Source of the DNA: a virus
Taxonomy: Duplodnaviria > Caudoviricetes
Length of the DNA: 64,000 nt
Virus record (IMG/VR): IMGVR_UViG_3300008110_007313
Reading direction: 5' to 3' (one strand)
Part shown: positions 1 through 64,000 of the stretch, in pieces
Position numbering within the stretch: position 1 is the first letter of the stretch
Layout: each line of letters begins with the position of its first letter
Translations under genes and position numbers: made by a program
Notes under the pieces: generated by a model
The model's database searches: none
What the model was told of the DNA's origin: nothing
The model's input: the letters and a program-made list of their open reading frames with translations, nothing else

Positions 1-1407
1 GGGCGTCGCAGGACGCTCTAACATCAAGCCCGGAACTTCGTTAAATGCTACACCTTTGAGAGGCTGACGTGCATCTCCTGCATCCGAGTACATGCTATGT
101 ACAGCGATACCAATATCACTGTTTCCAATGCGTTGCCCTAAGTTACTTCGAGCTGGAATTTTATACTCAATAGTGTTAGGTTGAAACACATAATTGCCTG
201 CGATTTCTGGGGGTGTGTTTGCGTACAGCAAATCACCTTTGACATAGCCACGGAAGTTGGGAGGTAAACTAGCTTCTAGTACAGGGAACAACTTTGTGTA
301 CAAGTTAATAATGCCAGTGCGATCGCCTTTTCTGGTGTTTTGAATCTGTGCCATCATTTGAGGACTAGTAGCAAGGCCATCGTAGCCCTTGGCTTCAAAT
401 CCTGATCCGTCAGTTAACACAAACTCGCCTGTGGAGGGTTTACGACCCCAGATTATAGCAGGCATACCGTCCCATTTGGCAGTGGTGGTTTTTGCAGGTG
501 ATTCAGTGGCATGCTTGACAATTTCTAGTGCTCGCTGAATGCCAGCTGTGCCTTCTCGAAATACCCAGTCTTCAAGATGTTCAATGCCCTTGGCACGGCC
601 ACCTACACTGGCCTGTTCAGCTTCCAGTATGGGTTGCATGCCTTGATTTACAATACGATCCCGCAGGCGTCCCAGGAATCCAGCATCGCTTTCCCGCACA
701 GATGTTTGAGGTTCTTTGAGACCTTGTTTGGCCAAATAGTCGCGGAAATCTCGAAGCATAGCATCACTGTCGGGGTTGTTGGCCAAGGCAGCGTAAATGC
801 TTTCCACACTCTTGAGATTGTTTCTGTTGTAACCTCGCCCTAGAACCCATTGAGCAAATTGATCAGGATTTGTGCTGATCACTTCATTGGTTGTTCGATT
901 GAGTACGCCGTTACTGCCTACTTTGAGTCCATGATGTTTGGCCATGCTGGACCATAGCACAGCACGGTTCATGCCTTTGTATTCGGTATTGTCTGCGCCA
1001 CCGTAGTAGAACTGTCCCCAATCCAAGTCGGGGAAGAACATAAAATCTGTTTGAACAAAACCACGATCTGGATCACCAGCAATGGGAGTTCGAAAATGCA
1101 CTTCTCCTGCCTTGCGAACATATTCGCGAGGATCTTGTCCTTGACTTTGCACAAACTGTGTGAGCGTGGCAGCAAGTTGATCCTTGGTAATTTTGTTGGC
1201 ATCCACACCAAGGTCGAGATCGCCCGAAGTAGGCTTGCGCCCGGTTGATCCTAGTTGACGTTCTTCAGGAAACTTTAAACCTGTGACTTGTTCAACCCAG
1301 GCAATGGTTGCAGGTACGTCAGCTTGGTTGATGCGTTGTGTCAGCGGCTCACCGTCTTTGCTCTTGAATACGTTACCACCTTCCAACAAAGTTTTCAATA
1401 ACTTCAT
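1..1407 (-). CDS. Pol-beta-superfamily nucleotidyltransferase fused to a KxDG ligase-like (DUF6267-type) domain; 3'-truncated by window edge
   Basis: Not in the ORF track. ATG at 1407 overlaps the upstream stop (ATGA). Segments translated by hand (1407-~1200 and 870-831, 720-1) stay in one frame with no stop: MKLLKTLLEGGNVFK..LGSTGRKPTSGDLDLGVD (GS..DxD), then GIEHLEDWVF, AKWDGMPAIIWG, KGDLLY, PNTIEY, IGIAVH. Confidence 0.85.
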   Translation of the reverse strand, partial: MKLLKTLLEGGNVFKSKDGEPLTQRINQADVPATIAWVEQVTGLKFPEERQLGSTGRKPTSGDLDLGVDANKITKDQLAATLTQFVQSQGQDPREYVRKAGEVHFRTPIAGDPDRGFVQTDFMFFPDLDWGQFYYGGADNTEYKGMNRAVLWSSMAKHHGLKVGSNGVLNRTTNEVISTNPDQFAQWVLGRGYNRNNLKSVESIYAALANNPDSDAMLRDFRDYLAKQGLKEPQTSVRESDAGFLGRLRDRIVNQGMQPILEAEQASVGGRAKGIEHLEDWVFREGTAGIQRALEIVKHATESPAKTTTAKWDGMPAIIWGRKPSTGEFVLTDGSGFEAKGYDGLATSPQMMAQIQNTRKGDRTGIINLYTKLFPVLEASLPPNFRGYVKGDLLYANTPPEIAGNYVFQPNTIEYKIPARSNLGQRIGNSDIGIAVHSMYSDAGDARQPLKGVAFNEVPGLMLERPATP

Positions 1408-2138
1408 GGCTTGCCACCTGCCTGCTGTTGTAAACTCTGCATGGCTTGAGCATGCACAGGATCTTTGGCATTAAAGGGTTGTCCATTTACCAGCCAATTT
1501 CCACGTGTGTCTTGCGTGAGTTTTATCTGCCCTTTTTGTTGTGTTTGGCCGCCACTGCTACGGGGATCAAACTGTGAAATCTGTTTAGCAGGAGCAATGC
1601 CATCTCGAACAATGTCAGTCCAGGCAGCAGCCAGTTGTGGGGTGTTGTTGCCAGGCTTGACTGTGGCGTTCATTACAGCGTCAATGCCTTTGTCAATGGC
1701 TTCTTTTGCTGCATCGGCAGCCCCTTTAACTGTGGGGTCATCGCCTACTGAATTAGGCAAGCCAGCATAATCTGCGTTGGGCCCAATGGAATTGTTGACC
1801 AAAGTCACCAGCTGCGGTTTGATTGCGTTAAAGCTGGCTGGGCTCATTGCACTGAGATTGGTAGTTGGATTACCAGCTGCATCCTTGGTCCTGCTCATGA
1901 ACTCTTGCACAGCTTGAGCCCAAGCAGCTTGTAGTTGTGTGGCCAGTGGCCCTACCAGTGCTTGATTGGCCTTGAAGGCTGCCATCCTAGAATTGGCGCC
2001 AGAGCCAGCTGGATCAAAAGCAGGGCTACCGGTTTGGCTCTGTACAAACTTGTTGAATCCAGCCTTGGCAATGCCACTGGCTAGTGCACCAACAATTTCG
2101 TTAACTCTTTTTGGCTGAGTTATTTCAAAGATTTGCAT
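1404..2138 (-). CDS. hypothetical Ala/Gln-rich protein, possible internal head protein
   Basis: 244-aa ORF coupled to both neighbours; N-terminus MQIFEITQPKRVNE. Confidence 0.7.
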   Translation of the reverse strand: MQIFEITQPKRVNEIVGALASGIAKAGFNKFVQSQTGSPAFDPAGSGANSRMAAFKANQALVGPLATQLQAAWAQAVQEFMSRTKDAAGNPTTNLSAMSPASFNAIKPQLVTLVNNSIGPNADYAGLPNSVGDDPTVKGAADAAKEAIDKGIDAVMNATVKPGNNTPQLAAAWTDIVRDGIAPAKQISQFDPRSSGGQTQQKGQIKLTQDTRGNWLVNGQPFNAKDPVHAQAMQSLQQQAGGKP

Positions 2139-2385
2139 CTGTTTTCCTTACGCTGCGATTGAATTTGCCAGCATCTTTTGTTCTTATTGCATTTAACAAT
2201 TTTCTTGTGAGATTTTCTGCTTGGTCAGCAGGAAACTCAGCTTCTATTTGTTCTACTAAGCGAATAGCAGAAGCGATCACGTTGCTGGCACGATTTTCAA
2301 TGATCAAGCGACGATCGCGCTGAGCATATTTTTTGTCGTACAAGCCATCTAATTCTTCTAAGATGCTGCGAGTTTTTTTCTGCAT
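2125..2385 (-). CDS. hypothetical protein
   Basis: 86-aa ORF with an AAAGG SD-like motif and TAAATA upstream. Confidence 0.7.
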   Translation of the reverse strand: MQKKTRSILEELDGLYDKKYAQRDRRLIIENRASNVIASAIRLVEQIEAEFPADQAENLTRKLLNAIRTKDAGKFNRSVRKTDANL

Positions 2386-2403
2386 TGTTTAGGACCTTTG
2401 GAT

Positions 2404-2409
2404 TATTTA
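2404..2409 (-). promoter_or_regulatory. T4-late-type promoter core TAAATA
   Basis: TAAATA upstream of the 2385 start. Confidence 0.55.
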
Positions 2410-2427
2410 GCGGGTTTCCAGTTCTAA

Positions 2428-2433
2428 TAAATA
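2428..2433 (+). promoter_or_regulatory. T4-late-type promoter core TAAATA
   Basis: TAAATA upstream of the fibre gene; AAGGA SD follows. Confidence 0.6.
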
Positions 2434-2461
2434 TCTAAATGCGTATCGCAAAGGAAAACTT

Positions 2462-4333
2462 ATGACCAGTCAGATCAACCCAACAGCAATCAATGATCAA
2501 TATCCTGTGGCTGCCCAGCCCAACAATACCCAAGGATTCAGAGATAATTTCGCCGGCACTAAAACTAATTTTGAATATGCCGCAGAAGAAATCACAGAGC
2601 TTCAAACCAAATCAATTTTAAACGCTGCCTTGGACAATGGATCTTCTCTGAGTACACAAAACAACATGTTGGGTGCGCCTTTGATTGGCGCTAAGATACG
2701 TAATTTTAGTGCTGATTCAGTGAACATTGCAACCACTTCGGGCCCAATTATATTAGATTATAGTCAAGGACATTATCAGCGTATTGCAACCACAGGCAAC
2801 ATTAACTTAGGCTTTAGTAACTTTGCGCCTTCAGGTAGTTTTAGCAGCATACGAGTACAGGTCATTGTTGATGCTGTTGGCCGTACCATGGCTCTTAGCC
2901 CTTACGTAACGCTAGGCACAGACGGCATTCAGGGCTATGCCAGTGGTACTATTACTTTTGCCGAAGCAGGCACTTATCAATTTGGGTTTACAACATCTGA
3001 CTCAGGCGCCACTATCACAATTCAGGATTTAAATCGCCCATTGAGTGATTACACCAATCCTGTGACAATTGCCAGCACCGAGCCTAGTATCAGCATTACC
3101 TCAGGTGCGCTGGTAGTTGCTGGCGGTGTTGGCGTTGCTGGTAATCTTTATGTGGACGGCAACATTGTTGGAAACTTTGTAGCCACCACTCAAACATTTG
3201 CCGGTAACTTAACTGGTGGAAATCTATTGACCAGTGGCATAATGAGTGCCACAGGCAATGTCTCTGGCGGTAACATTAGAACCACAGGGCAAGTTTCAGC
3301 CACAGGCAACGTTACTGGAGCTTATATCATCGGTGATGGTAGTCAATTGACCAATATCACTGTGTCCGGTGGATCAGCCATTGTCAACGGAACCAGTAAT
3401 GTAAGAGCAATTGCCAACAGTAATATCACTATTGGAATTGGCGGATCAAACGTTGCTGTATGGGCCAACACAGGTGGTTTTGTAACTGGTTTAATCAGCG
3501 CCACAGGTAACATCACTGGCGGCAACCTTAGGACTGCTGGACAAGTTTCAGCCACAGGCAACATCACTGGCGGTAACATTCTAGCAGGTTCGGGAGTTGG
3601 AGTTGGCGGCGATGTTGGAGTTGGCGGCATTATATTTGCAAATGGCAACATCAACACCAACACCTCATTCAACGCTGTTGGCAATATTGTTGGTTCTTAT
3701 TTCATTGGCAACGGAGCATTTTTATCAGGCCTGTCTAGTACTTCAAGAATCACAGCAGGTACCACAGAATTGGGCGTTTCTACCCCAAGTGGTAATATTC
3801 AGGCAACCGTTGGAGGCACAGCAAACATAGCCGTAATTTCCACGCAAGGTATAGATATCACTGGAAACGTAACAGCCTCTGCTAACTTAGAAGGTGTTGG
3901 TGTCAGTGTCACTGGCAACGTCACTGGTGGCAATCTACGCAGCAACGGTTTGATCAGTGCTGCTGGTAACATCACTGGCGGTAACATTGCAGGTACTGGC
4001 AATGTATCGTTGGTTGGCAACGTGATTGCTGGAAACTTGACCACTGGTGCACAAATGGTTGCACTTGGCAACGTCACTGGCGGTAACATTGTTACCAACG
4101 GTCAGGTGCGCTCTTTCAACGGTACTGCTGTTTCAGCAGGAGGCACAGCTGGAGCAGGATACGTATTTTCAACTACTGCAAACTTTGGTGTATTCTTTGG
4201 ATCAGGTGCACCAACATTGGCCGCAGCCAAAGGATCATTGTACCTACGCAGTGACGGTACTACCACCAACGATCGCATGTACGTAAACACCAATGGCTCT
4301 ACTACCTGGACCGCAGTAATTACTGCAAGTTAA
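2462..4333 (+). CDS. virion fibre-like structural protein with GN(I/V/L)(T/S)GGN repeats
   Basis: 623 aa, G/N/T/A-rich; 7 copies of GNxTGGN-type repeat; N-terminal YPVA..QGFRDNF segment typical of phage virion proteins. Confidence 0.75.
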   Translation: MTSQINPTAINDQYPVAAQPNNTQGFRDNFAGTKTNFEYAAEEITELQTKSILNAALDNGSSLSTQNNMLGAPLIGAKIRNFSADSVNIATTSGPIILDYSQGHYQRIATTGNINLGFSNFAPSGSFSSIRVQVIVDAVGRTMALSPYVTLGTDGIQGYASGTITFAEAGTYQFGFTTSDSGATITIQDLNRPLSDYTNPVTIASTEPSISITSGALVVAGGVGVAGNLYVDGNIVGNFVATTQTFAGNLTGGNLLTSGIMSATGNVSGGNIRTTGQVSATGNVTGAYIIGDGSQLTNITVSGGSAIVNGTSNVRAIANSNITIGIGGSNVAVWANTGGFVTGLISATGNITGGNLRTAGQVSATGNITGGNILAGSGVGVGGDVGVGGIIFANGNINTNTSFNAVGNIVGSYFIGNGAFLSGLSSTSRITAGTTELGVSTPSGNIQATVGGTANIAVISTQGIDITGNVTASANLEGVGVSVTGNVTGGNLRSNGLISAAGNITGGNIAGTGNVSLVGNVIAGNLTTGAQMVALGNVTGGNIVTNGQVRSFNGTAVSAGGTAGAGYVFSTTANFGVFFGSGAPTLAAAKGSLYLRSDGTTTNDRMYVNTNGSTTWTAVITAS

Positions 4334-5510
4334 TCAATTCCCAAAATTCAGGGAAAGTACTAGCTAGATCTTGTTGTCGCAACAGATCTAGCTTTTTTGT
4401 TGACTCAAGAAATTTGTCCCACTGCTGTGGCTGATTTTCCAAAGGCATGTCCATGAAATCCATGATGCTAGTGATTTGCCAGTTGGGCTGTTGTGATTCA
4501 AGTTGACTACGTATTGTTTGTTTGACTGTGTCTGGCAGTGCTCGAACATTGAGATAGTGTGGATGATGCACCATGTTAAAAAACACAGGAATTTCTCGAT
4601 CGCAGAAATACTGTTGTATTTGCATCACGTATAAAATGTTCAAAGCACACACTGTAACACAGATGTGCATTTTAATGTTGGGGCTGGTTCTGACCAACTG
4701 TCGATAACGCAATACGTTCTTTTCAACTGTGCTCCACGTTTCACCATATCGAATATAATCAAAGTGTGGTCCAATACCATCTATGCTAATATCAATGTTT
4801 ACTGATTTAAACTGTTTGATGATATCAATGTACTCAGGATTCCAAATGGTACCATTGGTATTGATATGCAACCCTTGATCTCGGCATCGACCGCTGTCAA
4901 CACTCTGTTGCAAAATATGAAATACTTTGTCCAACAACATAGGCTCAGCACCGTAGATGTCATAGTACTCTACATCAGTGAACCAGGTTGCTAGATCTGT
5001 CCATAGCTGTGTGTTTTCGTCGCTGTAGCTGCTGCGAATTCTGCCCCAGGAAGCTAGATATTTCTTATAGTCTGGTTCCCATTTTTGAGCTTCAATTTCC
5101 CAGTAGTCGCGATACCATTTGCTAGAAACCTCAGGCCAGCATGTTCTGCAGGCTAAATTGCAGGTGTTACCAGGTTTAAGGTCCACCAGTTGTGGCTTGT
5201 GACCTGTGATCACTAGATCTTTAAATTGTTCATTGGCCACTTGTCTGCGGCTGCTTCTTCCTGCTGCTTCTTCATTCCAGCAAGCACTGCAATTTGGATG
5301 TTGGATCCCTTGTTCTAGATCTCGCTTTATCTCATAGCGTGTAGAACTGTTCCAAGCCTGTTCCATAGTATGTGTATCAAGAAAAATTTCCTGACCTTCT
5401 GGGTCTCGTAGATAAGTTTGACTGTGACAACACAGCAGGCACCGTCCTGAATTGTGTAATGCAATCCCAGAATCTGCCCAAACACAATATAAACCTTTGT
5501 CTTTTTCCAT
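4320..5510 (-). CDS. radical SAM enzyme with N-terminal SPASM/twitch-like Cys domain
   Basis: CNLACRTC (CxxxCxxC), GAEPML, INTNGT, SIDG; N-terminal C..LLCC..CSAC. Confidence 0.9.
   Translation of the reverse strand: MEKDKGLYCVWADSGIALHNSGRCLLCCHSQTYLRDPEGQEIFLDTHTMEQAWNSSTRYEIKRDLEQGIQHPNCSACWNEEAAGRSSRRQVANEQFKDLVITGHKPQLVDLKPGNTCNLACRTCWPEVSSKWYRDYWEIEAQKWEPDYKKYLASWGRIRSSYSDENTQLWTDLATWFTDVEYYDIYGAEPMLLDKVFHILQQSVDSGRCRDQGLHINTNGTIWNPEYIDIIKQFKSVNIDISIDGIGPHFDYIRYGETWSTVEKNVLRYRQLVRTSPNIKMHICVTVCALNILYVMQIQQYFCDREIPVFFNMVHHPHYLNVRALPDTVKQTIRSQLESQQPNWQITSIMDFMDMPLENQPQQWDKFLESTKKLDLLRQQDLASTFPEFWELINLQ
4362..4398 (+). terminator. intrinsic terminator-like hairpin inside the convergent radical SAM CDS
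   Basis: AGCTAGATC-T-TGTTG/TCG/CAACA-GATCTAGCT followed by a T run, 29 nt after the fibre stop. Confidence 0.6.
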
Positions 5511-5530
5511 GATGTCCTTTGATTAAACCT

Positions 5531-5536
5531 TAAATA
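5531..5536 (+). promoter_or_regulatory. T4-late-type promoter core TAAATA
   Basis: 8 nt before ATG 5545; no SD. Confidence 0.55.
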
Positions 5537-5544
5537 TGTATGAT

Positions 5545-6195
5545 ATGTCAGAACTTACTACAATTTTTACTCCCATTAGATATCTGGTCAGCAAACTGCA
5601 TTTAAAAATGCCCTGGACCTACGAAGAAGTCGTTGCTGAACTTGAAACAGAAGATTGGAAGCCGCATGGAGAAGTTGCTCCTGTAGGGCACAATCCATGG
5701 CCTGGAATGCGTTACAAAGTTCTACGCCCTCGTGAAGAAAACAAAAAGCTAGTAGCAATCAGCAGATATTTTAACAGTCTCAAATTCAAACAACAAGTAG
5801 TTGACTGGATGTATGACAATTATCCAGGCACCGACGTGGCCTGGGGCATGGACCGTGACACCATGTTTCGACAAAGTCAAACGCACATTGAGTTTACTCG
5901 TGACATGCCAGGCTTTGTCAACGCACTACACACAGACTATCGCAAACTGATTGCCACTGGCATGGTCTACTTCAGCAATCACGACACTGAAGATCTCAGC
6001 AGTTATTTCTACAAATCAGAAAACCGAGATGAACCTGTGCGTATGACCACTGAGTTTGGCGACGGTTGGTGGCACCAAAATGGTAATTACACCTGGCACG
6101 AAGGATGGAATCGTACTGATCAGGTGCGCTACAGTGGACTTCTAGGGCTTACTATATACACCAGCGACGCACCTGTTTGGCCAGGGCAGAATTAA
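5545..6195 (+). CDS. 2OG-Fe(II) oxygenase-like protein
   Basis: LHTD (HxD)..GMVYF..TWHEG..R double-stranded beta-helix signature; in-frame ATG also at 5536. Confidence 0.7.
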   Translation: MSELTTIFTPIRYLVSKLHLKMPWTYEEVVAELETEDWKPHGEVAPVGHNPWPGMRYKVLRPREENKKLVAISRYFNSLKFKQQVVDWMYDNYPGTDVAWGMDRDTMFRQSQTHIEFTRDMPGFVNALHTDYRKLIATGMVYFSNHDTEDLSSYFYKSENRDEPVRMTTEFGDGWWHQNGNYTWHEGWNRTDQVRYSGLLGLTIYTSDAPVWPGQN

Positions 6196-7646
6196 CCTGT
6201 TTTTATCTGTCCCAGTAACTGTTTGAGTTTGGCTGTTTGTACATCAGCGGTTACTTTAGGAACGTCACTTGAGTGAACCATTGGTTTTTCCCATGCGTGT
6301 GTGCCTGTGGGTTTCTCCCACTTAGTTGGCGAATCTTCCGATGGCGCTACTGTGCTTTTGGCCTTGATTGAATCCATGATACTGGGCTTTACTCCACCAC
6401 GGAAATTGTCTTGTTCGTCGCCGCCTGCATCGGTAATACGCATAGTGTTAATATCGTATTCAAGATCGATTTTCTGTCCTACACCTGTTGAACTACGACT
6501 TTTCATACATTGAATCTGATACTTGCCTCGCTCTTTCATAGCCCGGCTCGTGAAAATACCAAATACATTGTCCGCTGTATTGATCTTACTAATACCACCA
6601 CTAATATGACTGTGATCAAATTCAATCTCCTCCACAGCTGATCGATTCAATTGCGATGCGGTCACAAGCAATATGCCCAGTTCTTTGGCCAAGTTACGCA
6701 GTTCTTCACTCACATACTTGTCTTTGACAAACAGATCGTTGGGACTGACTTTGGCGCTGACAGGCATCAACAAGTCCAAATAGTCAACCATCATGAAGTC
6801 AACTCGGTGTCCTGTTTTGATTTGATATTCTTTTAAGAATGCACGAATGTCATTGATGTTGCTTTGTGCTGGCAATGCTTTGACTTGATAGCTACCTGCC
6901 TTCTTGCCTACCATTTTGACTTTAAGGGCTGCTGTTGATTTGTCTCGACGAATATCTTTAGTTGACATATCTGTCAACATAGCTGCCGTACGCAGACCAG
7001 TGAGTTCCTCACTGAGTTCTAGCGAAACATAAACACCATGCAAGCCCTGTTGTACCCAGTTCAGTGCAATGTTCATCATCACAAGACTCTTGCCTGATCC
7101 TGAGCCACCTGCAAAGATGTTGAGTTCGCCGCGACTAAACCCACCATACAGCAGTCTATCCACTTGTGGCCAACCTGTTGATACTTGTCCGCCTGCATCA
7201 AAGTACTTGGTAAACATACCCTCAGGATCGGCCCAAAAATCTGTGCCAAGATCCTTGGTTAAAGAAATTTGTACTGCATCTTTAATCAATTTTTCTACAG
7301 GCTCAAACTCACCTTTTTCCAACAGATCTGCACTTTTAAGAATTGCACGTTCAAGTTCTTGGCGCTTGGTAAACGCTTCAAACTCAGTCATAAACCAATC
7401 ATAGTGTCCTTCATTCAAGTCAGGCACTGATTGTAATTTAATTCCTGTGGCCGCTGTGATCTGTGCACGATCAGGCAACGTGCTGTATTTGGCACTGTGT
7501 TCTTTGATAAACTCCGCTGCTCGGCGTATGCTTTTATCAAAGTTGTCTGGGTTATAAATGTTCTGCACACGCACATAGCTCTGTGCATCTTCCAACATCA
7601 TTTCCAGGAACAGGCGCTGTACGTCAACTCCGTAGTCTTTTAACAA
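6192..7646 (-). CDS. 41: DnaB-like replicative helicase (T4 gp41-like)
   Basis: GGSGSGKS Walker A, VDYLDL Walker B, TASQLNR, KSR finger. Confidence 0.95.
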   Translation of the reverse strand: MLKDYGVDVQRLFLEMMLEDAQSYVRVQNIYNPDNFDKSIRRAAEFIKEHSAKYSTLPDRAQITAATGIKLQSVPDLNEGHYDWFMTEFEAFTKRQELERAILKSADLLEKGEFEPVEKLIKDAVQISLTKDLGTDFWADPEGMFTKYFDAGGQVSTGWPQVDRLLYGGFSRGELNIFAGGSGSGKSLVMMNIALNWVQQGLHGVYVSLELSEELTGLRTAAMLTDMSTKDIRRDKSTAALKVKMVGKKAGSYQVKALPAQSNINDIRAFLKEYQIKTGHRVDFMMVDYLDLLMPVSAKVSPNDLFVKDKYVSEELRNLAKELGILLVTASQLNRSAVEEIEFDHSHISGGISKINTADNVFGIFTSRAMKERGKYQIQCMKSRSSTGVGQKIDLEYDINTMRITDAGGDEQDNFRGGVKPSIMDSIKAKSTVAPSEDSPTKWEKPTGTHAWEKPMVHSSDVPKVTADVQTAKLKQLLGQIKTG

Positions 7647-8607
7647 GTTGTTTCTTCCTTAATTCTATTTTGATTCTGCTGGTTTCTCTAGCTTGAAGTA
7701 TAGTTAGCAAAGTTCCAAGTCGTCCATACTTCTTTACTGCATCATTTACATCTTTGCAATCTTCCCAGTTGGGTATGCTTACTGCCCAGCCCAGTTCTAC
7801 GGCGCGGTCAATCAAGTCCAACCCTGCTTGGTCTTGGTCGGGCACCACAGTGATTTCTCGTCCTAGACCACGGATCATTCTAGCCTGTGCATCACTGATT
7901 TCATTGTGCATGACTGCTAGGCCGCCAATACTGAGTGCATCAAATATGCCTTCGGTCACAATCACATGTTGCCAGTCTGGATGCTGTAAGTCAGTGCCGA
8001 ACACATACCCTGGCTGCACATCAGAAATAAATTTAGGAATCTTGTTGTCAATAAATCTTGAAGTGTAGCCTACAATTTTGTTTTCGTGTGTGAACGGCAC
8101 AATTACACAAGGTCTGGTCCAGTGAACTCCATCGGTGCGGATAGGAGTCATCATGGGAAAGTCTTCAGGTACACGTCGATCACGAATGTAGTCCCAGTAC
8201 CTAGGATGTTCCTGTGTGATCAATTCACTGCCCGGTGGCAGCTCACGTTCTTCAAAATCAATGCCTTGTAATACACTGAACACACGTTGTCGGTCTTCTA
8301 CAATGCCGTAGATACTACGATGGCGTAAACTTTCCAAGTTAGCCAGTTCAATATCTCGTTCAGGCACACCCAGCCAACTCAAGAGCCTACGGGCCTTGAA
8401 GCTCACAGAGCGGCCAAGGATAAAGCTGGCGGTGTAGCCGCAATTGAAACAGTGATAGCTCCAGCCTTGTTCGTTTGTTTTGATTCCGCCTCGTTGACGT
8501 CGGTCTGGGCTGTTGCCGTTGTGATGACAACATGGAGCGTTGAAACTGACCCACCCACTGGGACTGGCTTTGCGTTTTGCAGGTAGGTATTGAACAATAT
8601 CAAGCAT
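7624..8607 (-). CDS. 61: DNA primase (T4 gp61-like)
   Basis: N-terminal Zn site (PCCH..HCFNC), TOPRIM VTEGIFDA, PDQD, KDVND. Confidence 0.9.
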   Translation of the reverse strand: MLDIVQYLPAKRKASPSGWVSFNAPCCHHNGNSPDRRQRGGIKTNEQGWSYHCFNCGYTASFILGRSVSFKARRLLSWLGVPERDIELANLESLRHRSIYGIVEDRQRVFSVLQGIDFEERELPPGSELITQEHPRYWDYIRDRRVPEDFPMMTPIRTDGVHWTRPCVIVPFTHENKIVGYTSRFIDNKIPKFISDVQPGYVFGTDLQHPDWQHVIVTEGIFDALSIGGLAVMHNEISDAQARMIRGLGREITVVPDQDQAGLDLIDRAVELGWAVSIPNWEDCKDVNDAVKKYGRLGTLLTILQARETSRIKIELRKKQLVKRLRS

Positions 8608-8631
8608 CTGCTTATTATAGCAGAGTTTGTA

Positions 8632-9702
8632 TCAACGGTACATCAAATTGGTCACTGTACCATTGTTAATGATAACATTGGCCATGAGCGTGTTACCAAA
8701 AGTAATAGGCAGATATCCAGAGCCGCCATCGATCACAGTTATTGGCCCACAGGTGCCATCGCTGGCCAAACTAGCCACAGCCCGTGCGCCGGCACCGTTG
8801 CCTACAATAACAACATTGGGCGGAGCAACATAGTTGCTGCCTGGGTTGTTGAGAGTAATTCCTGTGACTACTCCGTTGACCACTGTGGCACTGGCCTGCG
8901 CACCCCATCCCTGACTTTGGTTAAACGACAAACGAAGCAAGGGGTGGAACCCTGCTACATTAAGATAGACTGTACTGGTCTCGTCAAAATACTGTGTAGA
9001 ATCTGTAACGTTGTACCAGGGCGACTCGTAGTCTTCGGCTGCTTGCGCTTTGATTGTTCCTGTGAAATGGGTGAGTTCCATTTTAAACGTGGTCAAACTA
9101 GCACCCAAGGTAGGTATATGACTGCTGTAAAACTCAGTCTGTTGCAAATAATTCAATGGTTGCGGAGTCAGTGCCCAGTCTGGCCAACCCGAAGGTGGAT
9201 TTGCTGGCCAGGAAGTAGGACCATAGATAGTGGGTATGGTCAAATTTACACTGTCTTGAAACTGCGGAAACACTGAGTCCACAATGTTGGCATCGCCGCG
9301 GGCACCTGAATTGTCATCTACAAACACAGCCTGTACATAGTTTCCAGCTGATCGTTGGATGCTGTAACTGGCCGGTTGTGCCAGCAGGTTAATAGTATCG
9401 GTAGTGTTTAACACTACTTTGACACGTCCAGTGCTGGCACTGAGTACTTCCATGTCCTTGGACAGCAACAGTTCATTGCCGTTTTGACCGATTAGACGGA
9501 ATACAAAATTGCTGCCAGTGATGTTTACTGGCTTTTGATCTTGATTGATGAATTCAAACAAAAGCACGTTGTCCACGCCCTTGTTTATGGTTAAATATTT
9601 TGCGTACACTGGGTCATACCTCACAGTAAAGTAACCACCACTGGTGTCAACTAACAAAACTCTGGTTATCTGCTGGTATAAGTAAACGGTGGTTGAATAC
9701 AT
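8632..9702 (-). CDS. virion structural protein
   Basis: Start moved to MYSTTVYLYQQ (GAGG SD upstream); beta-rich, C-terminal ITLNNPGSNY..GAGARAVA motif of T4-like tail/baseplate proteins. Confidence 0.65.
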   Translation of the reverse strand: MYSTTVYLYQQITRVLLVDTSGGYFTVRYDPVYAKYLTINKGVDNVLLFEFINQDQKPVNITGSNFVFRLIGQNGNELLLSKDMEVLSASTGRVKVVLNTTDTINLLAQPASYSIQRSAGNYVQAVFVDDNSGARGDANIVDSVFPQFQDSVNLTIPTIYGPTSWPANPPSGWPDWALTPQPLNYLQQTEFYSSHIPTLGASLTTFKMELTHFTGTIKAQAAEDYESPWYNVTDSTQYFDETSTVYLNVAGFHPLLRLSFNQSQGWGAQASATVVNGVVTGITLNNPGSNYVAPPNVVIVGNGAGARAVASLASDGTCGPITVIDGGSGYLPITFGNTLMANVIINNGTVTNLMYR

Positions 9703-9718
9703 GGTGATCCTCAAATAA

Positions 9719-9724
9719 TATTTA
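9719..9724 (-). promoter_or_regulatory. T4-late-type promoter core TAAATA
   Basis: Upstream of the 9702 start. Confidence 0.55.
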
Positions 9725-10101
9725 TGGGCAGTGATATCTTTGCAAAATTGGCTGAAAAATACCCTTTCATAACGCTGTGCGTCTATGCTAACAACGAATA
9801 CGTAGGGGTAGTACAAAACAGAGACGACTCTGTTACAACAATCTACGACTTTGGGGCTATTGTTAGCCAGCAAGACAAGATGATGTTTCTAGATTTAGCT
9901 ACTACTTGGTGGTGGGAAAGCAATCGTAGTATACCCATAAACATATTCTTACGCGGAGATTGGGACAGATTCCGACATACCCTACGCACATTCAGTAACA
10001 AAGATTTAGAAATTATTCACGGACCTGTTTGCAGTCTCAGCGATATTACCCGTAAAAAGGTCAAACGCAAGAGTATTACCCTGGTCAAACGTCTTGGTTG
10101 A
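9724..10101 (+). CDS. hypothetical protein
   Basis: 125-aa ORF filling the gap between two minus-strand genes. Confidence 0.7.
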   Translation: MGSDIFAKLAEKYPFITLCVYANNEYVGVVQNRDDSVTTIYDFGAIVSQQDKMMFLDLATTWWWESNRSIPINIFLRGDWDRFRHTLRTFSNKDLEIIHGPVCSLSDITRKKVKRKSITLVKRLG

Positions 10102-10645
10102 GAAGATTCATATGCAGTGCTACCAAGGCTGCGTAACTGATCGCATGTGCCTTTTTGAATGTGTATCCCCGACTAGTATCTCCATCCCACACTGACGCAA
10201 ACACTTCTGCCCAGGGTTGCCGTTGTAGGTGTGCTTTACCTGGACGAATAATTGATATAAAAGCAGCCAGTCTTGGTATGCTGTCTGGCTTCATTTCTTT
10301 TAACAAATCATAGTAATTGCCCACGTGCGCCAACTGGCCGACCCAGTGCGCATCAGTCCACAGTCGACTCCAAGGAGGAGTTGCTGCCAACATAGCTTCA
10401 TAGTGTTCAGGACTCTGAATCAAGCTGTACACACTCATGTTCAGGAAGTCCAGCTTGAAGTAGCCACGTTGTTCTGCTGTTTCATAATCAATGGCCGCAC
10501 ACTGGTTCACCGGATCTTGCGGAATGTCAGTGACATACACTCCCGAATTGTGCCGTCGCCCATCGCTTTGTCGTGCGGCTGTGTGCTGAATCAAATTCAG
10601 CACAGCATTTCGGTCAGCAAAGTCCAAGTCAATATCTGCGCTCAT
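10085..10645 (-). CDS. miniature DNA polymerase III alpha (DnaE)-like catalytic core
   Basis: Collinear DnaE motifs DIDLDF, HNSGVYV, GYFKLDFL, SIIRPG, GYTFKKAHAISYA in only 186 aa. Confidence 0.85.
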   Translation of the reverse strand: MSADIDLDFADRNAVLNLIQHTAARQSDGRRHNSGVYVTDIPQDPVNQCAAIDYETAEQRGYFKLDFLNMSVYSLIQSPEHYEAMLAATPPWSRLWTDAHWVGQLAHVGNYYDLLKEMKPDSIPRLAAFISIIRPGKAHLQRQPWAEVFASVWDGDTSRGYTFKKAHAISYAALVALHMNLLNQDV

Positions 10646-10989
10646 TTTGTATCACACAATGCCATGGCTATCTTTAGTGCATCTTCGGCTCGATCACGTG
10701 CCAGCAAAGCATCTGCTACCGTGGGGTGTGTTCGAGCTAACGCTTGCATACGCTCTTCCTCGACCATTTTAGTTTGTGCCCATTGTATAATTTCTCTAGT
10801 CTCGTTGTCTAGCTCAATTTGCGGATAACTAGATGTCATGGGCAACCATGAGCTGCCATCATACACTTCAATATTGTTACCGTTGTACCGTACCATGCCG
10901 GCACTGGGTCGACTCATGTCTACGTAAGGTGAATTGTACACATTGCCTGCAATGTGTATTCCTTGTCCGCCTGTGATATTTCTAATCAT
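10642..10989 (-). CDS. hypothetical protein
   Basis: 115-aa ORF coupled to neighbours. Confidence 0.65.
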   Translation of the reverse strand: MIRNITGGQGIHIAGNVYNSPYVDMSRPSAGMVRYNGNNIEVYDGSSWLPMTSSYPQIELDNETREIIQWAQTKMVEEERMQALARTHPTVADALLARDRAEDALKIAMALCDTK

Positions 10990-10990
10990 A

Positions 10991-11677
10991 TTACCATCCT
11001 GCTTGAGTTAGTATTTCTTGAGCATACAGTTTATCTTTGGGGTGCTCTTTGAATTTCTTTTGCCATACATCAGAATTGATATAGGGCCATACTATTGCCA
11101 GTTGTTCTGTGTTGAGCTCACCTAGAAATTTCTGACCAGACTCAGAATTATAAATGGCCCACGGACTGACACGACCGCTTGTTATTGCATAACATATAGC
11201 ATTGGAATTGCCATAACGCAAACAGTCATGTGCTGGATGCCCTGTTTTCTCGTTCCAGTCCATGCTGTATTCTATTGATCTAGCTAGCGCATCGTCCACT
11301 GCTTCAGTTGGCAAGTAATACTGAAGATACTCTGTGTAGATCTGATCGCTGCACCAGCGGTCAATCTTTTTGTTTTGTTTTAATAACCAGTCCATAAAAC
11401 GCGGCGGGTTGATTACTCGTGTATCTACACAGTAGCGTCCAAATTTTACAAAGGCCTTGTAATAAGCACTGTCAGCAAAGTCATCGAATGTCTTGGCTGC
11501 CGAAGGTTGTAGTGTACGATAAAATAGTAAAAATGCATGGAGGCCTAATTGAACTCCACGCTCGCTCTTTTCTAATCTACGTCTCTTGCGTTCACACATG
11601 TGCACCAGTACACTGCTTTCGCGTACAAATGTCTTGTTACAAAACTCGCAGACAAATTTATTTTGTGTCTGTTCCAT
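10991..11677 (-). CDS. C2H2-type zinc-finger protein; possible remote gp59-like helicase loader
   Basis: FVCEFCNKTF..VHMC finger; start set at MEQTQ (11677); loader call is inference only. Confidence 0.6.
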   Translation of the reverse strand: MEQTQNKFVCEFCNKTFVRESSVLVHMCERKRRRLEKSERGVQLGLHAFLLFYRTLQPSAAKTFDDFADSAYYKAFVKFGRYCVDTRVINPPRFMDWLLKQNKKIDRWCSDQIYTEYLQYYLPTEAVDDALARSIEYSMDWNEKTGHPAHDCLRYGNSNAICYAITSGRVSPWAIYNSESGQKFLGELNTEQLAIVWPYINSDVWQKKFKEHPKDKLYAQEILTQAGW

Positions 11678-12107
11678 GCTTGCGCAAATACTCATCTAAT
11701 TCTTTTTTGGTTGTAATGGTAGCCAATAGATCTAGTTCGTCACTTTTGTAATTCGGGAATAGTTCAGCCAGTTGTTTACGAACAGCACCACTACCTTCTT
11801 TCTTTTTAGGCGAGATCCAATTGTGTTTGAACGCACCCATGTCAGGACTCACTGTGGTGGCCATGAGCCATTGCAATTTTTTATGGCGTGTGGAGTTGAA
11901 ACTAAAAAAGTGTTTGTTCAGTCTTTCGTTGGTTGAAATCACATAGAACTCCTGTAAGTCACGCGATCCTTCCACGCAACTTCCCCAACGGATCATCAGG
12001 AACGGAGCAAACTTTTTGCGTTCTTCATCTGTAAGCTCGTCGTAGAAGTCTCGATTCTTGCGATCAAATTGTCGCATCTCGTTGGCAATGTTTAGTTTGT
12101 CACTCAT
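11658..12107 (-). CDS. 62: probable clamp-loader small subunit (gp62-like)
   Basis: KKFAPFLMIRW..LNKHF..LQW..WISPKKK pattern and size match gp62; sits in the replication cluster. Confidence 0.6.
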   Translation of the reverse strand: MSDKLNIANEMRQFDRKNRDFYDELTDEERKKFAPFLMIRWGSCVEGSRDLQEFYVISTNERLNKHFFSFNSTRHKKLQWLMATTVSPDMGAFKHNWISPKKKEGSGAVRKQLAELFPNYKSDELDLLATITTKKELDEYLRKHGTDTK

Positions 12108-12349
12108 GGGGTTTTCTTTAAATTATACAACACAAACAACTGATCCAGCAACTCACGCATAGCCGGATCTGTTTCGCACATGGTCAGAACATGGTTTATT
12201 TCGCTGCGATATCCTCGCATGGCTAGGCCTGAATCGTTGTTGTCGGCCCACCCTACCATTCGTCGCTTGGTTTCGCCAAACTTACGAGCATAGATTCGAT
12301 TGTCCACTCGCTCGTAGATGTAAGTTGCACCAGGAGTTAGATTGCCCAT
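12104..12349 (-). CDS. hypothetical protein
   Basis: 81-aa coupled ORF. Confidence 0.6.
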   Translation of the reverse strand: MGNLTPGATYIYERVDNRIYARKFGETKRRMVGWADNNDSGLAMRGYRSEINHVLTMCETDPAMRELLDQLFVLYNLKKTP

Positions 12350-12684
12350 TAGTGATTCCGTTTGCCATCAAACACACAGTTGAATATCAAGTTCTGTTCG
12401 CCGTCGTTGATTACTCTATGAAATGCGCCATCGGGAATCAGGATAATGTCGCCGGCATTGACTCTGAACTTTTGTTCATTTACTATCATCATACCTGTGC
12501 CTTTTACAAAGAAGTAAACTTCTTCTTGTCCCTCATGACTATGGCCACGTGTGGCCTGTCCTCGATACAGTTTGGTTGAACTCAGCACAAGATTGTTCAA
12601 GGTCTTGTTGTCTTTCAACAAGTAGGTTTCGTTGTCTTTGACTATTTCTCCACCAACGTCGTTCACAGTATATTTCAAGTTCAT
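12349..12684 (-). CDS. cupin-domain protein
   Basis: GHSHEGQEEVYFFVKGTG and GDIILIPDGAFHRVIN cupin motifs. Confidence 0.9.
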   Translation of the reverse strand: MNLKYTVNDVGGEIVKDNETYLLKDNKTLNNLVLSSTKLYRGQATRGHSHEGQEEVYFFVKGTGMMIVNEQKFRVNAGDIILIPDGAFHRVINDGEQNLIFNCVFDGKRNH

Positions 12685-12688
12685 AAGA

Positions 12689-13189
12689 TCACCATGCTTT
12701 GTTGTAGTCTACAATTTCGCAGTTGCGACTGACGTCTTTGACAAAGTAAACGCATTCAGGATTGTCGCCGTCAGTAATTGGCACCGCTAACAATTGTCCA
12801 TTTTTTAACTTTGGTGCATACCAAGACACTTCGTGATAGACATCTAAGATTTCAATGTCAGGAAAACTAGGTCTAAAACTACTAAGTGGGTTGAATTGGA
12901 ATACCTTGAACCCACGGTCATTGATTGAAGTTAATGGTAACACTTCAAGATCACCCATGTCGGGTTCTCCTATCAGGACCTGCCAGTCCATGGGCATACG
13001 AATAGTATGTTCTCCAATGCGTAACACCAGAGCTGGCGAATTAAAACTTTCTAAAAATATTAGAGGAATAAAATAATAGTCTGGTTCAGCAGGATTAGAG
13101 TTGTCTAATATGCTGAAACGCATGTCGTCTATTTCTTCAGGAAGATGATCTAGATCGTAGGTTTGATTGTCAAGTGTAAGAATTCTCAT
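12689..13189 (-). CDS. hypothetical protein, possible degenerate Hint-fold domain
   Basis: 166-aa beta-rich ORF with its own sigma70-type promoter. Confidence 0.65.
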   Translation of the reverse strand: MRILTLDNQTYDLDHLPEEIDDMRFSILDNSNPAEPDYYFIPLIFLESFNSPALVLRIGEHTIRMPMDWQVLIGEPDMGDLEVLPLTSINDRGFKVFQFNPLSSFRPSFPDIEILDVYHEVSWYAPKLKNGQLLAVPITDGDNPECVYFVKDVSRNCEIVDYNKAW

Positions 13190-13195
13190 ATCATT

Positions 13196-13224
13196 ATTTT
13201 ACAGGTTCCTATACATAAAGTCAA
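13196..13224 (-). promoter_or_regulatory. sigma70-type promoter
   Basis: TTGACT-N17-TAAAAT, 6 nt before ATG 13189. Confidence 0.65.
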
Positions 13225-13238
13225 CTATATAGTATAGT

Positions 13239-14006
13239 ATGATTACCAAAACATCAATTTATTATCAAGAAGATCTTGCACCAGCATTTGAATTGTCACC
13301 GTTTTTATCGCATGGCACCTGCACAGTATGCAACAAAAACACAGAGTTTGCAATTGACTCTGATTATCCTGACTTGTTTATGACCTACCGGGAAAGTGCT
13401 AGATGTGTGCAATGCAATCTAATAGCCAGACAACGTGTGGTCATGACTGCTGTAAAACTTTTTGCTCAGCCTGGAAATGTTGTTTACTTACAAGAACAAG
13501 TGACCAGCAGCTATGAATGGGCGGTAAAAAATCTCACTGAGTGTACTGTAATTGGCAGCGAGTATGTGCCCAATGGCGGTCCGCCTGACATACGCCACGA
13601 GAATGTCGAAAGTTTGTCATTTGCTGATGCTAGCACGGATATTATTGTGAGTCAAGATGTATTCGAACATGTGGCCAATCCCTGGCAAGGGTTTGCTGAA
13701 TGTTATAGAGTGCTTATTCCTGGTGGCCGTATGTTTATGACCATTCCCTTTGCCGGCGATCCTGCTCATCTTACTGTTGATCGTGTGAAACAAGGACTAC
13801 CTGATCGTTATCACGGCAATCCACTCAACGACCAAGGTAGTCTAGTGTATTCAGATTTTGGCTGGGATCTAGTGAGACGACTAAAAAAAATCGGCTTTGC
13901 AGTAGAAATGTCTGTGTATCGTTGTAGTGAACTGGGCTGGGCTAGTCCTATACTGCTGTTCGAGTTGATCAAGCCAGTTTCATCCAATCCAGTCGTTCCT
14001 GTGTGA
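13239..14006 (+). CDS. class I SAM-dependent methyltransferase with N-terminal Cys cluster
   Basis: ENVESLSFADASTDIIVSQDVFEHV..RVLIPGG; CTVC..CVQC. Confidence 0.8.
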   Translation: MITKTSIYYQEDLAPAFELSPFLSHGTCTVCNKNTEFAIDSDYPDLFMTYRESARCVQCNLIARQRVVMTAVKLFAQPGNVVYLQEQVTSSYEWAVKNLTECTVIGSEYVPNGGPPDIRHENVESLSFADASTDIIVSQDVFEHVANPWQGFAECYRVLIPGGRMFMTIPFAGDPAHLTVDRVKQGLPDRYHGNPLNDQGSLVYSDFGWDLVRRLKKIGFAVEMSVYRCSELGWASPILLFELIKPVSSNPVVPV

Positions 14007-15438
14007 AAGGATAATTGGCTTCTTTGTAGTAGGCTTTGCGCTTGGTCAAGTGGCGTTTAGCAAACTTGCAAGTGCTAGTTACATCCCAGATCTCCACATG
14101 ATCTTTATCTTCCGCCTTACGTATGCCACGGCCAATCGACTGAATGACTCTAGTAAAACTCTTACCAGACTCAACCATAACCAAATTAAAAATACGGGGG
14201 ATGTTAATACCAACAGCAGCCACCCCATATGTTGCCACAATGATTTTATCTGTTGCTTCAGCCACTTCATCATATTCGCTTTGTCTATCTTTGGATTTTG
14301 TTGCGCCCGACACAAACACCGCCCGGTCCCCTAGTCTTTCAACCAAGGCATGTCCAGCAGCCACACGATCCACCAGCACCAAGGTATTGCCTGTTTCGTT
14401 TACTTGACGGACCAATGCCGCTATAGCATCCAGTCGGCCTGACTCTTCCAGCAAATACTTTAGTTCTTTTTGATAGTCTGCAAACTCCACATGATCCATT
14501 AGTTGCACAATGTTGACGTGACACTGCGCTAACACTCCTTGCTGTTGTAATTCGTTGGCCGACAGTCTACCTATCACAGGACCCAAGCTAACCAACAGTG
14601 CTTGGCTTTCGAACTTTTCTTTTGGCACAGTACCTGTTAAACCCCAACGAATTGGCACTTGCGCCATTACACTGGTCAGCAGGGTTTTTAATGCATCTGC
14701 TTTGGCCATGTGTACTTCATCTACCATGACACATACCACACCCTCAATAAAATCCTGTATGGTGCAATCGCCTACACCGGCTTTGGTGTTCTTCAACAGC
14801 ACATTGAGACTTTGCCAGGTACATATGGTATGTGTACGACCCCACTCTTTGCGATCACCAAAATATACACCAACATCCAGGCCCAAGTTTACATAATCCC
14901 GTTCAGTCTGGCGCACAAGATCTTTGTTGGGCACAATAACAATTGATCTACCATGTGCTTCCACTGCGGCACTCAGCGTAGCAGTCATAATTGTTTTGCC
15001 GGCGCCTGTGGCCACTTCTTGTATGCACTGCGGATTTTGTAGGAAGTTATTGATGATTTCAACTTGATAATCACGCAACATCACAGGCTGCCCCTCAGCA
15101 GGATGTCCTTTGGGCCAGGTCTTGTGAGCCCAGGTAAGCTCTTCCACTACATTAAAATCAAATGTATTAGAATATGTACGTTGGTCATCTAGCTCGATAT
15201 CGTAGTCGTACTGTTCTAAAATAGGAATGATTTCGGGCAGTAAGTTTGTGTATGTAGATCCACCTAGTTGGAAGTAACTGACTTTGCCGTCCCATCGTCC
15301 TAGGCGTACTGCTGGAAGATACCTTGCATAAGGCACATCATATTTGAAGGTGTTTACTAATTTCTTACGACAGTCTAGATCCAGACCTTCAATCTTGATG
15401 TTGACTTCGTCACGTATTTGTATTGTGCATTGTTTCAT
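13969..15438 (-). CDS. uvsW: SF2 DNA helicase (UvsW-like)
   Basis: ATGAGKT, DEVH, GLTGT, QSIGRGIR. Confidence 0.92.
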   Translation of the reverse strand: MKQCTIQIRDEVNIKIEGLDLDCRKKLVNTFKYDVPYARYLPAVRLGRWDGKVSYFQLGGSTYTNLLPEIIPILEQYDYDIELDDQRTYSNTFDFNVVEELTWAHKTWPKGHPAEGQPVMLRDYQVEIINNFLQNPQCIQEVATGAGKTIMTATLSAAVEAHGRSIVIVPNKDLVRQTERDYVNLGLDVGVYFGDRKEWGRTHTICTWQSLNVLLKNTKAGVGDCTIQDFIEGVVCVMVDEVHMAKADALKTLLTSVMAQVPIRWGLTGTVPKEKFESQALLVSLGPVIGRLSANELQQQGVLAQCHVNIVQLMDHVEFADYQKELKYLLEESGRLDAIAALVRQVNETGNTLVLVDRVAAGHALVERLGDRAVFVSGATKSKDRQSEYDEVAEATDKIIVATYGVAAVGINIPRIFNLVMVESGKSFTRVIQSIGRGIRKAEDKDHVEIWDVTSTCKFAKRHLTKRKAYYKEANYPFTQERLDWMKLA

Positions 15439-16298
15439 TCTAATGTTACTTTTGTTACATGCTGGCGCTGGGCAATTTCGGCTAGTAAGGTACTGCGTGA
15501 CACCGTCTCGACCAGCTGGGCAAGAGGGAAACGCAATGGTAGTGCTCTTGTATTATACACGTTTTCTATGCCACGAGCAAGGAAAAATTCTTGGTGTTCC
15601 TGTATGTATTTTGCCATGCTGGGTGTTTTAGACTCTAGGTCTTGATTGTAAAATGCCACATTGAAATCGGCACTGTAGTGATCAAATGGACGGAACGCAT
15701 CGTCGCCAATGTATTGGTCATTGTCGTGCGCAAGGTCTTCTACAGTCTTGCCTATCTCAGCATAGTTCAAATACACAGTGCCAAATCGTATTTTCATTGT
15801 GCCATGTTGTCGTTGTAGCACAGGATCCAATTGTTGTGTCTTGGGCATGCCGTACCAGGTACACACAAACCTATGTGGGTTAGTACCCAGTACACTTTCA
15901 CATCTATGCACTGCTATGTTTAAAGAAGCCAAGGCCTCACGAACTGGCACTGGCGCACGATGCCAGAATCTTGTGTTTTGTTGATCTAACAGTCCGTGAT
16001 ACTGCTCAAAGATATTGTGCAGATAGTTCAAACAATTTTGATCAAATGTAAATGGATGCCGTATGATGTACTCATAGGAGTTTATGGTTTCAATGCATTG
16101 TTTAATCATGTCAATAGCACGGGCAGTTTCCTCTGCAGGAGTGCCGAATCCATAAAATCTATCTGGATGATCTAGAGGCCACGCATCGCGCTGACTCATA
16201 CGTTCTAGCCATAGCTCAGTTATGGGATTGGCTAGCAGTTGGAATCGTAGTGTTAAAGGGGAGTCATGGCCTAACTCAATAAGCAAGTGTTGAGGCAT
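15435..16298 (-). CDS. hypothetical protein
   Basis: Long ORF coupled to uvsW; start set at MPQHLL, 5 nt after a -10 box. Confidence 0.7.
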   Translation of the reverse strand: MPQHLLIELGHDSPLTLRFQLLANPITELWLERMSQRDAWPLDHPDRFYGFGTPAEETARAIDMIKQCIETINSYEYIIRHPFTFDQNCLNYLHNIFEQYHGLLDQQNTRFWHRAPVPVREALASLNIAVHRCESVLGTNPHRFVCTWYGMPKTQQLDPVLQRQHGTMKIRFGTVYLNYAEIGKTVEDLAHDNDQYIGDDAFRPFDHYSADFNVAFYNQDLESKTPSMAKYIQEHQEFFLARGIENVYNTRALPLRFPLAQLVETVSRSTLLAEIAQRQHVTKVTLE

Positions 16299-16303
16299 AT
16301 ACA

Positions 16304-16332
16304 AGTATATAGCACAATACAATTGAAGTCAA
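16304..16332 (-). promoter_or_regulatory. sigma70-type promoter
   Basis: TTGACT-N17-TATACT. Confidence 0.65.
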
Positions 16333-16362
16333 AAAAGCAGGTACCTTTTTAGGGGTACCTGC
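16331..16362 (-). terminator. intrinsic terminator of the early small-gene operon
   Basis: GCAGGTACC stem, followed by T6 on the minus strand. Confidence 0.75.
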
Positions 16363-16369
16363 TGTAAAG

Positions 16370-16401
16370 CCTGGGCCGGAGCCAACCGTATAGTGCCCAG
16401 G
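16370..16401 (-). ncRNA. candidate structured 3'-UTR element carrying an anti-RBS sequence
   Basis: CCTGGGC/GCCCAGG stem enclosing CGG-TTGGCT-CCG; GGTTGGCTCC is the exact complement of the GGAGCCAACC leader at 17809-17818. Confidence 0.35.
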
Positions 16402-16416
16402 AAAAAAGGAAATGAA

Positions 16417-16521
16417 CTACCTCACCACTACCACTTGAAAACCTTGTTGCTGTTGTTCGTCTGCTTCATCTTTGGTATCCACAGCAAACAAAAACAACTC
16501 ACCATCATAAATTTTGTACAT
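16417..16521 (-). CDS. small acidic protein (34 aa)
   Basis: MYKIYDGELFLFAVDTKDEADEQQQQGFQVVVVR; AAGGA SD; below the ORF-track cutoff. Confidence 0.6.
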   Translation of the reverse strand: MYKIYDGELFLFAVDTKDEADEQQQQGFQVVVVR

Positions 16522-16529
16522 AGTGTTCC

Positions 16530-16682
16530 TTAAAAAATAGCATTTGCGGCTGCCGCGGCATTCCAGGCGCTGAACACAATGTTCATCCAGCCCAACCCGT
16601 TGTGACCTGCTTCAAAATCTCGTTTGGCCCATTTAAGCATGAGCCAGGCAAGAAAAATATTTAAAATAGTCCAACCACTCAT
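16530..16682 (-). CDS. small membrane protein (50 aa)
   Basis: MSGWTILNIFLAWLMLKWAKRDFEAGHNGLGWMNIVFSAWNAAAAANAIF; ATGA overlap. Confidence 0.6.
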   Translation of the reverse strand: MSGWTILNIFLAWLMLKWAKRDFEAGHNGLGWMNIVFSAWNAAAAANAIF

Positions 16683-16786
16683 GCTATCACCGCAATCAAA
16701 AATATAAACAAAGCCACAACAGGGTGTCCAAACAACAAGGCCATCATGGCAAGTATAGTGCCAAAGAAAGCCTTGTCGGAGCCCAT
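16679..16786 (-). CDS. small membrane protein (35 aa)
   Basis: MGSDKAFFGTILAMMALLFGHPVVALFIFLIAVIA; TAATG overlap with the ATPase stop. Confidence 0.6.
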   Translation of the reverse strand: MGSDKAFFGTILAMMALLFGHPVVALFIFLIAVIA

Positions 16787-17808
16787 TAAGCTGCCTTCAT
16801 GCAAGTTGTCTCTGACATGCGCTTCCAGTTGTTAGGGAAGCTCTTGCGCAGGTCTGCAATCTTGAGCGCCATGCGCAAGGATACCTCACGCAACCGATCT
16901 TTGTTGGCATGCATAAAGTCAATAATGTCGTCTTGTGCATACTCGTTAAAGTCGTAGTCGGCAAACAACACACCGTCTTTGGCAATCTGTTTGATACGCA
17001 AGAGCTTGTCACGCATGGTGTCCAAGGTCAAGTCCAGATAGTGGCAACGACTTTGCAAGGCGTCCAAGTGGTCACGCAATTTTTGCGACTTCATCTTGTC
17101 GAACTTCAAGTTAGTGATGAAGATAACGCTACCTTTGAACTCAAAGCGGTCTGGGATACCCTCACGGCGCAGGGCACTGCTCTCTGACAACCAGCTAATA
17201 GTACGCTTCTTACCTGAGTCCAAGGCACCCTTGAGCAAGTTAAGAGCAACGTCATCCAACAAGATGCTGTCACAGTCGTCAAACACAACCACACAATTGG
17301 CGTCACTGTACTTGTACAGAGTCTGGTACAGACCAATGGGGGTTGCTGAGCCTTTGACTACCTCAGCACGGAGGCGCTTGCCTGCCAGCTTGTCAAACAT
17401 TGTGGCCTTGTCAATTTCTTGCTCAACGCCAAAGCTCTTGCCCACGCCAGGAGGGCCGCTCACAATCATAGCACGGATGTCACCACTCACTGTGGCCTTT
17501 GTCATCTCGTGCAGGATGTCAAAACGCTCACGGATACGATCCATGGCCTCGTCGTCTGTCTCGACTACTGTGGGCTTCTCAAAATGTACTGTATTGTCTT
17601 GCATGGCATCTCCTGTTACATATTCAAAATCTTGGATGGAATCTACTTTGATACGCACGGTATCTGGGCAGTTGGGGAAGTTACCATCATTCTTGACAGT
17701 AACATAATTGCCTTTGGCGCCTGAGGCATAGCCTGACACCAAAGTAAAAGCAATATTGCGGACGGGCTTGTTACGATACTTACCCTTAATGATACGAATG
17801 GCACTCAT
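16786..17808 (-). CDS. AAA+/P-loop ATPase with N-terminal extra domain
   Basis: GPPGVGKS Walker A, VVVFDDCD Walker B, FITN, LQSR, SLR; AAGGAG SD. Confidence 0.88.
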   Translation of the reverse strand: MSAIRIIKGKYRNKPVRNIAFTLVSGYASGAKGNYVTVKNDGNFPNCPDTVRIKVDSIQDFEYVTGDAMQDNTVHFEKPTVVETDDEAMDRIRERFDILHEMTKATVSGDIRAMIVSGPPGVGKSFGVEQEIDKATMFDKLAGKRLRAEVVKGSATPIGLYQTLYKYSDANCVVVFDDCDSILLDDVALNLLKGALDSGKKRTISWLSESSALRREGIPDRFEFKGSVIFITNLKFDKMKSQKLRDHLDALQSRCHYLDLTLDTMRDKLLRIKQIAKDGVLFADYDFNEYAQDDIIDFMHANKDRLREVSLRMALKIADLRKSFPNNWKRMSETTCMKAA

Positions 17809-17838
17809 GGTTGGCTCCTTGTTGTGCGTTAAAATTAA

Positions 17839-17867
17839 ATTATAGCAGATGTTGAATTAAGCGTCAA
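17839..17867 (-). promoter_or_regulatory. early sigma70 promoter
   Basis: TTGACG-N17-TATAAT. Confidence 0.85.
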
Positions 17868-18258
17868 CCTTGACAGCCTCAATTCCAAACTGTTCGAGCA
17901 ACACGGCTCGGCAGGCATCTACGGTGCGTTTAGTTACCACTACCTTGCCGCCCATGAATCCCACATAGAGATTTCGGTGTGTTACAAACTTGATCTCACC
18001 ATCGGCACCTGTGTGCTTTTGACGAGCGGCAGGTTTGGCTGTCGCTGTCTTGGCAGGTGCCTTTGCAGGCTTTTCTGCTTTGGCAGGCACTGCCGCAGGC
18101 ACTGGTGCTACCAGCTTAGGTGCGGCATTGACAGACCCATGCTTCTTGTCATACTTGGCAATCTGCTCTGGAGTCATGCCCCAAGTGGCTAACAGACGTT
18201 TGACTTCTGTACCGGGCAGTTGATTCCAGTGGATGATTTTGTCGGTCCAGTTCTGCAT
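17857..18258 (-). CDS. hypothetical early protein with Ala/Pro/Lys linker
   Basis: 133 aa; AAAAGGAGCCACA SD. Confidence 0.75.
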   Translation of the reverse strand: MQNWTDKIIHWNQLPGTEVKRLLATWGMTPEQIAKYDKKHGSVNAAPKLVAPVPAAVPAKAEKPAKAPAKTATAKPAARQKHTGADGEIKFVTHRNLYVGFMGGKVVVTKRTVDACRAVLLEQFGIEAVKVDA

Positions 18259-18286
18259 TGTGGCTCCTTTTAGTTACTATACAAGT

Positions 18287-18315
18287 ATTATAACAAATTG
18301 GCAATTATTGGTCAA
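18287..18315 (-). promoter_or_regulatory. early sigma70 promoter
   Basis: TTGACC-N17-TATAAT. Confidence 0.85.
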
Positions 18316-18320
18316 CCGTT

Positions 18321-18500
18321 TTACGCAGAAGCAAACAACTTGCCCATTTCGCGGAAAACTACACGGCTTGCACGAAGCTGGTCAAATGTGAGATCGTCCT
18401 CACCGCTGTCTTGCATCTGTTGCAGGGTTTCCAGCAGTCCGGGCAAGGCCCAATCTTTTTGGTATTGCTGGACAACTTGCATGGCTTGTTCGAAGTTCAT
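18321..18500 (-). CDS. hypothetical early protein (59 aa)
   Basis: MNFEQAMQVVQQYQKDWALPGLLETLQQMQ..; AAAGGAGCCACAA SD; not in the ORF track. Confidence 0.7.
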   Translation of the reverse strand: MNFEQAMQVVQQYQKDWALPGLLETLQQMQDSGEDDLTFDQLRASRVVFREMGKLFASA

Positions 18501-18531
18501 TTGTGGCTCCTTTGTTTCTTACTATGCTTAT

Positions 18532-18560
18532 ATTATAGCAAAATGGGAATATTCGGTCAA
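18532..18560 (-). promoter_or_regulatory. early sigma70 promoter
   Basis: TTGACC-N17-TATAAT. Confidence 0.85.
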
Positions 18561-18566
18561 CCAGCT

Positions 18567-18594
18567 AAAACTGCTGAAATTTTCAGCAGTTTTT
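18567..18594. terminator. bidirectional terminator-like perfect inverted repeat
   Basis: AAAACTGCTGAAA-T-TTTCAGCAGTTTT, with T runs on both strands. Confidence 0.7.
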
Positions 18595-18612
18595 GTGGTA
18601 TTTTTGCAACAT

Positions 18613-18822
18613 TTAGCCGTTGCGACGGGCTAACAGACGTACAAAGTCTTGTTGCAATTCTGCAACATCTTCGTTTGACACATAGAAGTCAGTGGTAGGA
18701 TCGTAGTACTCGCCTGCTTTGGGATCGTAGTACAGAACCTGACCGTTGGGGTAGTGGAAAGGACCTTCTAAGCCCTTGCGTGGACCGTATTCCTTGTTGT
18801 GCTTGAAAACGATGTAGCTCAT
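18613..18822 (-). CDS. hypothetical early protein
   Basis: 69 aa (GPFHYPNGQVLYYDPKAGEYYDP); AAAGGAGCCACC SD. Confidence 0.75.
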   Translation of the reverse strand: MSYIVFKHNKEYGPRKGLEGPFHYPNGQVLYYDPKAGEYYDPTTDFYVSNEDVAELQQDFVRLLARRNG

Positions 18823-18848
18823 GGTGGCTCCTTTGTTGCTATGTTGTT

Positions 18849-18877
18849 ATTATAGCAAATTGGGTATTTTGGGTCAA
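18849..18877 (-). promoter_or_regulatory. early sigma70 promoter
   Basis: TTGACC-N17-TATAAT. Confidence 0.85.
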
Positions 18878-18881
18878 CCTT

Positions 18882-19622
18882 TTATTGCCACAGATCTTGT
18901 ACTACTTTTTCGTTAATTTCGTGCGGTTTTGGGTGCCCGTGAAAAACTAATACTGAAGTACGCGGGTCAATGTTGATGCCTGCGCCCGGTATCTTGTGAC
19001 GACGCCGAGGAAAATCATACCCGCCGTCCACACACTGCCAGCGCCAACTTTGAAACTGCCAGTCTGGCATGAGTCTGTAGCGGTTAACTCCCAGTTGATG
19101 TTGTATGTAATCTTGATCACCTGGGTAGCGGCGCATAGTGGTAGCCAAGTCTTTGGTGTTGAATTCGTCCCATAACCAGCTTACATTGGGCACATTAAAC
19201 CACATCACACTGCTGTTAAGTCCTTGTTTGGTTGGCGTTTGCAAATAACGAAAATCTCTAATAGCCCAGAGATAATTGAGATCTAATTTTGTGATCCAAT
19301 CAATTTCACGCACAATCACAGTGTCAAGATCAAAGTACAGTAAATTGCCATTGAACAAATCTCGGTTGAACAACTGTAGCTTGTACCACCACGATTTCTT
19401 GGGCCCTGATACTCCGGGCCATTCTTCCAGGCAGTGCTTGACCATGTGCGGCGGAACTGATCTATGATGTTCAGTATACACATGTAATCTAATACCGCCA
19501 GGACGCACACGCTCCAACATGTTGTGCAGTTTTTCAACATACTGCCAATCATATCCTGTGCCGTGTATCACACAAGCACAGTCAATTATGTCGTCAGTGC
19601 GCTCTCTAATCTTTTTAACCAT
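18882..19622 (-). CDS. GT-A glycosyltransferase (GT8-like)
   Basis: LYFDLDTVI (DxD), NSSVM, GDQDYI, VFHGHPKP. Confidence 0.8.
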   Translation of the reverse strand: MVKKIRERTDDIIDCACVIHGTGYDWQYVEKLHNMLERVRPGGIRLHVYTEHHRSVPPHMVKHCLEEWPGVSGPKKSWWYKLQLFNRDLFNGNLLYFDLDTVIVREIDWITKLDLNYLWAIRDFRYLQTPTKQGLNSSVMWFNVPNVSWLWDEFNTKDLATTMRRYPGDQDYIQHQLGVNRYRLMPDWQFQSWRWQCVDGGYDFPRRRHKIPGAGINIDPRTSVLVFHGHPKPHEINEKVVQDLWQ

Positions 19623-20437
19623 AGGCCTCTTTCTATTTCTTCCACAGTGTATTCAGTGTGACATATTTCAGTCAGCCACTGATCACGATCCACTGTGTAG
19701 GGCTGTTCAATATTGTCCAGGCTCACGCCCACTGGATAAGCCAAACTGGTACTGTCGACCACGGGACGAACTCCAGCAATAGCGGCTTGTACGCCAGGTC
19801 CTGAATTGTAATTGACCACAGCATGACAATCAAAATGCATGTCAAAGCTGTCATAGGTATTTGCAATCTTTTGCGGATGTTCTATGTTCACACCTGGTGG
19901 TAATGGGAACAAAGGTGTACGACAACGTGGGTGCGGTCTTATTAAGATAGGACGATCTGTGTGGGTGCGCAATTTGGTTAGGGTATTGCGCACCCATTCA
20001 GTCATGTTGGTAATGTGTTCAACCTGCAGGCTGCGAGCATGCTGCATGGCCAAGATCACATGCGGCCGGGGTTTTATTTTTTGTGCCAGACTGATCTTTA
20101 ATCGTTGCGGTCTGCCCCAGTCTAGATTTTCTGTGTGCCCATAATAACCCTGTGCAGTGATATTGTTCACTGCAATTTTCCAAGTGTTGCCACGATACAG
20201 TGCGCCAATTTCCACAATGATTACAGGTTTGTTTTCCCTGCGGTAGTGTTCGTATACTTCACGATTTTTGCTCATGCGTCCGTGGAACAACGCCGACCAA
20301 ATAATGACTGCGTCACTGTGCATGCTATTTTCTTGTGTTTGAATTCCACGTGCCTGTAGACTGTCTAACACAGCACTCATGACTGGTCCAGAATTAAGAG
20401 CACACTGCAAAGGAAAATAGGCTATGTTTTTGATCAT
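19586..20437 (-). CDS. KpsS/Capsule_synth-like GT-B protein (paralogue 1)
   Basis: LIRPHP, VVNYNSGPGVQAAIAGVRPV, DRDQWL..EIERG. Confidence 0.65.
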   Translation of the reverse strand: MIKNIAYFPLQCALNSGPVMSAVLDSLQARGIQTQENSMHSDAVIIWSALFHGRMSKNREVYEHYRRENKPVIIVEIGALYRGNTWKIAVNNITAQGYYGHTENLDWGRPQRLKISLAQKIKPRPHVILAMQHARSLQVEHITNMTEWVRNTLTKLRTHTDRPILIRPHPRCRTPLFPLPPGVNIEHPQKIANTYDSFDMHFDCHAVVNYNSGPGVQAAIAGVRPVVDSTSLAYPVGVSLDNIEQPYTVDRDQWLTEICHTEYTVEEIERGLWLKRLESALTT

Positions 20438-20442
20438 AAGTA
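20437..20442 (+). promoter_or_regulatory. late-type promoter variant TAAGTA
   Basis: 6 nt before ATG 20449; no SD. Confidence 0.4.
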
Positions 20443-20448
20443 TCAACA

Positions 20449-21243
20449 ATGAAATACACAGTAGTTACCACATTTAATGCAGCCGGCTACGAGAAGTATG
20501 GACGCAGAATGATCCAGACCTTTTTGCAAACCTGGCCAACCACAGTAGAATTACAGGTCTACGCCGAAGGCTGCACAGTCACAGAGTCTGCGCCCAATTT
20601 GCGAGTGTTTGATCTAGAAGCTGCCAGTGCTGAATTAGTGGCATTCAAGACTCGTTGGCGTGGTGTGCCCAAGGCCAATGGCGATGTGTCAGCAGATCCT
20701 GTGCGTGCCAAAAGAAAAGATTCAGGCAAAGGATTTAAATGGGACGCTGTGCGTTTTGCACACAAGGTCTATGCTATATTTGCCGCTGCTCGAACCACAC
20801 ACGACTGGTTGATTTGGATGGATGCGGACATGGTATGTCACAGCAACATCACTGAACAGCGCATTGCACAACTGTGTCCAGATGATCGTGAACTTTGCTT
20901 TTTGGGGCGACGTGGCAAATTCAGCGAGTGCGGGCTGTATGCTATCAATCTTGCCAGTCAGAATGGGCAGCGTTTTGTGCAACGTTTTCAAGAAGCCTAC
21001 GATCATGACAGAATATTCTACTATGCAGAATGGCACGACAGTTATGTATTTGACGAAATAAGAAAAATAGTGGCTTGTGCTGAATTAGATTGGAGCAGCC
21101 ATTTGATCACAGGCGAAGGCCATCCCTTGATCAATTCAGAGTGGGGTGCTTACTTGGACCATTTAAAAGGTGCTAGAAAAAACACAGGGCGCAGCCTGGC
21201 CACTGATTTAAAAGTGCAACGTCAAGAACAATATTGGTCATGA
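20449..21243 (+). CDS. GT-A nucleotide-diphospho-sugar transferase
   Basis: VVTTFN, HKVYAI, LIWMDAD (DxD), SECG, WHDSYVF, DHLKG. Confidence 0.75.
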   Translation: MKYTVVTTFNAAGYEKYGRRMIQTFLQTWPTTVELQVYAEGCTVTESAPNLRVFDLEAASAELVAFKTRWRGVPKANGDVSADPVRAKRKDSGKGFKWDAVRFAHKVYAIFAAARTTHDWLIWMDADMVCHSNITEQRIAQLCPDDRELCFLGRRGKFSECGLYAINLASQNGQRFVQRFQEAYDHDRIFYYAEWHDSYVFDEIRKIVACAELDWSSHLITGEGHPLINSEWGAYLDHLKGARKNTGRSLATDLKVQRQEQYWS

Positions 21244-22022
21244 TATTTCTCAATAAAAACAGCAACGACGAATATGTAGAAATGTTTGCCCGCGGCTGTG
21301 GTGCCAAGCCTACTGCACTGGAAACCTGGCGCTACGAAGATAGCACAGATCCTTTGCTGATTCGTGGCATAATGAAGCACAAAATAATCAAACGCTGTTG
21401 GACAGATCGCAGAGAATTTCTGTACATGGATTCTGGATACTTTGGCAACAGAGTCAGCAGACAAAATCCCAACGGTTGGAAACTGTGGCATAGAATTGTG
21501 CCCAACAATTTGCAACACGGAGATATTGTTGCTCGACCTGCTGATCGCTGGGAACAGCATGGGATTGAACTCAAGCCCTGGCAGTCAGGGCGTAAAATAT
21601 TGATTGCAGCGCCAGACGAAAAGCCCTGCAAGTTTTATGGAATAGAACTAGAAGAGTGGCTAGCAAACACAGTGGCCGCCATCAAGCGCCACACAGACCG
21701 TCCTGTGGAAATACGTCAGCGCACAAAAAATCGACAGGCCAGAGTGGCCAATGCATTTGAACATGCACTAGCAGATGTACACGCTGTAGTCACATTCAAC
21801 AGCATAGCAGCCACAGAAGCCATAATACAAGGTGTTCCTGCATTTGTGTTGGCACCCAGTAATGCTGCCCTGCCTGTGGCCAGCACAGATTTAAGCACAA
21901 TAGATAACCCACGACTAGCAGATAGATCAACAGTTGAGGCCTGGGCACATCATTTGGCTTATGGACAGTTTCATATTAGCGAGCTCCAATCCGGGCTTGC
22001 AAAGGAGATATTAAATGTATGA
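21240..22022 (+). CDS. KpsS/Capsule_synth-like GT-B protein (paralogue 2)
   Basis: YMDSGYF, VVTFNSIAATEAIIQGVPAF, WAHHLAYGQF..ELQSG; ATGA overlap. Confidence 0.65.
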   Translation: MIFLNKNSNDEYVEMFARGCGAKPTALETWRYEDSTDPLLIRGIMKHKIIKRCWTDRREFLYMDSGYFGNRVSRQNPNGWKLWHRIVPNNLQHGDIVARPADRWEQHGIELKPWQSGRKILIAAPDEKPCKFYGIELEEWLANTVAAIKRHTDRPVEIRQRTKNRQARVANAFEHALADVHAVVTFNSIAATEAIIQGVPAFVLAPSNAALPVASTDLSTIDNPRLADRSTVEAWAHHLAYGQFHISELQSGLAKEILNV

Positions 22023-22662
22023 ATTTCAAGGTTGGTGGTTTCCAGACATGGAAGACCATTTCCCAAAAATGATCAACAAAAGCATCAGCAAAGGTGGTCC
22101 TGCTGAATATCAATATCAGGTACGCGACCGTAGCTTGCGCTATGTTAAAAACAATCGCGTGGCCCTGGACATTGGCGCCAACGTAGGCTTGTGGAGCCGC
22201 AGCCTGGTCAAACACTTTGATCAAGTCATAGCCTTTGAACCTGTGGCTATGTTTCGGGACTGCTTGAGCAAAAACGTTGTAGCAGAGAACCTGACTGTGC
22301 GCACAGAAGCACTAGGCGATCGCGACCAACAAGTCACAATGGTGCTAACTGAAGGCAACACAGGACACACTCACATTGATCCCAATGCACAAGGCGGCGA
22401 AACCACTGTGATACGCCTGGATAACTTGAAGTTAGAAAAAGTGGACTACATCAAAATTGACTGCGAAGGTTACGAGTATCGTGTGTTGTATGGTGCGCAG
22501 GACACAATTCGTCGTTGCAGACCCATTGTTGTTGTGGAACAAAAGCCGCACGAAATGTATACCAAGGACTACGGACAACACGCTGCCATAGGCTTGTTGC
22601 AAGACTGGGGCATGGTTCGACTGGATCAAGTAAAAGATGATTGGATCATGGGATGGCAATAA
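22015..22662 (+). CDS. FkbM-family methyltransferase
   Basis: LDIGANVG, AFEP, IKIDCEGYEYRVLYGA. Confidence 0.92.
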   Translation: MYEFQGWWFPDMEDHFPKMINKSISKGGPAEYQYQVRDRSLRYVKNNRVALDIGANVGLWSRSLVKHFDQVIAFEPVAMFRDCLSKNVVAENLTVRTEALGDRDQQVTMVLTEGNTGHTHIDPNAQGGETTVIRLDNLKLEKVDYIKIDCEGYEYRVLYGAQDTIRRCRPIVVVEQKPHEMYTKDYGQHAAIGLLQDWGMVRLDQVKDDWIMGWQ

Positions 22663-23213
22663 TAGATCAAGCATACCAGCAACAGCTGGATCAACTGCAC
22701 AAAGGTGGCAAGTTCGACAATGGCTACAAAAGCTATCCTATTGTCAAAGACTTTTTAACACAATATCAACCCACCAGCTTGCTGGATTTTGGCTGCGGAC
22801 AAGGTGGCTTGATTCGTGCCATACAAGAACAACATCCTAGCATATTCTGTGAAGGCTATGATCCGGGCAATCATCAGTTCCGTCAGTTGCCCAAACGCAG
22901 TTATGACGCTGTGATTAGCACAGATGCAATAGAGCACATTGAACCTGCGTACTTGGACGAAACACTACGCATCATTGACAGCAAAATTCAACGCTGTGGC
23001 TGTTTTAGAATTGCCTGCTATCCTGCCAAGAAAAACTTGCCGGATGGGCGTAATGCACATTTGATTGTAGAACTTCCTGAATGGTGGCGTGACAAAATAT
23101 TGTCTACAATGAATGTGGATATTGTGTGGGAAAAGATCAAAGTAGTAGACAAAACTGCAACGTGGCCGCACGTGAAAGGCCACAACTATGATGTAATTGT
23201 TCAGCGCAAGTAA
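22653..23213 (+). CDS. class I SAM-dependent methyltransferase
   Basis: LLDFGCGQG, YDP, STDAIEHI. Confidence 0.85.
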   Translation: MAIIDQAYQQQLDQLHKGGKFDNGYKSYPIVKDFLTQYQPTSLLDFGCGQGGLIRAIQEQHPSIFCEGYDPGNHQFRQLPKRSYDAVISTDAIEHIEPAYLDETLRIIDSKIQRCGCFRIACYPAKKNLPDGRNAHLIVELPEWWRDKILSTMNVDIVWEKIKVVDKTATWPHVKGHNYDVIVQRK

Positions 23214-24130
23214 GGCAAGAACTTTTGATAGATGCGCCCTTCTCTCGCATCTTGATCACTCCAGTGTGCAGCCGCTAGGTCATTGATCCATTGGCTGCGA
23301 TCAAACTGTTGTGGTTGTTCGATTCGAGTGATATCTTTGTTGGCCACTGCCCAACTCACACAGCTGGAATCATCAGCAAACACAGGAACTCCAGAACATG
23401 CTGCTGCCACGCTGGCGCTGCTGTTGAAAAACACTGCGGCATGAGCATTTGCTAGATTGTCCAACAGTGTGCTGGTTCTTGGGTCAACTACTGTAATGCC
23501 AAGATTCACATGGTGTCGTGATTGATACTTCACAAAGTCTCTAGCTTCATAAGAACCCGGATGTGGTCTGATCAATATTGGCCTTTTGCTGTATTGGCGT
23601 ATTTGCCCAATTTTTTGTTCCAGCCAAACCAAAGGATCCAGTGTTTTCATTGCGAATCCGCCATCTCGTTGCATGCACACCAGCACATGCCCACGTTTGC
23701 TACCGGTATAGGGCAAGAGATCCACATTCAGGCTGGCACGTATTTCGTTCCATTTGTCCGGCGTGCTGTTGCGATTGGCATATTCTGCTTTGTCGTAGAA
23801 CGGTCCGCCGAGACTGTATCGCAAATAGGTGCCAGTGTTGTCCAGGTACTTGAAACAGCTGGCATCTATGCACATGGTGTGGCTGCCACGACGAGCCTGT
23901 TCAGCAATGATTTGTTTGCGCAAGGTAATGTTGGGTCCACCAGTATTGGTTGTTGCCCAACCCAGGATCACTGCCAGTTTAGCAGGGCGATATTGACAGT
24001 CCCATTCCACACGCACAGGATCGCCTGACTGTTTTACACCTTCAGCAAAGCTCTCCAAACACTGTATCTTCCTGGCATGCTTGCGAGGGTTAGCTACAGA
24101 ACTAACATACACTACAACATCATTGGCCAT
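23201..24130 (-). CDS. KpsS/Capsule_synth-like GT-B protein (paralogue 3)
   Basis: LIRPHP, AVFFNSSASVAAACSGVPVF, DRSQWINDLAAAHW..AREG. Confidence 0.65.
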   Translation of the reverse strand: MANDVVVYVSSVANPRKHARKIQCLESFAEGVKQSGDPVRVEWDCQYRPAKLAVILGWATTNTGGPNITLRKQIIAEQARRGSHTMCIDASCFKYLDNTGTYLRYSLGGPFYDKAEYANRNSTPDKWNEIRASLNVDLLPYTGSKRGHVLVCMQRDGGFAMKTLDPLVWLEQKIGQIRQYSKRPILIRPHPGSYEARDFVKYQSRHHVNLGITVVDPRTSTLLDNLANAHAAVFFNSSASVAAACSGVPVFADDSSCVSWAVANKDITRIEQPQQFDRSQWINDLAAAHWSDQDAREGRIYQKFLPYLR

Positions 24131-25094
24131 TGAGAATCCGCCATGCTGTGCCATCACGCATTTCGGGTTCTGTAAACTGACAATAGGCCAGGTGTGCAGC
24201 CCAAAGATTTACTTCGTCCAAAGTTGGAATGTATGGCTTTTCTATTTCTGACAATTGTTTACTGCACAACGGAGCGGCTGCATTGGGTCCCAGTGTAATA
24301 GCAGGTTTGCCCAGCAACAGTGCTTCAGTGGCCGCAATACTTGAAAATGTAACCAAACAATGTACGTCCTGCTCTAACGCCATGGCCATAGTATCGGTGC
24401 TCTGTCGCACACTACGGCTTTGCTTTTCACGCACAACAATAGGACGATCAGTATGTTTTTTAATTTCTGCTTGTGTGTCTATTAACCACTGCTCAAGATT
24501 GATGTTGTAGAGATTCAGCAACTTTTGACTAGGCGGGGCTAGCAGAATGTTGGTGCCTCGACGAAACTTGATGGGTTGTACGCCAGTGGCTTCTAGTCTG
24601 TCCCTGGGCCTATCAATAATAGGGCCAAAATACTGTACATCGTTTTTGGTAATACGGTGAAAGGTTTTCTTTTTTCCGTTGCCAAAATAGCCTGTGTCCA
24701 TGTAGTAGAAGTCCCGACCACTGGTACGGCATGCAGCTATCTCTTTGCGCTTGGTAATACCGCGCAGTATCACAGGAGTCATTGCTTGTTCTTCTCGACT
24801 CCAGGTACTGATGCGGCCACCAGACCCTTGAATAAAACTTTGTAAGATAGGATCGTACATGTGACCTTTTTCTGAAAATTTAAAATCTTTGCCATCGCTA
24901 GCAACTGCGGCACAAGCCCCGGTATTGAGTGCAGCTATTCTAGCGGCAATGTCTTCTACACTTTGTCCGTAGTACTCACCAGAAGGGTCCACTCTGTATT
25001 TTAATATGTCACGGAAGATAGCGGCTATCTCGGGTGTTACCATGTCTAGTTCATGGCGGGTCAAGGGCACTAGATCATCGTTTTCTTCACTCAT
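24120..25094 (-). CDS. KpsS/Capsule_synth-like GT-B protein (paralogue 4)
   Basis: YYMDTGYF, LVTFSSIAATEALLLGKPAI, WAAHLAYCQF..EMRDG. Confidence 0.65.
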   Translation of the reverse strand: MSEENDDLVPLTRHELDMVTPEIAAIFRDILKYRVDPSGEYYGQSVEDIAARIAALNTGACAAVASDGKDFKFSEKGHMYDPILQSFIQGSGGRISTWSREEQAMTPVILRGITKRKEIAACRTSGRDFYYMDTGYFGNGKKKTFHRITKNDVQYFGPIIDRPRDRLEATGVQPIKFRRGTNILLAPPSQKLLNLYNINLEQWLIDTQAEIKKHTDRPIVVREKQSRSVRQSTDTMAMALEQDVHCLVTFSSIAATEALLLGKPAITLGPNAAAPLCSKQLSEIEKPYIPTLDEVNLWAAHLAYCQFTEPEMRDGTAWRILNGQ

Positions 25095-25771
25095 AATCTT
25101 TGCTGGCAATATTCAGTAAGTATTCGTTCTCTGTGCCACTCGTTGCCTTGTGGAGTATCAGCAAACTCCTGAAAGCATGGCGTGCCAAGTGTGTAGTGCA
25201 GTAACTTGGCGTCGGCATTTGGCCCGTATTCATCAGGCAACCAGTTCCATTCAGGTGGGAGTTCGCCCACACGCTCATCATCCAGCCAAGTAAACCTGTG
25301 TAGTTCAGCACCGGTTGCTTTTTGCACAAACTCGGGAGTGAGTTTGCGATTGGGAAAACTGTTGCAGTTCCAGAGTATGACACTTGACCAGTTCTTGCGT
25401 GGATAATCTTCGTTCTTGGACCCTAGATACTTCTCAGTCATTCGAGTTTTGTAGTCATGCTTGACCACCATGACATCATTATAGGGATTTTGCAAGTCCC
25501 ATAATTCAGCAATGTCCCCACGTACAATCATGTCGCCGTCTATAAAGATAGCCCATCCTGTGTACTCCATCAAGTGAGGCACCAAGAAACGTGTGTAGAT
25601 AAAATGATTTGAGCCGTCTGTGTGCGTTTCTGAATAGTCCCGAAACAGATTAAGTGCCACAGGCACAATAGCAACAGGTCTAGAACTGTTGCGAATGATT
25701 GAATTCACACAGGTATGATATGCTATGGCTTCTCTAGGATCATATCCTACAAATACAGGAATAGCTTTCAT
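25091..25771 (-). CDS. GT-A glycosyltransferase (GT8-like)
   Basis: FVGYDPRE, FIYTRF, FIDGDM, YPRKNWSS, EWN, HYTLGTP. Confidence 0.8.
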   Translation of the reverse strand: MKAIPVFVGYDPREAIAYHTCVNSIIRNSSRPVAIVPVALNLFRDYSETHTDGSNHFIYTRFLVPHLMEYTGWAIFIDGDMIVRGDIAELWDLQNPYNDVMVVKHDYKTRMTEKYLGSKNEDYPRKNWSSVILWNCNSFPNRKLTPEFVQKATGAELHRFTWLDDERVGELPPEWNWLPDEYGPNADAKLLHYTLGTPCFQEFADTPQGNEWHRERILTEYCQQRL

Positions 25772-26526
25772 TTACGCTCAATGTCCTCTTCCACACAATC
25801 TTCGCCGTACTGAATTTCAATTAACTTGAGTGGTTGATTGGTTTCATTGCACAACTGATGCCACTCACCAAGTTTGATCCAGGTGTGTTGGTGTCGCGCT
25901 GGACTAGCCATCAAGTCATAATCAGTGCTGTGTGGATCCACTGTGTATACTGTGGCTTCACCTTCAGCAACAAACCAAAACTCTGCACGTTTTTCGTGCC
26001 GTTGCATGCTCAAGCATGTCTTGGGATTTACTGTGAGTTCTTTGAGTTTGGTGTTGGCACCCACTTCGTGTAACACTCGATAGTAACCCCAAGTGCGTTC
26101 AGTGCGCGGTTTCTTCCAGTCCTCAAGAATCCAGCTGGAGCTGTTCTTCTTGTCATGTCCCCCAACACCAAACACAAACTCAACGTCGGGCACTGACATT
26201 TCAGGAATGTTTTCCTGTGTGCGATCTCCGCCGTTGGCAAAAATGATTTCAGCATTGGGATGTCGTGCTTTTACCATACGGATAGCATCACAACTGGACC
26301 CATCGTCGTCGTTGTAAACCACAACTTCGTCAACCACTGCAAGATTGCCAACAATGGCCATGCGCTCTTGCAAAGGCATGAAAGGCCTACCTTTTTTACG
26401 GGTAAGCCATTCATCAGAGTTAAGTCCTACTATCAGTCTATCACCCAGTGTTCGGGCAGCTTTGAAATAGGCAATGTGTCCAGAGTGCAGGGGATCAAAT
26501 CCCCCAGTAACTATAACAATTTTCAT
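25768..26526 (-). CDS. HIGH-family sugar nucleotidyltransferase (RfaE-II/TagD-like) fused to a type II PMI-like cupin
   Basis: TGGFDPLHSGH, GLNSD, ANGGDR; C-terminal RTWGYYRVL, LSMQRHEKRAEFWFV, IEIQYG. Confidence 0.88.
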   Translation of the reverse strand: MKIVIVTGGFDPLHSGHIAYFKAARTLGDRLIVGLNSDEWLTRKKGRPFMPLQERMAIVGNLAVVDEVVVYNDDDGSSCDAIRMVKARHPNAEIIFANGGDRTQENIPEMSVPDVEFVFGVGGHDKKNSSSWILEDWKKPRTERTWGYYRVLHEVGANTKLKELTVNPKTCLSMQRHEKRAEFWFVAEGEATVYTVDPHSTDYDLMASPARHQHTWIKLGEWHQLCNETNQPLKLIEIQYGEDCVEEDIERK

Positions 26527-26531
26527 ATTGC

Positions 26532-26537
26532 TATTTA
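26532..26537 (-). promoter_or_regulatory. T4-late-type promoter core TAAATA
   Basis: 5 nt before ATG 26526; no SD. Confidence 0.6.
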
Positions 26538-26549
26538 CTGGCAGTGCTG

Positions 26550-27002
26550 TTACACGGTAATATCTTCCATGCCAGCTGTGCGTAATCTAGTGATATGACC
26601 CAGCTGCCATTGCTTGGTTTCTAGGCCTTTCATGATACCCAACCAGCGGTTACGCAATAACGCCACTTCGTTGATAATGGTTTCAAAATCAACCACTTCG
26701 TCTTCGCCATCAGCATACTTTTCAGCATCTCGACTAGTTAATGCTCTAGCATAGCTTTCAAGGTACTTTTGAAAATGTTTACGACGAATTTTGCGCAGTT
26801 GTATGTTGAGATAATTTAGCACAGCCTCAATTTCTTGTAGTTGGTTAAATCTGTGCTCCGTATGTCCCGGTAGTTCTTTAAGAGCACGTTCAACTAACCC
26901 ACCAATTCTACAATCGCGTTTGGCATCTTCTAGCTCACGTTCATAGTGAGCAATAAAATCAGGAATCGCCCCAAGATCAGCAACAACTTTACTGTACCAC
27001 AT
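26550..27002 (-). CDS. uvsY: recombination mediator (UvsY-like)
   Basis: 150-aa helical protein with KYADGE..GIMKGLETKQWQL, near uvsX. Confidence 0.75.
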   Translation of the reverse strand: MWYSKVVADLGAIPDFIAHYERELEDAKRDCRIGGLVERALKELPGHTEHRFNQLQEIEAVLNYLNIQLRKIRRKHFQKYLESYARALTSRDAEKYADGEDEVVDFETIINEVALLRNRWLGIMKGLETKQWQLGHITRLRTAGMEDITV

Positions 27003-28261
27003 TATATGTTTTTCTCATTGAAATATTGATTTATTTCTGGCCAAAGCTTTTTCCAATCAGTGCCGCGCCGTTGATCAATTGTGTCTAATGTTTGTTTTAG
27101 CATGTGCAATCGATCAATTTCGACAGTACCAGCAGCCGCAAGAGCTGCAATACCTTCCAGACGTTTTCGAGACTCAATGTCCCAGTCTGTAGCAATAGGA
27201 AATTCAGTTATCAGTTGATCAAACTGATGTTGAAAAAACTCACCACCAAAAATTTGAGGATGATATATTTTCTCAAGTCCGCTGTCAACCAAGTGATAAT
27301 CCTGCAGAATTTTAGGATTGATTTTTTTATACTCTGCAATTCTTTGTTGCAGATCAATAGCAGTTTTCATTGTTAATGAGGTTATTACTTGATGTACTGA
27401 CAATGCCATCCACCGATGCTGCATTAACGATTCAAAATTGCGCTGCCAATTTTGTAAATTCAACCCATAGCGAACAAACTCTGCTTGATCGCCCCAGCAG
27501 TCTAAACTAGCAGACACATGAACTTGTTTGATTTTTCTTTTAACTGTGAGATCTCGACCAGCATCAATAAACCGTTGCAGGGTTTCTGCATTGCAGTTGA
27601 GATTTGTGTTTATTGCAAGCTCAAGATTTTTATTGTCAAGGCTGTATAAGATCTCTAAGATTTGCCAGAATTCATTTTGCAACAAAGGCTCGCCACCGAG
27701 TATACTGAGCCTTGACAACTTTGATCCATTGTTTTTTAACCAATCAAGATATAGTGAAAAAAGCTGATCACGATCTGGAGATTTATTCACAGATTCTATG
27801 CCCAACGGGTATGGTCCAAACTTTTTAAGTTCTTGGTTTAACTTGGAACTAAACACTGGCAAACAATATACACATGCTAGATCGCAGGTATTGTTTAGAT
27901 AAATTTCGCTGATGCGAGGTGTAACATCTAGGTTATCAGTAGCAAAATCAACAGGGGTCAATCCTGAAATTTGATTGTGGTGCAGGCGGTCGCTAACGCC
28001 GCCTGCTTGCTCTATGTCTTGGCAGTATTCACAACCGCGTCCCGACGGCCATTTGCCTTGCAGCATAAGGCGTCGATCATCAAGAACTTCAGGAGTATTG
28101 TGAAATGAATCAAAAGTTTCTGGGGTCACTTCGACAGGAGAAACTCTATGACAACTTGACGACTTGCCATTGTAGAGTCTTAGAGTATTCCAACCCCATT
28201 TAAGCACACATGCAGATGCATTGTGAATAGGAAAAACGCTGTTATTCCCATTCTTCGTCAT
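27002..28261 (-). CDS. radical SAM enzyme with N-terminal SPASM/twitch-like Cys domain
   Basis: CDLACVYC, GGEPLL, INTNL, SASLD; N-terminal C..SSCH..CEYC; start set at MTKNG. Confidence 0.9.
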   Translation of the reverse strand: MTKNGNNSVFPIHNASACVLKWGWNTLRLYNGKSSSCHRVSPVEVTPETFDSFHNTPEVLDDRRLMLQGKWPSGRGCEYCQDIEQAGGVSDRLHHNQISGLTPVDFATDNLDVTPRISEIYLNNTCDLACVYCLPVFSSKLNQELKKFGPYPLGIESVNKSPDRDQLFSLYLDWLKNNGSKLSRLSILGGEPLLQNEFWQILEILYSLDNKNLELAINTNLNCNAETLQRFIDAGRDLTVKRKIKQVHVSASLDCWGDQAEFVRYGLNLQNWQRNFESLMQHRWMALSVHQVITSLTMKTAIDLQQRIAEYKKINPKILQDYHLVDSGLEKIYHPQIFGGEFFQHQFDQLITEFPIATDWDIESRKRLEGIAALAAAGTVEIDRLHMLKQTLDTIDQRRGTDWKKLWPEINQYFNEKNI

Positions 28262-28499
28262 TGTATTCACTGTCTTCGTCGTACTCTTCTTCTTGTTCGT
28301 AGTCCTTGTCGTTGTCAAGGTAACTAGTGAGAGCACGTTTAACATCCGAATCGTGTTTGAAGACATCTCGAATGTCTTCGGGATCTTCGTCGTTGTCAAT
28401 GAGAATCGATACCAACGTTTCCGCGGCTTCTGTTCTATCAACGGTGTTAACGTAGCGTTTTAGCTCACCCCAAATTTCGCTAGCGATATGTGAATGCAT
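28242..28499 (-). CDS. hypothetical acidic protein
   Basis: 85 aa, directly downstream of uvsX. Confidence 0.7.
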   Translation of the reverse strand: MHSHIASEIWGELKRYVNTVDRTEAAETLVSILIDNDEDPEDIRDVFKHDSDVKRALTSYLDNDKDYEQEEEYDEDSEYNDEEWE

Positions 28500-29560
28500 T
28501 AGACCTCCTCGTTGTCAGCTTCGCTGGTACTTACCTTGTCTGCTTGATTGGCAAAATCTGCCATGATCTTGTCAAGACAACCGTCTTCGTTGGCTTCCCA
28601 AGCTTTACGGAACTGTTTGATAATTTCACCGTCTGATGTAACAAACATCAATCGGTTACCGTCTTTTTTCAGCATGCCTTTCTTTTCAGCCAAGTCAACA
28701 AGACCACTGTAAGGGCTCATGCCTTGTTCATAAGGAATTTTAACTTGCACACCTTCAAATGGTTTGGCATAGCGAGTTTTCATAACCTTGCATGCACTTC
28801 GAATGCCCATGACGTCTGTGACTTTGTTGCCATCCTCATCTTCTTTGAGTTTGAGTTTGCGCATGGCCACAACAATTGAGCTAGCGTAAATGAAACCTTG
28901 ACCGCCTGAGATTTTGTCGTCTGGGTCAAACATGTCTTGTGAAGCGTATGTATGATTAGTACATACCAAGCCAACGTTGTAGCTACCGAACATATTGACA
29001 CAATTGCGAACCAAGGCTGTGAGTGCTTTGGGCTTGCGACCTAAGTCACCTTTCATGTCGCCTGCTTCAAACTGATTAACGTCTGTGGGAGTCAACAACA
29101 TACCCAGGCTGTCGATTACAAACATGACTTTAGGGCGCTCACCGTCGGGCAGAGCCTTGTAATCACTCATGAATGTAGCAATGGTCTTGGCCACATCATC
29201 GATCATGGCCATACTCAGCTTCAGCAATTTGCTTTCGTCTGTGCTTACACCAAGTGCGTGTAGCCAGGCTTCGTCAAGAGCGTTTTCTGAGTCAATCAGC
29301 ACAACATAGATGCCTTGTTCTTGTGCGTGTTTGATAATGTTGCCTGAGCAGATGTAACTTTTACCTGCGCCGGATTCTCCAGCAAACACAGTAACCTTGC
29401 CTAGTGGAACGCCTTTGTTGAAGTCTCCACTGATTAGATAATTCAGTGCATAGTTGCCTGTTGAGATCCAATCTGTAGGATCATTAAAGCCGATACTAAG
29501 GCCGTCAATGCTCTTAGTGATTTCCTTGCGGAATTTTGAAATGTCAAATGGTTTACCCAT
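28499..29560 (-). CDS. uvsX: RecA-like recombinase (UvsX)
   Basis: GESGAGKS, IDSLGML, KALT, TNHTY, SGG. Confidence 0.95.
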   Translation of the reverse strand: MGKPFDISKFRKEITKSIDGLSIGFNDPTDWISTGNYALNYLISGDFNKGVPLGKVTVFAGESGAGKSYICSGNIIKHAQEQGIYVVLIDSENALDEAWLHALGVSTDESKLLKLSMAMIDDVAKTIATFMSDYKALPDGERPKVMFVIDSLGMLLTPTDVNQFEAGDMKGDLGRKPKALTALVRNCVNMFGSYNVGLVCTNHTYASQDMFDPDDKISGGQGFIYASSIVVAMRKLKLKEDEDGNKVTDVMGIRSACKVMKTRYAKPFEGVQVKIPYEQGMSPYSGLVDLAEKKGMLKKDGNRLMFVTSDGEIIKQFRKAWEANEDGCLDKIMADFANQADKVSTSEADNEEV

Positions 29561-29562
29561 GA

Positions 29563-30309
29563 TCAATCCTTAAACAATTTTATATAATCTACTGTATTAG
29601 TAGGAAAGAATTTTAATCTGCGCGGTTGCTCATAAAATCTTTTATTGGTTTTTTGCATTACCAACATATGACACATCGCTGTTTCAAAAAAATCAAGATC
29701 AACTGCGTATTCCTTTCCGTCGGTAACATCAGTTGATATTTTAACACACTTTTCAATAGTGTTAAAGTATTCTTGGTTAGACTCTGCAACAATGTGACAA
29801 AAATCTTCAACCTTTTCATCCACAGGGTGCAGTCCACACTCTTTCAAAAACAACGACACAGCGGCCGGGCTATTCCAAAAACTTGTTATGTCAAGCACGT
29901 GGTCAGCATCTGCAAACCAACCTTCAGACTGATGTACTTTGTCCAACAATGTGTTAGATAATACTTCAATCTGTTCTTGAATAGTAACTCCATCTTGACG
30001 TAGAATCACAGGTTTGTTGAACTCAGGAATAGCCTTTTTCCACTTTTTTAATCCCATCAATATAATCAATAGCCTACCAAACGTACTAAACGAACTTGAA
30101 CTAATGATTGTATTGCCTGCTGCTCTTTCTTTGACCATATCAATATCTGGATGTTTTACTTGATAGAATCTAGAAAGAGGATAGTGATGATGTAAGTTGT
30201 TGCCCTTAACAAAAGAAGGAAACGCAGAGTTTCCTTCTTTTGTACAACAGTCCATTAGAGCTGTTACTGTATGCCCTAATGCACCGTTGTGGTAGCAAAA
30301 AGCAAGCAT
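29563..30309 (-). CDS. hypothetical protein
   Basis: 248-aa ORF coupled between gp32 and uvsX. Confidence 0.65.
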   Translation of the reverse strand: MLAFCYHNGALGHTVTALMDCCTKEGNSAFPSFVKGNNLHHHYPLSRFYQVKHPDIDMVKERAAGNTIISSSSFSTFGRLLIILMGLKKWKKAIPEFNKPVILRQDGVTIQEQIEVLSNTLLDKVHQSEGWFADADHVLDITSFWNSPAAVSLFLKECGLHPVDEKVEDFCHIVAESNQEYFNTIEKCVKISTDVTDGKEYAVDLDFFETAMCHMLVMQKTNKRFYEQPRRLKFFPTNTVDYIKLFKD

Positions 30310-31304
30310 TACTTGGTTTGACGGCTACGGATCATGGCCAAAATGTCTTGTGCATTTTGTGTTGCCTTGGGTGCTGCAATCGGTGCAGCGGCTGCTTCAG
30401 CGGCGTCTTCTTCCCATGGTGCTGCTTCTGCTGCCGGAGCAGGAGTTGCTGTACGTGCCACAGGTGCAGGTGCTGCTGGTGCTGCGGCTTCGTCTGTGCT
30501 GCCGCCTTGAGGAGCGCCAACTCCGGCTGGGCGGAAGTACTGACCCCAACGCTCTGTGTCGTAAGGCTGACCATCTACTGATGCTTCAAACATCTCTTTG
30601 ATCACTTTGAGTTCAACATCGCCTGGCTTCTTGGGCAGGAACGTACTCAAATCAAACAAGCCATGTTTTTCGACAGCGGCTTGCTCGTCTTCAGTGAGTG
30701 CTGACTCTTTACGTGCCCACTTGCTTCCGTTGTAGTCAGCGAAACCGCCCTTGCTGCCTTTGCTGATGCGGAAGTCCAAGCCACGCAGATAATCTGTGGG
30801 CAGTTCTTCCAGTTCAGGATCCATCAACGCACCTTTGATGGTGGTAAAGATCTGAGGACCAATAATGAACTTACGGATTGGGTTTTCAGGAGTTGTATCA
30901 TCGCTGAGTGGATTCTCGCGAACAAAACCTTGGAAGATGTAGCTACGCTTCTTCCAGTATTTGCGACCCATGTCTTCAAGGCTCTTGTCCTTGAACCAGG
31001 TACGCACCTCTGTCAAGATAGGGCAGGTCTCGCCCCACATTTCCACGCAAGGTACTTGAACCATAACTTGCTTGGAGTCCATTTCGCCTTTGACGCCGTT
31101 GAAGGGTAGACGAATCATTGCTCGTTCTTGCCAGAAGAAAGTGTTCTTAGGATTGCCATCTGGGAGGAAGCGCAGTGTGGCGCTTTGGCCTTCTTCCATA
31201 TTCCAGTGTGGGTAGATTGATCGGTCACCGCCTCCGGTGCTACCTTCTTTGCCTTTGTTTTCTGCTGCCTGTAAACGTGCGCGGATTTCTGCTAATGATG
31301 CCAT
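30309..31304 (-). CDS. 32: single-stranded DNA-binding protein (gp32-like)
   Basis: LRFLP, PC..CP, KKRSY, IGPQI, K..KGGFADY; low-complexity tail. Confidence 0.9.
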   Translation of the reverse strand: MASLAEIRARLQAAENKGKEGSTGGGDRSIYPHWNMEEGQSATLRFLPDGNPKNTFFWQERAMIRLPFNGVKGEMDSKQVMVQVPCVEMWGETCPILTEVRTWFKDKSLEDMGRKYWKKRSYIFQGFVRENPLSDDTTPENPIRKFIIGPQIFTTIKGALMDPELEELPTDYLRGLDFRISKGSKGGFADYNGSKWARKESALTEDEQAAVEKHGLFDLSTFLPKKPGDVELKVIKEMFEASVDGQPYDTERWGQYFRPAGVGAPQGGSTDEAAAPAAPAPVARTATPAPAAEAAPWEEDAAEAAAAPIAAPKATQNAQDILAMIRSRQTK

Positions 31305-31386
31305 AGTATTTTACCTTTCTAAAGTTGCCTATGTTATATGCCTATCTAATAATTTAGATGTTTAGTTGCCTGTGCATACAAGTTGT

Positions 31387-31415
31387 ATTGTACGCGAATG
31401 TATTTAGTATCACAA
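31387..31415 (-). promoter_or_regulatory. overlapping sigma70-like and late promoters of gene 32
   Basis: TTGTGA-N17-TACAAT plus TAAATA at 31401-31406. Confidence 0.45.
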
Positions 31416-31441
31416 TACAAAAGGCAAAGTTTTTTGTTCAA

Positions 31442-31447
31442 TAAGTA
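31442..31447 (+). promoter_or_regulatory. late-type promoter variant TAAGTA
   Basis: 5 nt before ATG 31453. Confidence 0.4.
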
Positions 31448-31452
31448 CTGTG

Positions 31453-32793
31453 ATGGACAACAATCCTTTTTATGTCTACGACACGCATGACTGTGTGTGG
31501 ACCAGCAATCCTGAATTTAAAAATTTAACCGAATGGTTTGTGTGGGACCCGCATACCTGGTGGGAGTATGCCTATGCATTGTCGCAGGGTGTGGAGTTCT
31601 TCCCAAACGCAGAAATATATCGCGGCGTACGGCCACCTGGTCCAGGAGAGATTGACTTTGGCAACGACAAACGAAAAAAAGTTGCTATCTTGTTTTACGA
31701 ACATGTTAGACGACATCTTGCATCTGGACAGGTATCTGACTCTGGTCCCATTGAGGACTACCCAAATGAGATTGTAAACACAGCATTGAACTGGGCTGAC
31801 ATTGTTATTACCTACAGTACAGAACCACTGCAAAATTGGTGGCCTCGTATCTACGGAGACATCAACTATGCGGTACACCATGACAAAATCAAATGTGTGT
31901 TTGCCAGCCACATGCCCTATACTGATCCGCCACCTGATCGTTTTTATACAGATCAATTGAGTTTCTTCAGCATGGTTGCCACAGCTAACCAATACAAAGA
32001 TATAACCGAAGTCACTGTGCCATTTAGGAAATACATGTTTGATATCTTGATGGGTACAGTGAAGACCAGTCGTTTGTATTTGATGTATCGATTGCTAGAA
32101 TCTGACTTCATGGATCAATGCTTGATCAATTTGCAGCCCAGCCCACACGGCGACGATGTCAGCAGATTGCGAACTGTTGACCCGCAAGGCTTCAAAACAC
32201 ACGGACTTATTCAACGTTTTCAAAGTCCTGCACTGGCGGACCTAGAAGAACCTGTGATTGCCAAATTCAAAGAACAAACCAAAGATCTCGATGCAAGAGG
32301 ACAATACAGTGTGAATCTTGTGCACCGTCCAGATTTTGGTGTGCCTGGGGACAATGTATCAATGAGTTGCATTGTGCCTTGGGGAGTGTATCAATCCAGC
32401 TGGTACAGTGTTGTTTGCGAGACTGCGGATTTTGGTAATGTAACTTTTTTGTCTGAAAAAACAGCCAAGTGTTTGTTTGCAAAACGTGTCTTTATTATGT
32501 TCGGGGGCCGTGGTCTTTTACGTAGGCTACGCAATCTAGGATTCCGCACGTTTCACGGAGACATCATTGACGAAAGGTACGACGACGAGCCTGATAATTC
32601 CAAACGCTATGCCCTAGCCTGGCAACAAATAGTAAAACTACAGCACACAGATGGACCTCGTCGGGTGTACGATCATTTCAAAGAAGTACTAGAGCACAAC
32701 CATCAAATGATGTTGGCTTTGCCTAAACAACAACTCAAGAACATTCAACAATTTATTCACGCTCCTTTTGCTCTAGAGCAAACAAAAATATAA
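31453..32793 (+). CDS. putative GT-B (GT10-like) glycosyltransferase-fold protein
   Basis: C-terminal YSVVCET..FLSEKTAKCL..FIMFG..LRNLGFRTF resembles the GT10 FENS..YxTEK region. Confidence 0.5.
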   Translation: MDNNPFYVYDTHDCVWTSNPEFKNLTEWFVWDPHTWWEYAYALSQGVEFFPNAEIYRGVRPPGPGEIDFGNDKRKKVAILFYEHVRRHLASGQVSDSGPIEDYPNEIVNTALNWADIVITYSTEPLQNWWPRIYGDINYAVHHDKIKCVFASHMPYTDPPPDRFYTDQLSFFSMVATANQYKDITEVTVPFRKYMFDILMGTVKTSRLYLMYRLLESDFMDQCLINLQPSPHGDDVSRLRTVDPQGFKTHGLIQRFQSPALADLEEPVIAKFKEQTKDLDARGQYSVNLVHRPDFGVPGDNVSMSCIVPWGVYQSSWYSVVCETADFGNVTFLSEKTAKCLFAKRVFIMFGGRGLLRRLRNLGFRTFHGDIIDERYDDEPDNSKRYALAWQQIVKLQHTDGPRRVYDHFKEVLEHNHQMMLALPKQQLKNIQQFIHAPFALEQTKI

Positions 32794-32813
32794 AAAACTC
32801 AGAGATTTATTAG

Positions 32814-32819
32814 TAAATA
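32814..32819 (+). promoter_or_regulatory. T4-late-type promoter core TAAATA
   Basis: 5 nt before ATG 32825. Confidence 0.6.
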
Positions 32820-32824
32820 CCATT

Positions 32825-33364
32825 ATGACTATTCACCATATCTACGATACTGCCTCTGAAGTCACCTCTGTTGCCAGCAACCTATGGAGTGTAAAAGACT
32901 GCTTTGCTGAAGACACATTTCAACAGTTGGCTACCACACATTTGAATCATGTGGATGCCTGGCACCGACACGCTGACTGCCTGGAGTATCGACTACAACT
33001 CACACCTGAGTCTCCTACGCTAAAACGACTGCAGGACATGGCTCCCAAAATTATGCCTGAGCTAGAAAAAATCACTGGGATCAAGCTAATGCCTGCAGAG
33101 TGTAAAATGTGGCTGGATTTGAGTAACTGGCATTGTCCTTATCACTCAGATGCTGAATTGCTGGTTGTAACTTATCAAGTGTACCTGTGGACACATGGCG
33201 ATGTGCATGGCACTGAATTCACGCATAGTGATCCACGCACAAGGATTGATTTTGTGCCCAACACAGGCTATATCAATTTAAACACTGACTGCAAAGAACA
33301 CCACGTAGACACTATCACAGGCACACGGTTAAGTGCTTGCTGGCAGTTCCGCGCCAAAGTGTAA
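32825..33364 (+). CDS. 2OG-Fe(II) oxygenase-like protein
   Basis: PYHSD..YQVYL..GTEF..NTGY..HHV..R. Confidence 0.75.
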   Translation: MTIHHIYDTASEVTSVASNLWSVKDCFAEDTFQQLATTHLNHVDAWHRHADCLEYRLQLTPESPTLKRLQDMAPKIMPELEKITGIKLMPAECKMWLDLSNWHCPYHSDAELLVVTYQVYLWTHGDVHGTEFTHSDPRTRIDFVPNTGYINLNTDCKEHHVDTITGTRLSACWQFRAKV

Positions 33365-33910
33365 GTTCACTGTTTCACGCACCGAGTTAGGTGCAACTTC
33401 GTATGCCGTTCCAAAGAACGTTCTAGGTTGATTGATCATTAACCAAGCTTCGTTGGGGCGGTATTTTATTTTGACCAAATCTTCAGGCTGGAATTCAGAA
33501 ATGTCTGCGTAGTCAGCAGGGTGCTCTGCGTTCACAGTCAGGTTGTTGCAAAACACACTGCTCATTTCAGGAGCAGGTTCTGTGCCCATGAACACCTGTA
33601 TAAAACATTTGATGTCTGGATGCAATCTATGCATCATGATTTGACTGCCTGATAAATCAATGCTAGAGTAAATCACTTGCTGTTGTACAGCGTAGCCTGT
33701 TAGTTGTTTGATCTGAGCAGGTGCTTGTGCTAGTGCAGACTCTAATGTATTATTAGACCCCCAAGGTGTTAACAATCTGTTGGGATACTGTGTGGTCCAT
33801 TTTTGTTCAGGGCTTCGATAACTGCGGCACACAGAATCAAAGTCCAAGAAAAAGTCTGGCAGGCGCCAGACTGTGGGAAGGATTTGTTGGGCATTACTAA
33901 AATTTAGCAT
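33329..33910 (-). CDS. 2OG-Fe(II) oxygenase-like protein, degenerate metal ligands
   Basis: MHRLHPD..IQVFM..PNEAWLMIN..R; same topology as its neighbour but lacks the distal His. Confidence 0.5.
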   Translation of the reverse strand: MLNFSNAQQILPTVWRLPDFFLDFDSVCRSYRSPEQKWTTQYPNRLLTPWGSNNTLESALAQAPAQIKQLTGYAVQQQVIYSSIDLSGSQIMMHRLHPDIKCFIQVFMGTEPAPEMSSVFCNNLTVNAEHPADYADISEFQPEDLVKIKYRPNEAWLMINQPRTFFGTAYEVAPNSVRETVNLHFGAELPAST

Positions 33911-33915
33911 GCCTA

Positions 33916-33921
33916 TATTTA
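33916..33921 (-). promoter_or_regulatory. T4-late-type promoter core TAAATA
   Basis: 5 nt before ATG 33910. Confidence 0.6.
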
Positions 33922-33923
33922 AA

Positions 33924-36671
33924 TCACTTGATCATGGCTAGACTTTTTATTCTAGCCAGCAATGCATCATCAGACTTGCTTTCGTAGTATGCACCTGTAA
34001 TCGCACCGTTGTAGTTGATAGGGTCATCATTGCCTTCTTCTAGACCTACATTGCCCGGTTGTGCTCCGTTGGCTACACGCCATGCATCGTCAAATGATCG
34101 ATATGTAGAGTCTTGACGGTCAATTGTTCTGTCAGAACCATCTTGCGTCCAGCCACCGGGCAACTTTGTCCAAGTTCTGCCTTTGGCGTCTTTGATTTGC
34201 GGTTTTATTTTAGGTGGTACATCCACTATGCCATTGAACTTTTGTAGTGTGTTCACATCAACGTTGCTCTTGATACCTTGAACACCTCCAGGTGCCGCAG
34301 GTGCTGCGGCTTGTGGAGCAGGTGCTGGGTTAGCTGCCGCGGGCTTTGCTACTGGTGTAATTTTCTTAGTCATGTCCAGAGTGCCGCCCTTTTTTACCGT
34401 GCCCGGACCCGCCTTTAGACCCGACTTTGCAACAGTCAGTGGTTTGCCAGTGTTTGGATCATATCCTTGCGGGGCAGCCGCAATTCTTGCTTGGGTGGCT
34501 GCATTAGGAACTACCGGAGCAGGTGCTGCCGCTGTAGCAGGTGCTGCCGCAGGTGCTGCCGCAGGTGCTGCCGCAGGTGCTGCCGCAGGTGCTGCCGCAG
34601 GTTTTGCAAACATACTTTTGACTTTGTTGACTGCATTGCCAATAACACCTTCGTCAACTTCATCTTCGGGCTTGCCGTACAAGTATGTAACAGTTCCCAT
34701 TGGACTGATAACGTGAGTAACATCATAACCTTCATCGTCAAACCGAGCCAGTAACTTTTTAGCACCAACAACTTCATAACGTTCAGGTTTATATTCGTGA
34801 ACTAGTTCGTCACCGTCCATGATTCTCCAGATGTCGTTGCGTAGATAGTAGTGTTTGTCTCTACCGTCATCATCGCCTTCACCTATAACTGGAGCCATAC
34901 CGCCTGCAACTGTGCCCATTTCATACATGCTACCACATTCGGCAAGACCGTGTTCAGGACAGTATTCACCTTCTGTGGTCATGTTACATGAGCCCTCGCC
35001 TAACACAGCGGCAGCGTCAGTTTCAAATGTAGCCACAGGATCAGCTTCTCCTAGTGCACGAAAGCCCATGCCGCCTAGATCTTGATCTAAACGCTGTGAC
35101 ACCCACTCATAGGGATCGCCGTCACGAGCTTTGGCTACGCCATAGGGAATTTCTCCGCGATCGCTGTAGTAGTCAAACAGTGCTTCATACAAGTCACTGT
35201 CTAACTCGCCACCTTTGCGGAACTGATTTACTTCAAATTTGAAACGATCTAAAATGTGACCAAGTGTTTCTCCTGCTTCGTCAAGTATTTGAGCTTCAGT
35301 TACAACGCCAGCAAGTTTTAGAATACGAGCAAAGTCTTCTGCTACACTTTGTTGCGGAGCAGGTGCAGGGGCAGGTGCAGCAGCATCGGGTGCAGCAGCA
35401 TCGGGTGCAGCAGCCATGGTATCTTCGGCGCCAGCAGGCGAAATGCCTTCAGTTTCAATACCCAACTCACGCAGTCTGTTCATGACTTCTGTATCGTTCC
35501 ATGCATTAGCTCTAGGGTCACGTTGAGCTAGATCACCAAGACGATCAAACAACTCATCATCACCTATTAGATCATACAACTGTTCAGTGGCATTGGTAGC
35601 ATCTGGGCCCACAATGAGTTCTTTGCCCATGAGCTCTTTTAATTTGGCAACTTGTTCAGGAGTTTCGGGCAAGCTCCACGTGCCTTCGACCAGTTGGTTC
35701 ATCCAAGATTCAAAAATGTCTGCTTCTTTCATAGTATTTCCTTGTTGCTGTATTCGAGCCAATAACGGTAGTGCAGCTTCGATACGTGTGTCTAGAGTTT
35801 GTTCAATGAACATGGTCTTGATATCTTCTACCAAGCTTTCTTGTTCTTGAACATCCAGCGGGTGCCAGCTTTCAAAATAGGTTTTATAACCGCGGCTGTT
35901 GCCAAGATGTTTTATACTTTCTTGCAGCTTGGCATAGTAGTGTTGTGCTTGTTCAACAATTTGTTGAGTCACGCCTTCCATCACACGATGGCCAGCAGCA
36001 CGATTAAAACGGCTCAGCACTTTCATTTCTGTGACTATTTCACAGATATGATTGCCGCGAACATCATAGGGCTTGCCACCTTGACGAACATGTTCAAGCA
36101 TGGCCCGAGAACCTGACATATTTGTAAATGGTAGCTTGAAACGTTCGCCGTCGGCTGTTTCAATAAAAACGCTTTCAACATATCGGAATCGTGCGTCATT
36201 TTCGCCTAGGGTCCGATTGTGTTTGATCATGAGACGAGCCTCAGTGGGCTCGCCAGTGTAACTTATTTTACGTGTACCGTAGTAACCTTCAAACAAGCCT
36301 TCTTTGATGGCAGCAATGCCTGCTTGTACACGTTTGAGTTTGCCAATGTCCATCAACGTACCGCTCCAGCGATTACGATTGGCAAGATCCATGAGTTGTT
36401 GCTGAAAGTCAAAAAATTCTGAACGATCATCTGTGTCTTCGATGGTTTTACCTAGGTTATCGCCGTACATGATATACATTTCGTTGTCGCTGCCTAGGAC
36501 AACTACCATGGTGCCATAGTTTTTGCCTGAGCCAGAAACATAGTCAAAGCTGAATGTTTTGGCGTTTTCTGCGTCTGCAGGCCGGCCATCTTTGCCCAGC
36601 ATTTCAGGGTGAAAATCGCGGGTGTCTAACAAGTCTGCTAGTTTTTGTTCAAGATTAAGTTCTGTGGTCAT
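33924..36671 (-). CDS. large modular virion/head protein with Ala-Pro linkers
   Basis: 915 aa, directly after the terminase; late promoter; many hydrophobic-x-E(G) sites. Confidence 0.7.
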   Translation of the reverse strand: MTTELNLEQKLADLLDTRDFHPEMLGKDGRPADAENAKTFSFDYVSGSGKNYGTMVVVLGSDNEMYIMYGDNLGKTIEDTDDRSEFFDFQQQLMDLANRNRWSGTLMDIGKLKRVQAGIAAIKEGLFEGYYGTRKISYTGEPTEARLMIKHNRTLGENDARFRYVESVFIETADGERFKLPFTNMSGSRAMLEHVRQGGKPYDVRGNHICEIVTEMKVLSRFNRAAGHRVMEGVTQQIVEQAQHYYAKLQESIKHLGNSRGYKTYFESWHPLDVQEQESLVEDIKTMFIEQTLDTRIEAALPLLARIQQQGNTMKEADIFESWMNQLVEGTWSLPETPEQVAKLKELMGKELIVGPDATNATEQLYDLIGDDELFDRLGDLAQRDPRANAWNDTEVMNRLRELGIETEGISPAGAEDTMAAAPDAAAPDAAAPAPAPAPQQSVAEDFARILKLAGVVTEAQILDEAGETLGHILDRFKFEVNQFRKGGELDSDLYEALFDYYSDRGEIPYGVAKARDGDPYEWVSQRLDQDLGGMGFRALGEADPVATFETDAAAVLGEGSCNMTTEGEYCPEHGLAECGSMYEMGTVAGGMAPVIGEGDDDGRDKHYYLRNDIWRIMDGDELVHEYKPERYEVVGAKKLLARFDDEGYDVTHVISPMGTVTYLYGKPEDEVDEGVIGNAVNKVKSMFAKPAAAPAAAPAAAPAAAPAAAPATAAAPAPVVPNAATQARIAAAPQGYDPNTGKPLTVAKSGLKAGPGTVKKGGTLDMTKKITPVAKPAAANPAPAPQAAAPAAPGGVQGIKSNVDVNTLQKFNGIVDVPPKIKPQIKDAKGRTWTKLPGGWTQDGSDRTIDRQDSTYRSFDDAWRVANGAQPGNVGLEEGNDDPINYNGAITGAYYESKSDDALLARIKSLAMIK
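34519..34601. repeat. 12-nt tandem repeat GCAGGTGCTGCC (encodes AAPA)
   Basis: 5 perfect tandem copies at 34537-34596 plus one at 34519-34530. Confidence 0.95.
35377..35414. repeat. 15-nt tandem repeat GCAGCAGCATCGGGT (encodes AAAPD)
   Basis: About 2.5 copies. Confidence 0.9.
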
Positions 36672-36678
36672 AGCAGTG

Positions 36679-36684
36679 TATTTA
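36679..36684 (-). promoter_or_regulatory. T4-late-type promoter core TAAATA
   Basis: Overlaps the terminase TAA stop; 7 nt before ATG 36671. Confidence 0.6.
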
Positions 36685-38265
36685 GCGCATCATAGCAATG
36701 AATGGCATAGGTTCAATAATGTTGTCCCCATGATCTTTAAGGTGTGAATCCAGCTCTTGATGATAGGTCTGCAACAGCATCAGCATACGAGTGGCCAGCA
36801 GTGTACCCATTACCAAATCGTCTGTTTCGCCAGGTTTGGCTGCATAGCTGTTGCCTAGAGCCACAAAGTTTTTGAGTTCGCTGATCAAGGGTTTGCTGTA
36901 CAGTTTCATGCGCCCTGACTCCACGAGAATTTTAAACTTGTTGCAGGCCACAATCTTGCTTTTGTTTGTGGTGGTGAATCCCTTGCGGATTCTACGGCCG
37001 TTTTGGCCTTGCACACTGTTGTCACTGAGAAAATAACCAGGAATGTTTTCTTCGCCGTATTCGTTGATGGAGATCAAGGCTGCTTCGCCCAGGGTGTTGT
37101 TTTCCACACTGTAGTAGATTTTTTTGTCGTCTCGTACCACTGCATGCAGTTCTTTCACAATGTCTACCATGATCTTGATCTGTGTGGGCACATCTGTTTT
37201 GTTGTGTCGCCATTCAGCCACTTGTTCCGTGGTATCTGCTTCAAACACCTGTATGGCAGCAGGATCGCCGCCGGTGCCCAGGCTAGGGTCCAGGGCCACA
37301 ATGTATATCTTGTCTGCTTGTATGGGACGATACCAGCGCACCTGTCCAGTTTTGCTTGTGGGTTCTACGCCTTCAAGATCCAGCAGTTTCAAGGGCGAAA
37401 TCAAGGTCTCATCGTTGATAACGAATTCGCAGTCCATTTCTCGACGGAATCGTTCTTCTCCTAGTTGTGCCCGTTGTTCTTCGGCCCAGGTGTCATCACG
37501 ATCTGGATGTTCTCGCCAGAATGCACGGAATGCACGGAATCCATTGATGCCCAAGCCGTTGGGTCTAGGGTTACCGTACTCGTCTTCAATTTTGTTGGCG
37601 CCTTTCCAGATCAGGGCAAACTGATCTTCGTCTGAGTTGGGGGTGCTAGTAATAATAGCTTTACCACCTGTGCTGAGTGTGGGTGTGATAGAAGTCCAGA
37701 ACTCTTTGGCAATGGTGGGTCGCACGAACGCAAATTCGTCTAGATACAGCAAGGTAATCGACATACCTCGACCAGTGTTTTCAGTAGTAGTCTGACTTAC
37801 AATACGTGATCCGTTGTCAAACTCCAGACTACCTTTGTTGTAGCTGGTAGCACCTGCACGGATATGATTGGGGCACAACTCATAAGCATATCTTATACGT
37901 TGCATAATTTCCTGTGCGCCTAGGTACTTGTGTGCTGCCACAAGAATAGTAGCGTCGGGTACAAACATAGCATACCACAACAGGTAGCCGGCTGCTGATG
38001 TTGACTTACCGGTTTGTCGCGGCATCAGGGAAATTGAGAACCTGCTGTTGTGATAGTTTTCAATCAGTCGCTTTTGGTATTCAAACGACTGGTACAGCAT
38101 CTTGCCACGTGTGGGGTGCTGAATGTAAAAAAAGTGATCCATGAAGTACATGGGCCCAGTCACAGGGTCAGCACACTTCATGAATTCTTCAATTTCTTGT
38201 TGAGTATATGTTTCTCTACGATGCGGTGCTTTTACCAGTACTGTATCTAATCCAGGTTTTAACAT
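36682..38265 (-). CDS. 17: terminase large subunit (gp17-like)
   Basis: PRQTGKS, LYLDEFAF, ITSTP, ALDPSLG, DDLVM. Confidence 0.96.
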   Translation of the reverse strand: MLKPGLDTVLVKAPHRRETYTQQEIEEFMKCADPVTGPMYFMDHFFYIQHPTRGKMLYQSFEYQKRLIENYHNSRFSISLMPRQTGKSTSAAGYLLWYAMFVPDATILVAAHKYLGAQEIMQRIRYAYELCPNHIRAGATSYNKGSLEFDNGSRIVSQTTTENTGRGMSITLLYLDEFAFVRPTIAKEFWTSITPTLSTGGKAIITSTPNSDEDQFALIWKGANKIEDEYGNPRPNGLGINGFRAFRAFWREHPDRDDTWAEEQRAQLGEERFRREMDCEFVINDETLISPLKLLDLEGVEPTSKTGQVRWYRPIQADKIYIVALDPSLGTGGDPAAIQVFEADTTEQVAEWRHNKTDVPTQIKIMVDIVKELHAVVRDDKKIYYSVENNTLGEAALISINEYGEENIPGYFLSDNSVQGQNGRRIRKGFTTTNKSKIVACNKFKILVESGRMKLYSKPLISELKNFVALGNSYAAKPGETDDLVMGTLLATRMLMLLQTYHQELDSHLKDHGDNIIEPMPFIAMMR

Positions 38266-38999
38266 AATTTTTCTACATCCTTTGCAACTACCTGCGCAAA
38301 TGCTCGATTATTTAACCTACCTGGATGCAATAAGTCACGACCTAAATCTATCTGCTTTTCGTCCCTAATCAGTGTACAATAAGCATCAGGTGCATATACA
38401 ATCAAAGGAATATTGTGTTGTAAACAAATGCTGCGAATTGCTTCACGATTTTTTTCTGCGGCCAAGTTTAAATTTTCTTCATTTAGCAACAATTCTTTAA
38501 TGTAAGTACCGGACCAATTTTTGTAATCGTATGCCCAATTTAACACTAAGGGAGCATGAGATTGCGACGAAATTATTTCTGTTCTATTGTATCTAGGCTC
38601 AAGGTACACTACAAACTTAGGTAATAGCTTTGGCACGTAATGTTTTGCAACTCTAAAACAAGTGTCCCCGGCGGCACCAGCAATTCCAAGGTTCCAACAA
38701 TGCAATTTAATTTCTTGTGAAACAGCAGTAGTCCATCTGTCTTGTACGTTAACTCCGGTTCCTTGTGTAAAACTGCAACCAATGGCCATCCAATTTGATC
38801 TAGAATCAAACTCGTCAACTCTAAACCCTTCACTGTTAAACGTATACTCAATGTCAACGTCAACCCAGCCAAATAGATTCAACAGTCGCGCATGTTCTGT
38901 GTTGGCCAAGTGTTTGTTGTAGGCTTCTTCGGAGTCAGGACTCAACCACTTGATTGTTGTACCTGCATGTTTGCTCCATTGATGTAGTGGCGCTGTCAT
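38259..38999 (-). CDS. SGNH/GDSL hydrolase-fold protein (esterase or O-acyltransferase)
   Basis: IGCSFT (block I), NLGIAG (block II), RDLLHP (DxxH, block V). Confidence 0.7.
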   Translation of the reverse strand: MTAPLHQWSKHAGTTIKWLSPDSEEAYNKHLANTEHARLLNLFGWVDVDIEYTFNSEGFRVDEFDSRSNWMAIGCSFTQGTGVNVQDRWTTAVSQEIKLHCWNLGIAGAAGDTCFRVAKHYVPKLLPKFVVYLEPRYNRTEIISSQSHAPLVLNWAYDYKNWSGTYIKELLLNEENLNLAAEKNREAIRSICLQHNIPLIVYAPDAYCTLIRDEKQIDLGRDLLHPGRLNNRAFAQVVAKDVEKLC

Positions 39000-40135
39000 T
39001 TTATCAAACTCGCAAACTCAGGCCACAGTTTCTCAAACTGCCCAGCTTGATCAGGGTGGTATTGAGTTTCAATCTCTTGGATATGCTTGGCCAACTTGCG
39101 AGCCACGGCAGGCTTTGATTCTGTCACTGCTTGATAGTTACGCAATGCCTGGTCAAGGAAGCCACGGTCAGCAGGTGTAGCAAGTCCTGAAGCATAAAAG
39201 CGTTCAATTTCTTCAGCAGCCGGCTTGGCGACTTCTGGCCCATGCAAGAACGGATCAAGATAGTCTGGTTGAAACAAGTTCTGCCATAACACACTCACAC
39301 CCTGATCTGCTGCAAACTGTCTAAACTCTGTGATCCTTGTAGCATTGTAGATGTTGTACACTGCATGAATGCCGCCCCAGTGCCCTTGTTTGAACAAGTC
39401 TTTGACAATAGCAAGGTTATGTAACACTTGGTCCCACTTACCGCCATAACGCACATATTCAAAACGATCACCTGTGTTGTCAAAGCTCATTGACCAGCCA
39501 ACTTTCTTGCGCTGTGCTAGCTTGCGGAAAATTTTATTTTTCTCAAGATCCACGTTCATGTTGGTAATCAGTGTGACTGTGCAATCTTCAGGGATAACAT
39601 CCAACAAGCGTTCGTTCTCAGGAAGCAACAATGGCTCGCCACCAACAAGTGCAACGTCTCGAATGTGTGCTTTATGCTCTTCCAAGAAGTCACACACCTG
39701 TTCATAGTAGGGACGACTACCAGACTTGAATGGAATGCCTTTGAGTGCAGACCATTTGGAGCTTGCCCACTCTGAACAATAGTTACAGCTTAGGTTACAG
39801 GTGGTATTCCAGCGCACGTCTACAATTACAGGATAGTGATAGTGTTCACCAGCTGTGGCATAGTCAAAGTTGGGATTGGTATCGTTGTGCCACTTGCGTT
39901 CAGAGTCTGCACCAAAACGTTCGGCCTGTACACAGTTACTACAGTACTTGTGTGCTCGCCCTTGCGACATTTCACTGCGTATTTGTTTCAGGAGATCCGA
40001 GTCCAAGATCTCTGTAATAGTGTGATCATTGAGGTTGCCCAGCATGTTGGGGTCACCTGCACAACAGGTTTTGACATCGCCACGTGGATTGATATGCAGC
40101 CCACGCCAAGGGGCTGCGCAAAAGAAATTGGTCAT
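38996..40135 (-). CDS. radical SAM enzyme with N-terminal SPASM/twitch-like Cys domain
   Basis: CNLSCNYC, GGEPLL, ITNM, SFD; N-terminal CAAPW..TCC..CSNC. Confidence 0.92.
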   Translation of the reverse strand: MTNFFCAAPWRGLHINPRGDVKTCCAGDPNMLGNLNDHTITEILDSDLLKQIRSEMSQGRAHKYCSNCVQAERFGADSERKWHNDTNPNFDYATAGEHYHYPVIVDVRWNTTCNLSCNYCSEWASSKWSALKGIPFKSGSRPYYEQVCDFLEEHKAHIRDVALVGGEPLLLPENERLLDVIPEDCTVTLITNMNVDLEKNKIFRKLAQRKKVGWSMSFDNTGDRFEYVRYGGKWDQVLHNLAIVKDLFKQGHWGGIHAVYNIYNATRITEFRQFAADQGVSVLWQNLFQPDYLDPFLHGPEVAKPAAEEIERFYASGLATPADRGFLDQALRNYQAVTESKPAVARKLAKHIQEIETQYHPDQAGQFEKLWPEFASLIK

Positions 40136-40139
40136 CCCG

Positions 40140-40145
40140 TATTTA
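40140..40145 (-). promoter_or_regulatory. T4-late-type promoter core TAAATA inside palindrome CCCGTAAATACGGG
   Basis: 4 nt before ATG 40135. Confidence 0.6.
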
Positions 40146-40153
40146 CGGGCAGG

Positions 40154-40591
40154 TCATTGGCACCAAGATGTTTTGGCTTCGCCGTAATACTCACGGGCGA
40201 ATCCGTTGGCAATCAGCATGCCACGCAGGCTTTGGCCATTCAGTAGCACATCGCCCAGCACACGGCCGCCATACTTGTCCCAGTCCATGAGCACAATTTG
40301 ACGCTTTTGTGAGTTGGCAACGGCTTGTTTGGTAAATGCTGAGGCTGCTTCGCCACGTTGTGCTTCACTTGGGCACATTGCTCTATGTCCTTTTTCAGGA
40401 GTGTCTACACCAAACACACGAATGCTGAGTTCAGATTTGAGTGGTGCTGGCAGCCAAGTGGCTTGAATACCTACTGTGTCTCCATCAATCACTCGTGTGA
40501 TCACAGCGTCATAAACAACACCAGGTTTTTGTTTGGGTTGTGCTAGTACTAGACAAGGCACTAAGAGTAAGAGTGTTAAGAGTTTTTTCAT
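40154..40591 (-). CDS. thermonuclease (SNase) family protein with signal-like N-terminus
   Basis: VIDGDT, IRVFGVDTPE, DKYGGRVLG; MKKLLTLLLLVPCLVLA. Confidence 0.9.
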   Translation of the reverse strand: MKKLLTLLLLVPCLVLAQPKQKPGVVYDAVITRVIDGDTVGIQATWLPAPLKSELSIRVFGVDTPEKGHRAMCPSEAQRGEAASAFTKQAVANSQKRQIVLMDWDKYGGRVLGDVLLNGQSLRGMLIANGFAREYYGEAKTSWCQ

Positions 40592-40603
40592 TTTGTTTTC
40601 TTG

Positions 40604-42196
40604 TTAGTTTGTGAGTTCTTGCCAACCAAATTTGTATAGTACATCACCGTTGGTTTGAGTATAGGCCACGCACAGTGTAAGGCTTTCAGGATTGCCGTTG
40701 ACATCGCGTGCCAACTGCAAACGTTTGGCTACATCTTCACCAATATTGACTTCATCCCTGGAACTGCTGAGTCCTTGATACACCACTGTGCCATCTGTGA
40801 TTACGTTGCTGGTTTTCACTGTTTGAACCACAGAGTTTGGCACATTGCTCCAGGTCACATTACCAATGTTGGCACCTTGTACCAATTGGAACTCGCCATA
40901 TCTCACATCCAACAACAAGAGGCCAATTTGACTGGGCAGCACCACAGCATCAGGATAGGCAGGATTGAGCCTGATGCTGGCCAAAGCCACAAGTGTGTTG
41001 GCTGAAGATATTCTAGTTATACTGGTATTGTTGGTCACATACTGGACCTTGGTGCTGGGACTAAACCCACCTTCACTGATCACAGTTGAGCAGATCTGCT
41101 TCATGGTTCTTGAACCAGCGGTGTTGGCAGTGTTGGTTATTTCGTATCTGGGATTCAGCGTGGCCGAAGTCATGTACACTGTGGTATTACCAGCTTGGTT
41201 AGCATGCTGGAATCGATGACACACAATAAATTCGCCATTGATGACAAATCCTGCTCGCACGTTGCCCACACCCAACCACTCAATGTCACACCAGAATATT
41301 TGTGTGAGTTCAGGGTTGAGGTTGATGCCAGATGGGTTGGGGGCGGCACCTGTTTTCAATGTGTCGCCGTTCCAGGCTGTTTGTGCTATGCGTTCTTCTA
41401 CCACAACACCAGTGGTGCTGCTGCGGATGACCAAGTAAAGATCTTCGCCATCTGCTTCAAAATACACACCATTCTTGTCTGTGAAATAGCCCACACGCTG
41501 GCGACAACCCACAGCACGATCAGCAAAACAAAACGAACCCATGAACAACAGGCTCTTGCCCGGCTGATAGGCCTGTGTAAATCTTGCTTGTGTGATCACA
41601 CTTGAACCATTGGCAGCAGTCACTGCCATGTTGTGTGAGCTTTCATTGGCTACATAAGTGTAAGTGCCGCCAGTGGCCGTGACATTGCTGAACTGCCCAC
41701 CATTGATGTACATGTTCTGGCTATCAAACAAGGTGTAGGGTTCGCTTACACGCATGCGACCAAACGCATCAAGATTGGTTCCAGTGATTATGGCGTTGAC
41801 ATTTCCACCAGTGATATTGGCGTTGACATTACCATCCACTGTGATTGATCCGCCACCATCTACCACTGTGACATTGGCTGTGATTCCAGCAAGATTGCCA
41901 CTGAGAGTAGAAACCACGTTGCCAGTAACTGCGGCGTTGACATTGCCTGTGACTACCCAAGGACTAGTGCCTTGGTACACTGTGACATTGCCAGATTCTA
42001 CAGTGACTGGCATGGTGTTGCCTGTAAGATCAATATTTCCTATTGATCCAATAGCAACGTTGCCTACCGACACGTTGCCAATAATGGCTGCATTTGTTCT
42101 GATAAAAACATTGCCAGTCGCTTCGTCAAGCTCCAGGGCTTGATTGATATTCCGTAGATACCACGGTGCTACTTGAGTTGGGTCTGGGATTGCCAT
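40604..42196 (-). CDS. virion structural protein (GNV repeats plus beta-sandwich core)
   Basis: 530 aa; LDAFGRMRVSEP, YQPGKS, EWLGVGNV, YMTSATLNPRYE. Confidence 0.7.
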   Translation of the reverse strand: MAIPDPTQVAPWYLRNINQALELDEATGNVFIRTNAAIIGNVSVGNVAIGSIGNIDLTGNTMPVTVESGNVTVYQGTSPWVVTGNVNAAVTGNVVSTLSGNLAGITANVTVVDGGGSITVDGNVNANITGGNVNAIITGTNLDAFGRMRVSEPYTLFDSQNMYINGGQFSNVTATGGTYTYVANESSHNMAVTAANGSSVITQARFTQAYQPGKSLLFMGSFCFADRAVGCRQRVGYFTDKNGVYFEADGEDLYLVIRSSTTGVVVEERIAQTAWNGDTLKTGAAPNPSGINLNPELTQIFWCDIEWLGVGNVRAGFVINGEFIVCHRFQHANQAGNTTVYMTSATLNPRYEITNTANTAGSRTMKQICSTVISEGGFSPSTKVQYVTNNTSITRISSANTLVALASIRLNPAYPDAVVLPSQIGLLLLDVRYGEFQLVQGANIGNVTWSNVPNSVVQTVKTSNVITDGTVVYQGLSSSRDEVNIGEDVAKRLQLARDVNGNPESLTLCVAYTQTNGDVLYKFGWQELTN

Positions 42197-42579
42197 TATT
42201 TGTATCCTTTAAAGCTGTTTAAAGGACTTTTAGTTGCCACGAAGTTGGGTTCTTCACTGGCTGCTGTGCTCACTGGCTTTTTGCCGCCAGGCGTCTTGGT
42301 CATTTTTAATGCGGCATCAATCACAGGATCAACATTGTTGTTGAAACCCACAATCACAGCATGTTCGCCAAAGGCAGTTTCTGCTGACCACTCTGGGCGA
42401 AATTCATTCACATCGTCTGCTGCTTGATCGCTTCTGGCACGAGCCATTGCAACACCAAAACGATAGTTTTTATACGGGTCTGACGCACTCAGCCCGGGAA
42501 GCACAAATGTGTTCTTCATGGGTTCTTTGGTTTCTGGGGGCAAGTCAGCCTGCTCAGTGACGAATTCACGTGCTCGCAT
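42196..42579 (-). CDS. small putative internal head protein A
   Basis: Starts MRAREFVTE; paralogue of the next ORF. Confidence 0.65.
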   Translation of the reverse strand: MRAREFVTEQADLPPETKEPMKNTFVLPGLSASDPYKNYRFGVAMARARSDQAADDVNEFRPEWSAETAFGEHAVIVGFNNNVDPVIDAALKMTKTPGGKKPVSTAASEEPNFVATKSPLNSFKGYK

Positions 42580-42944
42580 CAGTAGCCTTTGAAGCCTTGC
42601 ACGGGGCTTTGAGTGTTGGTACTAGCTAGTTCTTCACTGTCAAGGTCGCCTGAATTTAGGTCGGTATATTCAGCACCAGCTGCTTTGAATGCCTGTTTCA
42701 GCATGTCGTGTTCAACTCTGGTGTATGGATAGGCACCACGTTTTTTTCCTATCCAACTTTTTTCATCCATATCCAGTATATCGCCTGATCCGTCAGCCAT
42801 GGCCACTGCCATCATCACACGATTCAGAGTGTAGTCACTGTTGGCACGTTCGCCGTCACTGAACAGGGTCAACCCTACAGTGGCAGCTTGACGACGTTTT
42901 CCAATCTTGCCGTCTCGCTCAGTGATAAACTCTTGTGCTCGCAT
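42579..42944 (-). CDS. small putative internal head protein B
   Basis: Starts MRAQEFITE; ends SPVQGFKGY versus SPLNSFKGYK in A. Confidence 0.65.
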   Translation of the reverse strand: MRAQEFITERDGKIGKRRQAATVGLTLFSDGERANSDYTLNRVMMAVAMADGSGDILDMDEKSWIGKKRGAYPYTRVEHDMLKQAFKAAGAEYTDLNSGDLDSEELASTNTQSPVQGFKGY

Positions 42945-43234
42945 TAGCTGCCTGCGCCGATCACACCTGCTGTAGCAGAGCTTGCTGTGCCCAGTTCTAG
43001 TGCAGTAAAAGGTGTTCCAGTCACAGTGACTCGATTGCCTGCGCCAGCATACACTTCAAACACAGTGTTTGCAGGTATGGCGATTGGTGCACTATAAATG
43101 TTGCCTGCTGCCGCAGCACTACCCAGCGACACTGCAAACGACTGATAAGTTACAGCATTGGCTGCTGTGGAAATTTGCAGCTTGTCAGTGTAGACCACAG
43201 CATTGGCCAAACTGGTGTATACATTGGCTGGCAT
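42944..43234 (-). CDS. small beta-rich structural protein
   Basis: 96 aa, coupled. Confidence 0.6.
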   Translation of the reverse strand: MPANVYTSLANAVVYTDKLQISTAANAVTYQSFAVSLGSAAAAGNIYSAPIAIPANTVFEVYAGAGNRVTVTGTPFTALELGTASSATAGVIGAGS

Positions 43235-43404
43235 TATTTGGCATCCTTGTTGGGTTGTGACACCACAGGTTGGTACAACTCACGAGTTTGGTACAGCACG
43301 CCTGGTATTTCCACAGGTGTTTGACGTCCTGTTTGTGGTGCTGGAGCATGTGGATTCAACACTGGCACAGTGGTCAATACTGATTCTTTAAGAATTTTAC
43401 TCAT
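43234..43404 (-). CDS. small Pro-rich protein (56 aa)
   Basis: MSKILKESVLTTVPVLNP..; AAAGGA SD; TAATG overlap; not in the ORF track. Confidence 0.6.
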   Translation of the reverse strand: MSKILKESVLTTVPVLNPHAPAPQTGRQTPVEIPGVLYQTRELYQPVVSQPNKDAK

Positions 43405-43408
43405 GATA

Positions 43409-45370
43409 TTATCCTTTGTATGCTCGCCATTGGTTAGTTAAACCAAAAATGCTTTCTTGAACTTTTTCCATGTCACCATCACCGTCGAGGTCAGCTTCTT
43501 TTTTACCAGCAGCACGGGCCTTGGCTAAGTTACCAGTAAACTTGTTGCCTTCTTCTACATCATCTTCGTCGACTTTTTTGGCTTCTTTGATTCCGGCCAT
43601 TTCCATCATGCGTTTGATAGCATCTTCTTCGGCTTCAGCATAGCTGTGTTGACGATCATCTTGACTGGCCAACACAGGAACTGTGCTTTGTCCTGTTGAC
43701 TTGGGGCCATTCAAGCCGCCACTGTATTCTAATGCATTGCCTTCTTCAGTGTTGGTAGGATAGTCAGGTTGATTCATATCAACTTCGTCTACTTTTTCGT
43801 CGCTGCAACCGCAGCCTGGTTGACCGCAACCGCAGGCTGACTTATAGCCACCGCCACCATAGCCTTCGCTGTCGTTGCCGCCAAGACCTGCATTTTTCAA
43901 CAGTTCTGCTAACTTGACTGCATCATCGTCACTGGCAGTAATGGTCAAACTTTTACCGCCTTCGGTGCTGTTGCTCATGTTAATACTCATGCTTTCGTTG
44001 AGCGTAGCGTCAAGGCGACTCATGCTTTCAGCAATCATTTCTTCAAGATCGCGGTTCATGCTGTCATAGATGCCTTTGCCATAGCTGAAACCACTGCTTG
44101 CGGTAGGTGTACCCGAGCCGCCGGCTTCTTCAGTTTTTTCTTTCTTCTTGGGAGCCTTCTCAGGCAAGCCTTTGTGCTTGGTAGCAGCAAAGTCTTCTGC
44201 GTCTTTCTTGCCCATGCTCTTGGCAACTTTAGCAACTTCTTTGCTCGGGGCTTTTTCGCCCTTTTGCGTTGCATGGACCATGCCCATGAACTTTTGTTGC
44301 TTTTTGCTTACAGCTTTTTCGTCAAGCTCTTCTTCTCTAACTTGTGCGTCACCTGATTGTTGATTTTTAATCAGGGTCATTGCTGCATACAACACAGACT
44401 CTAACCGGCTAGCAAAACCTTGTGGGAATTCGCCGCCGCGCTGTGCTTGCTTTGCCGCTGCACGAATATCAGCAAGGTCGTCATAAATTTGTTGTGCTTG
44501 ACCATGATCAGCACCTTCTTTGGCCATTTTACGACCACCTTTGTGCTTGGTAGCCTTGGCTGTTACACGCTCAGGAGCCTTGGGTGCGCCTTTGGGACGT
44601 CCACGACCGCGTTTCTCTAACTTGTTGCCTTCGTCATCGGTTTCACTTCCAACGCTCATGCCTTGATCGTCTACTCGTCGTGTGACTTTGCGACCTGTAG
44701 CGGTGTGTTCAATATCGTGCTTGTGACCTCGCTCGACACTGCCAACTTTTGGTTTGTCAGCACGTGGTTTTTTCCAGGACGTGAATGGATTGTTATCATC
44801 GTCTTCGCTGGCAACAACTTGTTTCTTGCCACCTAATGCTTGCTTCATTGCTTCAGCGGCCACGTCGCCTAGCATTTCGTCAACTTCTTTTTTGGCACCG
44901 GCAATCTTGTCAGCAAAAGTGATCTTGTCTCGGGGCTCAGCCAGTGCAGCAAAGCTCTTGGCTTTCTCTGGGCTCATCTTTTCTTTGAGTGGGTGCTGTT
45001 GTCCTAGACGTTGTTGAGCACGTTTCAGGCCTTCGGGACTGGTAGGACTCTGTGTGCGTTCTTTTTCAAGATCTTGTAAGGTCATTTTGTTACCAGGACG
45101 CTTCACAGCAGGGATCTGACTCTTGTCTGGACCTGCTTGATAAGCACCTTCGTCTACTTCGTTATCATACTTGTCGTACTTTTTACGCACAGGGTCCAAG
45201 GCCTTGCCTTCACGCCCGGCCTTGGCCAAGGCCTCCATGCCTTCTTTACCGTACTTTTCGTAGCCCTTGGCAGCACGGCTCATGTCACGCTCATTGAGTT
45301 GACCATGTGTAACACTGGGCAAATCGCGAATGGCGTTTAGTTTGTTGTTTAAGTTGTAAAAGAAACTCAT
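43409..45370 (-). CDS. highly charged prohead-core/internal-protein-like protein with a DUF3008-like motif
   Basis: 653 aa; SKKQQKFMGMVHA..DFAATKHKGLPEK; repeated (V/L/I)xE sites. Confidence 0.65.
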   Translation of the reverse strand: MSFFYNLNNKLNAIRDLPSVTHGQLNERDMSRAAKGYEKYGKEGMEALAKAGREGKALDPVRKKYDKYDNEVDEGAYQAGPDKSQIPAVKRPGNKMTLQDLEKERTQSPTSPEGLKRAQQRLGQQHPLKEKMSPEKAKSFAALAEPRDKITFADKIAGAKKEVDEMLGDVAAEAMKQALGGKKQVVASEDDDNNPFTSWKKPRADKPKVGSVERGHKHDIEHTATGRKVTRRVDDQGMSVGSETDDEGNKLEKRGRGRPKGAPKAPERVTAKATKHKGGRKMAKEGADHGQAQQIYDDLADIRAAAKQAQRGGEFPQGFASRLESVLYAAMTLIKNQQSGDAQVREEELDEKAVSKKQQKFMGMVHATQKGEKAPSKEVAKVAKSMGKKDAEDFAATKHKGLPEKAPKKKEKTEEAGGSGTPTASSGFSYGKGIYDSMNRDLEEMIAESMSRLDATLNESMSINMSNSTEGGKSLTITASDDDAVKLAELLKNAGLGGNDSEGYGGGGYKSACGCGQPGCGCSDEKVDEVDMNQPDYPTNTEEGNALEYSGGLNGPKSTGQSTVPVLASQDDRQHSYAEAEEDAIKRMMEMAGIKEAKKVDEDDVEEGNKFTGNLAKARAAGKKEADLDGDGDMEKVQESIFGLTNQWRAYKG

Positions 45371-45374
45371 TGTA

Positions 45375-45983
45375 TTATCCTCTTGGGTTTGCGCCAGTTG
45401 CTGGCTTGGGTGAACGTTTGATGTTGGTCATAGGGCTCTTTACACCCTGTGGCAACTCATTGGTGGTCTTAGCTGGAGGAGTTTTTCCGCCAGCAATGGT
45501 AAACTTGGTGCGATATGCATTTTTCAGCACAGCATGGTCATATGGGCCAGTTGCATAGTCTTTCTTGAGAGCACGCTGAACTGCGTCATCTTTGGGATAT
45601 TCAGGATCGTCTAGCAGATTTTTGTTCTGATCCACAATCTTCTTGTTTTCGTCGTCGAGGCTTTGTTCATAGGCATCGGTGTTCATCACAATACGATTGG
45701 GATCCATGCCCAGCAACTGTGCCAACTGCTTGATCTGCGGCTCGATAGCTGGATAGCGAAACTCCACATCCACAATGGTCAGCGGCTGATTGGGGAAGGC
45801 CGGGAAGTCTGGAATGTTTTTACGCACAGGTGTAGTCTTGGGCGAGCCCATCTTGGCTACATCAAACTGCGACATCTTTGACTCAAGGTCTTTGATAAAG
45901 CCTGCGGGCACGTCGCCAACTATCTTGATACGATATTGGTATGTGCGTTCACTTTCGGCCAGGTATTTTGCAAATGGTTTCAT
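45375..45983 (-). CDS. putative head/internal protein
   Basis: Starts MKPFAKYLAE; AGGA SD; late promoter. Confidence 0.65.
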   Translation of the reverse strand: MKPFAKYLAESERTYQYRIKIVGDVPAGFIKDLESKMSQFDVAKMGSPKTTPVRKNIPDFPAFPNQPLTIVDVEFRYPAIEPQIKQLAQLLGMDPNRIVMNTDAYEQSLDDENKKIVDQNKNLLDDPEYPKDDAVQRALKKDYATGPYDHAVLKNAYRTKFTIAGGKTPPAKTTNELPQGVKSPMTNIKRSPKPATGANPRG

Positions 45984-46000
45984 GTCAGTGTCCTATTGTA

Positions 46001-46006
46001 TATTTA
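46001..46006 (-). promoter_or_regulatory. T4-late-type promoter core TAAATA
   Basis: Overlaps the upstream TAA stop. Confidence 0.55.
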
Positions 46007-46498
46007 TTCTTTTGCTGCGTTTTGGTCTTTGCCTTTAAGCAAACGCTCTAGCAAATCATTGCGGCTCAAAACCATGCCTTGTGCAGTTTGTGTAACGCCT
46101 GCATTGGGGTCTTCGGGCCGGCTTTGGTCCAATTTTGCTTTTTTAAGTTGCAAGTCAATCATTTTGAGTTTTTTGTCTAGCTTGGCTGTTTTGGCTGTGA
46201 TTGCATGGCCTAACATGTTTGAAGCTACACTGAAGATTTCGCTGGCAAACCTTGAATCAACCTGCATGCCCAGATCCATGAGATCTTTGTAGCTGCCTTT
46301 GGCCAGGTCTGCAAGATCGTCCATTTCAGTGTCTGTGGCGTCTAGCCCGCGCACAGCCGGCAAAGCTTCGTCTATCTTGTCAATGGTTTCATCTAGTGCT
46401 GCCAGGATTTCGCGATTGGCTGGCAATGTTGGGATAGCAGAGTCAATCTCTTGCTCTGTGGGAGGCAAATCAAAAAGTTCTTCCAGTTTACGAGTCAT
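46004..46498 (-). CDS. probable terminase small subunit (gp16-like)
   Basis: 164-aa helical/coiled protein next to gp4; pattern resembles gp16 (..SRFASEIFSVA..KLKMIDLQ..SRNDLL). Confidence 0.5.
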   Translation of the reverse strand: MTRKLEELFDLPPTEQEIDSAIPTLPANREILAALDETIDKIDEALPAVRGLDATDTEMDDLADLAKGSYKDLMDLGMQVDSRFASEIFSVASNMLGHAITAKTAKLDKKLKMIDLQLKKAKLDQSRPEDPNAGVTQTAQGMVLSRNDLLERLLKGKDQNAAKE

Positions 46499-46502
46499 AC
46501 CC

Positions 46503-46510
46503 TATTTATA
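46503..46510 (-). promoter_or_regulatory. T4 late promoter TATAAATA
   Basis: Full consensus, 4 nt before ATG 46498. Confidence 0.7.
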
Positions 46511-46513
46511 GGG

Positions 46514-46945
46514 TCATCCTCGACCGTTGTGGAACATTTGGTCTTCTGTGATTACTCTGAATGTGATGCCCTGGCGCTGGCACCATTTTTGGGCTGCCGC
46601 CCATTTGGCATAGTTGATGGCTACCACAGCACGGTCTCGGCTGCTCATTTTTGACTCAACCACGCTTTGCTTTTTGGGCTTGATTTCCACTAGTTCTGCT
46701 CGCATGGTATTGTTGCGAGTGCGATATGTTATCAAGAAATCTGGAACATAAATGGTTTGTTTGCCTGTGAGCGGATGTCTGTAAGGTATTTGTATGGCTT
46801 CACTAGCCCACTGTAGCACATTGGTATTTGTGTCACAAAATCGCATGAAGCTGAGTTCCCACCCTGAACGATATCTAGGCTGCTTGGTGCCTACATACTT
46901 GTCAGGATTTTGTATTTGATAAAAACCTTGCGCCCATTTGGTCAT
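46514..46945 (-). CDS. 4: head completion nuclease (gp4-like, TnsA fold)
   Basis: YRSGWE, WASE..IPY, YVPDF, VEIKP. Confidence 0.92.
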   Translation of the reverse strand: MTKWAQGFYQIQNPDKYVGTKQPRYRSGWELSFMRFCDTNTNVLQWASEAIQIPYRHPLTGKQTIYVPDFLITYRTRNNTMRAELVEIKPKKQSVVESKMSSRDRAVVAINYAKWAAAQKWCQRQGITFRVITEDQMFHNGRG

Positions 46946-47301
46946 TGTAACACTGCTCTGGCTGCATTAACATTAGGCGATACCGCTGCACCAACACCCA
47001 ACAAGGTAGCGCGACTGCGAATAAGATTAAGGTAATAAGCCAAAGTAACTGTCAACTGTATTCCAGATGCACCTTGAAATGCCTGTAACAGTGTCAGTGC
47101 AGATGTACCAGTTTCTTGTGCAACTCTAAACAGTGCACTGGAAAAATTACTAGCTGCACGGTCCGTGGTCATTGTACTTCGAAAATACGAATATACCACG
47201 TCCCATTCACTGGAAGATATACTGGCTTCGTATTTGTAAAAACGATCAAACACTCTAACAGTGAGATCTTGATTGAGATTGGTTTGATTAACAGTTGACA
47301 T
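46942..47301 (-). CDS. hypothetical protein
   Basis: 119 aa, coupled, within the morphogenesis block. Confidence 0.7.
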   Translation of the reverse strand: MSTVNQTNLNQDLTVRVFDRFYKYEASISSSEWDVVYSYFRSTMTTDRAASNFSSALFRVAQETGTSALTLLQAFQGASGIQLTVTLAYYLNLIRSRATLLGVGAAVSPNVNAARAVLQ

Positions 47302-47316
47302 AAAATTATTCAGTTA

Positions 47317-48471
47317 TCAAATACCTGGTGGTTGTACACCCGAAGACGCTGCTTGTGATGCTCCTGCACCTGTGGTCGGAAAAGACCACCCACCATTGGT
47401 GTTAGCAACAGCTCTTACGGCTCCTGGTATAGCGGCCTGTGCTGCCAGCACTGCACCACGTTTTACTTCATTGGAAAGTGTTTGTCCAATGTTGACATTT
47501 TTCAAGGTATTGTAAGCTGTGCCTGCTTTTTGTGTTGCACCTATCAGTCCCAATACAGATCCTGACTGCAAGTCTTGGAATATGCCGCCGGCTGCATCCA
47601 GGAGACCACCTTGGCCGAGAATGGTCTGAGTTGACCCTGGTCGAGAAATAGGACTAGTCTTGGTGTCGTAGTGTGTAGGATCTGCAAATCCTGGTGCTTG
47701 TTTGTTAGGAGCACCTTGAAAGTATTTCACAGTTTCGTAGGCAATGGTCATCGAATTCTGCATGGTGCCATTGCCTTGACTGTAGTCATAGGTATCATGA
47801 CTCCAATTAGTAATCAACGGATTGATCAATACATATTCTGCGTATTTCTGCTGGTAATCAAATCCAAAAATTCTAATGTCTTTGAAGAATGGAGGTTTGC
47901 CCGATCCACCTGCAACACCATCGCTGATGGCTTCGCCGATATAGCCCCAGTCGTTGACTATACGATCGTTGTTGTAAATGTCGCGACTGTTGTAGCCAAA
48001 TCCAGTGGTACGATTACCTTGGGCACCAATACTGCCGTTGGTGTTGTTCGCTGCACCATACTGCTGAGTAGGATCTTTGTAGTAGTAACTGTAGTAGTTG
48101 TACCACAAGTTACGCATCAGATCTCCGCCGTCATCATGGAATGTGATGTTGATGGGTTCATAGTTGATCTTGGTTTGTACAATGCGTTTGCGATTGTACT
48201 GATTGAGTGTTTCGGTTTGAACAGCATACTTGGGCAGGTCAACAGTTTTTACCACGTAACTGATATTGTTGACATCAGTTACTCCCAATGCTCCGCGCAG
48301 TGATGGAATTTCTGCGGTGTTAATAGAAAAAGCCACGTGGAATAAAAACTTAAACCGTGGCTTTAATTCATATCCGTCAGTTCTAAATACTTTGGCTGCG
48401 TGAGTGTAATCACGCAGCGTATCAGTACCAAAAAAACCTTTAAGGAAGTCCTGTCCCCAGGTAGCTGGCAT
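47317..48471 (-). CDS. tail-tube-fold baseplate/tube-initiator protein (gp48/gp54-like)
   Basis: VKTVDLPK..NQYNRKRIVQTKINYEPINITFHDD; follows the tube gene. Confidence 0.7.
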   Translation of the reverse strand: MPATWGQDFLKGFFGTDTLRDYTHAAKVFRTDGYELKPRFKFLFHVAFSINTAEIPSLRGALGVTDVNNISYVVKTVDLPKYAVQTETLNQYNRKRIVQTKINYEPINITFHDDGGDLMRNLWYNYYSYYYKDPTQQYGAANNTNGSIGAQGNRTTGFGYNSRDIYNNDRIVNDWGYIGEAISDGVAGGSGKPPFFKDIRIFGFDYQQKYAEYVLINPLITNWSHDTYDYSQGNGTMQNSMTIAYETVKYFQGAPNKQAPGFADPTHYDTKTSPISRPGSTQTILGQGGLLDAAGGIFQDLQSGSVLGLIGATQKAGTAYNTLKNVNIGQTLSNEVKRGAVLAAQAAIPGAVRAVANTNGGWSFPTTGAGASQAASSGVQPPGI

Positions 48472-49106
48472 TAGACGCTCCCGCCACCAGCACCTGTTAC
48501 AACGTCGCCTAGAGTTCTTGCAAGGCCTGTAGCAACACCAACACCATAAGGAATCTGGTTGGCATTATCAAACGCAATGGTCATGTTGATTGTCACCGGT
48601 GCCGACTCACCATAGTTCATGGCACCATAATCAGCGCTCTTGAGATAGCAACCATACAATTCCCAGGTCTCTAGCACGTTAGGCTGTTCGGCTCCGTTGC
48701 CGCCGTCTAGGATTTCGAAACGAGTCAAGAACTTGTAATCGATACCAGAACTTGCTGAAGCCATTTCCAAGAAGTCCATTTGCTTTTGTATCTGCTCACC
48801 AACCAAGCGACTGACTTGTCCCGAGGCGTCGTCTCGGATTTCACAAGTGGTATCTGCCCAGGTATGCTTGCCTGCCAACTTCAGTGTTGAGTTGTAGATA
48901 GGCAATGTGATTTCTTCAAAGCTCAAGTTGGGACGAGCAAAACTCATCACTTGTTTGGTTAATTCTGTACGAGGGGTTGACACTCCGAAATTTTCAAACA
49001 TCACGCGGAAGCGATATTTGAGTTTGGGCATCAGCAAACCTTGAGTACTTGAACTCTGATCGCTGGCCAACGGTACTGTCATTCTCTGTAATGATGAAAC
49101 TGCCAT
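48471..49106 (-). CDS. 19: tail tube protein (gp19-like)
   Basis: KYRFRV..AGKHTW..W.LYGCY..TIAFD; directly after the sheath. Confidence 0.88.
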   Translation of the reverse strand: MAVSSLQRMTVPLASDQSSSTQGLLMPKLKYRFRVMFENFGVSTPRTELTKQVMSFARPNLSFEEITLPIYNSTLKLAGKHTWADTTCEIRDDASGQVSRLVGEQIQKQMDFLEMASASSGIDYKFLTRFEILDGGNGAEQPNVLETWELYGCYLKSADYGAMNYGESAPVTINMTIAFDNANQIPYGVGVATGLARTLGDVVTGAGGGSV

Positions 49107-49127
49107 TTTTTATATCTCCTATGTCTT

Positions 49128-49133
49128 TATTTA
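49128..49133 (-). promoter_or_regulatory. T4-late-type promoter core TAAATA
   Basis: Upstream of the tube gene, with AGGAG SD. Confidence 0.6.
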
Positions 49134-49137
49134 CCTT

Positions 49138-49168
49138 AACTGGGGGGTTAAAAATTAACCCCCCAGTT
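49138..49168. terminator. 14-bp perfect hairpin between sheath and tube genes
   Basis: AACTGGGGGGTTAA-AAA-TTAACCCCCCAGTT; no clear U tract on the coding strand. Confidence 0.55.
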
Positions 49169-49170
49169 TA

Positions 49171-52100
49171 TTAGGCTGCTGCTCCAGAGATCTCACCAGT
49201 GTTCTTGATGCGCAATGGAATGTAGATAAACTCCACTGCTTTCACTGGTTCGATGGCAACGTCTACCCACAGCTCGTTACGATCAATACGTGCAGGTGTG
49301 TTGTTGCTCAAGTCACACACTACCAAGTAGTCGTAGATTGCTCGCTTAGAAATCAAGTCAATCATCAAACTGTTGACGGTGTTACTGATCTCGTTACGAG
49401 TAATTTCGTCGTTGGGTTCAAACAAGTACAACTTGCCAATCTCTTCCAAGCGTCCACGCAAGAACGCAACCAAACGTGATACGTTGATACGATCCAGTGC
49501 ACTGGTAATGCTGGTTGTGGTCTTGTTACCAAAGTTGGTAATGCCCACGCCTGGAATAAAGGTAATTGGGTTGATGTCGTTTTCATACAGCACATCTCTA
49601 ATACCTTGTCCCACGTTGATTTGAATAAACTCACCTGTGGTAGAATCAATGTAACCAATTGCTGTGGCGTTGTCCACAACACCGCGACGTGTACCAGCAG
49701 GTGCTAGCCATGGATAGCTTACACTGTCACTGCGGATGATTGTTCTCATCATCATGTGACTTGGTGCTGTGACCACTGGGTTACCTGACAAGTCTGTGGT
49801 CTGGCAACTTGGATAGAATGTGGCCATGTACTGGCTAGCAGAAACCAAACCATCTTCTGTTGGCAAACCTAGACCGTTGTTATTGGTAGCCCATGCAGCA
49901 AGATCTGTTCCTGTAGATGGCAGACGCATTGGTGTGTCGCCTACCACAAACAAGGTGTTGTTACGCTCGTTGCTGAGTGCAATCATGTTAGGCATCAGTT
50001 CAGGATAAGCAGGTGTAGCAATCAAGCTGTACAAGCTTTGTTCTTCACGTGCAGCACTGCTGGTGTCAATACCACTCTTCAGTGCTTCAACTACCATTTG
50101 GCGTTGAGCCTGACGTCCTGACCACATCGATCCGTTGTCTTTGTTGCCACTGGCAGTTACCCAGGTGTTGGTATCAATCACAGACCAATAGGTTGTGTTG
50201 GTAGGTGCGGTTCCCACACTTGGAGGTGCAAGCTTGCACACATAGATGATGCCGTTGTAGACCACAAAGTCATTGTAGACATACACGGTTGTTGCAGAAT
50301 AGGCATCAACACTGTAGTCGGTGCTTTCAGTATTAAAATAGTCTAATGCAAAACGCTTGACATTGTAGCCACTGCGACGAGTGTTAAACAACAACATACC
50401 TTGAGGATATAGAGCTGGATTAGGAGCATCAAGATCCAAATAGTTTGCACCAGTTCCAGTATTCAATGATACAATGGATGGTACAGGATCAGCTATGGGA
50501 TCTACAGTACCTGTTGAACTCCAACGTGCATCGGCAAACAAGATACCATTCTCACTAACCTGATCTGATGTATCAACTGCCACCCATTGGCTCACGCCAT
50601 TTAGTGGTTCCCAACGATACAGTTTAGGATAATTTTCTAAGTCGCTGGTATCAATCCACAAATCGCCAAGTTGCAATGGGCTTGTGTTGGCATCTGTCTG
50701 TGTAGTTGGTGCTGTAGCAGCAACAATAGGACCTGCAACGTTAGTCAAGCTGAGGTTAAAACCGCGAACGTCGTTAGTGACGTTTCGATATCCTGTCCAG
50801 GCACCGTTGTTTTGAATCATGATGTCAGCTTCGCTTACGGTGCTATAGTACCACAGGCGTCCATCTGCTGGATCTTGGTCCGGTGCTGTGGTGCTGGCGG
50901 TGTATGTAAACAGTGGAGAAGCTACCCAGTTAGATAATACTAATGTATTGGCAAATGTACCTGATGCTCGACACAATGGGGTACTTGCAGTAAAACCAGC
51001 CAACGCAACTGGTGTTCCAGAAACGTCAGTTAGACTAATTGTTCCGCCCTGGGAATGGGTAAACACAATATATCCATCACTGTTGATAGAAGCACTTGTG
51101 TAAGGAGCATTAGCCGCACTGACCGCAGTAACAAAATCTGTAGGTGTTGTTCCAGCTAATGTTACAAGGTACGGACCAGCAAAGGCGTCTGATCCTGCTT
51201 CGGTTACTCTAATCTGGAAACTGTTGCCAATGCTAAAAACTGCATCGTTGATGCTGGATGTGACTACTGTGGCTCCTAGTGCATATCGTTTGAATATGGT
51301 AAAGGCAGCTGATATTATACCACCAGTATTGAGCTGATTATTATTCCATTGAATGTAAGTTGTGCCAACAGGAATATTTTTTCCGCCGCCTGCTGGATCA
51401 AGACCATAAGTTGCTGTTGCGAAATTCCCATATGCTGGAGTTGTTTGTGCAACAAACGTTCCCAGTGCAGCATTGTACACCCGCATAACAATGTTTAATC
51501 CATTGTTTGCTGGGCTCATGTTATTCCAGATAGAACCAGTAGGGCGTGGACTTGTATCTGTGCTTCTCCAACGAGGAGCCTGATAGCTGTATGCAGGCAA
51601 ATAAGTTGGTGCTGCATACTCACCAGTTAAAAGTCCAAGGCTAGCTAGCAACACAGATCCGTTGTTAGGACCTGCATCAATGGTAATCAAACCGTTGTTG
51701 CTCAGTGTTGAACCATCGTTGGCTGCGGTAGAATCCGCATATATAACCAACTTACCGCTGCTGACACCAGCCGAAACACCAGTGATGTTGGTGTCGTTGA
51801 TGGCCTGCGCATATCCAGCTACTGTGGCTGCGGTTCCGTTGAATCCCACAGCAACCAAACTGTCGTTGATGAAGAGGTCATAGCCGTTGACCAGAGAAGT
51901 TGGGGTACCAGTACCGGTCACTGTAGGCCAGCTGTCTTTCCAGGCATTGGTTCCCAACTGCACCCATTGGTTGCTGGTATTTTTGTAATAGATTGGAATA
52001 TCAACAGCTTGTTCAACTACTGCGTAGTCGCCAATACTACCAATGCTTTGCAATGGGGCATAGTTTCCGCTGCCTGCGTTGACTACATCTGTGTCTTCGG

Positions 52101-52593
52101 TAATTATCAGCGGTGTTTTTACTGTAAATGTTGCAGTGGTTTGGTTCCATTCCTGGATACCCCAGACACTATTTGCGGCATCTAGCCAGTAGCTGCCAGA
52201 TTCTGCGTTACCAGTAGGACGACTCAAGCTAGCAGTAAGTTCTGACAAATCAATGTCCACACGCTGAACATAAGCACGATTGGTAATGCCCAATGAACTA
52301 TATGCAGCAAGCAAACCGTATTCGTTGAGTTCGTAACCGTTGATAGGTGTACCAGCAGTGGTCTGATAGAAGAATGGCACGCCAAAAGTGGCAGCCAAAT
52401 CACGCTGACTGGTGATGAGATATGTTTTGTTAGCATTTGCTGCTAAGGTACCTGGAGCTACACCGATTCCACTAGCACTGATTTTGTTCTGTGCTGTGGC
52501 GATGAGAAAATAAGGTACTGTGTTGACAGCAGAAGGGATATATTGACTTTCGTCAATTACTGTTACTTCTACGCCTGGTGATACTAGAGCCAT
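49171..52593 (-). CDS. 18: tail sheath protein (gp18-like) with large insertions
   Basis: LVSPGVEVTVIDES, YPWLAPAGTRRG, ALDRINVSRL, EPND, PVKAVEFI. Confidence 0.95.
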   Translation of the reverse strand: MALVSPGVEVTVIDESQYIPSAVNTVPYFLIATAQNKISASGIGVAPGTLAANANKTYLITSQRDLAATFGVPFFYQTTAGTPINGYELNEYGLLAAYSSLGITNRAYVQRVDIDLSELTASLSRPTGNAESGSYWLDAANSVWGIQEWNQTTATFTVKTPLIITEDTDVVNAGSGNYAPLQSIGSIGDYAVVEQAVDIPIYYKNTSNQWVQLGTNAWKDSWPTVTGTGTPTSLVNGYDLFINDSLVAVGFNGTAATVAGYAQAINDTNITGVSAGVSSGKLVIYADSTAANDGSTLSNNGLITIDAGPNNGSVLLASLGLLTGEYAAPTYLPAYSYQAPRWRSTDTSPRPTGSIWNNMSPANNGLNIVMRVYNAALGTFVAQTTPAYGNFATATYGLDPAGGGKNIPVGTTYIQWNNNQLNTGGIISAAFTIFKRYALGATVVTSSINDAVFSIGNSFQIRVTEAGSDAFAGPYLVTLAGTTPTDFVTAVSAANAPYTSASINSDGYIVFTHSQGGTISLTDVSGTPVALAGFTASTPLCRASGTFANTLVLSNWVASPLFTYTASTTAPDQDPADGRLWYYSTVSEADIMIQNNGAWTGYRNVTNDVRGFNLSLTNVAGPIVAATAPTTQTDANTSPLQLGDLWIDTSDLENYPKLYRWEPLNGVSQWVAVDTSDQVSENGILFADARWSSTGTVDPIADPVPSIVSLNTGTGANYLDLDAPNPALYPQGMLLFNTRRSGYNVKRFALDYFNTESTDYSVDAYSATTVYVYNDFVVYNGIIYVCKLAPPSVGTAPTNTTYWSVIDTNTWVTASGNKDNGSMWSGRQAQRQMVVEALKSGIDTSSAAREEQSLYSLIATPAYPELMPNMIALSNERNNTLFVVGDTPMRLPSTGTDLAAWATNNNGLGLPTEDGLVSASQYMATFYPSCQTTDLSGNPVVTAPSHMMMRTIIRSDSVSYPWLAPAGTRRGVVDNATAIGYIDSTTGEFIQINVGQGIRDVLYENDINPITFIPGVGITNFGNKTTTSITSALDRINVSRLVAFLRGRLEEIGKLYLFEPNDEITRNEISNTVNSLMIDLISKRAIYDYLVVCDLSNNTPARIDRNELWVDVAIEPVKAVEFIYIPLRIKNTGEISGAAA

Positions 52594-52618
52594 GGTCAAT
52601 TCCTTTTCAAGATATCAA

Positions 52619-52626
52619 TATTTATA
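52619..52626 (-). promoter_or_regulatory. T4 late promoter TATAAATA flanked by an 8-bp inverted repeat
   Basis: AAGATATC-TATAAATA-TT-GATATCTT upstream of the sheath gene. Confidence 0.7.
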
Positions 52627-52677
52627 GATATCTTCCAAAATCGCCGTTCTACGTTGCCCTTTGGCAAAGGTCCACCA

Positions 52678-52683
52678 TAAATA
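52678..52683 (+). promoter_or_regulatory. T4-late-type promoter core TAAATA
   Basis: 4 nt before ATG 52688. Confidence 0.6.
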
Positions 52684-52687
52684 CCGC

Positions 52688-53035
52688 ATGCAAAGACCCG
52701 TGTGCCAGGCCTGTAATCAAAAATCTTGTGCTGTGAACTACGTCAAAGACGGAGTCAAGCACTATCGCAGTCGCTGTGACAACTGCTTGCGCAAAGGACG
52801 TGGCCTTAAAAAAAGAACACCCCGCTGGGAGGCAGCAGGGTACAAGAAGAAAATGACATGCGATCGTTGCGGATTCAAAGCCCGCTATTCAGCACAAACT
52901 CTAGTGTATCATGTGGATGGTGATCTTAACAATGTCACTCAAAAGAATCTTAAAACAGTGTGCCGTAATTGTGAAGTCGATTTAGCAAAAACTGATTCAG
53001 TGTGGCGGCCTGGTGATTTGCAACCAGACGTGTAA
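52688..53035 (+). CDS. Zn-binding HNH-like protein, degenerate
   Basis: CxxC..CxxC..CDRC..YHVDGDLNN..NL..CRNCE. Confidence 0.7.
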   Translation: MQRPVCQACNQKSCAVNYVKDGVKHYRSRCDNCLRKGRGLKKRTPRWEAAGYKKKMTCDRCGFKARYSAQTLVYHVDGDLNNVTQKNLKTVCRNCEVDLAKTDSVWRPGDLQPDV

Positions 53036-53519
53036 CTAACTCACGTGTGTTGCGCTTGAGATCTTCTAACGTGCCATTGTTATCAATTACATAATCAGCC
53101 ATCCAGATTTCCAAGCTCATGCTAGACTTGTCTTCAGCTGGCAAATGATCACTGCGATCCACCCAGACAGCAAAGTCAAACACACCTGTATTACGCATGG
53201 CATGAAACTCTGATTTGTTGCGCAATCCGCAGTAGATTTGATTTTCAGCAAAAATTTCCCTGCCTAATCGAGCATAATCATCCCGACAATACTCATGAAT
53301 CATGTCGTACCACTCAGCACGATGATTGTGCCTATCTTCAAAACACTGCTCATAACTGGTGTACCCATACTTGAGTTTGAGCTCATTGTAGATAAACTTT
53401 TCCGCACAAAAGTCTGAACTAGAGCGGAAGCTGTAGTTAAATTCTTCACGTAGAATATCACATACAGTATCTTTACCATGGCGAGCATTGCCAATGATCA
53501 GCAGTTTAGGAAGGGTCAT
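52950..53519 (-). CDS. 1: deoxynucleoside monophosphate kinase (gp1-like)
   Basis: IIGNARHGKDTV P-loop, DYVIDNNGT. Confidence 0.8.
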   Translation of the reverse strand: MTLPKLLIIGNARHGKDTVCDILREEFNYSFRSSSDFCAEKFIYNELKLKYGYTSYEQCFEDRHNHRAEWYDMIHEYCRDDYARLGREIFAENQIYCGLRNKSEFHAMRNTGVFDFAVWVDRSDHLPAEDKSSMSLEIWMADYVIDNNGTLEDLKRNTRELVTRLVANHQAATLNQFLLNRLHNYGTLF

Positions 53520-54040
53520 TTGAGTTGGGTTACGTTAAGGTGTTTTAGGGTACGTTGCAACATACCAATCTGTCTGCGACAGTCTTCTAGTGCATGATGG
53601 CTTGTAGGAGGAATGGGCTGATCTGGCCATAGGCTAAACACTGTACGACTGTCACGAACTGCATAGAATTTCCAAGGCAATGCTTTACCGTAGCTCTTGT
53701 AAGCATGCTCAAGAATGTTCATGTCGTATGTGGGACCTTGTGCCCAGATTCTGTTGGAGTGCCAAATCAACCGACCTAACTGGTCCAATGCTTGGTCTAG
53801 GGGAATACGATCTTGTTCGTCAAACGCTTCGTCGCGCACCACAGCAGGTTGTGTGGCCCACCATTCAATGGTGCTTTGGTCAATGGCACGATCTTCTTGG
53901 CTTTCTAGTGTAATTCTGGCGTAGTAACTCTGGCCAGAATACCCCTGCCCAAACGGGTCAAAGCTCTGTGCCGCAATGGTTAAAATACAGGTGTCTGGGC
54001 CTGTTGCAAGCCCTTCTAAGTCGATCATTAAATCTGCCAT
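53516..54040 (-). CDS. DEDDh 3'-5' exonuclease (DexA/RNase AS-like)
   Basis: MIDLE, WAQGPTYD, RDSRT, HHALED. Confidence 0.88.
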   Translation of the reverse strand: MADLMIDLEGLATGPDTCILTIAAQSFDPFGQGYSGQSYYARITLESQEDRAIDQSTIEWWATQPAVVRDEAFDEQDRIPLDQALDQLGRLIWHSNRIWAQGPTYDMNILEHAYKSYGKALPWKFYAVRDSRTVFSLWPDQPIPPTSHHALEDCRRQIGMLQRTLKHLNVTQLK

Positions 54041-54046
54041 ACTACA

Positions 54047-54075
54047 AGTATAACAGAATTCTAATTCTAAGTCTA
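54047..54075 (-). promoter_or_regulatory. sigma70-type promoter
   Basis: TAGACT-N17-TATACT, 6 nt before ATG 54040. Confidence 0.55.
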
Positions 54076-54082
54076 CAAGTGA

Positions 54083-54853
54083 TTAGCCGATTACCCAGGT
54101 CAACGGTTGCGAACCATCCATGTACAGTTTGAGTTGTTCTTCTAGAGCTGTCATGGCTTCTTTGGCTTCAGCTTTCATGGCTGCGCCGTTTAGAGTGCCG
54201 CCACCTTGTGGTCCAGCAATGGTACCAAACTTTTCACGTGCTTCGCCCACAATCATTTTGCAGTTGGCAACCATGTAGTCTTTGATCCATTGCTGAATCT
54301 GATAGTCGCTGAGTAAATTGATTTCAGGTTTGAGGTTATAGGTCCACAGTAACACATTTTCTCCAGTGCCTTTGGGATCACGAATGATCTGTAATTTTTT
54401 GGTCACTGGATTAAAAGTATAGTTCACATAACCGCCGAACATACGTGCGGCTAGTTCTACGTACTGGCTGTAGAAATCGTAGGTAGCAAGGCCACCGGCT
54501 ACGTTGAAGTTCATGAGATACACGTTCAAACTGGCCTGTGCAAACGGGTCAAAGTTTGATGCAAATGGCCCAGTGGAATCACCAAAAGTTCTACGAAATA
54601 TTTGTCTTACAGAAACAACTTCTTGCGGTAGTTGGTAAATGTTTACGTCACGTACCAGTTCCATAAAGGAATAGCTTTCCTCATAGGCATTTTGCGCACG
54701 TTGACGATAAGTGCCAATGGTTTTTTGATAGGCTGTTTCGTAGTGTGCAGGGTCCAACTCGATGTCTACGATATCGCCACCAAGTTGAAGCCGTACATAA
54801 TCATTGAGATTTTGCTTGAGAGTTTCGAGACTGTTTTGTTGCTGTTCTGCCAT
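54083..54853 (-). CDS. 13: neck/head-tail adaptor protein (gp13-like)
   Basis: LQLG..VDIEL, EAREKF..IAGPQGG.TLNG..K.EA. Confidence 0.85.
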   Translation of the reverse strand: MAEQQQNSLETLKQNLNDYVRLQLGGDIVDIELDPAHYETAYQKTIGTYRQRAQNAYEESYSFMELVRDVNIYQLPQEVVSVRQIFRRTFGDSTGPFASNFDPFAQASLNVYLMNFNVAGGLATYDFYSQYVELAARMFGGYVNYTFNPVTKKLQIIRDPKGTGENVLLWTYNLKPEINLLSDYQIQQWIKDYMVANCKMIVGEAREKFGTIAGPQGGGTLNGAAMKAEAKEAMTALEEQLKLYMDGSQPLTWVIG

Positions 54854-54855
54854 TG

Positions 54856-54878
54856 GGGGACTCCGTCCCCTTTATTTA
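54856..54878 (-). promoter_or_regulatory. late promoter TAAATA plus RBS-sequestering hairpin
   Basis: TAAATA-AA-GGGGAC-GGA-GTCCCC-CA-ATG. Confidence 0.6.
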
Positions 54879-56015
54879 CCAGCTTTTTAGAATGATCAAG
54901 TTCTCTGTACCACGTCCGTTGAACGGTGTTTCTGTAGTGGTCAAGTCCTTGTAGATCTTACGGGCGGCTGGCTTGCCTGCGGCACCCATGGCTTTGAGCA
55001 CGTCAGCGGGCTTGCGCACAGTTTTTTGCTGGCTCTCTACTGTGCTAAACCCAATGACAGCATTGGATTTCACAGTAAAAACTTTGGCGTATTCGTCTGC
55101 CACAAGATGAATCAGTTTGCGTTTTTTGGTATCATACAACCAGGCTTCTGCTTTGTCTACCAGGCTGGCAGCCGGTAGACCTTTGAGTTTGAGTTCTGCA
55201 AATTCTGTTATACACTTGAACTTTGCGGCTTTCTTTTCTGGACTTACTGCTTTAACTGCACGTGGCTTGCGCTCGACCTTTTTAATCTGCACATAGGCGC
55301 CGCAGTCTGAAATTACAAGCTCACAGAACTTTACACAATTCTTCAACTGCACCTTGGTCAAATAGCCGTAGCCCTGCGTCAGGTCTGCATCCTTGCCTGC
55401 TACTGCTTCGTCAAACTCTACAAGTTTACGAGTCCAGATTTGCTTGATGTCATTGACCATTTGTGGAGCAATGTTCATTGAACGCATGAGCATCACTGGC
55501 TTGTAGTCTGCATTGAGCTTGGCACCTGACGCAATAAACTCGTCAAACAAGCCATCCATCTCACCAGCACACTCGCTGACTTTTTCTCGCAGTCGGTCCT
55601 GGATAGTGATTTTAGGCACTGCATCTTCCGCAGGTGGCGCTTCTTCTGCTTCTTCATCTTGCTTGGATTCCAAAATTTCTTTAAGCAAGTTGTCCAATTT
55701 GATCTGTTCTTGATCCGTGAGCTCTAGTCCCACCATGCTCATACGGCACAGCCAACCTGTGGTCAGTCGGATTGAGCTGTCAGGAATGCGTTTGAGTGTA
55801 CGAACGTCAGCTTTACGACCATGCAATTCCAAATAGTTTACAATCATCTCACGAGCATCTTTTTTGCTGTAAAAATAATTGTACCAAGAAAACGCATGAC
55901 TAAATGCGCTGATACGATTGTCTGTGGGTTGCACTCGCCACGTGGGCTCCATACCCATGGCATTGGTATCGGCACTACGAGGGTTCAAGGGCTTGACAGA
56001 TTTGGTTGCGATCAT
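54876..56015 (-). CDS. hypothetical early protein
   Basis: 379 aa; AAGGA SD; downstream of the early promoter. Confidence 0.75.
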   Translation of the reverse strand: MIATKSVKPLNPRSADTNAMGMEPTWRVQPTDNRISAFSHAFSWYNYFYSKKDAREMIVNYLELHGRKADVRTLKRIPDSSIRLTTGWLCRMSMVGLELTDQEQIKLDNLLKEILESKQDEEAEEAPPAEDAVPKITIQDRLREKVSECAGEMDGLFDEFIASGAKLNADYKPVMLMRSMNIAPQMVNDIKQIWTRKLVEFDEAVAGKDADLTQGYGYLTKVQLKNCVKFCELVISDCGAYVQIKKVERKPRAVKAVSPEKKAAKFKCITEFAELKLKGLPAASLVDKAEAWLYDTKKRKLIHLVADEYAKVFTVKSNAVIGFSTVESQQKTVRKPADVLKAMGAAGKPAARKIYKDLTTTETPFNGRGTENLIILKSW

Positions 56016-56024
56016 AATTGTTCC

Positions 56025-56312
56025 TTACTTAGTCTTGGGCAAGTTTTTTACAGTGTCAAAAAGTTTTGCGGCACGTTTAACGTCAAAATTTTTGTGTTTA
56101 TACATCCAGGCTTTTTTGCGCTCTGCTACTTCCAGAGCTTCTGCTAGTTTCCATTTGGTGTTGAAGTCTGCAGACATTATTATACGGCTCATGTCTACAA
56201 TGTCAAGAGCATACTCTACCCATTTTTCTGTGGCTTTTACTTTGTCATAAGACTGTATAAAGCCCTTGCCTTTTGGACCTGTGTACTTTGCTACAAAGTT
56301 TGCGGCTTTCAT
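56025..56312 (-). CDS. hypothetical early protein
   Basis: 95 aa; AGGAG SD. Confidence 0.75.
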   Translation of the reverse strand: MKAANFVAKYTGPKGKGFIQSYDKVKATEKWVEYALDIVDMSRIIMSADFNTKWKLAEALEVAERKKAWMYKHKNFDVKRAAKLFDTVKNLPKTK

Positions 56313-56340
56313 ACCATACTCCTAGAGTGGATAAGTGTGT

Positions 56341-56369
56341 ATTATAGCACTTTGGGATTTATTGGTCAA
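56341..56369 (-). promoter_or_regulatory. early sigma70 promoter
   Basis: TTGACC-N17-TATAAT, same class as those at 17.8-18.9 kb. Confidence 0.85.
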
Positions 56370-56376
56370 CCGCCCA

Positions 56377-56382
56377 TAAATA
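56377..56382 (+). promoter_or_regulatory. T4-late-type promoter core TAAATA
   Basis: 7 nt before ATG 56390. Confidence 0.6.
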
Positions 56383-56389
56383 ATGGACT

Positions 56390-57703
56390 ATGCCCCGTTT
56401 AAGCCTTTACCGCCCGAATCGTACCCGTGATTATCAATTTTTGGATCGTACCATCCGAGAGATGTACACTGTTGGGGGTGTGGACATCTACATCCACAAA
56501 TACATGGGTCCACAAACTGGCGGCGAAGATTCGGCATTTTCAGGCAATGCTGATGCCACACAGCCTGTGTATGAAACACAGAGCCCGCTGAACATACAGG
56601 ATCTGCTGTTGTTAGAAAACCGCGACAGAATATACGATCAAGACGTGTATGTCATGCGCGGAGTGTTCCAGACTCAGGACATTGATTTTGATTTAAGTCA
56701 ATTTGGATTGTTTTTAAACAACGACACCCTGTTTATCACATTCCACTACAATCGCATGATTGATGAATTTGGGCGCAAACTCATGAATGGTGACGTTTTA
56801 GAAATTCCTACACTGAAAGACTACTATCCATTGAATCCGGCTATTCCACAACCCTTGCCCAAGTATTATGTGATTCAAGACGCTGCTTTTGCATCCGAAG
56901 GATTCAGCCAAACCTGGTTGCCACACCTTTGGCGTGTGAAAGCCACACCTTTGGTCAACGCACAAGAATACAAAGACGTACTCAAAAAACCCATGGTCCA
57001 AGAGAATATCTGGGACTCAGACAATTTCTATCCTGCAGGTACTGTTGTTAATTACGGTAACACTTATTATCAGGCTGTGCAAAATGTGCCTGCAGGAACT
57101 ACTATCAACAACACCAGTTATTGGCTGGAGTACACACCGTTGACCCAGAGTGATCAAATGACCACTCGCACCAAGGATCAAGAAATCAATGATGCTATAC
57201 TTGCACAGGCCGATGTTGAAGTTCCATTAAGTGGCTACGATGTTGACAAGTTTTATATTACTCCCACGTTGGAAAATGGACAGCCTGCCAACCCTGTGGG
57301 ACTCAATACCAGTTCTACTACCACAGTAGACGGCACCGAAGGTGGTATGAACTCTACCCCTCGCGGATTTGGATATACCCTGGGCTACTTAACCGGTGAT
57401 GGCAAAGCACCAAACGGTTTCCCAGTCACTCCAGGAGTAAGCTTCCCGGACAGCCCAGTCAGCGGAGACTACGCTTTGCGGTTGGATTACTTGCCCAATC
57501 GTTTGTTCCGCTTTGATGGCAATCGTTGGGTACGTATCGAAGACAATGTTCGCACAGATCTCAACAATGGACCAAATAACAAGACCCTACGCTCAGGCTT
57601 TGTAAATAACACAGCAGAAGTTCGTACTACAGATCGCGGCATGATTCCAAGTCGCCAGAGCCTTAGCGAAATTCTCAAACCCAGAGCCGACAACGGCGGA
57701 TAA
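56390..57703 (+). CDS. 14: neck/head-closure protein (gp14-like) with extensions
   Basis: GGVDIYIH..ENRDR..FGL..GDVLEIP..HLW; precedes gp15. Confidence 0.75.
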   Translation: MPRLSLYRPNRTRDYQFLDRTIREMYTVGGVDIYIHKYMGPQTGGEDSAFSGNADATQPVYETQSPLNIQDLLLLENRDRIYDQDVYVMRGVFQTQDIDFDLSQFGLFLNNDTLFITFHYNRMIDEFGRKLMNGDVLEIPTLKDYYPLNPAIPQPLPKYYVIQDAAFASEGFSQTWLPHLWRVKATPLVNAQEYKDVLKKPMVQENIWDSDNFYPAGTVVNYGNTYYQAVQNVPAGTTINNTSYWLEYTPLTQSDQMTTRTKDQEINDAILAQADVEVPLSGYDVDKFYITPTLENGQPANPVGLNTSSTTTVDGTEGGMNSTPRGFGYTLGYLTGDGKAPNGFPVTPGVSFPDSPVSGDYALRLDYLPNRLFRFDGNRWVRIEDNVRTDLNNGPNNKTLRSGFVNNTAEVRTTDRGMIPSRQSLSEILKPRADNGG

Positions 57704-57706
57704 ACA

Positions 57707-59104
57707 ATGCAACAATTCTTTTACGATGACCAAATACGTCGTTTCTTACTGCAATTTACTAGAATCTTTTCAGGGTTCCAAATAGAGTACGGCCGAGATT
57801 CTGCCAATCCTGACCAGTATGCGCTGTTGCGTGTGCCAGTTCGTTACGGTGATGCCAGTCGAAATGCGCAGACTATCATTCAAGAAAACTCAGCCAACAG
57901 TTTGCCCAGCTCACCGTTGATGACTTTTTATATTGCAGGACTGGACTACGATCGTCCACGCATGCAAGAACCTTACTTTGTGTCTCGCTTTGCAGTCAAA
58001 CAACGTACCTACGACACTGTTACAGAAACCTACGAAACTTCCCAAGGCAATGCGTTCACTATTGAACGACTAATGCCTGTGCCCTACAAGCTGACCTTGA
58101 ACTTGGATATTTGGACCACAAACACCAATCAAAAGATGCAGTTACTTGAACAGATTTTAACCTTGTTCAATCCTTCACTGGAAATACAAAGCACAGACAA
58201 CTACATTGACTGGACTAGTTTGAGCGTAGTTGAATTAGAAAGTGTGCAATGGTCTAGTAGAACTATACCTATATCCACAGAAAATCCCATAGATATTTGC
58301 ACGTTGCGATTTAACTTGCCTATCTGGATCAGTTCTCCTGCCAAGGTCAAGAAACTGGGAGTGATCGAACGTGTGATTGCCAGCATGTACGATGCGCAAG
58401 GAGATTTACGAGATGCAGTGACCAACAGTGATTTGTTGCTGGGTACACGTCAGGTTATAACACCTTTCAACTACAAAATTATGTTGATTGGCAACAGCAT
58501 ACAAATACTGCAAGAGCGTGCAATTGTGGATCAACCAAATACTAGCCTAGAACCGCCAGACATTGTGAGTGGCAGCGGGCTACTATGGCCTGCTGTGATT
58601 GGCATGTATGGCGTACTGAGGCCTGGTATCAGTCAAATACGACTAACACAGCCCGATGGTTCAGAAGTGGTTGGCACAATAGTGGTTGATCCCAACGATG
58701 AACGTTTTGTGTTGTTTAGCGTGGACCAAGACACAGCACCTCAAAACACCATGCTACCAGTGAATGCCGTGATCAACCCCTTGATCAGTGCGCCTGGCAA
58801 CGGGTTACCAGCAGCAGTTGCTGGACAACGATACTTGTTGACTGAGGGTACTGGTGCAGTGAACAACGCATTTCCTGCAACAGCCTGGTTGGGTGCGTCA
58901 AACCGTCCTGTAGTAGCGCAAGAAAACGACATCATTGAATACAACGGTAGCTGGTGGGATGTAACTTTCTACGCACAGCAACAAACACAAATTCAATACA
59001 TAAGTAACCTCACCACAGGCATACAGTACGAATGGACAGGCGGCTCATGGATCAAAAGCTATCAAGGAATTTACCCCGGCGGCGACTGGAGTCTGGTATT
59101 GTGA
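57707..59104 (+). CDS. 15: tail sheath stabiliser/terminator (gp15-like) with C-terminal extension
   Basis: QFFYD.QIRR..VPVRYG..PVPY.L..L.I..Q.LEQIL..FNPS. Confidence 0.85.
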   Translation: MQQFFYDDQIRRFLLQFTRIFSGFQIEYGRDSANPDQYALLRVPVRYGDASRNAQTIIQENSANSLPSSPLMTFYIAGLDYDRPRMQEPYFVSRFAVKQRTYDTVTETYETSQGNAFTIERLMPVPYKLTLNLDIWTTNTNQKMQLLEQILTLFNPSLEIQSTDNYIDWTSLSVVELESVQWSSRTIPISTENPIDICTLRFNLPIWISSPAKVKKLGVIERVIASMYDAQGDLRDAVTNSDLLLGTRQVITPFNYKIMLIGNSIQILQERAIVDQPNTSLEPPDIVSGSGLLWPAVIGMYGVLRPGISQIRLTQPDGSEVVGTIVVDPNDERFVLFSVDQDTAPQNTMLPVNAVINPLISAPGNGLPAAVAGQRYLLTEGTGAVNNAFPATAWLGASNRPVVAQENDIIEYNGSWWDVTFYAQQQTQIQYISNLTTGIQYEWTGGSWIKSYQGIYPGGDWSLVL

Positions 59105-59532
59105 ACGCAGTAGGTGTTTGGTTTCGAAGCAACCAAACCAATCGTTATCTGTATCTACTAAGAAACGATGCCAAGCACCCAGGAACCTGGGGGCTGCCAG
59201 GTGGTAAAATTGAACCAGGTGAAACCTTGCTAGGTGGCATGGAGCGAGAATGCATCGAAGAGCTAGGTAGCTTTCCTGCATATCGTCGACTGGTACCCAT
59301 TGAAAAATTTACTTCAGCTGACAATAAGTTTGTATATCACACATTTGTATGTGTGGTAGATGATGAATTTGTTCCTGTGCTCAACAACGAGCACTTGGGC
59401 TATGCCTGGATTGACGAAGGCACATGGCCCAAACCTTTGCATCCCGGGCTTTGGAGTACTGTGAATATGGACACAGTACAAAACAAAATCCTGCGTGTTG
59501 CGCAGGATTTTGTTGTTTCCAAACAGGCCTGA
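59101..59532 (+). CDS. Nudix hydrolase
   Basis: GGKIEPGETLLGGMERECIEELG Nudix box; GTG start overlapping the gp15 TGA. Confidence 0.92.
   Translation: MNAVGVWFRSNQTNRYLYLLRNDAKHPGTWGLPGGKIEPGETLLGGMERECIEELGSFPAYRRLVPIEKFTSADNKFVYHTFVCVVDDEFVPVLNNEHLGYAWIDEGTWPKPLHPGLWSTVNMDTVQNKILRVAQDFVVSKQA
59485..59511. terminator. bidirectional terminator-like hairpin in the 3' end of the Nudix CDS
   Basis: AAAATCCTGCG-TGTTG-CGCAGGATTTT at a convergent junction; T-rich on both sides. Confidence 0.65.
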
Positions 59533-62500
59533 TCAGGCTTGAGATTCTTGGAATTGCAATTGAACTTCTCCCACTGGACTTGACTGTGTGGTCAATGCGG
59601 TAAGTTGCACTGCCAACACTTCAGGTCCGTTGGGATAGGTTCCTGTGCCTGGTATACCACTGGTTCCAATCTGTTTAACTGAGCTCAAATCCAGCACTCC
59701 CGAATTGGTAGTAGATATCGGGATAGCAAACAGCCTTTCGCCGCCACTTAGTTCAGTGGTAATAGCTTGAATGGTCATGTTTAAATCGTTAGACGGGGTG
59801 CCCCCACCCAACGCATTGCCCAAAATCTTCACAGTATCTCCCACAGCATAACCTGTACCAGCATTTTGTATTGAGATCTGAGTGGTTGAATTAGTGTAAC
59901 TTGTACCAGAAGCCGTTAACTGTACTGTGACGTTGGCTGAGGACCCTGAGCTTGACACGTTGGTCAACGTTAATCCACTGAAGGTTCTAATCGCTGATCC
60001 GCCAAACAGCACTTTGGTACCTGACTTGGAGAAGCCGCCAGTAGTACCAAACAAACTGGATGTTACACCGCCTGTGGTTTCACCGGTATATCGCGGAGCA
60101 GTTGCAAACTGTGTGAAACTAGGTTGGAATCCTCCACCCAAATTGTTCAGCCCTGACCAAGTGGTATTAGCTGAATCAATGTTGTTGGGGTTGAGAATAC
60201 CTTCAACCAAGTATCGGCCAGCACTTACTTGAATGTTGAGATTGCTCAGTGTTAGTTGGGCTCGATTGATCAAGGTGCGTACACCCAAATCACCAATAAT
60301 ACCATCGCTTACACTAGGACTCAATCGCATGGCAAACACTGTTTGCTTTGCGCCAATGGTACCTGGCAAACCATAGTTGGTACGGTTGAATGTAAATTGA
60401 TAACCTTCGTCGCCGTCAAAATTACCGTCCATGATCACTGAACTACCCCAGTGGTTGACCAACGGAGCACAGGTATTACTGATCAAGATTACACCAGTGT
60501 TATCTGTATGGCTTGCGGCAGCACTAGAAGTAAAGCTACGACTAGCTCCATCTACCCATTGGTCGAATGTAGCTGCTCGTGTAACTCCTGTGAGTGTGTT
60601 TCCGCTCTTGCCTGAATACTTGATAATTTCACTATCAATCATCACAAACACAGGATAGGTAACACTGGCTGCAGGATACTGGCTAGCATCACGCAAGTCT
60701 ATAGTAGTTTGGCTGTCATTGATTGCGCCATCTAAACTTGACACTGGAGTTTCATTGACTGCTTCGTAGCGACCAGGCAAGTTACCTGAACGCATGTATG
60801 CTTCGTTGTTCAAGTTGTTGTTGGGTCTACGATGCGCAGGAATCATAGTACCTTGTTGGCCTCGAATCATCCATTGTACATAGCCAGCACCGTACCATGA
60901 ATATTCTACTCCCAACATCTGCATTTTGTTTGCGTCTACAGTGAAACCACTGGGTCCTGTACCATCCAATGTATCAACGTTGAAATCGTCTTGAACCACG
61001 CGAATTTCCTGGCGAAGAGCCATTTTTACACGTACTTGATTGGACACTCCGCGGAATGTAGGCACCACTGTCATACGATTGTTGTCCAACACTGATGTCA
61101 CTGTGTGTGTCATACCTTGTATAACAACTATGTCGCCGTTGTTGAGTTGGTCTTGGAAACGGCAAGTGCCATCACCTGTTACCAAATTTGATCCCACACC
61201 CACTGACACTAGGCCAGCTAGTTGGAAGGTGCTTGAACGTTGTACCACGTTCAGTGTTTGGCCGTTGTGTTCCCAGAACAAACCGTTTTGATCATCAAAG
61301 ATACCGGCTCGTACACTAGAACCGTGCCATTGTGTCACAGAAATTCGTGGTTGTTGACCCAACTCAGGTGCAACACTGCCTAAGGTGTTTTGTGCTTGAA
61401 CTACAAAGCTGATATCACTGCCGATACTGGTTACTGTGTAGTTGGTGTCATTGTATCCTGAGGTGGTTACACCACTGATTGTAATAGTTGCTCCAGGGTT
61501 GAGTCCGTGTTCTAGGTCTGTAGTAACGGTAATGTTGCTACCAGCCGCGGTTCCTGCTGCTACAATTCCTGCAATGTCAAATGTGGGCTTGAGCATACTA
61601 CCTGATGTAAACAAGATACCTTTACCAGATTGATAGCGGAAATATTTCTTGGTCTGTCGAACAGCGGCTGCTCCTCGAGTAGGAGTACCAGTGCTCAATA
61701 CAACACCACCATCAAACGGTCTTGGTAAGAATGCAGCATTGCTACGAACGTTGATAACACCTGCAAGGCTACCGCTTACCGCTGCACCTGATTTGGCAGT
61801 GTAGGCAAAAGTAGTGGTACTGGGCACAGCAGTAACAAAGAAACTGCCGGTAGCATAGGCCTGGTTTGTTCCTGACGACAGCGCAACCAAAATTGGAGTT
61901 CCTGGGACCAGACCGTGAGCATACGTAGTTGTTACGGTGATAGTACTAGGCGTTAATCCGTCGCTGACAATGCTGGCGATGTCAAGATCAGCACCAGTGT
62001 ACGGGAACGCTTGACGGACCACGCTGTCATATTGATTCAACGGATAACCTGGTGCCAAATTTGGTAATCTTCGTGGATAGAAAGCAAAGTTATTGTCATT
62101 GGCATAGTAAACATAGCTCACGCCTTCAGCGTTGCTACTAGCTTGGTTTTGCATACTGACATATTCGCCAGCTGTCAATCCATGGCTGTCTGCGTTGACA
62201 GCAACTTGAGGAATATTGGTATTGCCAGTAGCATCATAAATGCCTGTCATGCGGATCACAGGAGATCCAACCCCAGCAGCAGCCAATGCTGTGGTATTAA
62301 ACTGACCACGAGCAATTGTTTGTGTTCCGTTGACTGCTGTACTAACTGCACTCATATTAACCAGTTCTACGTTGCTACTTAGGCGTTGCATCACTGAGCC
62401 AGTGACAAAAGCATTAGCTGGACTTGTGTTGTACCATCCTCGTGTAAGCTGCAAAGTTGTACCATTGGTTACTTCATAAACTCTGGCTATTTCAATGTTG

Positions 62501-63498
62501 TTTACTGCATAAACGTCATTGCCAATGGTAATGTTAGCTGATCCACCGTTGGACTGGTTTGACTGTCGAACCACTGTGAGAGCGTTGCCTGCCACGTTAG
62601 TCACAGACATTACTTCATAAACATTGGCTGTATCTGTTTCAACTATGATATAGCTACCGTCCGAAATACCAGCAGCAGTTACGTTGGCCACGTTAACAGT
62701 AGTAGTAGCCACGCTGGTAATGTTGGCCACTGCAACTGTGGTACCACCTGTACCAGGATTTCCAATAATGATCAAGTTGTCGCCTACGCTTAACCCAGTA
62801 GTGCTGGCCACAGTGAAAGTTCGTTCAGCCGAACTGTTGACATTGGCTGTCAATCTAGTGCTTACAAACGGAGTCACGTTGCCCTGTGTTTGACTAATAA
62901 TCAACGCAAAATCATTGGCTACCCACTGTGCTGTACTTTGGTTTTGCAGTCTCACACTGGTATCTACGTTGCTGGTGATTTGGTCATCGCCCGCTAACAT
63001 TGTAGCATAACCATTGGTATTGATTACAATGTCTGCACCAATGTCTTCATAGAAAGCTGGAATATTGTTAATAGTAGCAAAGTTTTGCCACTTGGTATTT
63101 TGCAGACCATATTCAAAGTCAGCGTCAATTAGGGCCTGTGGGTTACTGATTCGTTCACGTCCAATTGCGTCTAGACCAAAACTCCACGGTTGTACAATCA
63201 TCTCAGCGTTTTCTACCCAGATAGCCAACTTGTCATTGGGATCCATGGCAGAAGTATCAGTGTCCAAGGTAAGTGTTGTAACACCATCGTAGGCTGCAGG
63301 GAAGTCGTTGGTTGGGCCTGCTGTCCAGGCCACTGTGCCGCCTAACGAAGGATCACCAAAATTGTAGATGCAGATACCGTCTGTTGTGTTATAAATGGCA
63401 AGGAATTCAGGCAAATTTACCCGGCCTACTATTTTGACGGTGCCTACACCAGCAGTGCTAGGGGTAAAAACGTAATTATTAACTCGTTGTCGTGCCAT
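59533..63498 (-). CDS. large virion structural protein
   Basis: 1321 aa, T/G/V/N-rich beta modules; LDAIGRERISNP, YQSGKG, SWYGAG, YMRSGNLPGRYE. Confidence 0.8.
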   Translation of the reverse strand: MARQRVNNYVFTPSTAGVGTVKIVGRVNLPEFLAIYNTTDGICIYNFGDPSLGGTVAWTAGPTNDFPAAYDGVTTLTLDTDTSAMDPNDKLAIWVENAEMIVQPWSFGLDAIGRERISNPQALIDADFEYGLQNTKWQNFATINNIPAFYEDIGADIVINTNGYATMLAGDDQITSNVDTSVRLQNQSTAQWVANDFALIISQTQGNVTPFVSTRLTANVNSSAERTFTVASTTGLSVGDNLIIIGNPGTGGTTVAVANITSVATTTVNVANVTAAGISDGSYIIVETDTANVYEVMSVTNVAGNALTVVRQSNQSNGGSANITIGNDVYAVNNIEIARVYEVTNGTTLQLTRGWYNTSPANAFVTGSVMQRLSSNVELVNMSAVSTAVNGTQTIARGQFNTTALAAAGVGSPVIRMTGIYDATGNTNIPQVAVNADSHGLTAGEYVSMQNQASSNAEGVSYVYYANDNNFAFYPRRLPNLAPGYPLNQYDSVVRQAFPYTGADLDIASIVSDGLTPSTITVTTTYAHGLVPGTPILVALSSGTNQAYATGSFFVTAVPSTTTFAYTAKSGAAVSGSLAGVINVRSNAAFLPRPFDGGVVLSTGTPTRGAAAVRQTKKYFRYQSGKGILFTSGSMLKPTFDIAGIVAAGTAAGSNITVTTDLEHGLNPGATITISGVTTSGYNDTNYTVTSIGSDISFVVQAQNTLGSVAPELGQQPRISVTQWHGSSVRAGIFDDQNGLFWEHNGQTLNVVQRSSTFQLAGLVSVGVGSNLVTGDGTCRFQDQLNNGDIVVIQGMTHTVTSVLDNNRMTVVPTFRGVSNQVRVKMALRQEIRVVQDDFNVDTLDGTGPSGFTVDANKMQMLGVEYSWYGAGYVQWMIRGQQGTMIPAHRRPNNNLNNEAYMRSGNLPGRYEAVNETPVSSLDGAINDSQTTIDLRDASQYPAASVTYPVFVMIDSEIIKYSGKSGNTLTGVTRAATFDQWVDGASRSFTSSAAASHTDNTGVILISNTCAPLVNHWGSSVIMDGNFDGDEGYQFTFNRTNYGLPGTIGAKQTVFAMRLSPSVSDGIIGDLGVRTLINRAQLTLSNLNIQVSAGRYLVEGILNPNNIDSANTTWSGLNNLGGGFQPSFTQFATAPRYTGETTGGVTSSLFGTTGGFSKSGTKVLFGGSAIRTFSGLTLTNVSSSGSSANVTVQLTASGTSYTNSTTQISIQNAGTGYAVGDTVKILGNALGGGTPSNDLNMTIQAITTELSGGERLFAIPISTTNSGVLDLSSVKQIGTSGIPGTGTYPNGPEVLAVQLTALTTQSSPVGEVQLQFQESQA

Positions 63499-63501
63499 TT
63501 C

Positions 63502-63894
63502 TTAAACTCCAAATATGATTTGATTAGCTGTCAACGTTGCTTGAGTAGTCGTTGAAAACTTGTTATAACCAATAGTACCATTGGCAATTTTACTGTTGGT
63601 CACTGTGCCATCGCTGGGTGTGCCAGTATATAGTGTGTCACCCATAATGACACCAAAGAATGGTGTCAATGTTGCCGGCGGTGTGGTAAAACTGATATTT
63701 GATCCTGATATACTAAATCCCACTCCAGGGTTCAATACAACATTGTTCAAGCTTACCATCATTGCATAGGCAGTGGGAGGAGAGAAAGATGTTCCGCCCA
63801 CGGTGATCGGAAACACTGTGTCTGTGCCGTTGAATGCCGGCGTGTCCATGTATCTGTATTGCCCAATCTGCGGTGTATTACCCAAGTAAGCCAT
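63502..63894 (-). CDS. short tail-fibre-like structural protein
   Basis: MAYLGNTP..FNGTDTVFPIT..VSLNNVVLNPG..F..PP. Confidence 0.7.
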   Translation of the reverse strand: MAYLGNTPQIGQYRYMDTPAFNGTDTVFPITVGGTSFSPPTAYAMMVSLNNVVLNPGVGFSISGSNISFTTPPATLTPFFGVIMGDTLYTGTPSDGTVTNSKIANGTIGYNKFSTTTQATLTANQIIFGV

Positions 63895-63903
63895 TTGTTT
63901 TCC

Positions 63904-64000
63904 TTATAGTCTGCCAACCACAACTTCAATTGTGCCTGACTCTCCGTTGAAATCTTCCAACGCTTTTCCAATTACACTGCCCAGTGTGGGTGTTGTGCAG
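63904..64000 (-). CDS. C-terminus of a fibre-type protein (5'-truncated by window edge)
   Basis: ..LGSVIGKALEDFNGESGTIEVVVGRL*. Confidence 0.65.
   Translation of the reverse strand, partial: CTTPTLGSVIGKALEDFNGESGTIEVVVGRL

Follow-up and report, generated by a model that had tools for sequence, protein, structure and literature searches.

To our knowledge, pairing between a 3′UTR and the ribosome-binding site (RBS) of the same transcript is documented for very few bacterial-type mRNAs and for none in phages. Full-text literature searches likewise returned no phage example of such pairing. In Staphylococcus aureus, the 3′UTR of icaR carries an anti-SD motif that pairs with the SD of its own mRNA, so that the initiation complex is blocked and a substrate for RNase III arises (PMC3868564). 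In Alphaproteobacteria, CcsR and the cuckoo family are cut from the 3′UTR of a co-transcribed gene and show pyrimidine-rich anti-SD sequences in their loops (PMC8034643, PMC4615179). Furthermore, distant anti-SD-like sequences, located hundreds of nucleotides downstream, have been described (Gill et al., 2025, PMC12697547) which, through base-pairing with the RBS, inhibit initiation as well as promoting decay. On the phage side, the PeSLs of T4-type phages are presented, in the available portions of the reports, as terminator/promoter motifs acting as recombination points (PMC2839356, PMC4122927), and for the ncRNAs that derive from UTRs in phiKZ no target is known (PMC8545117, PMC10914365).

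The locus considered here belongs to an uncultured freshwater jumbo phage with a genome of 127.6 kb, of which the window is a stretch of 64,000 nucleotides. As in icaR, an anti-SD motif in the 3′UTR is complementary to the SD region of the same mRNA. Unlike icaR, the host of the element is a phage, the target heads a four-ORF operon 1.2-3.1 kb away, and there is no sequence relationship; moreover, the phage seed reaches 5-6 nt into the gene-specific spacer, stands on a dedicated scaffold hairpin by the terminator, and is supported by phylogenetic covariation, not by experiment. With CcsR and the cuckoo RNAs the phage module shares the layout of a 3′UTR anti-SD hairpin, known here from sequence alone, but its seed is single and private in sequence, and the one target that could be detected belongs to its own operon. 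Membership of that family, defined by two to four adjacent hairpins each with a CCUCCUCCC loop, was considered and rejected, since the hairpin here is single and its loop different; a search of Rfam gave no family at gathering score, and a permissive scan yielded only hits with E > 2. Whereas the sequences of Gill et al. are generally depleted by selection, the phage one is positively maintained and co-evolves with its RBS (PMC12697547).

The likeness to the PeSLs, as far as the available portions of those reports describe them, is one of layout: a terminator stem-loop abuts an early promoter (16363..16304) and borders variable small ORFs, and leader and 3′ modules are exchanged by recombination. 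An anti-RBS seed is not described in those portions, and the seed hairpin constitutes an extra element upstream of the PeSL-like junction.

The ATPase operon and its 3′ hairpin

The features of the operon are collected in Table 1. Its promoter presents 11 of 12 consensus matches at a position conserved in relatives, and transcription is guessed to start near 17832. The first gene encodes a member of phrog_1250, a family of unknown function; T4 NrdC.10 homologues often carry the wrong label of thioredoxin. The tiny ORFs between the ATPase and the 3′ module are variable cargo. The overlap between terminator and next promoter forms a composite junction of the PeSL type, and the same junction exists in nearly all relatives.

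Table 1. Features of the ATPase operon (positions of the window)
Feature	Position	Strand	Remarks
Promoter of the ATPase operon	17839..17867	minus	sigma-70-type: TTGACG, 17 nt, TATAAT and upstream TG
Target: SD and spacer of the ATPase, GGAGCCAACC	17809..17818	minus	abuts ATG 17808..17806
AAA+ ATPase, 340 aa	16786..17808	minus	phrog_1250; homologue of T4 NrdC.10
Three tiny ORFs, 35/50/34 aa	16786..16679, 16682..16530, 16521..16417	minus	two hydrophobic
Scaffold hairpin presenting the anti-RBS	16370..16401	minus	fold and stem covariation
Seed GGTTGGCTCC	16378..16387	minus	perfect complement of 17818..17809
U-rich single-stranded linker, 6 nt, hairpin to terminator	16364..16369	minus	fold, alignment
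Intrinsic terminator: 10-bp stem, 8-nt loop, T-run	16330..16363 (stem-loop 16363..16336)	minus
Next promoter: TTGACT, 17 nt, TATACT	16304..16332	minus	-35 box overlaps terminator T-run

On the minus strand, no terminator-like site was found from the promoter at 17867 down to 16363, so that the seed and the target SD lie on one transcript. The hairpin begins after the last stop codon of the operon (16417), which places the anti-SD in the 3′UTR of the target's own transcript, as is the case in icaR. In the alignment of relatives, one T of the linker is invariant and two neighbouring T are present at 90% or more.

The preliminary description had reported, just before the operon terminator, a hairpin bearing an exact antisense copy of the RBS. 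The minus-strand sequence at 16401..16370 is exactly the one it gave, the hairpin ends 6 nt from the terminator at 16363, and the perfect 10-nt complementarity to the SD-to-AUG region of the ATPase (17809-17818) is borne out, with the two sites 1.4 kb apart. The RBSs of the genes that start at 18258, 18500 and 18822 do show the 7-nt matches as well. The structure comprises a 7-bp outer stem, a 6-nt asymmetric internal loop, a 3-bp inner stem and a 6-nt loop; the description had placed the seed in this small inner loop, which holds for six of its bases, the other four being in the weak inner stem. Alone, the hairpin folds at -15.5 kcal/mol, as described, and together with the terminator at -33.1 kcal/mol (z -3.6); in the local fold, the mean unpaired probability of the seed is 0.61. 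Both the seed 10-mer and its complement occur only once in the 127.6-kb genome. A reading of the hairpin as a plus-strand RBS (GTG at 16393) was discarded, since this GTG sits in the internal loop, which is variable among relatives. The window and the whole-genome sequence differ only at 23945, 23960, 24011, 29057 and 36718, with N in neither.

How far can the match be trusted from one genome? In 200,000 dinucleotide shuffles, a complement of at least 10 nt between an 80-nt 3′UTR and a 23-nt RBS window arises with P = 0.0017. This value, about 0.002 per operon, is not decisive given the many intergenic regions inspected, and the match within this window alone is only suggestive. All 29 terminator-like sites of the genome were scanned without another SD-type 3′-to-5′ match, and a general rule for the other operons of this genome was consequently rejected (1 of 29 sites). 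On the minus strand, a 9-nt complement was also seen between an RBS-like site at 29570 (AGGATTGAT before an ATG opening 353 codons) and 27275-27345; it was dismissed because the terminator-side stretch lies inside an ORF and the match is within chance expectation.

Conservation and joint switching among relatives

A near-identity DNA search of a curated phage collection returned no close relative. IMG/VR holds hundreds of relatives, from which about 200 loci were taken via different ATPase queries, with ATPases 75-97% identical. In most of them the module lies just upstream of the first terminator after the ATPase, at 46 to about 2100 nt from the ATPase stop, an interval filled by differing small ORFs. 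A perfect complement of at least 8 nt is present in 106 of the 109 distinct RBS/3′-context combinations; its distance to the T-run of the terminator is 40-53 nt, or 17-20 nt in the few cases in which an internal T-run had been hit, and the same matches were found in one survey in which the 3′ windows were set from the terminator alone, not from the match.

Within class A, to which the window belongs, the ten seed bases are invariant in the alignment of 81 distinct versions, and the first nine bases of the target are identical in 88 of 88 distinct relatives, with a variable leader upstream of them. The outer stem shows compensatory changes in all seven of its pairs, with 98.4% of cells paired; none of 500 shuffles reaches the observed pairing, and slid registers come nowhere near it either. 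Furthermore, the U-G and G-U wobbles of the stem are valid only in ATPase-sense RNA, which identifies the module as an RNA structure on the operon transcript.

Beyond class A, relatives in which the ATPase RBS differs carry a pre-terminator element that differs in a compensatory manner. In class A (the window and 88 distinct combinations), the RBS GGAGCCAAC faces the 3′ element GTTGGCTCC. In class B, where the SD core itself is changed, the corresponding sequences are GGGCTAGTAA and TTACTAGCCC; in class C, GGAGCGAAA and TTTCGCTCC; in class D, GGAGTTGGC and GCCAACTCC, with four double transitions relative to A; and in class E, GGAGCTAA and TTAGCTCC, reaching 10-11 nt in some members. A held-out set, obtained with the most divergent ATPase as query, contributed another two types with a perfect 10-nt match, whose ends are CTAGA and CTAG, which brings the matched pair types to at least seven, arising in at least six to seven places on the ATPase tree. 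When each RBS class is set against each 3′ element class, self pairs reach 9-10 nt and cross pairs 4-7 nt, except for two chance cells of 7-8 nt; the shuffle P values range per class from 5e-5 to 6e-3. The GGAG/CUCC part of the complementarity is shared across most classes. Covariation in related phages, which the preliminary description had proposed as a check, was thus found both in the stem pairs and in the joint switching of RBS and seed.

On the ATPase tree (a quick tree), the non-A classes lie nested within class A, and class E turns up in at least three places. The class D ATPase is 95-96% identical to its class-A relatives, and homology stops immediately before the ATG; recombination of the promoter-leader module is therefore the origin of the switches, which makes independent switch events hard to count. 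Despite this recombination, the 3′ element still matches the RBS. Since at least seven matched sequence pairs surround one conserved gene, base-pairing is the only economical explanation, and natural compensatory variation on this scale is found in none of the known cases compared.

In one relative (L066:2760-2870), a class-A hairpin stands in tandem with a class-E seed and the small hairpin belonging to it; the ATPase RBS there is of class E and is matched perfectly by the class-E seed only. This tandem is probably the remnant of a module switch. In L019 and L021-L027, a pyrimidine tract, CTCCTTTTT, lies about 15 nt upstream of the hairpin and forms a 9-nt complement of AAAAAGGAG in the ATPase RBS; by its sequence, the tract would be a second, overlapping anti-RBS competing for the same SD.

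In several divergent relatives (L068/L184, L186, L191, L194, L199 and L217), only 6-8 bp can form, with a mismatch, wobble or bulge, and in L193 and L205 a bare terminator stands and the element is absent. Because some divergent relatives have a weak version or none, the element is to be regarded as common but dispensable. In the cultured homologues Ci1 and Vibrio K446 no match was found. In Pseudomonas phage PA5oct (MK797984.1; L183:3830-3860), a small hairpin is located 20 nt past the stop of the homologous ATPase, and its 3′ arm, ATGCTACT, complements over 8 nt, within the stem, the spacer of the RBS of the same gene, AGTAGCAT; this match is a weak lead, in a cultured phage with RNA-seq data.

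Scaffolds, target range and mode of action

The seed is presented by three kinds of scaffold among the relatives. In class A it lies in the loop of a GC-rich hairpin; in classes B and D and in the L068/L187 group, in the large loop of another hairpin; and in classes C and E a small covarying hairpin follows immediately 3′ of the single-stranded seed. A U-rich linker and a terminator come after every scaffold, and predictions leave the seed largely accessible. In equilibrium predictions for seven full-length transcripts, folded from the guessed start to the terminator (1.2-1.7 kb), the RBS-seed helix belongs to the minimum-energy structure in 7/7, with pair probabilities of 0.77-1.0. For the transcript of the window, all ten RBS-seed pairs are formed, and it takes 11.5 kcal/mol to force the RBS open. 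In class A, the 14-18-nt loop that holds the seed is closed by a conserved stem, and the full 10-bp helix is for this reason strained and pseudoknotted. The class-A minimum-energy folds reach the helix by opening this stem, which covariation supports, so that the true complex is probably, in terms of these models, a pseudoknotted loop-to-linear contact.

Regarding targets, the preliminary description had proposed a 3′UTR element, acting as an sRNA or in cis, that would shut off translation of a whole class of early genes. The first part, an element pairing with the ATPase RBS, receives strong support from covariation; the class-wide shut-off does not stand, the covariation being specific to the ATPase RBS. 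Indeed, in classes B-E the RBSs of the neighbouring early genes are unrelated in sequence and do not change along with the seed. In whole-record searches of class B and E contigs, the ATPase RBS and the seed were the only occurrences in a regulatory context, the extra 8-mer sites in those records looking like coding sequence with neither hairpin nor terminator around them. A search for trans targets in the genome and in the records of relatives gave none. The 7-nt matches at 18258, 18500 and 18822 reflect a leader family that the early promoter cassettes have in common.

Four tandem cassettes of this kind occupy 17839-18877 on the minus strand. Each drives one small gene and combines a strong promoter that is nearly the same in all four (TTGACC, 17 nt, TGnTATAAT) with a stereotyped leader and AAGGAGCCA. 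The genome has a fifth copy at position 26053 and related ones at 8301 and 412, and the ensemble has the look of a mobile module of early promoter and leader. A perfect 12-bp hairpin (18567-18593), located between the first of the early cassettes and the second and flanked by an A-run and a T-run, is terminator-like on both strands.

Complementarity, conservation, stem covariation, the joint switching of RBS and seed and thermodynamic plausibility are observed at this locus. We consider it likely that they reflect a selected RNA-RNA pairing which occludes the ATPase RBS and limits synthesis of the protein, in cis and/or in trans; the occurrence of the pairing in infected cells, its repressive effect and the nature of the molecule carrying the seed are what we infer from them. 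The 3′ end of the transcript would constitute an anti-RBS module, formed by an accessible seed on a scaffold hairpin, a U-rich linker and the terminator. The seed would pair with the ATPase SD and spacer, located at the 5′ end of the very transcript that carries it, and would thereby block 30S binding at the ATPase start. The output from a strong promoter and a strong SD would thus be limited once the transcript is complete, by an icaR-like closure in cis, and/or as 3′ fragments accumulate, in trans. The strict placement of the element on its target's own transcript favours cis action, whereas action in trans is favoured, or at any rate permitted, by the dedicated scaffold and by the existence of many orthogonal types.

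A tentative alternative, which we regard as possible, is that the same pairing is carried only by a processed 3′UTR-derived sRNA of about 70-90 nt acting in trans. Such an RNA would target ATPase mRNAs, including those of co-infecting relatives, and the classes would result from selection for orthogonality, comparable to the incompatibility groups of plasmids under antisense control. In every class the module is laid out like an Hfq-type sRNA; it combines the shared mRNA terminator with a conserved accessible seed, as 3′UTR-derived sRNAs do; and in classes C and E the seed is single-stranded 5′ of the small hairpin. Moreover, a purely intramolecular helix has no obvious need of a conserved scaffold, and many discrete specificity types exist among ATPases at least 75% identical. 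3′UTR-derived sRNAs with anti-SD hairpin loops exist (CcsR, PMC8034643), and UTR-derived ncRNAs have been seen in the jumbo phage phiKZ (PMC8545117, PMC10914365). Nevertheless, the element always shares a transcript with its only detectable target, whatever the cargo between them, with no demonstrable internal promoter or processing site; the searches of the genome and of the relatives' records yielded no other target, and modular recombination explains the class switching at least in part.

Carried further, the same idea would make the RBS/anti-RBS pair a trans-acting specificity determinant between competing jumbo phages, a role that we hold to be rather unlikely. If it were true, the 3′ RNA of a resident phage would silence the NrdC.10-like ATPase of co- or superinfecting relatives of the same RBS type, and the orthogonal pair types would be escape variants, in an exclusion or incompatibility system resembling the antisense-RNA groups of plasmids.

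The limitation of ATPase synthesis by occlusion must also be weighed against a 5′-3′ pairing that serves the stability or storage of the mRNA, shielding its ends from RNases as in Bacillus subtilis hbs, and not repression. This we judge unlikely: although a 14-bp contact of the 5′ UTR with the 3′ UTR modulates RNase access in hbs (PMC5737220), and the phage helix stands about 14 nt from the predicted 5′ end, the helix covers SD and spacer in every class, so that it must compete with ribosomes, and distant anti-SD-like sequences destabilise mRNA rather than protect it (PMC12697547).

Could the two sites act instead as DNA-level inverted repeats flanking the ATPase cassette, recognized by a DNA-binding protein, an invertase or a transposase? 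In duplex DNA the two are indeed inverted repeats of each other, and a switch at one end comes with a switch at the other. However, one copy invariably overlaps the SD, with a fixed spacing to the ATG, and the other is always part of an RNA scaffold, as its loop or 5′ flank, with a distance from the terminator that hardly changes. The scaffold stem covaries with U-G wobbles valid in sense RNA only, and wherever the junction was read, seed, terminator and next promoter lie on the ATPase strand, so that no inverted copy was seen; neither is there a linked recombinase. This reading is very improbable, and was ruled out on the RNA-specific wobbles and the fixed RNA context. Finally, chance complementarity next to an ordinary conserved terminator-proximal hairpin, for which speaks only the modest single-window P given the number of intergenic regions inspected, is extremely improbable and, barring misassembled loci, refuted by the comparative data, with no fewer than seven distinct types of matched pair at the same pair of positions and a product of class P values below 1e-12.

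Implications for T4-like and jumbo phages

The natural matched sequences, at least seven in number, constitute ready orthogonal RBS/anti-RBS pairs for reporter tests and for synthetic biology. At the same time, the locus shows that the recombination of terminator/promoter cassettes can remain compatible with a long-range RNA contact. Altogether, the pairing points to a tight dosage control of the NrdC.10-like AAA ATPase, a widespread and uncharacterised protein of T4-like and jumbo phages.
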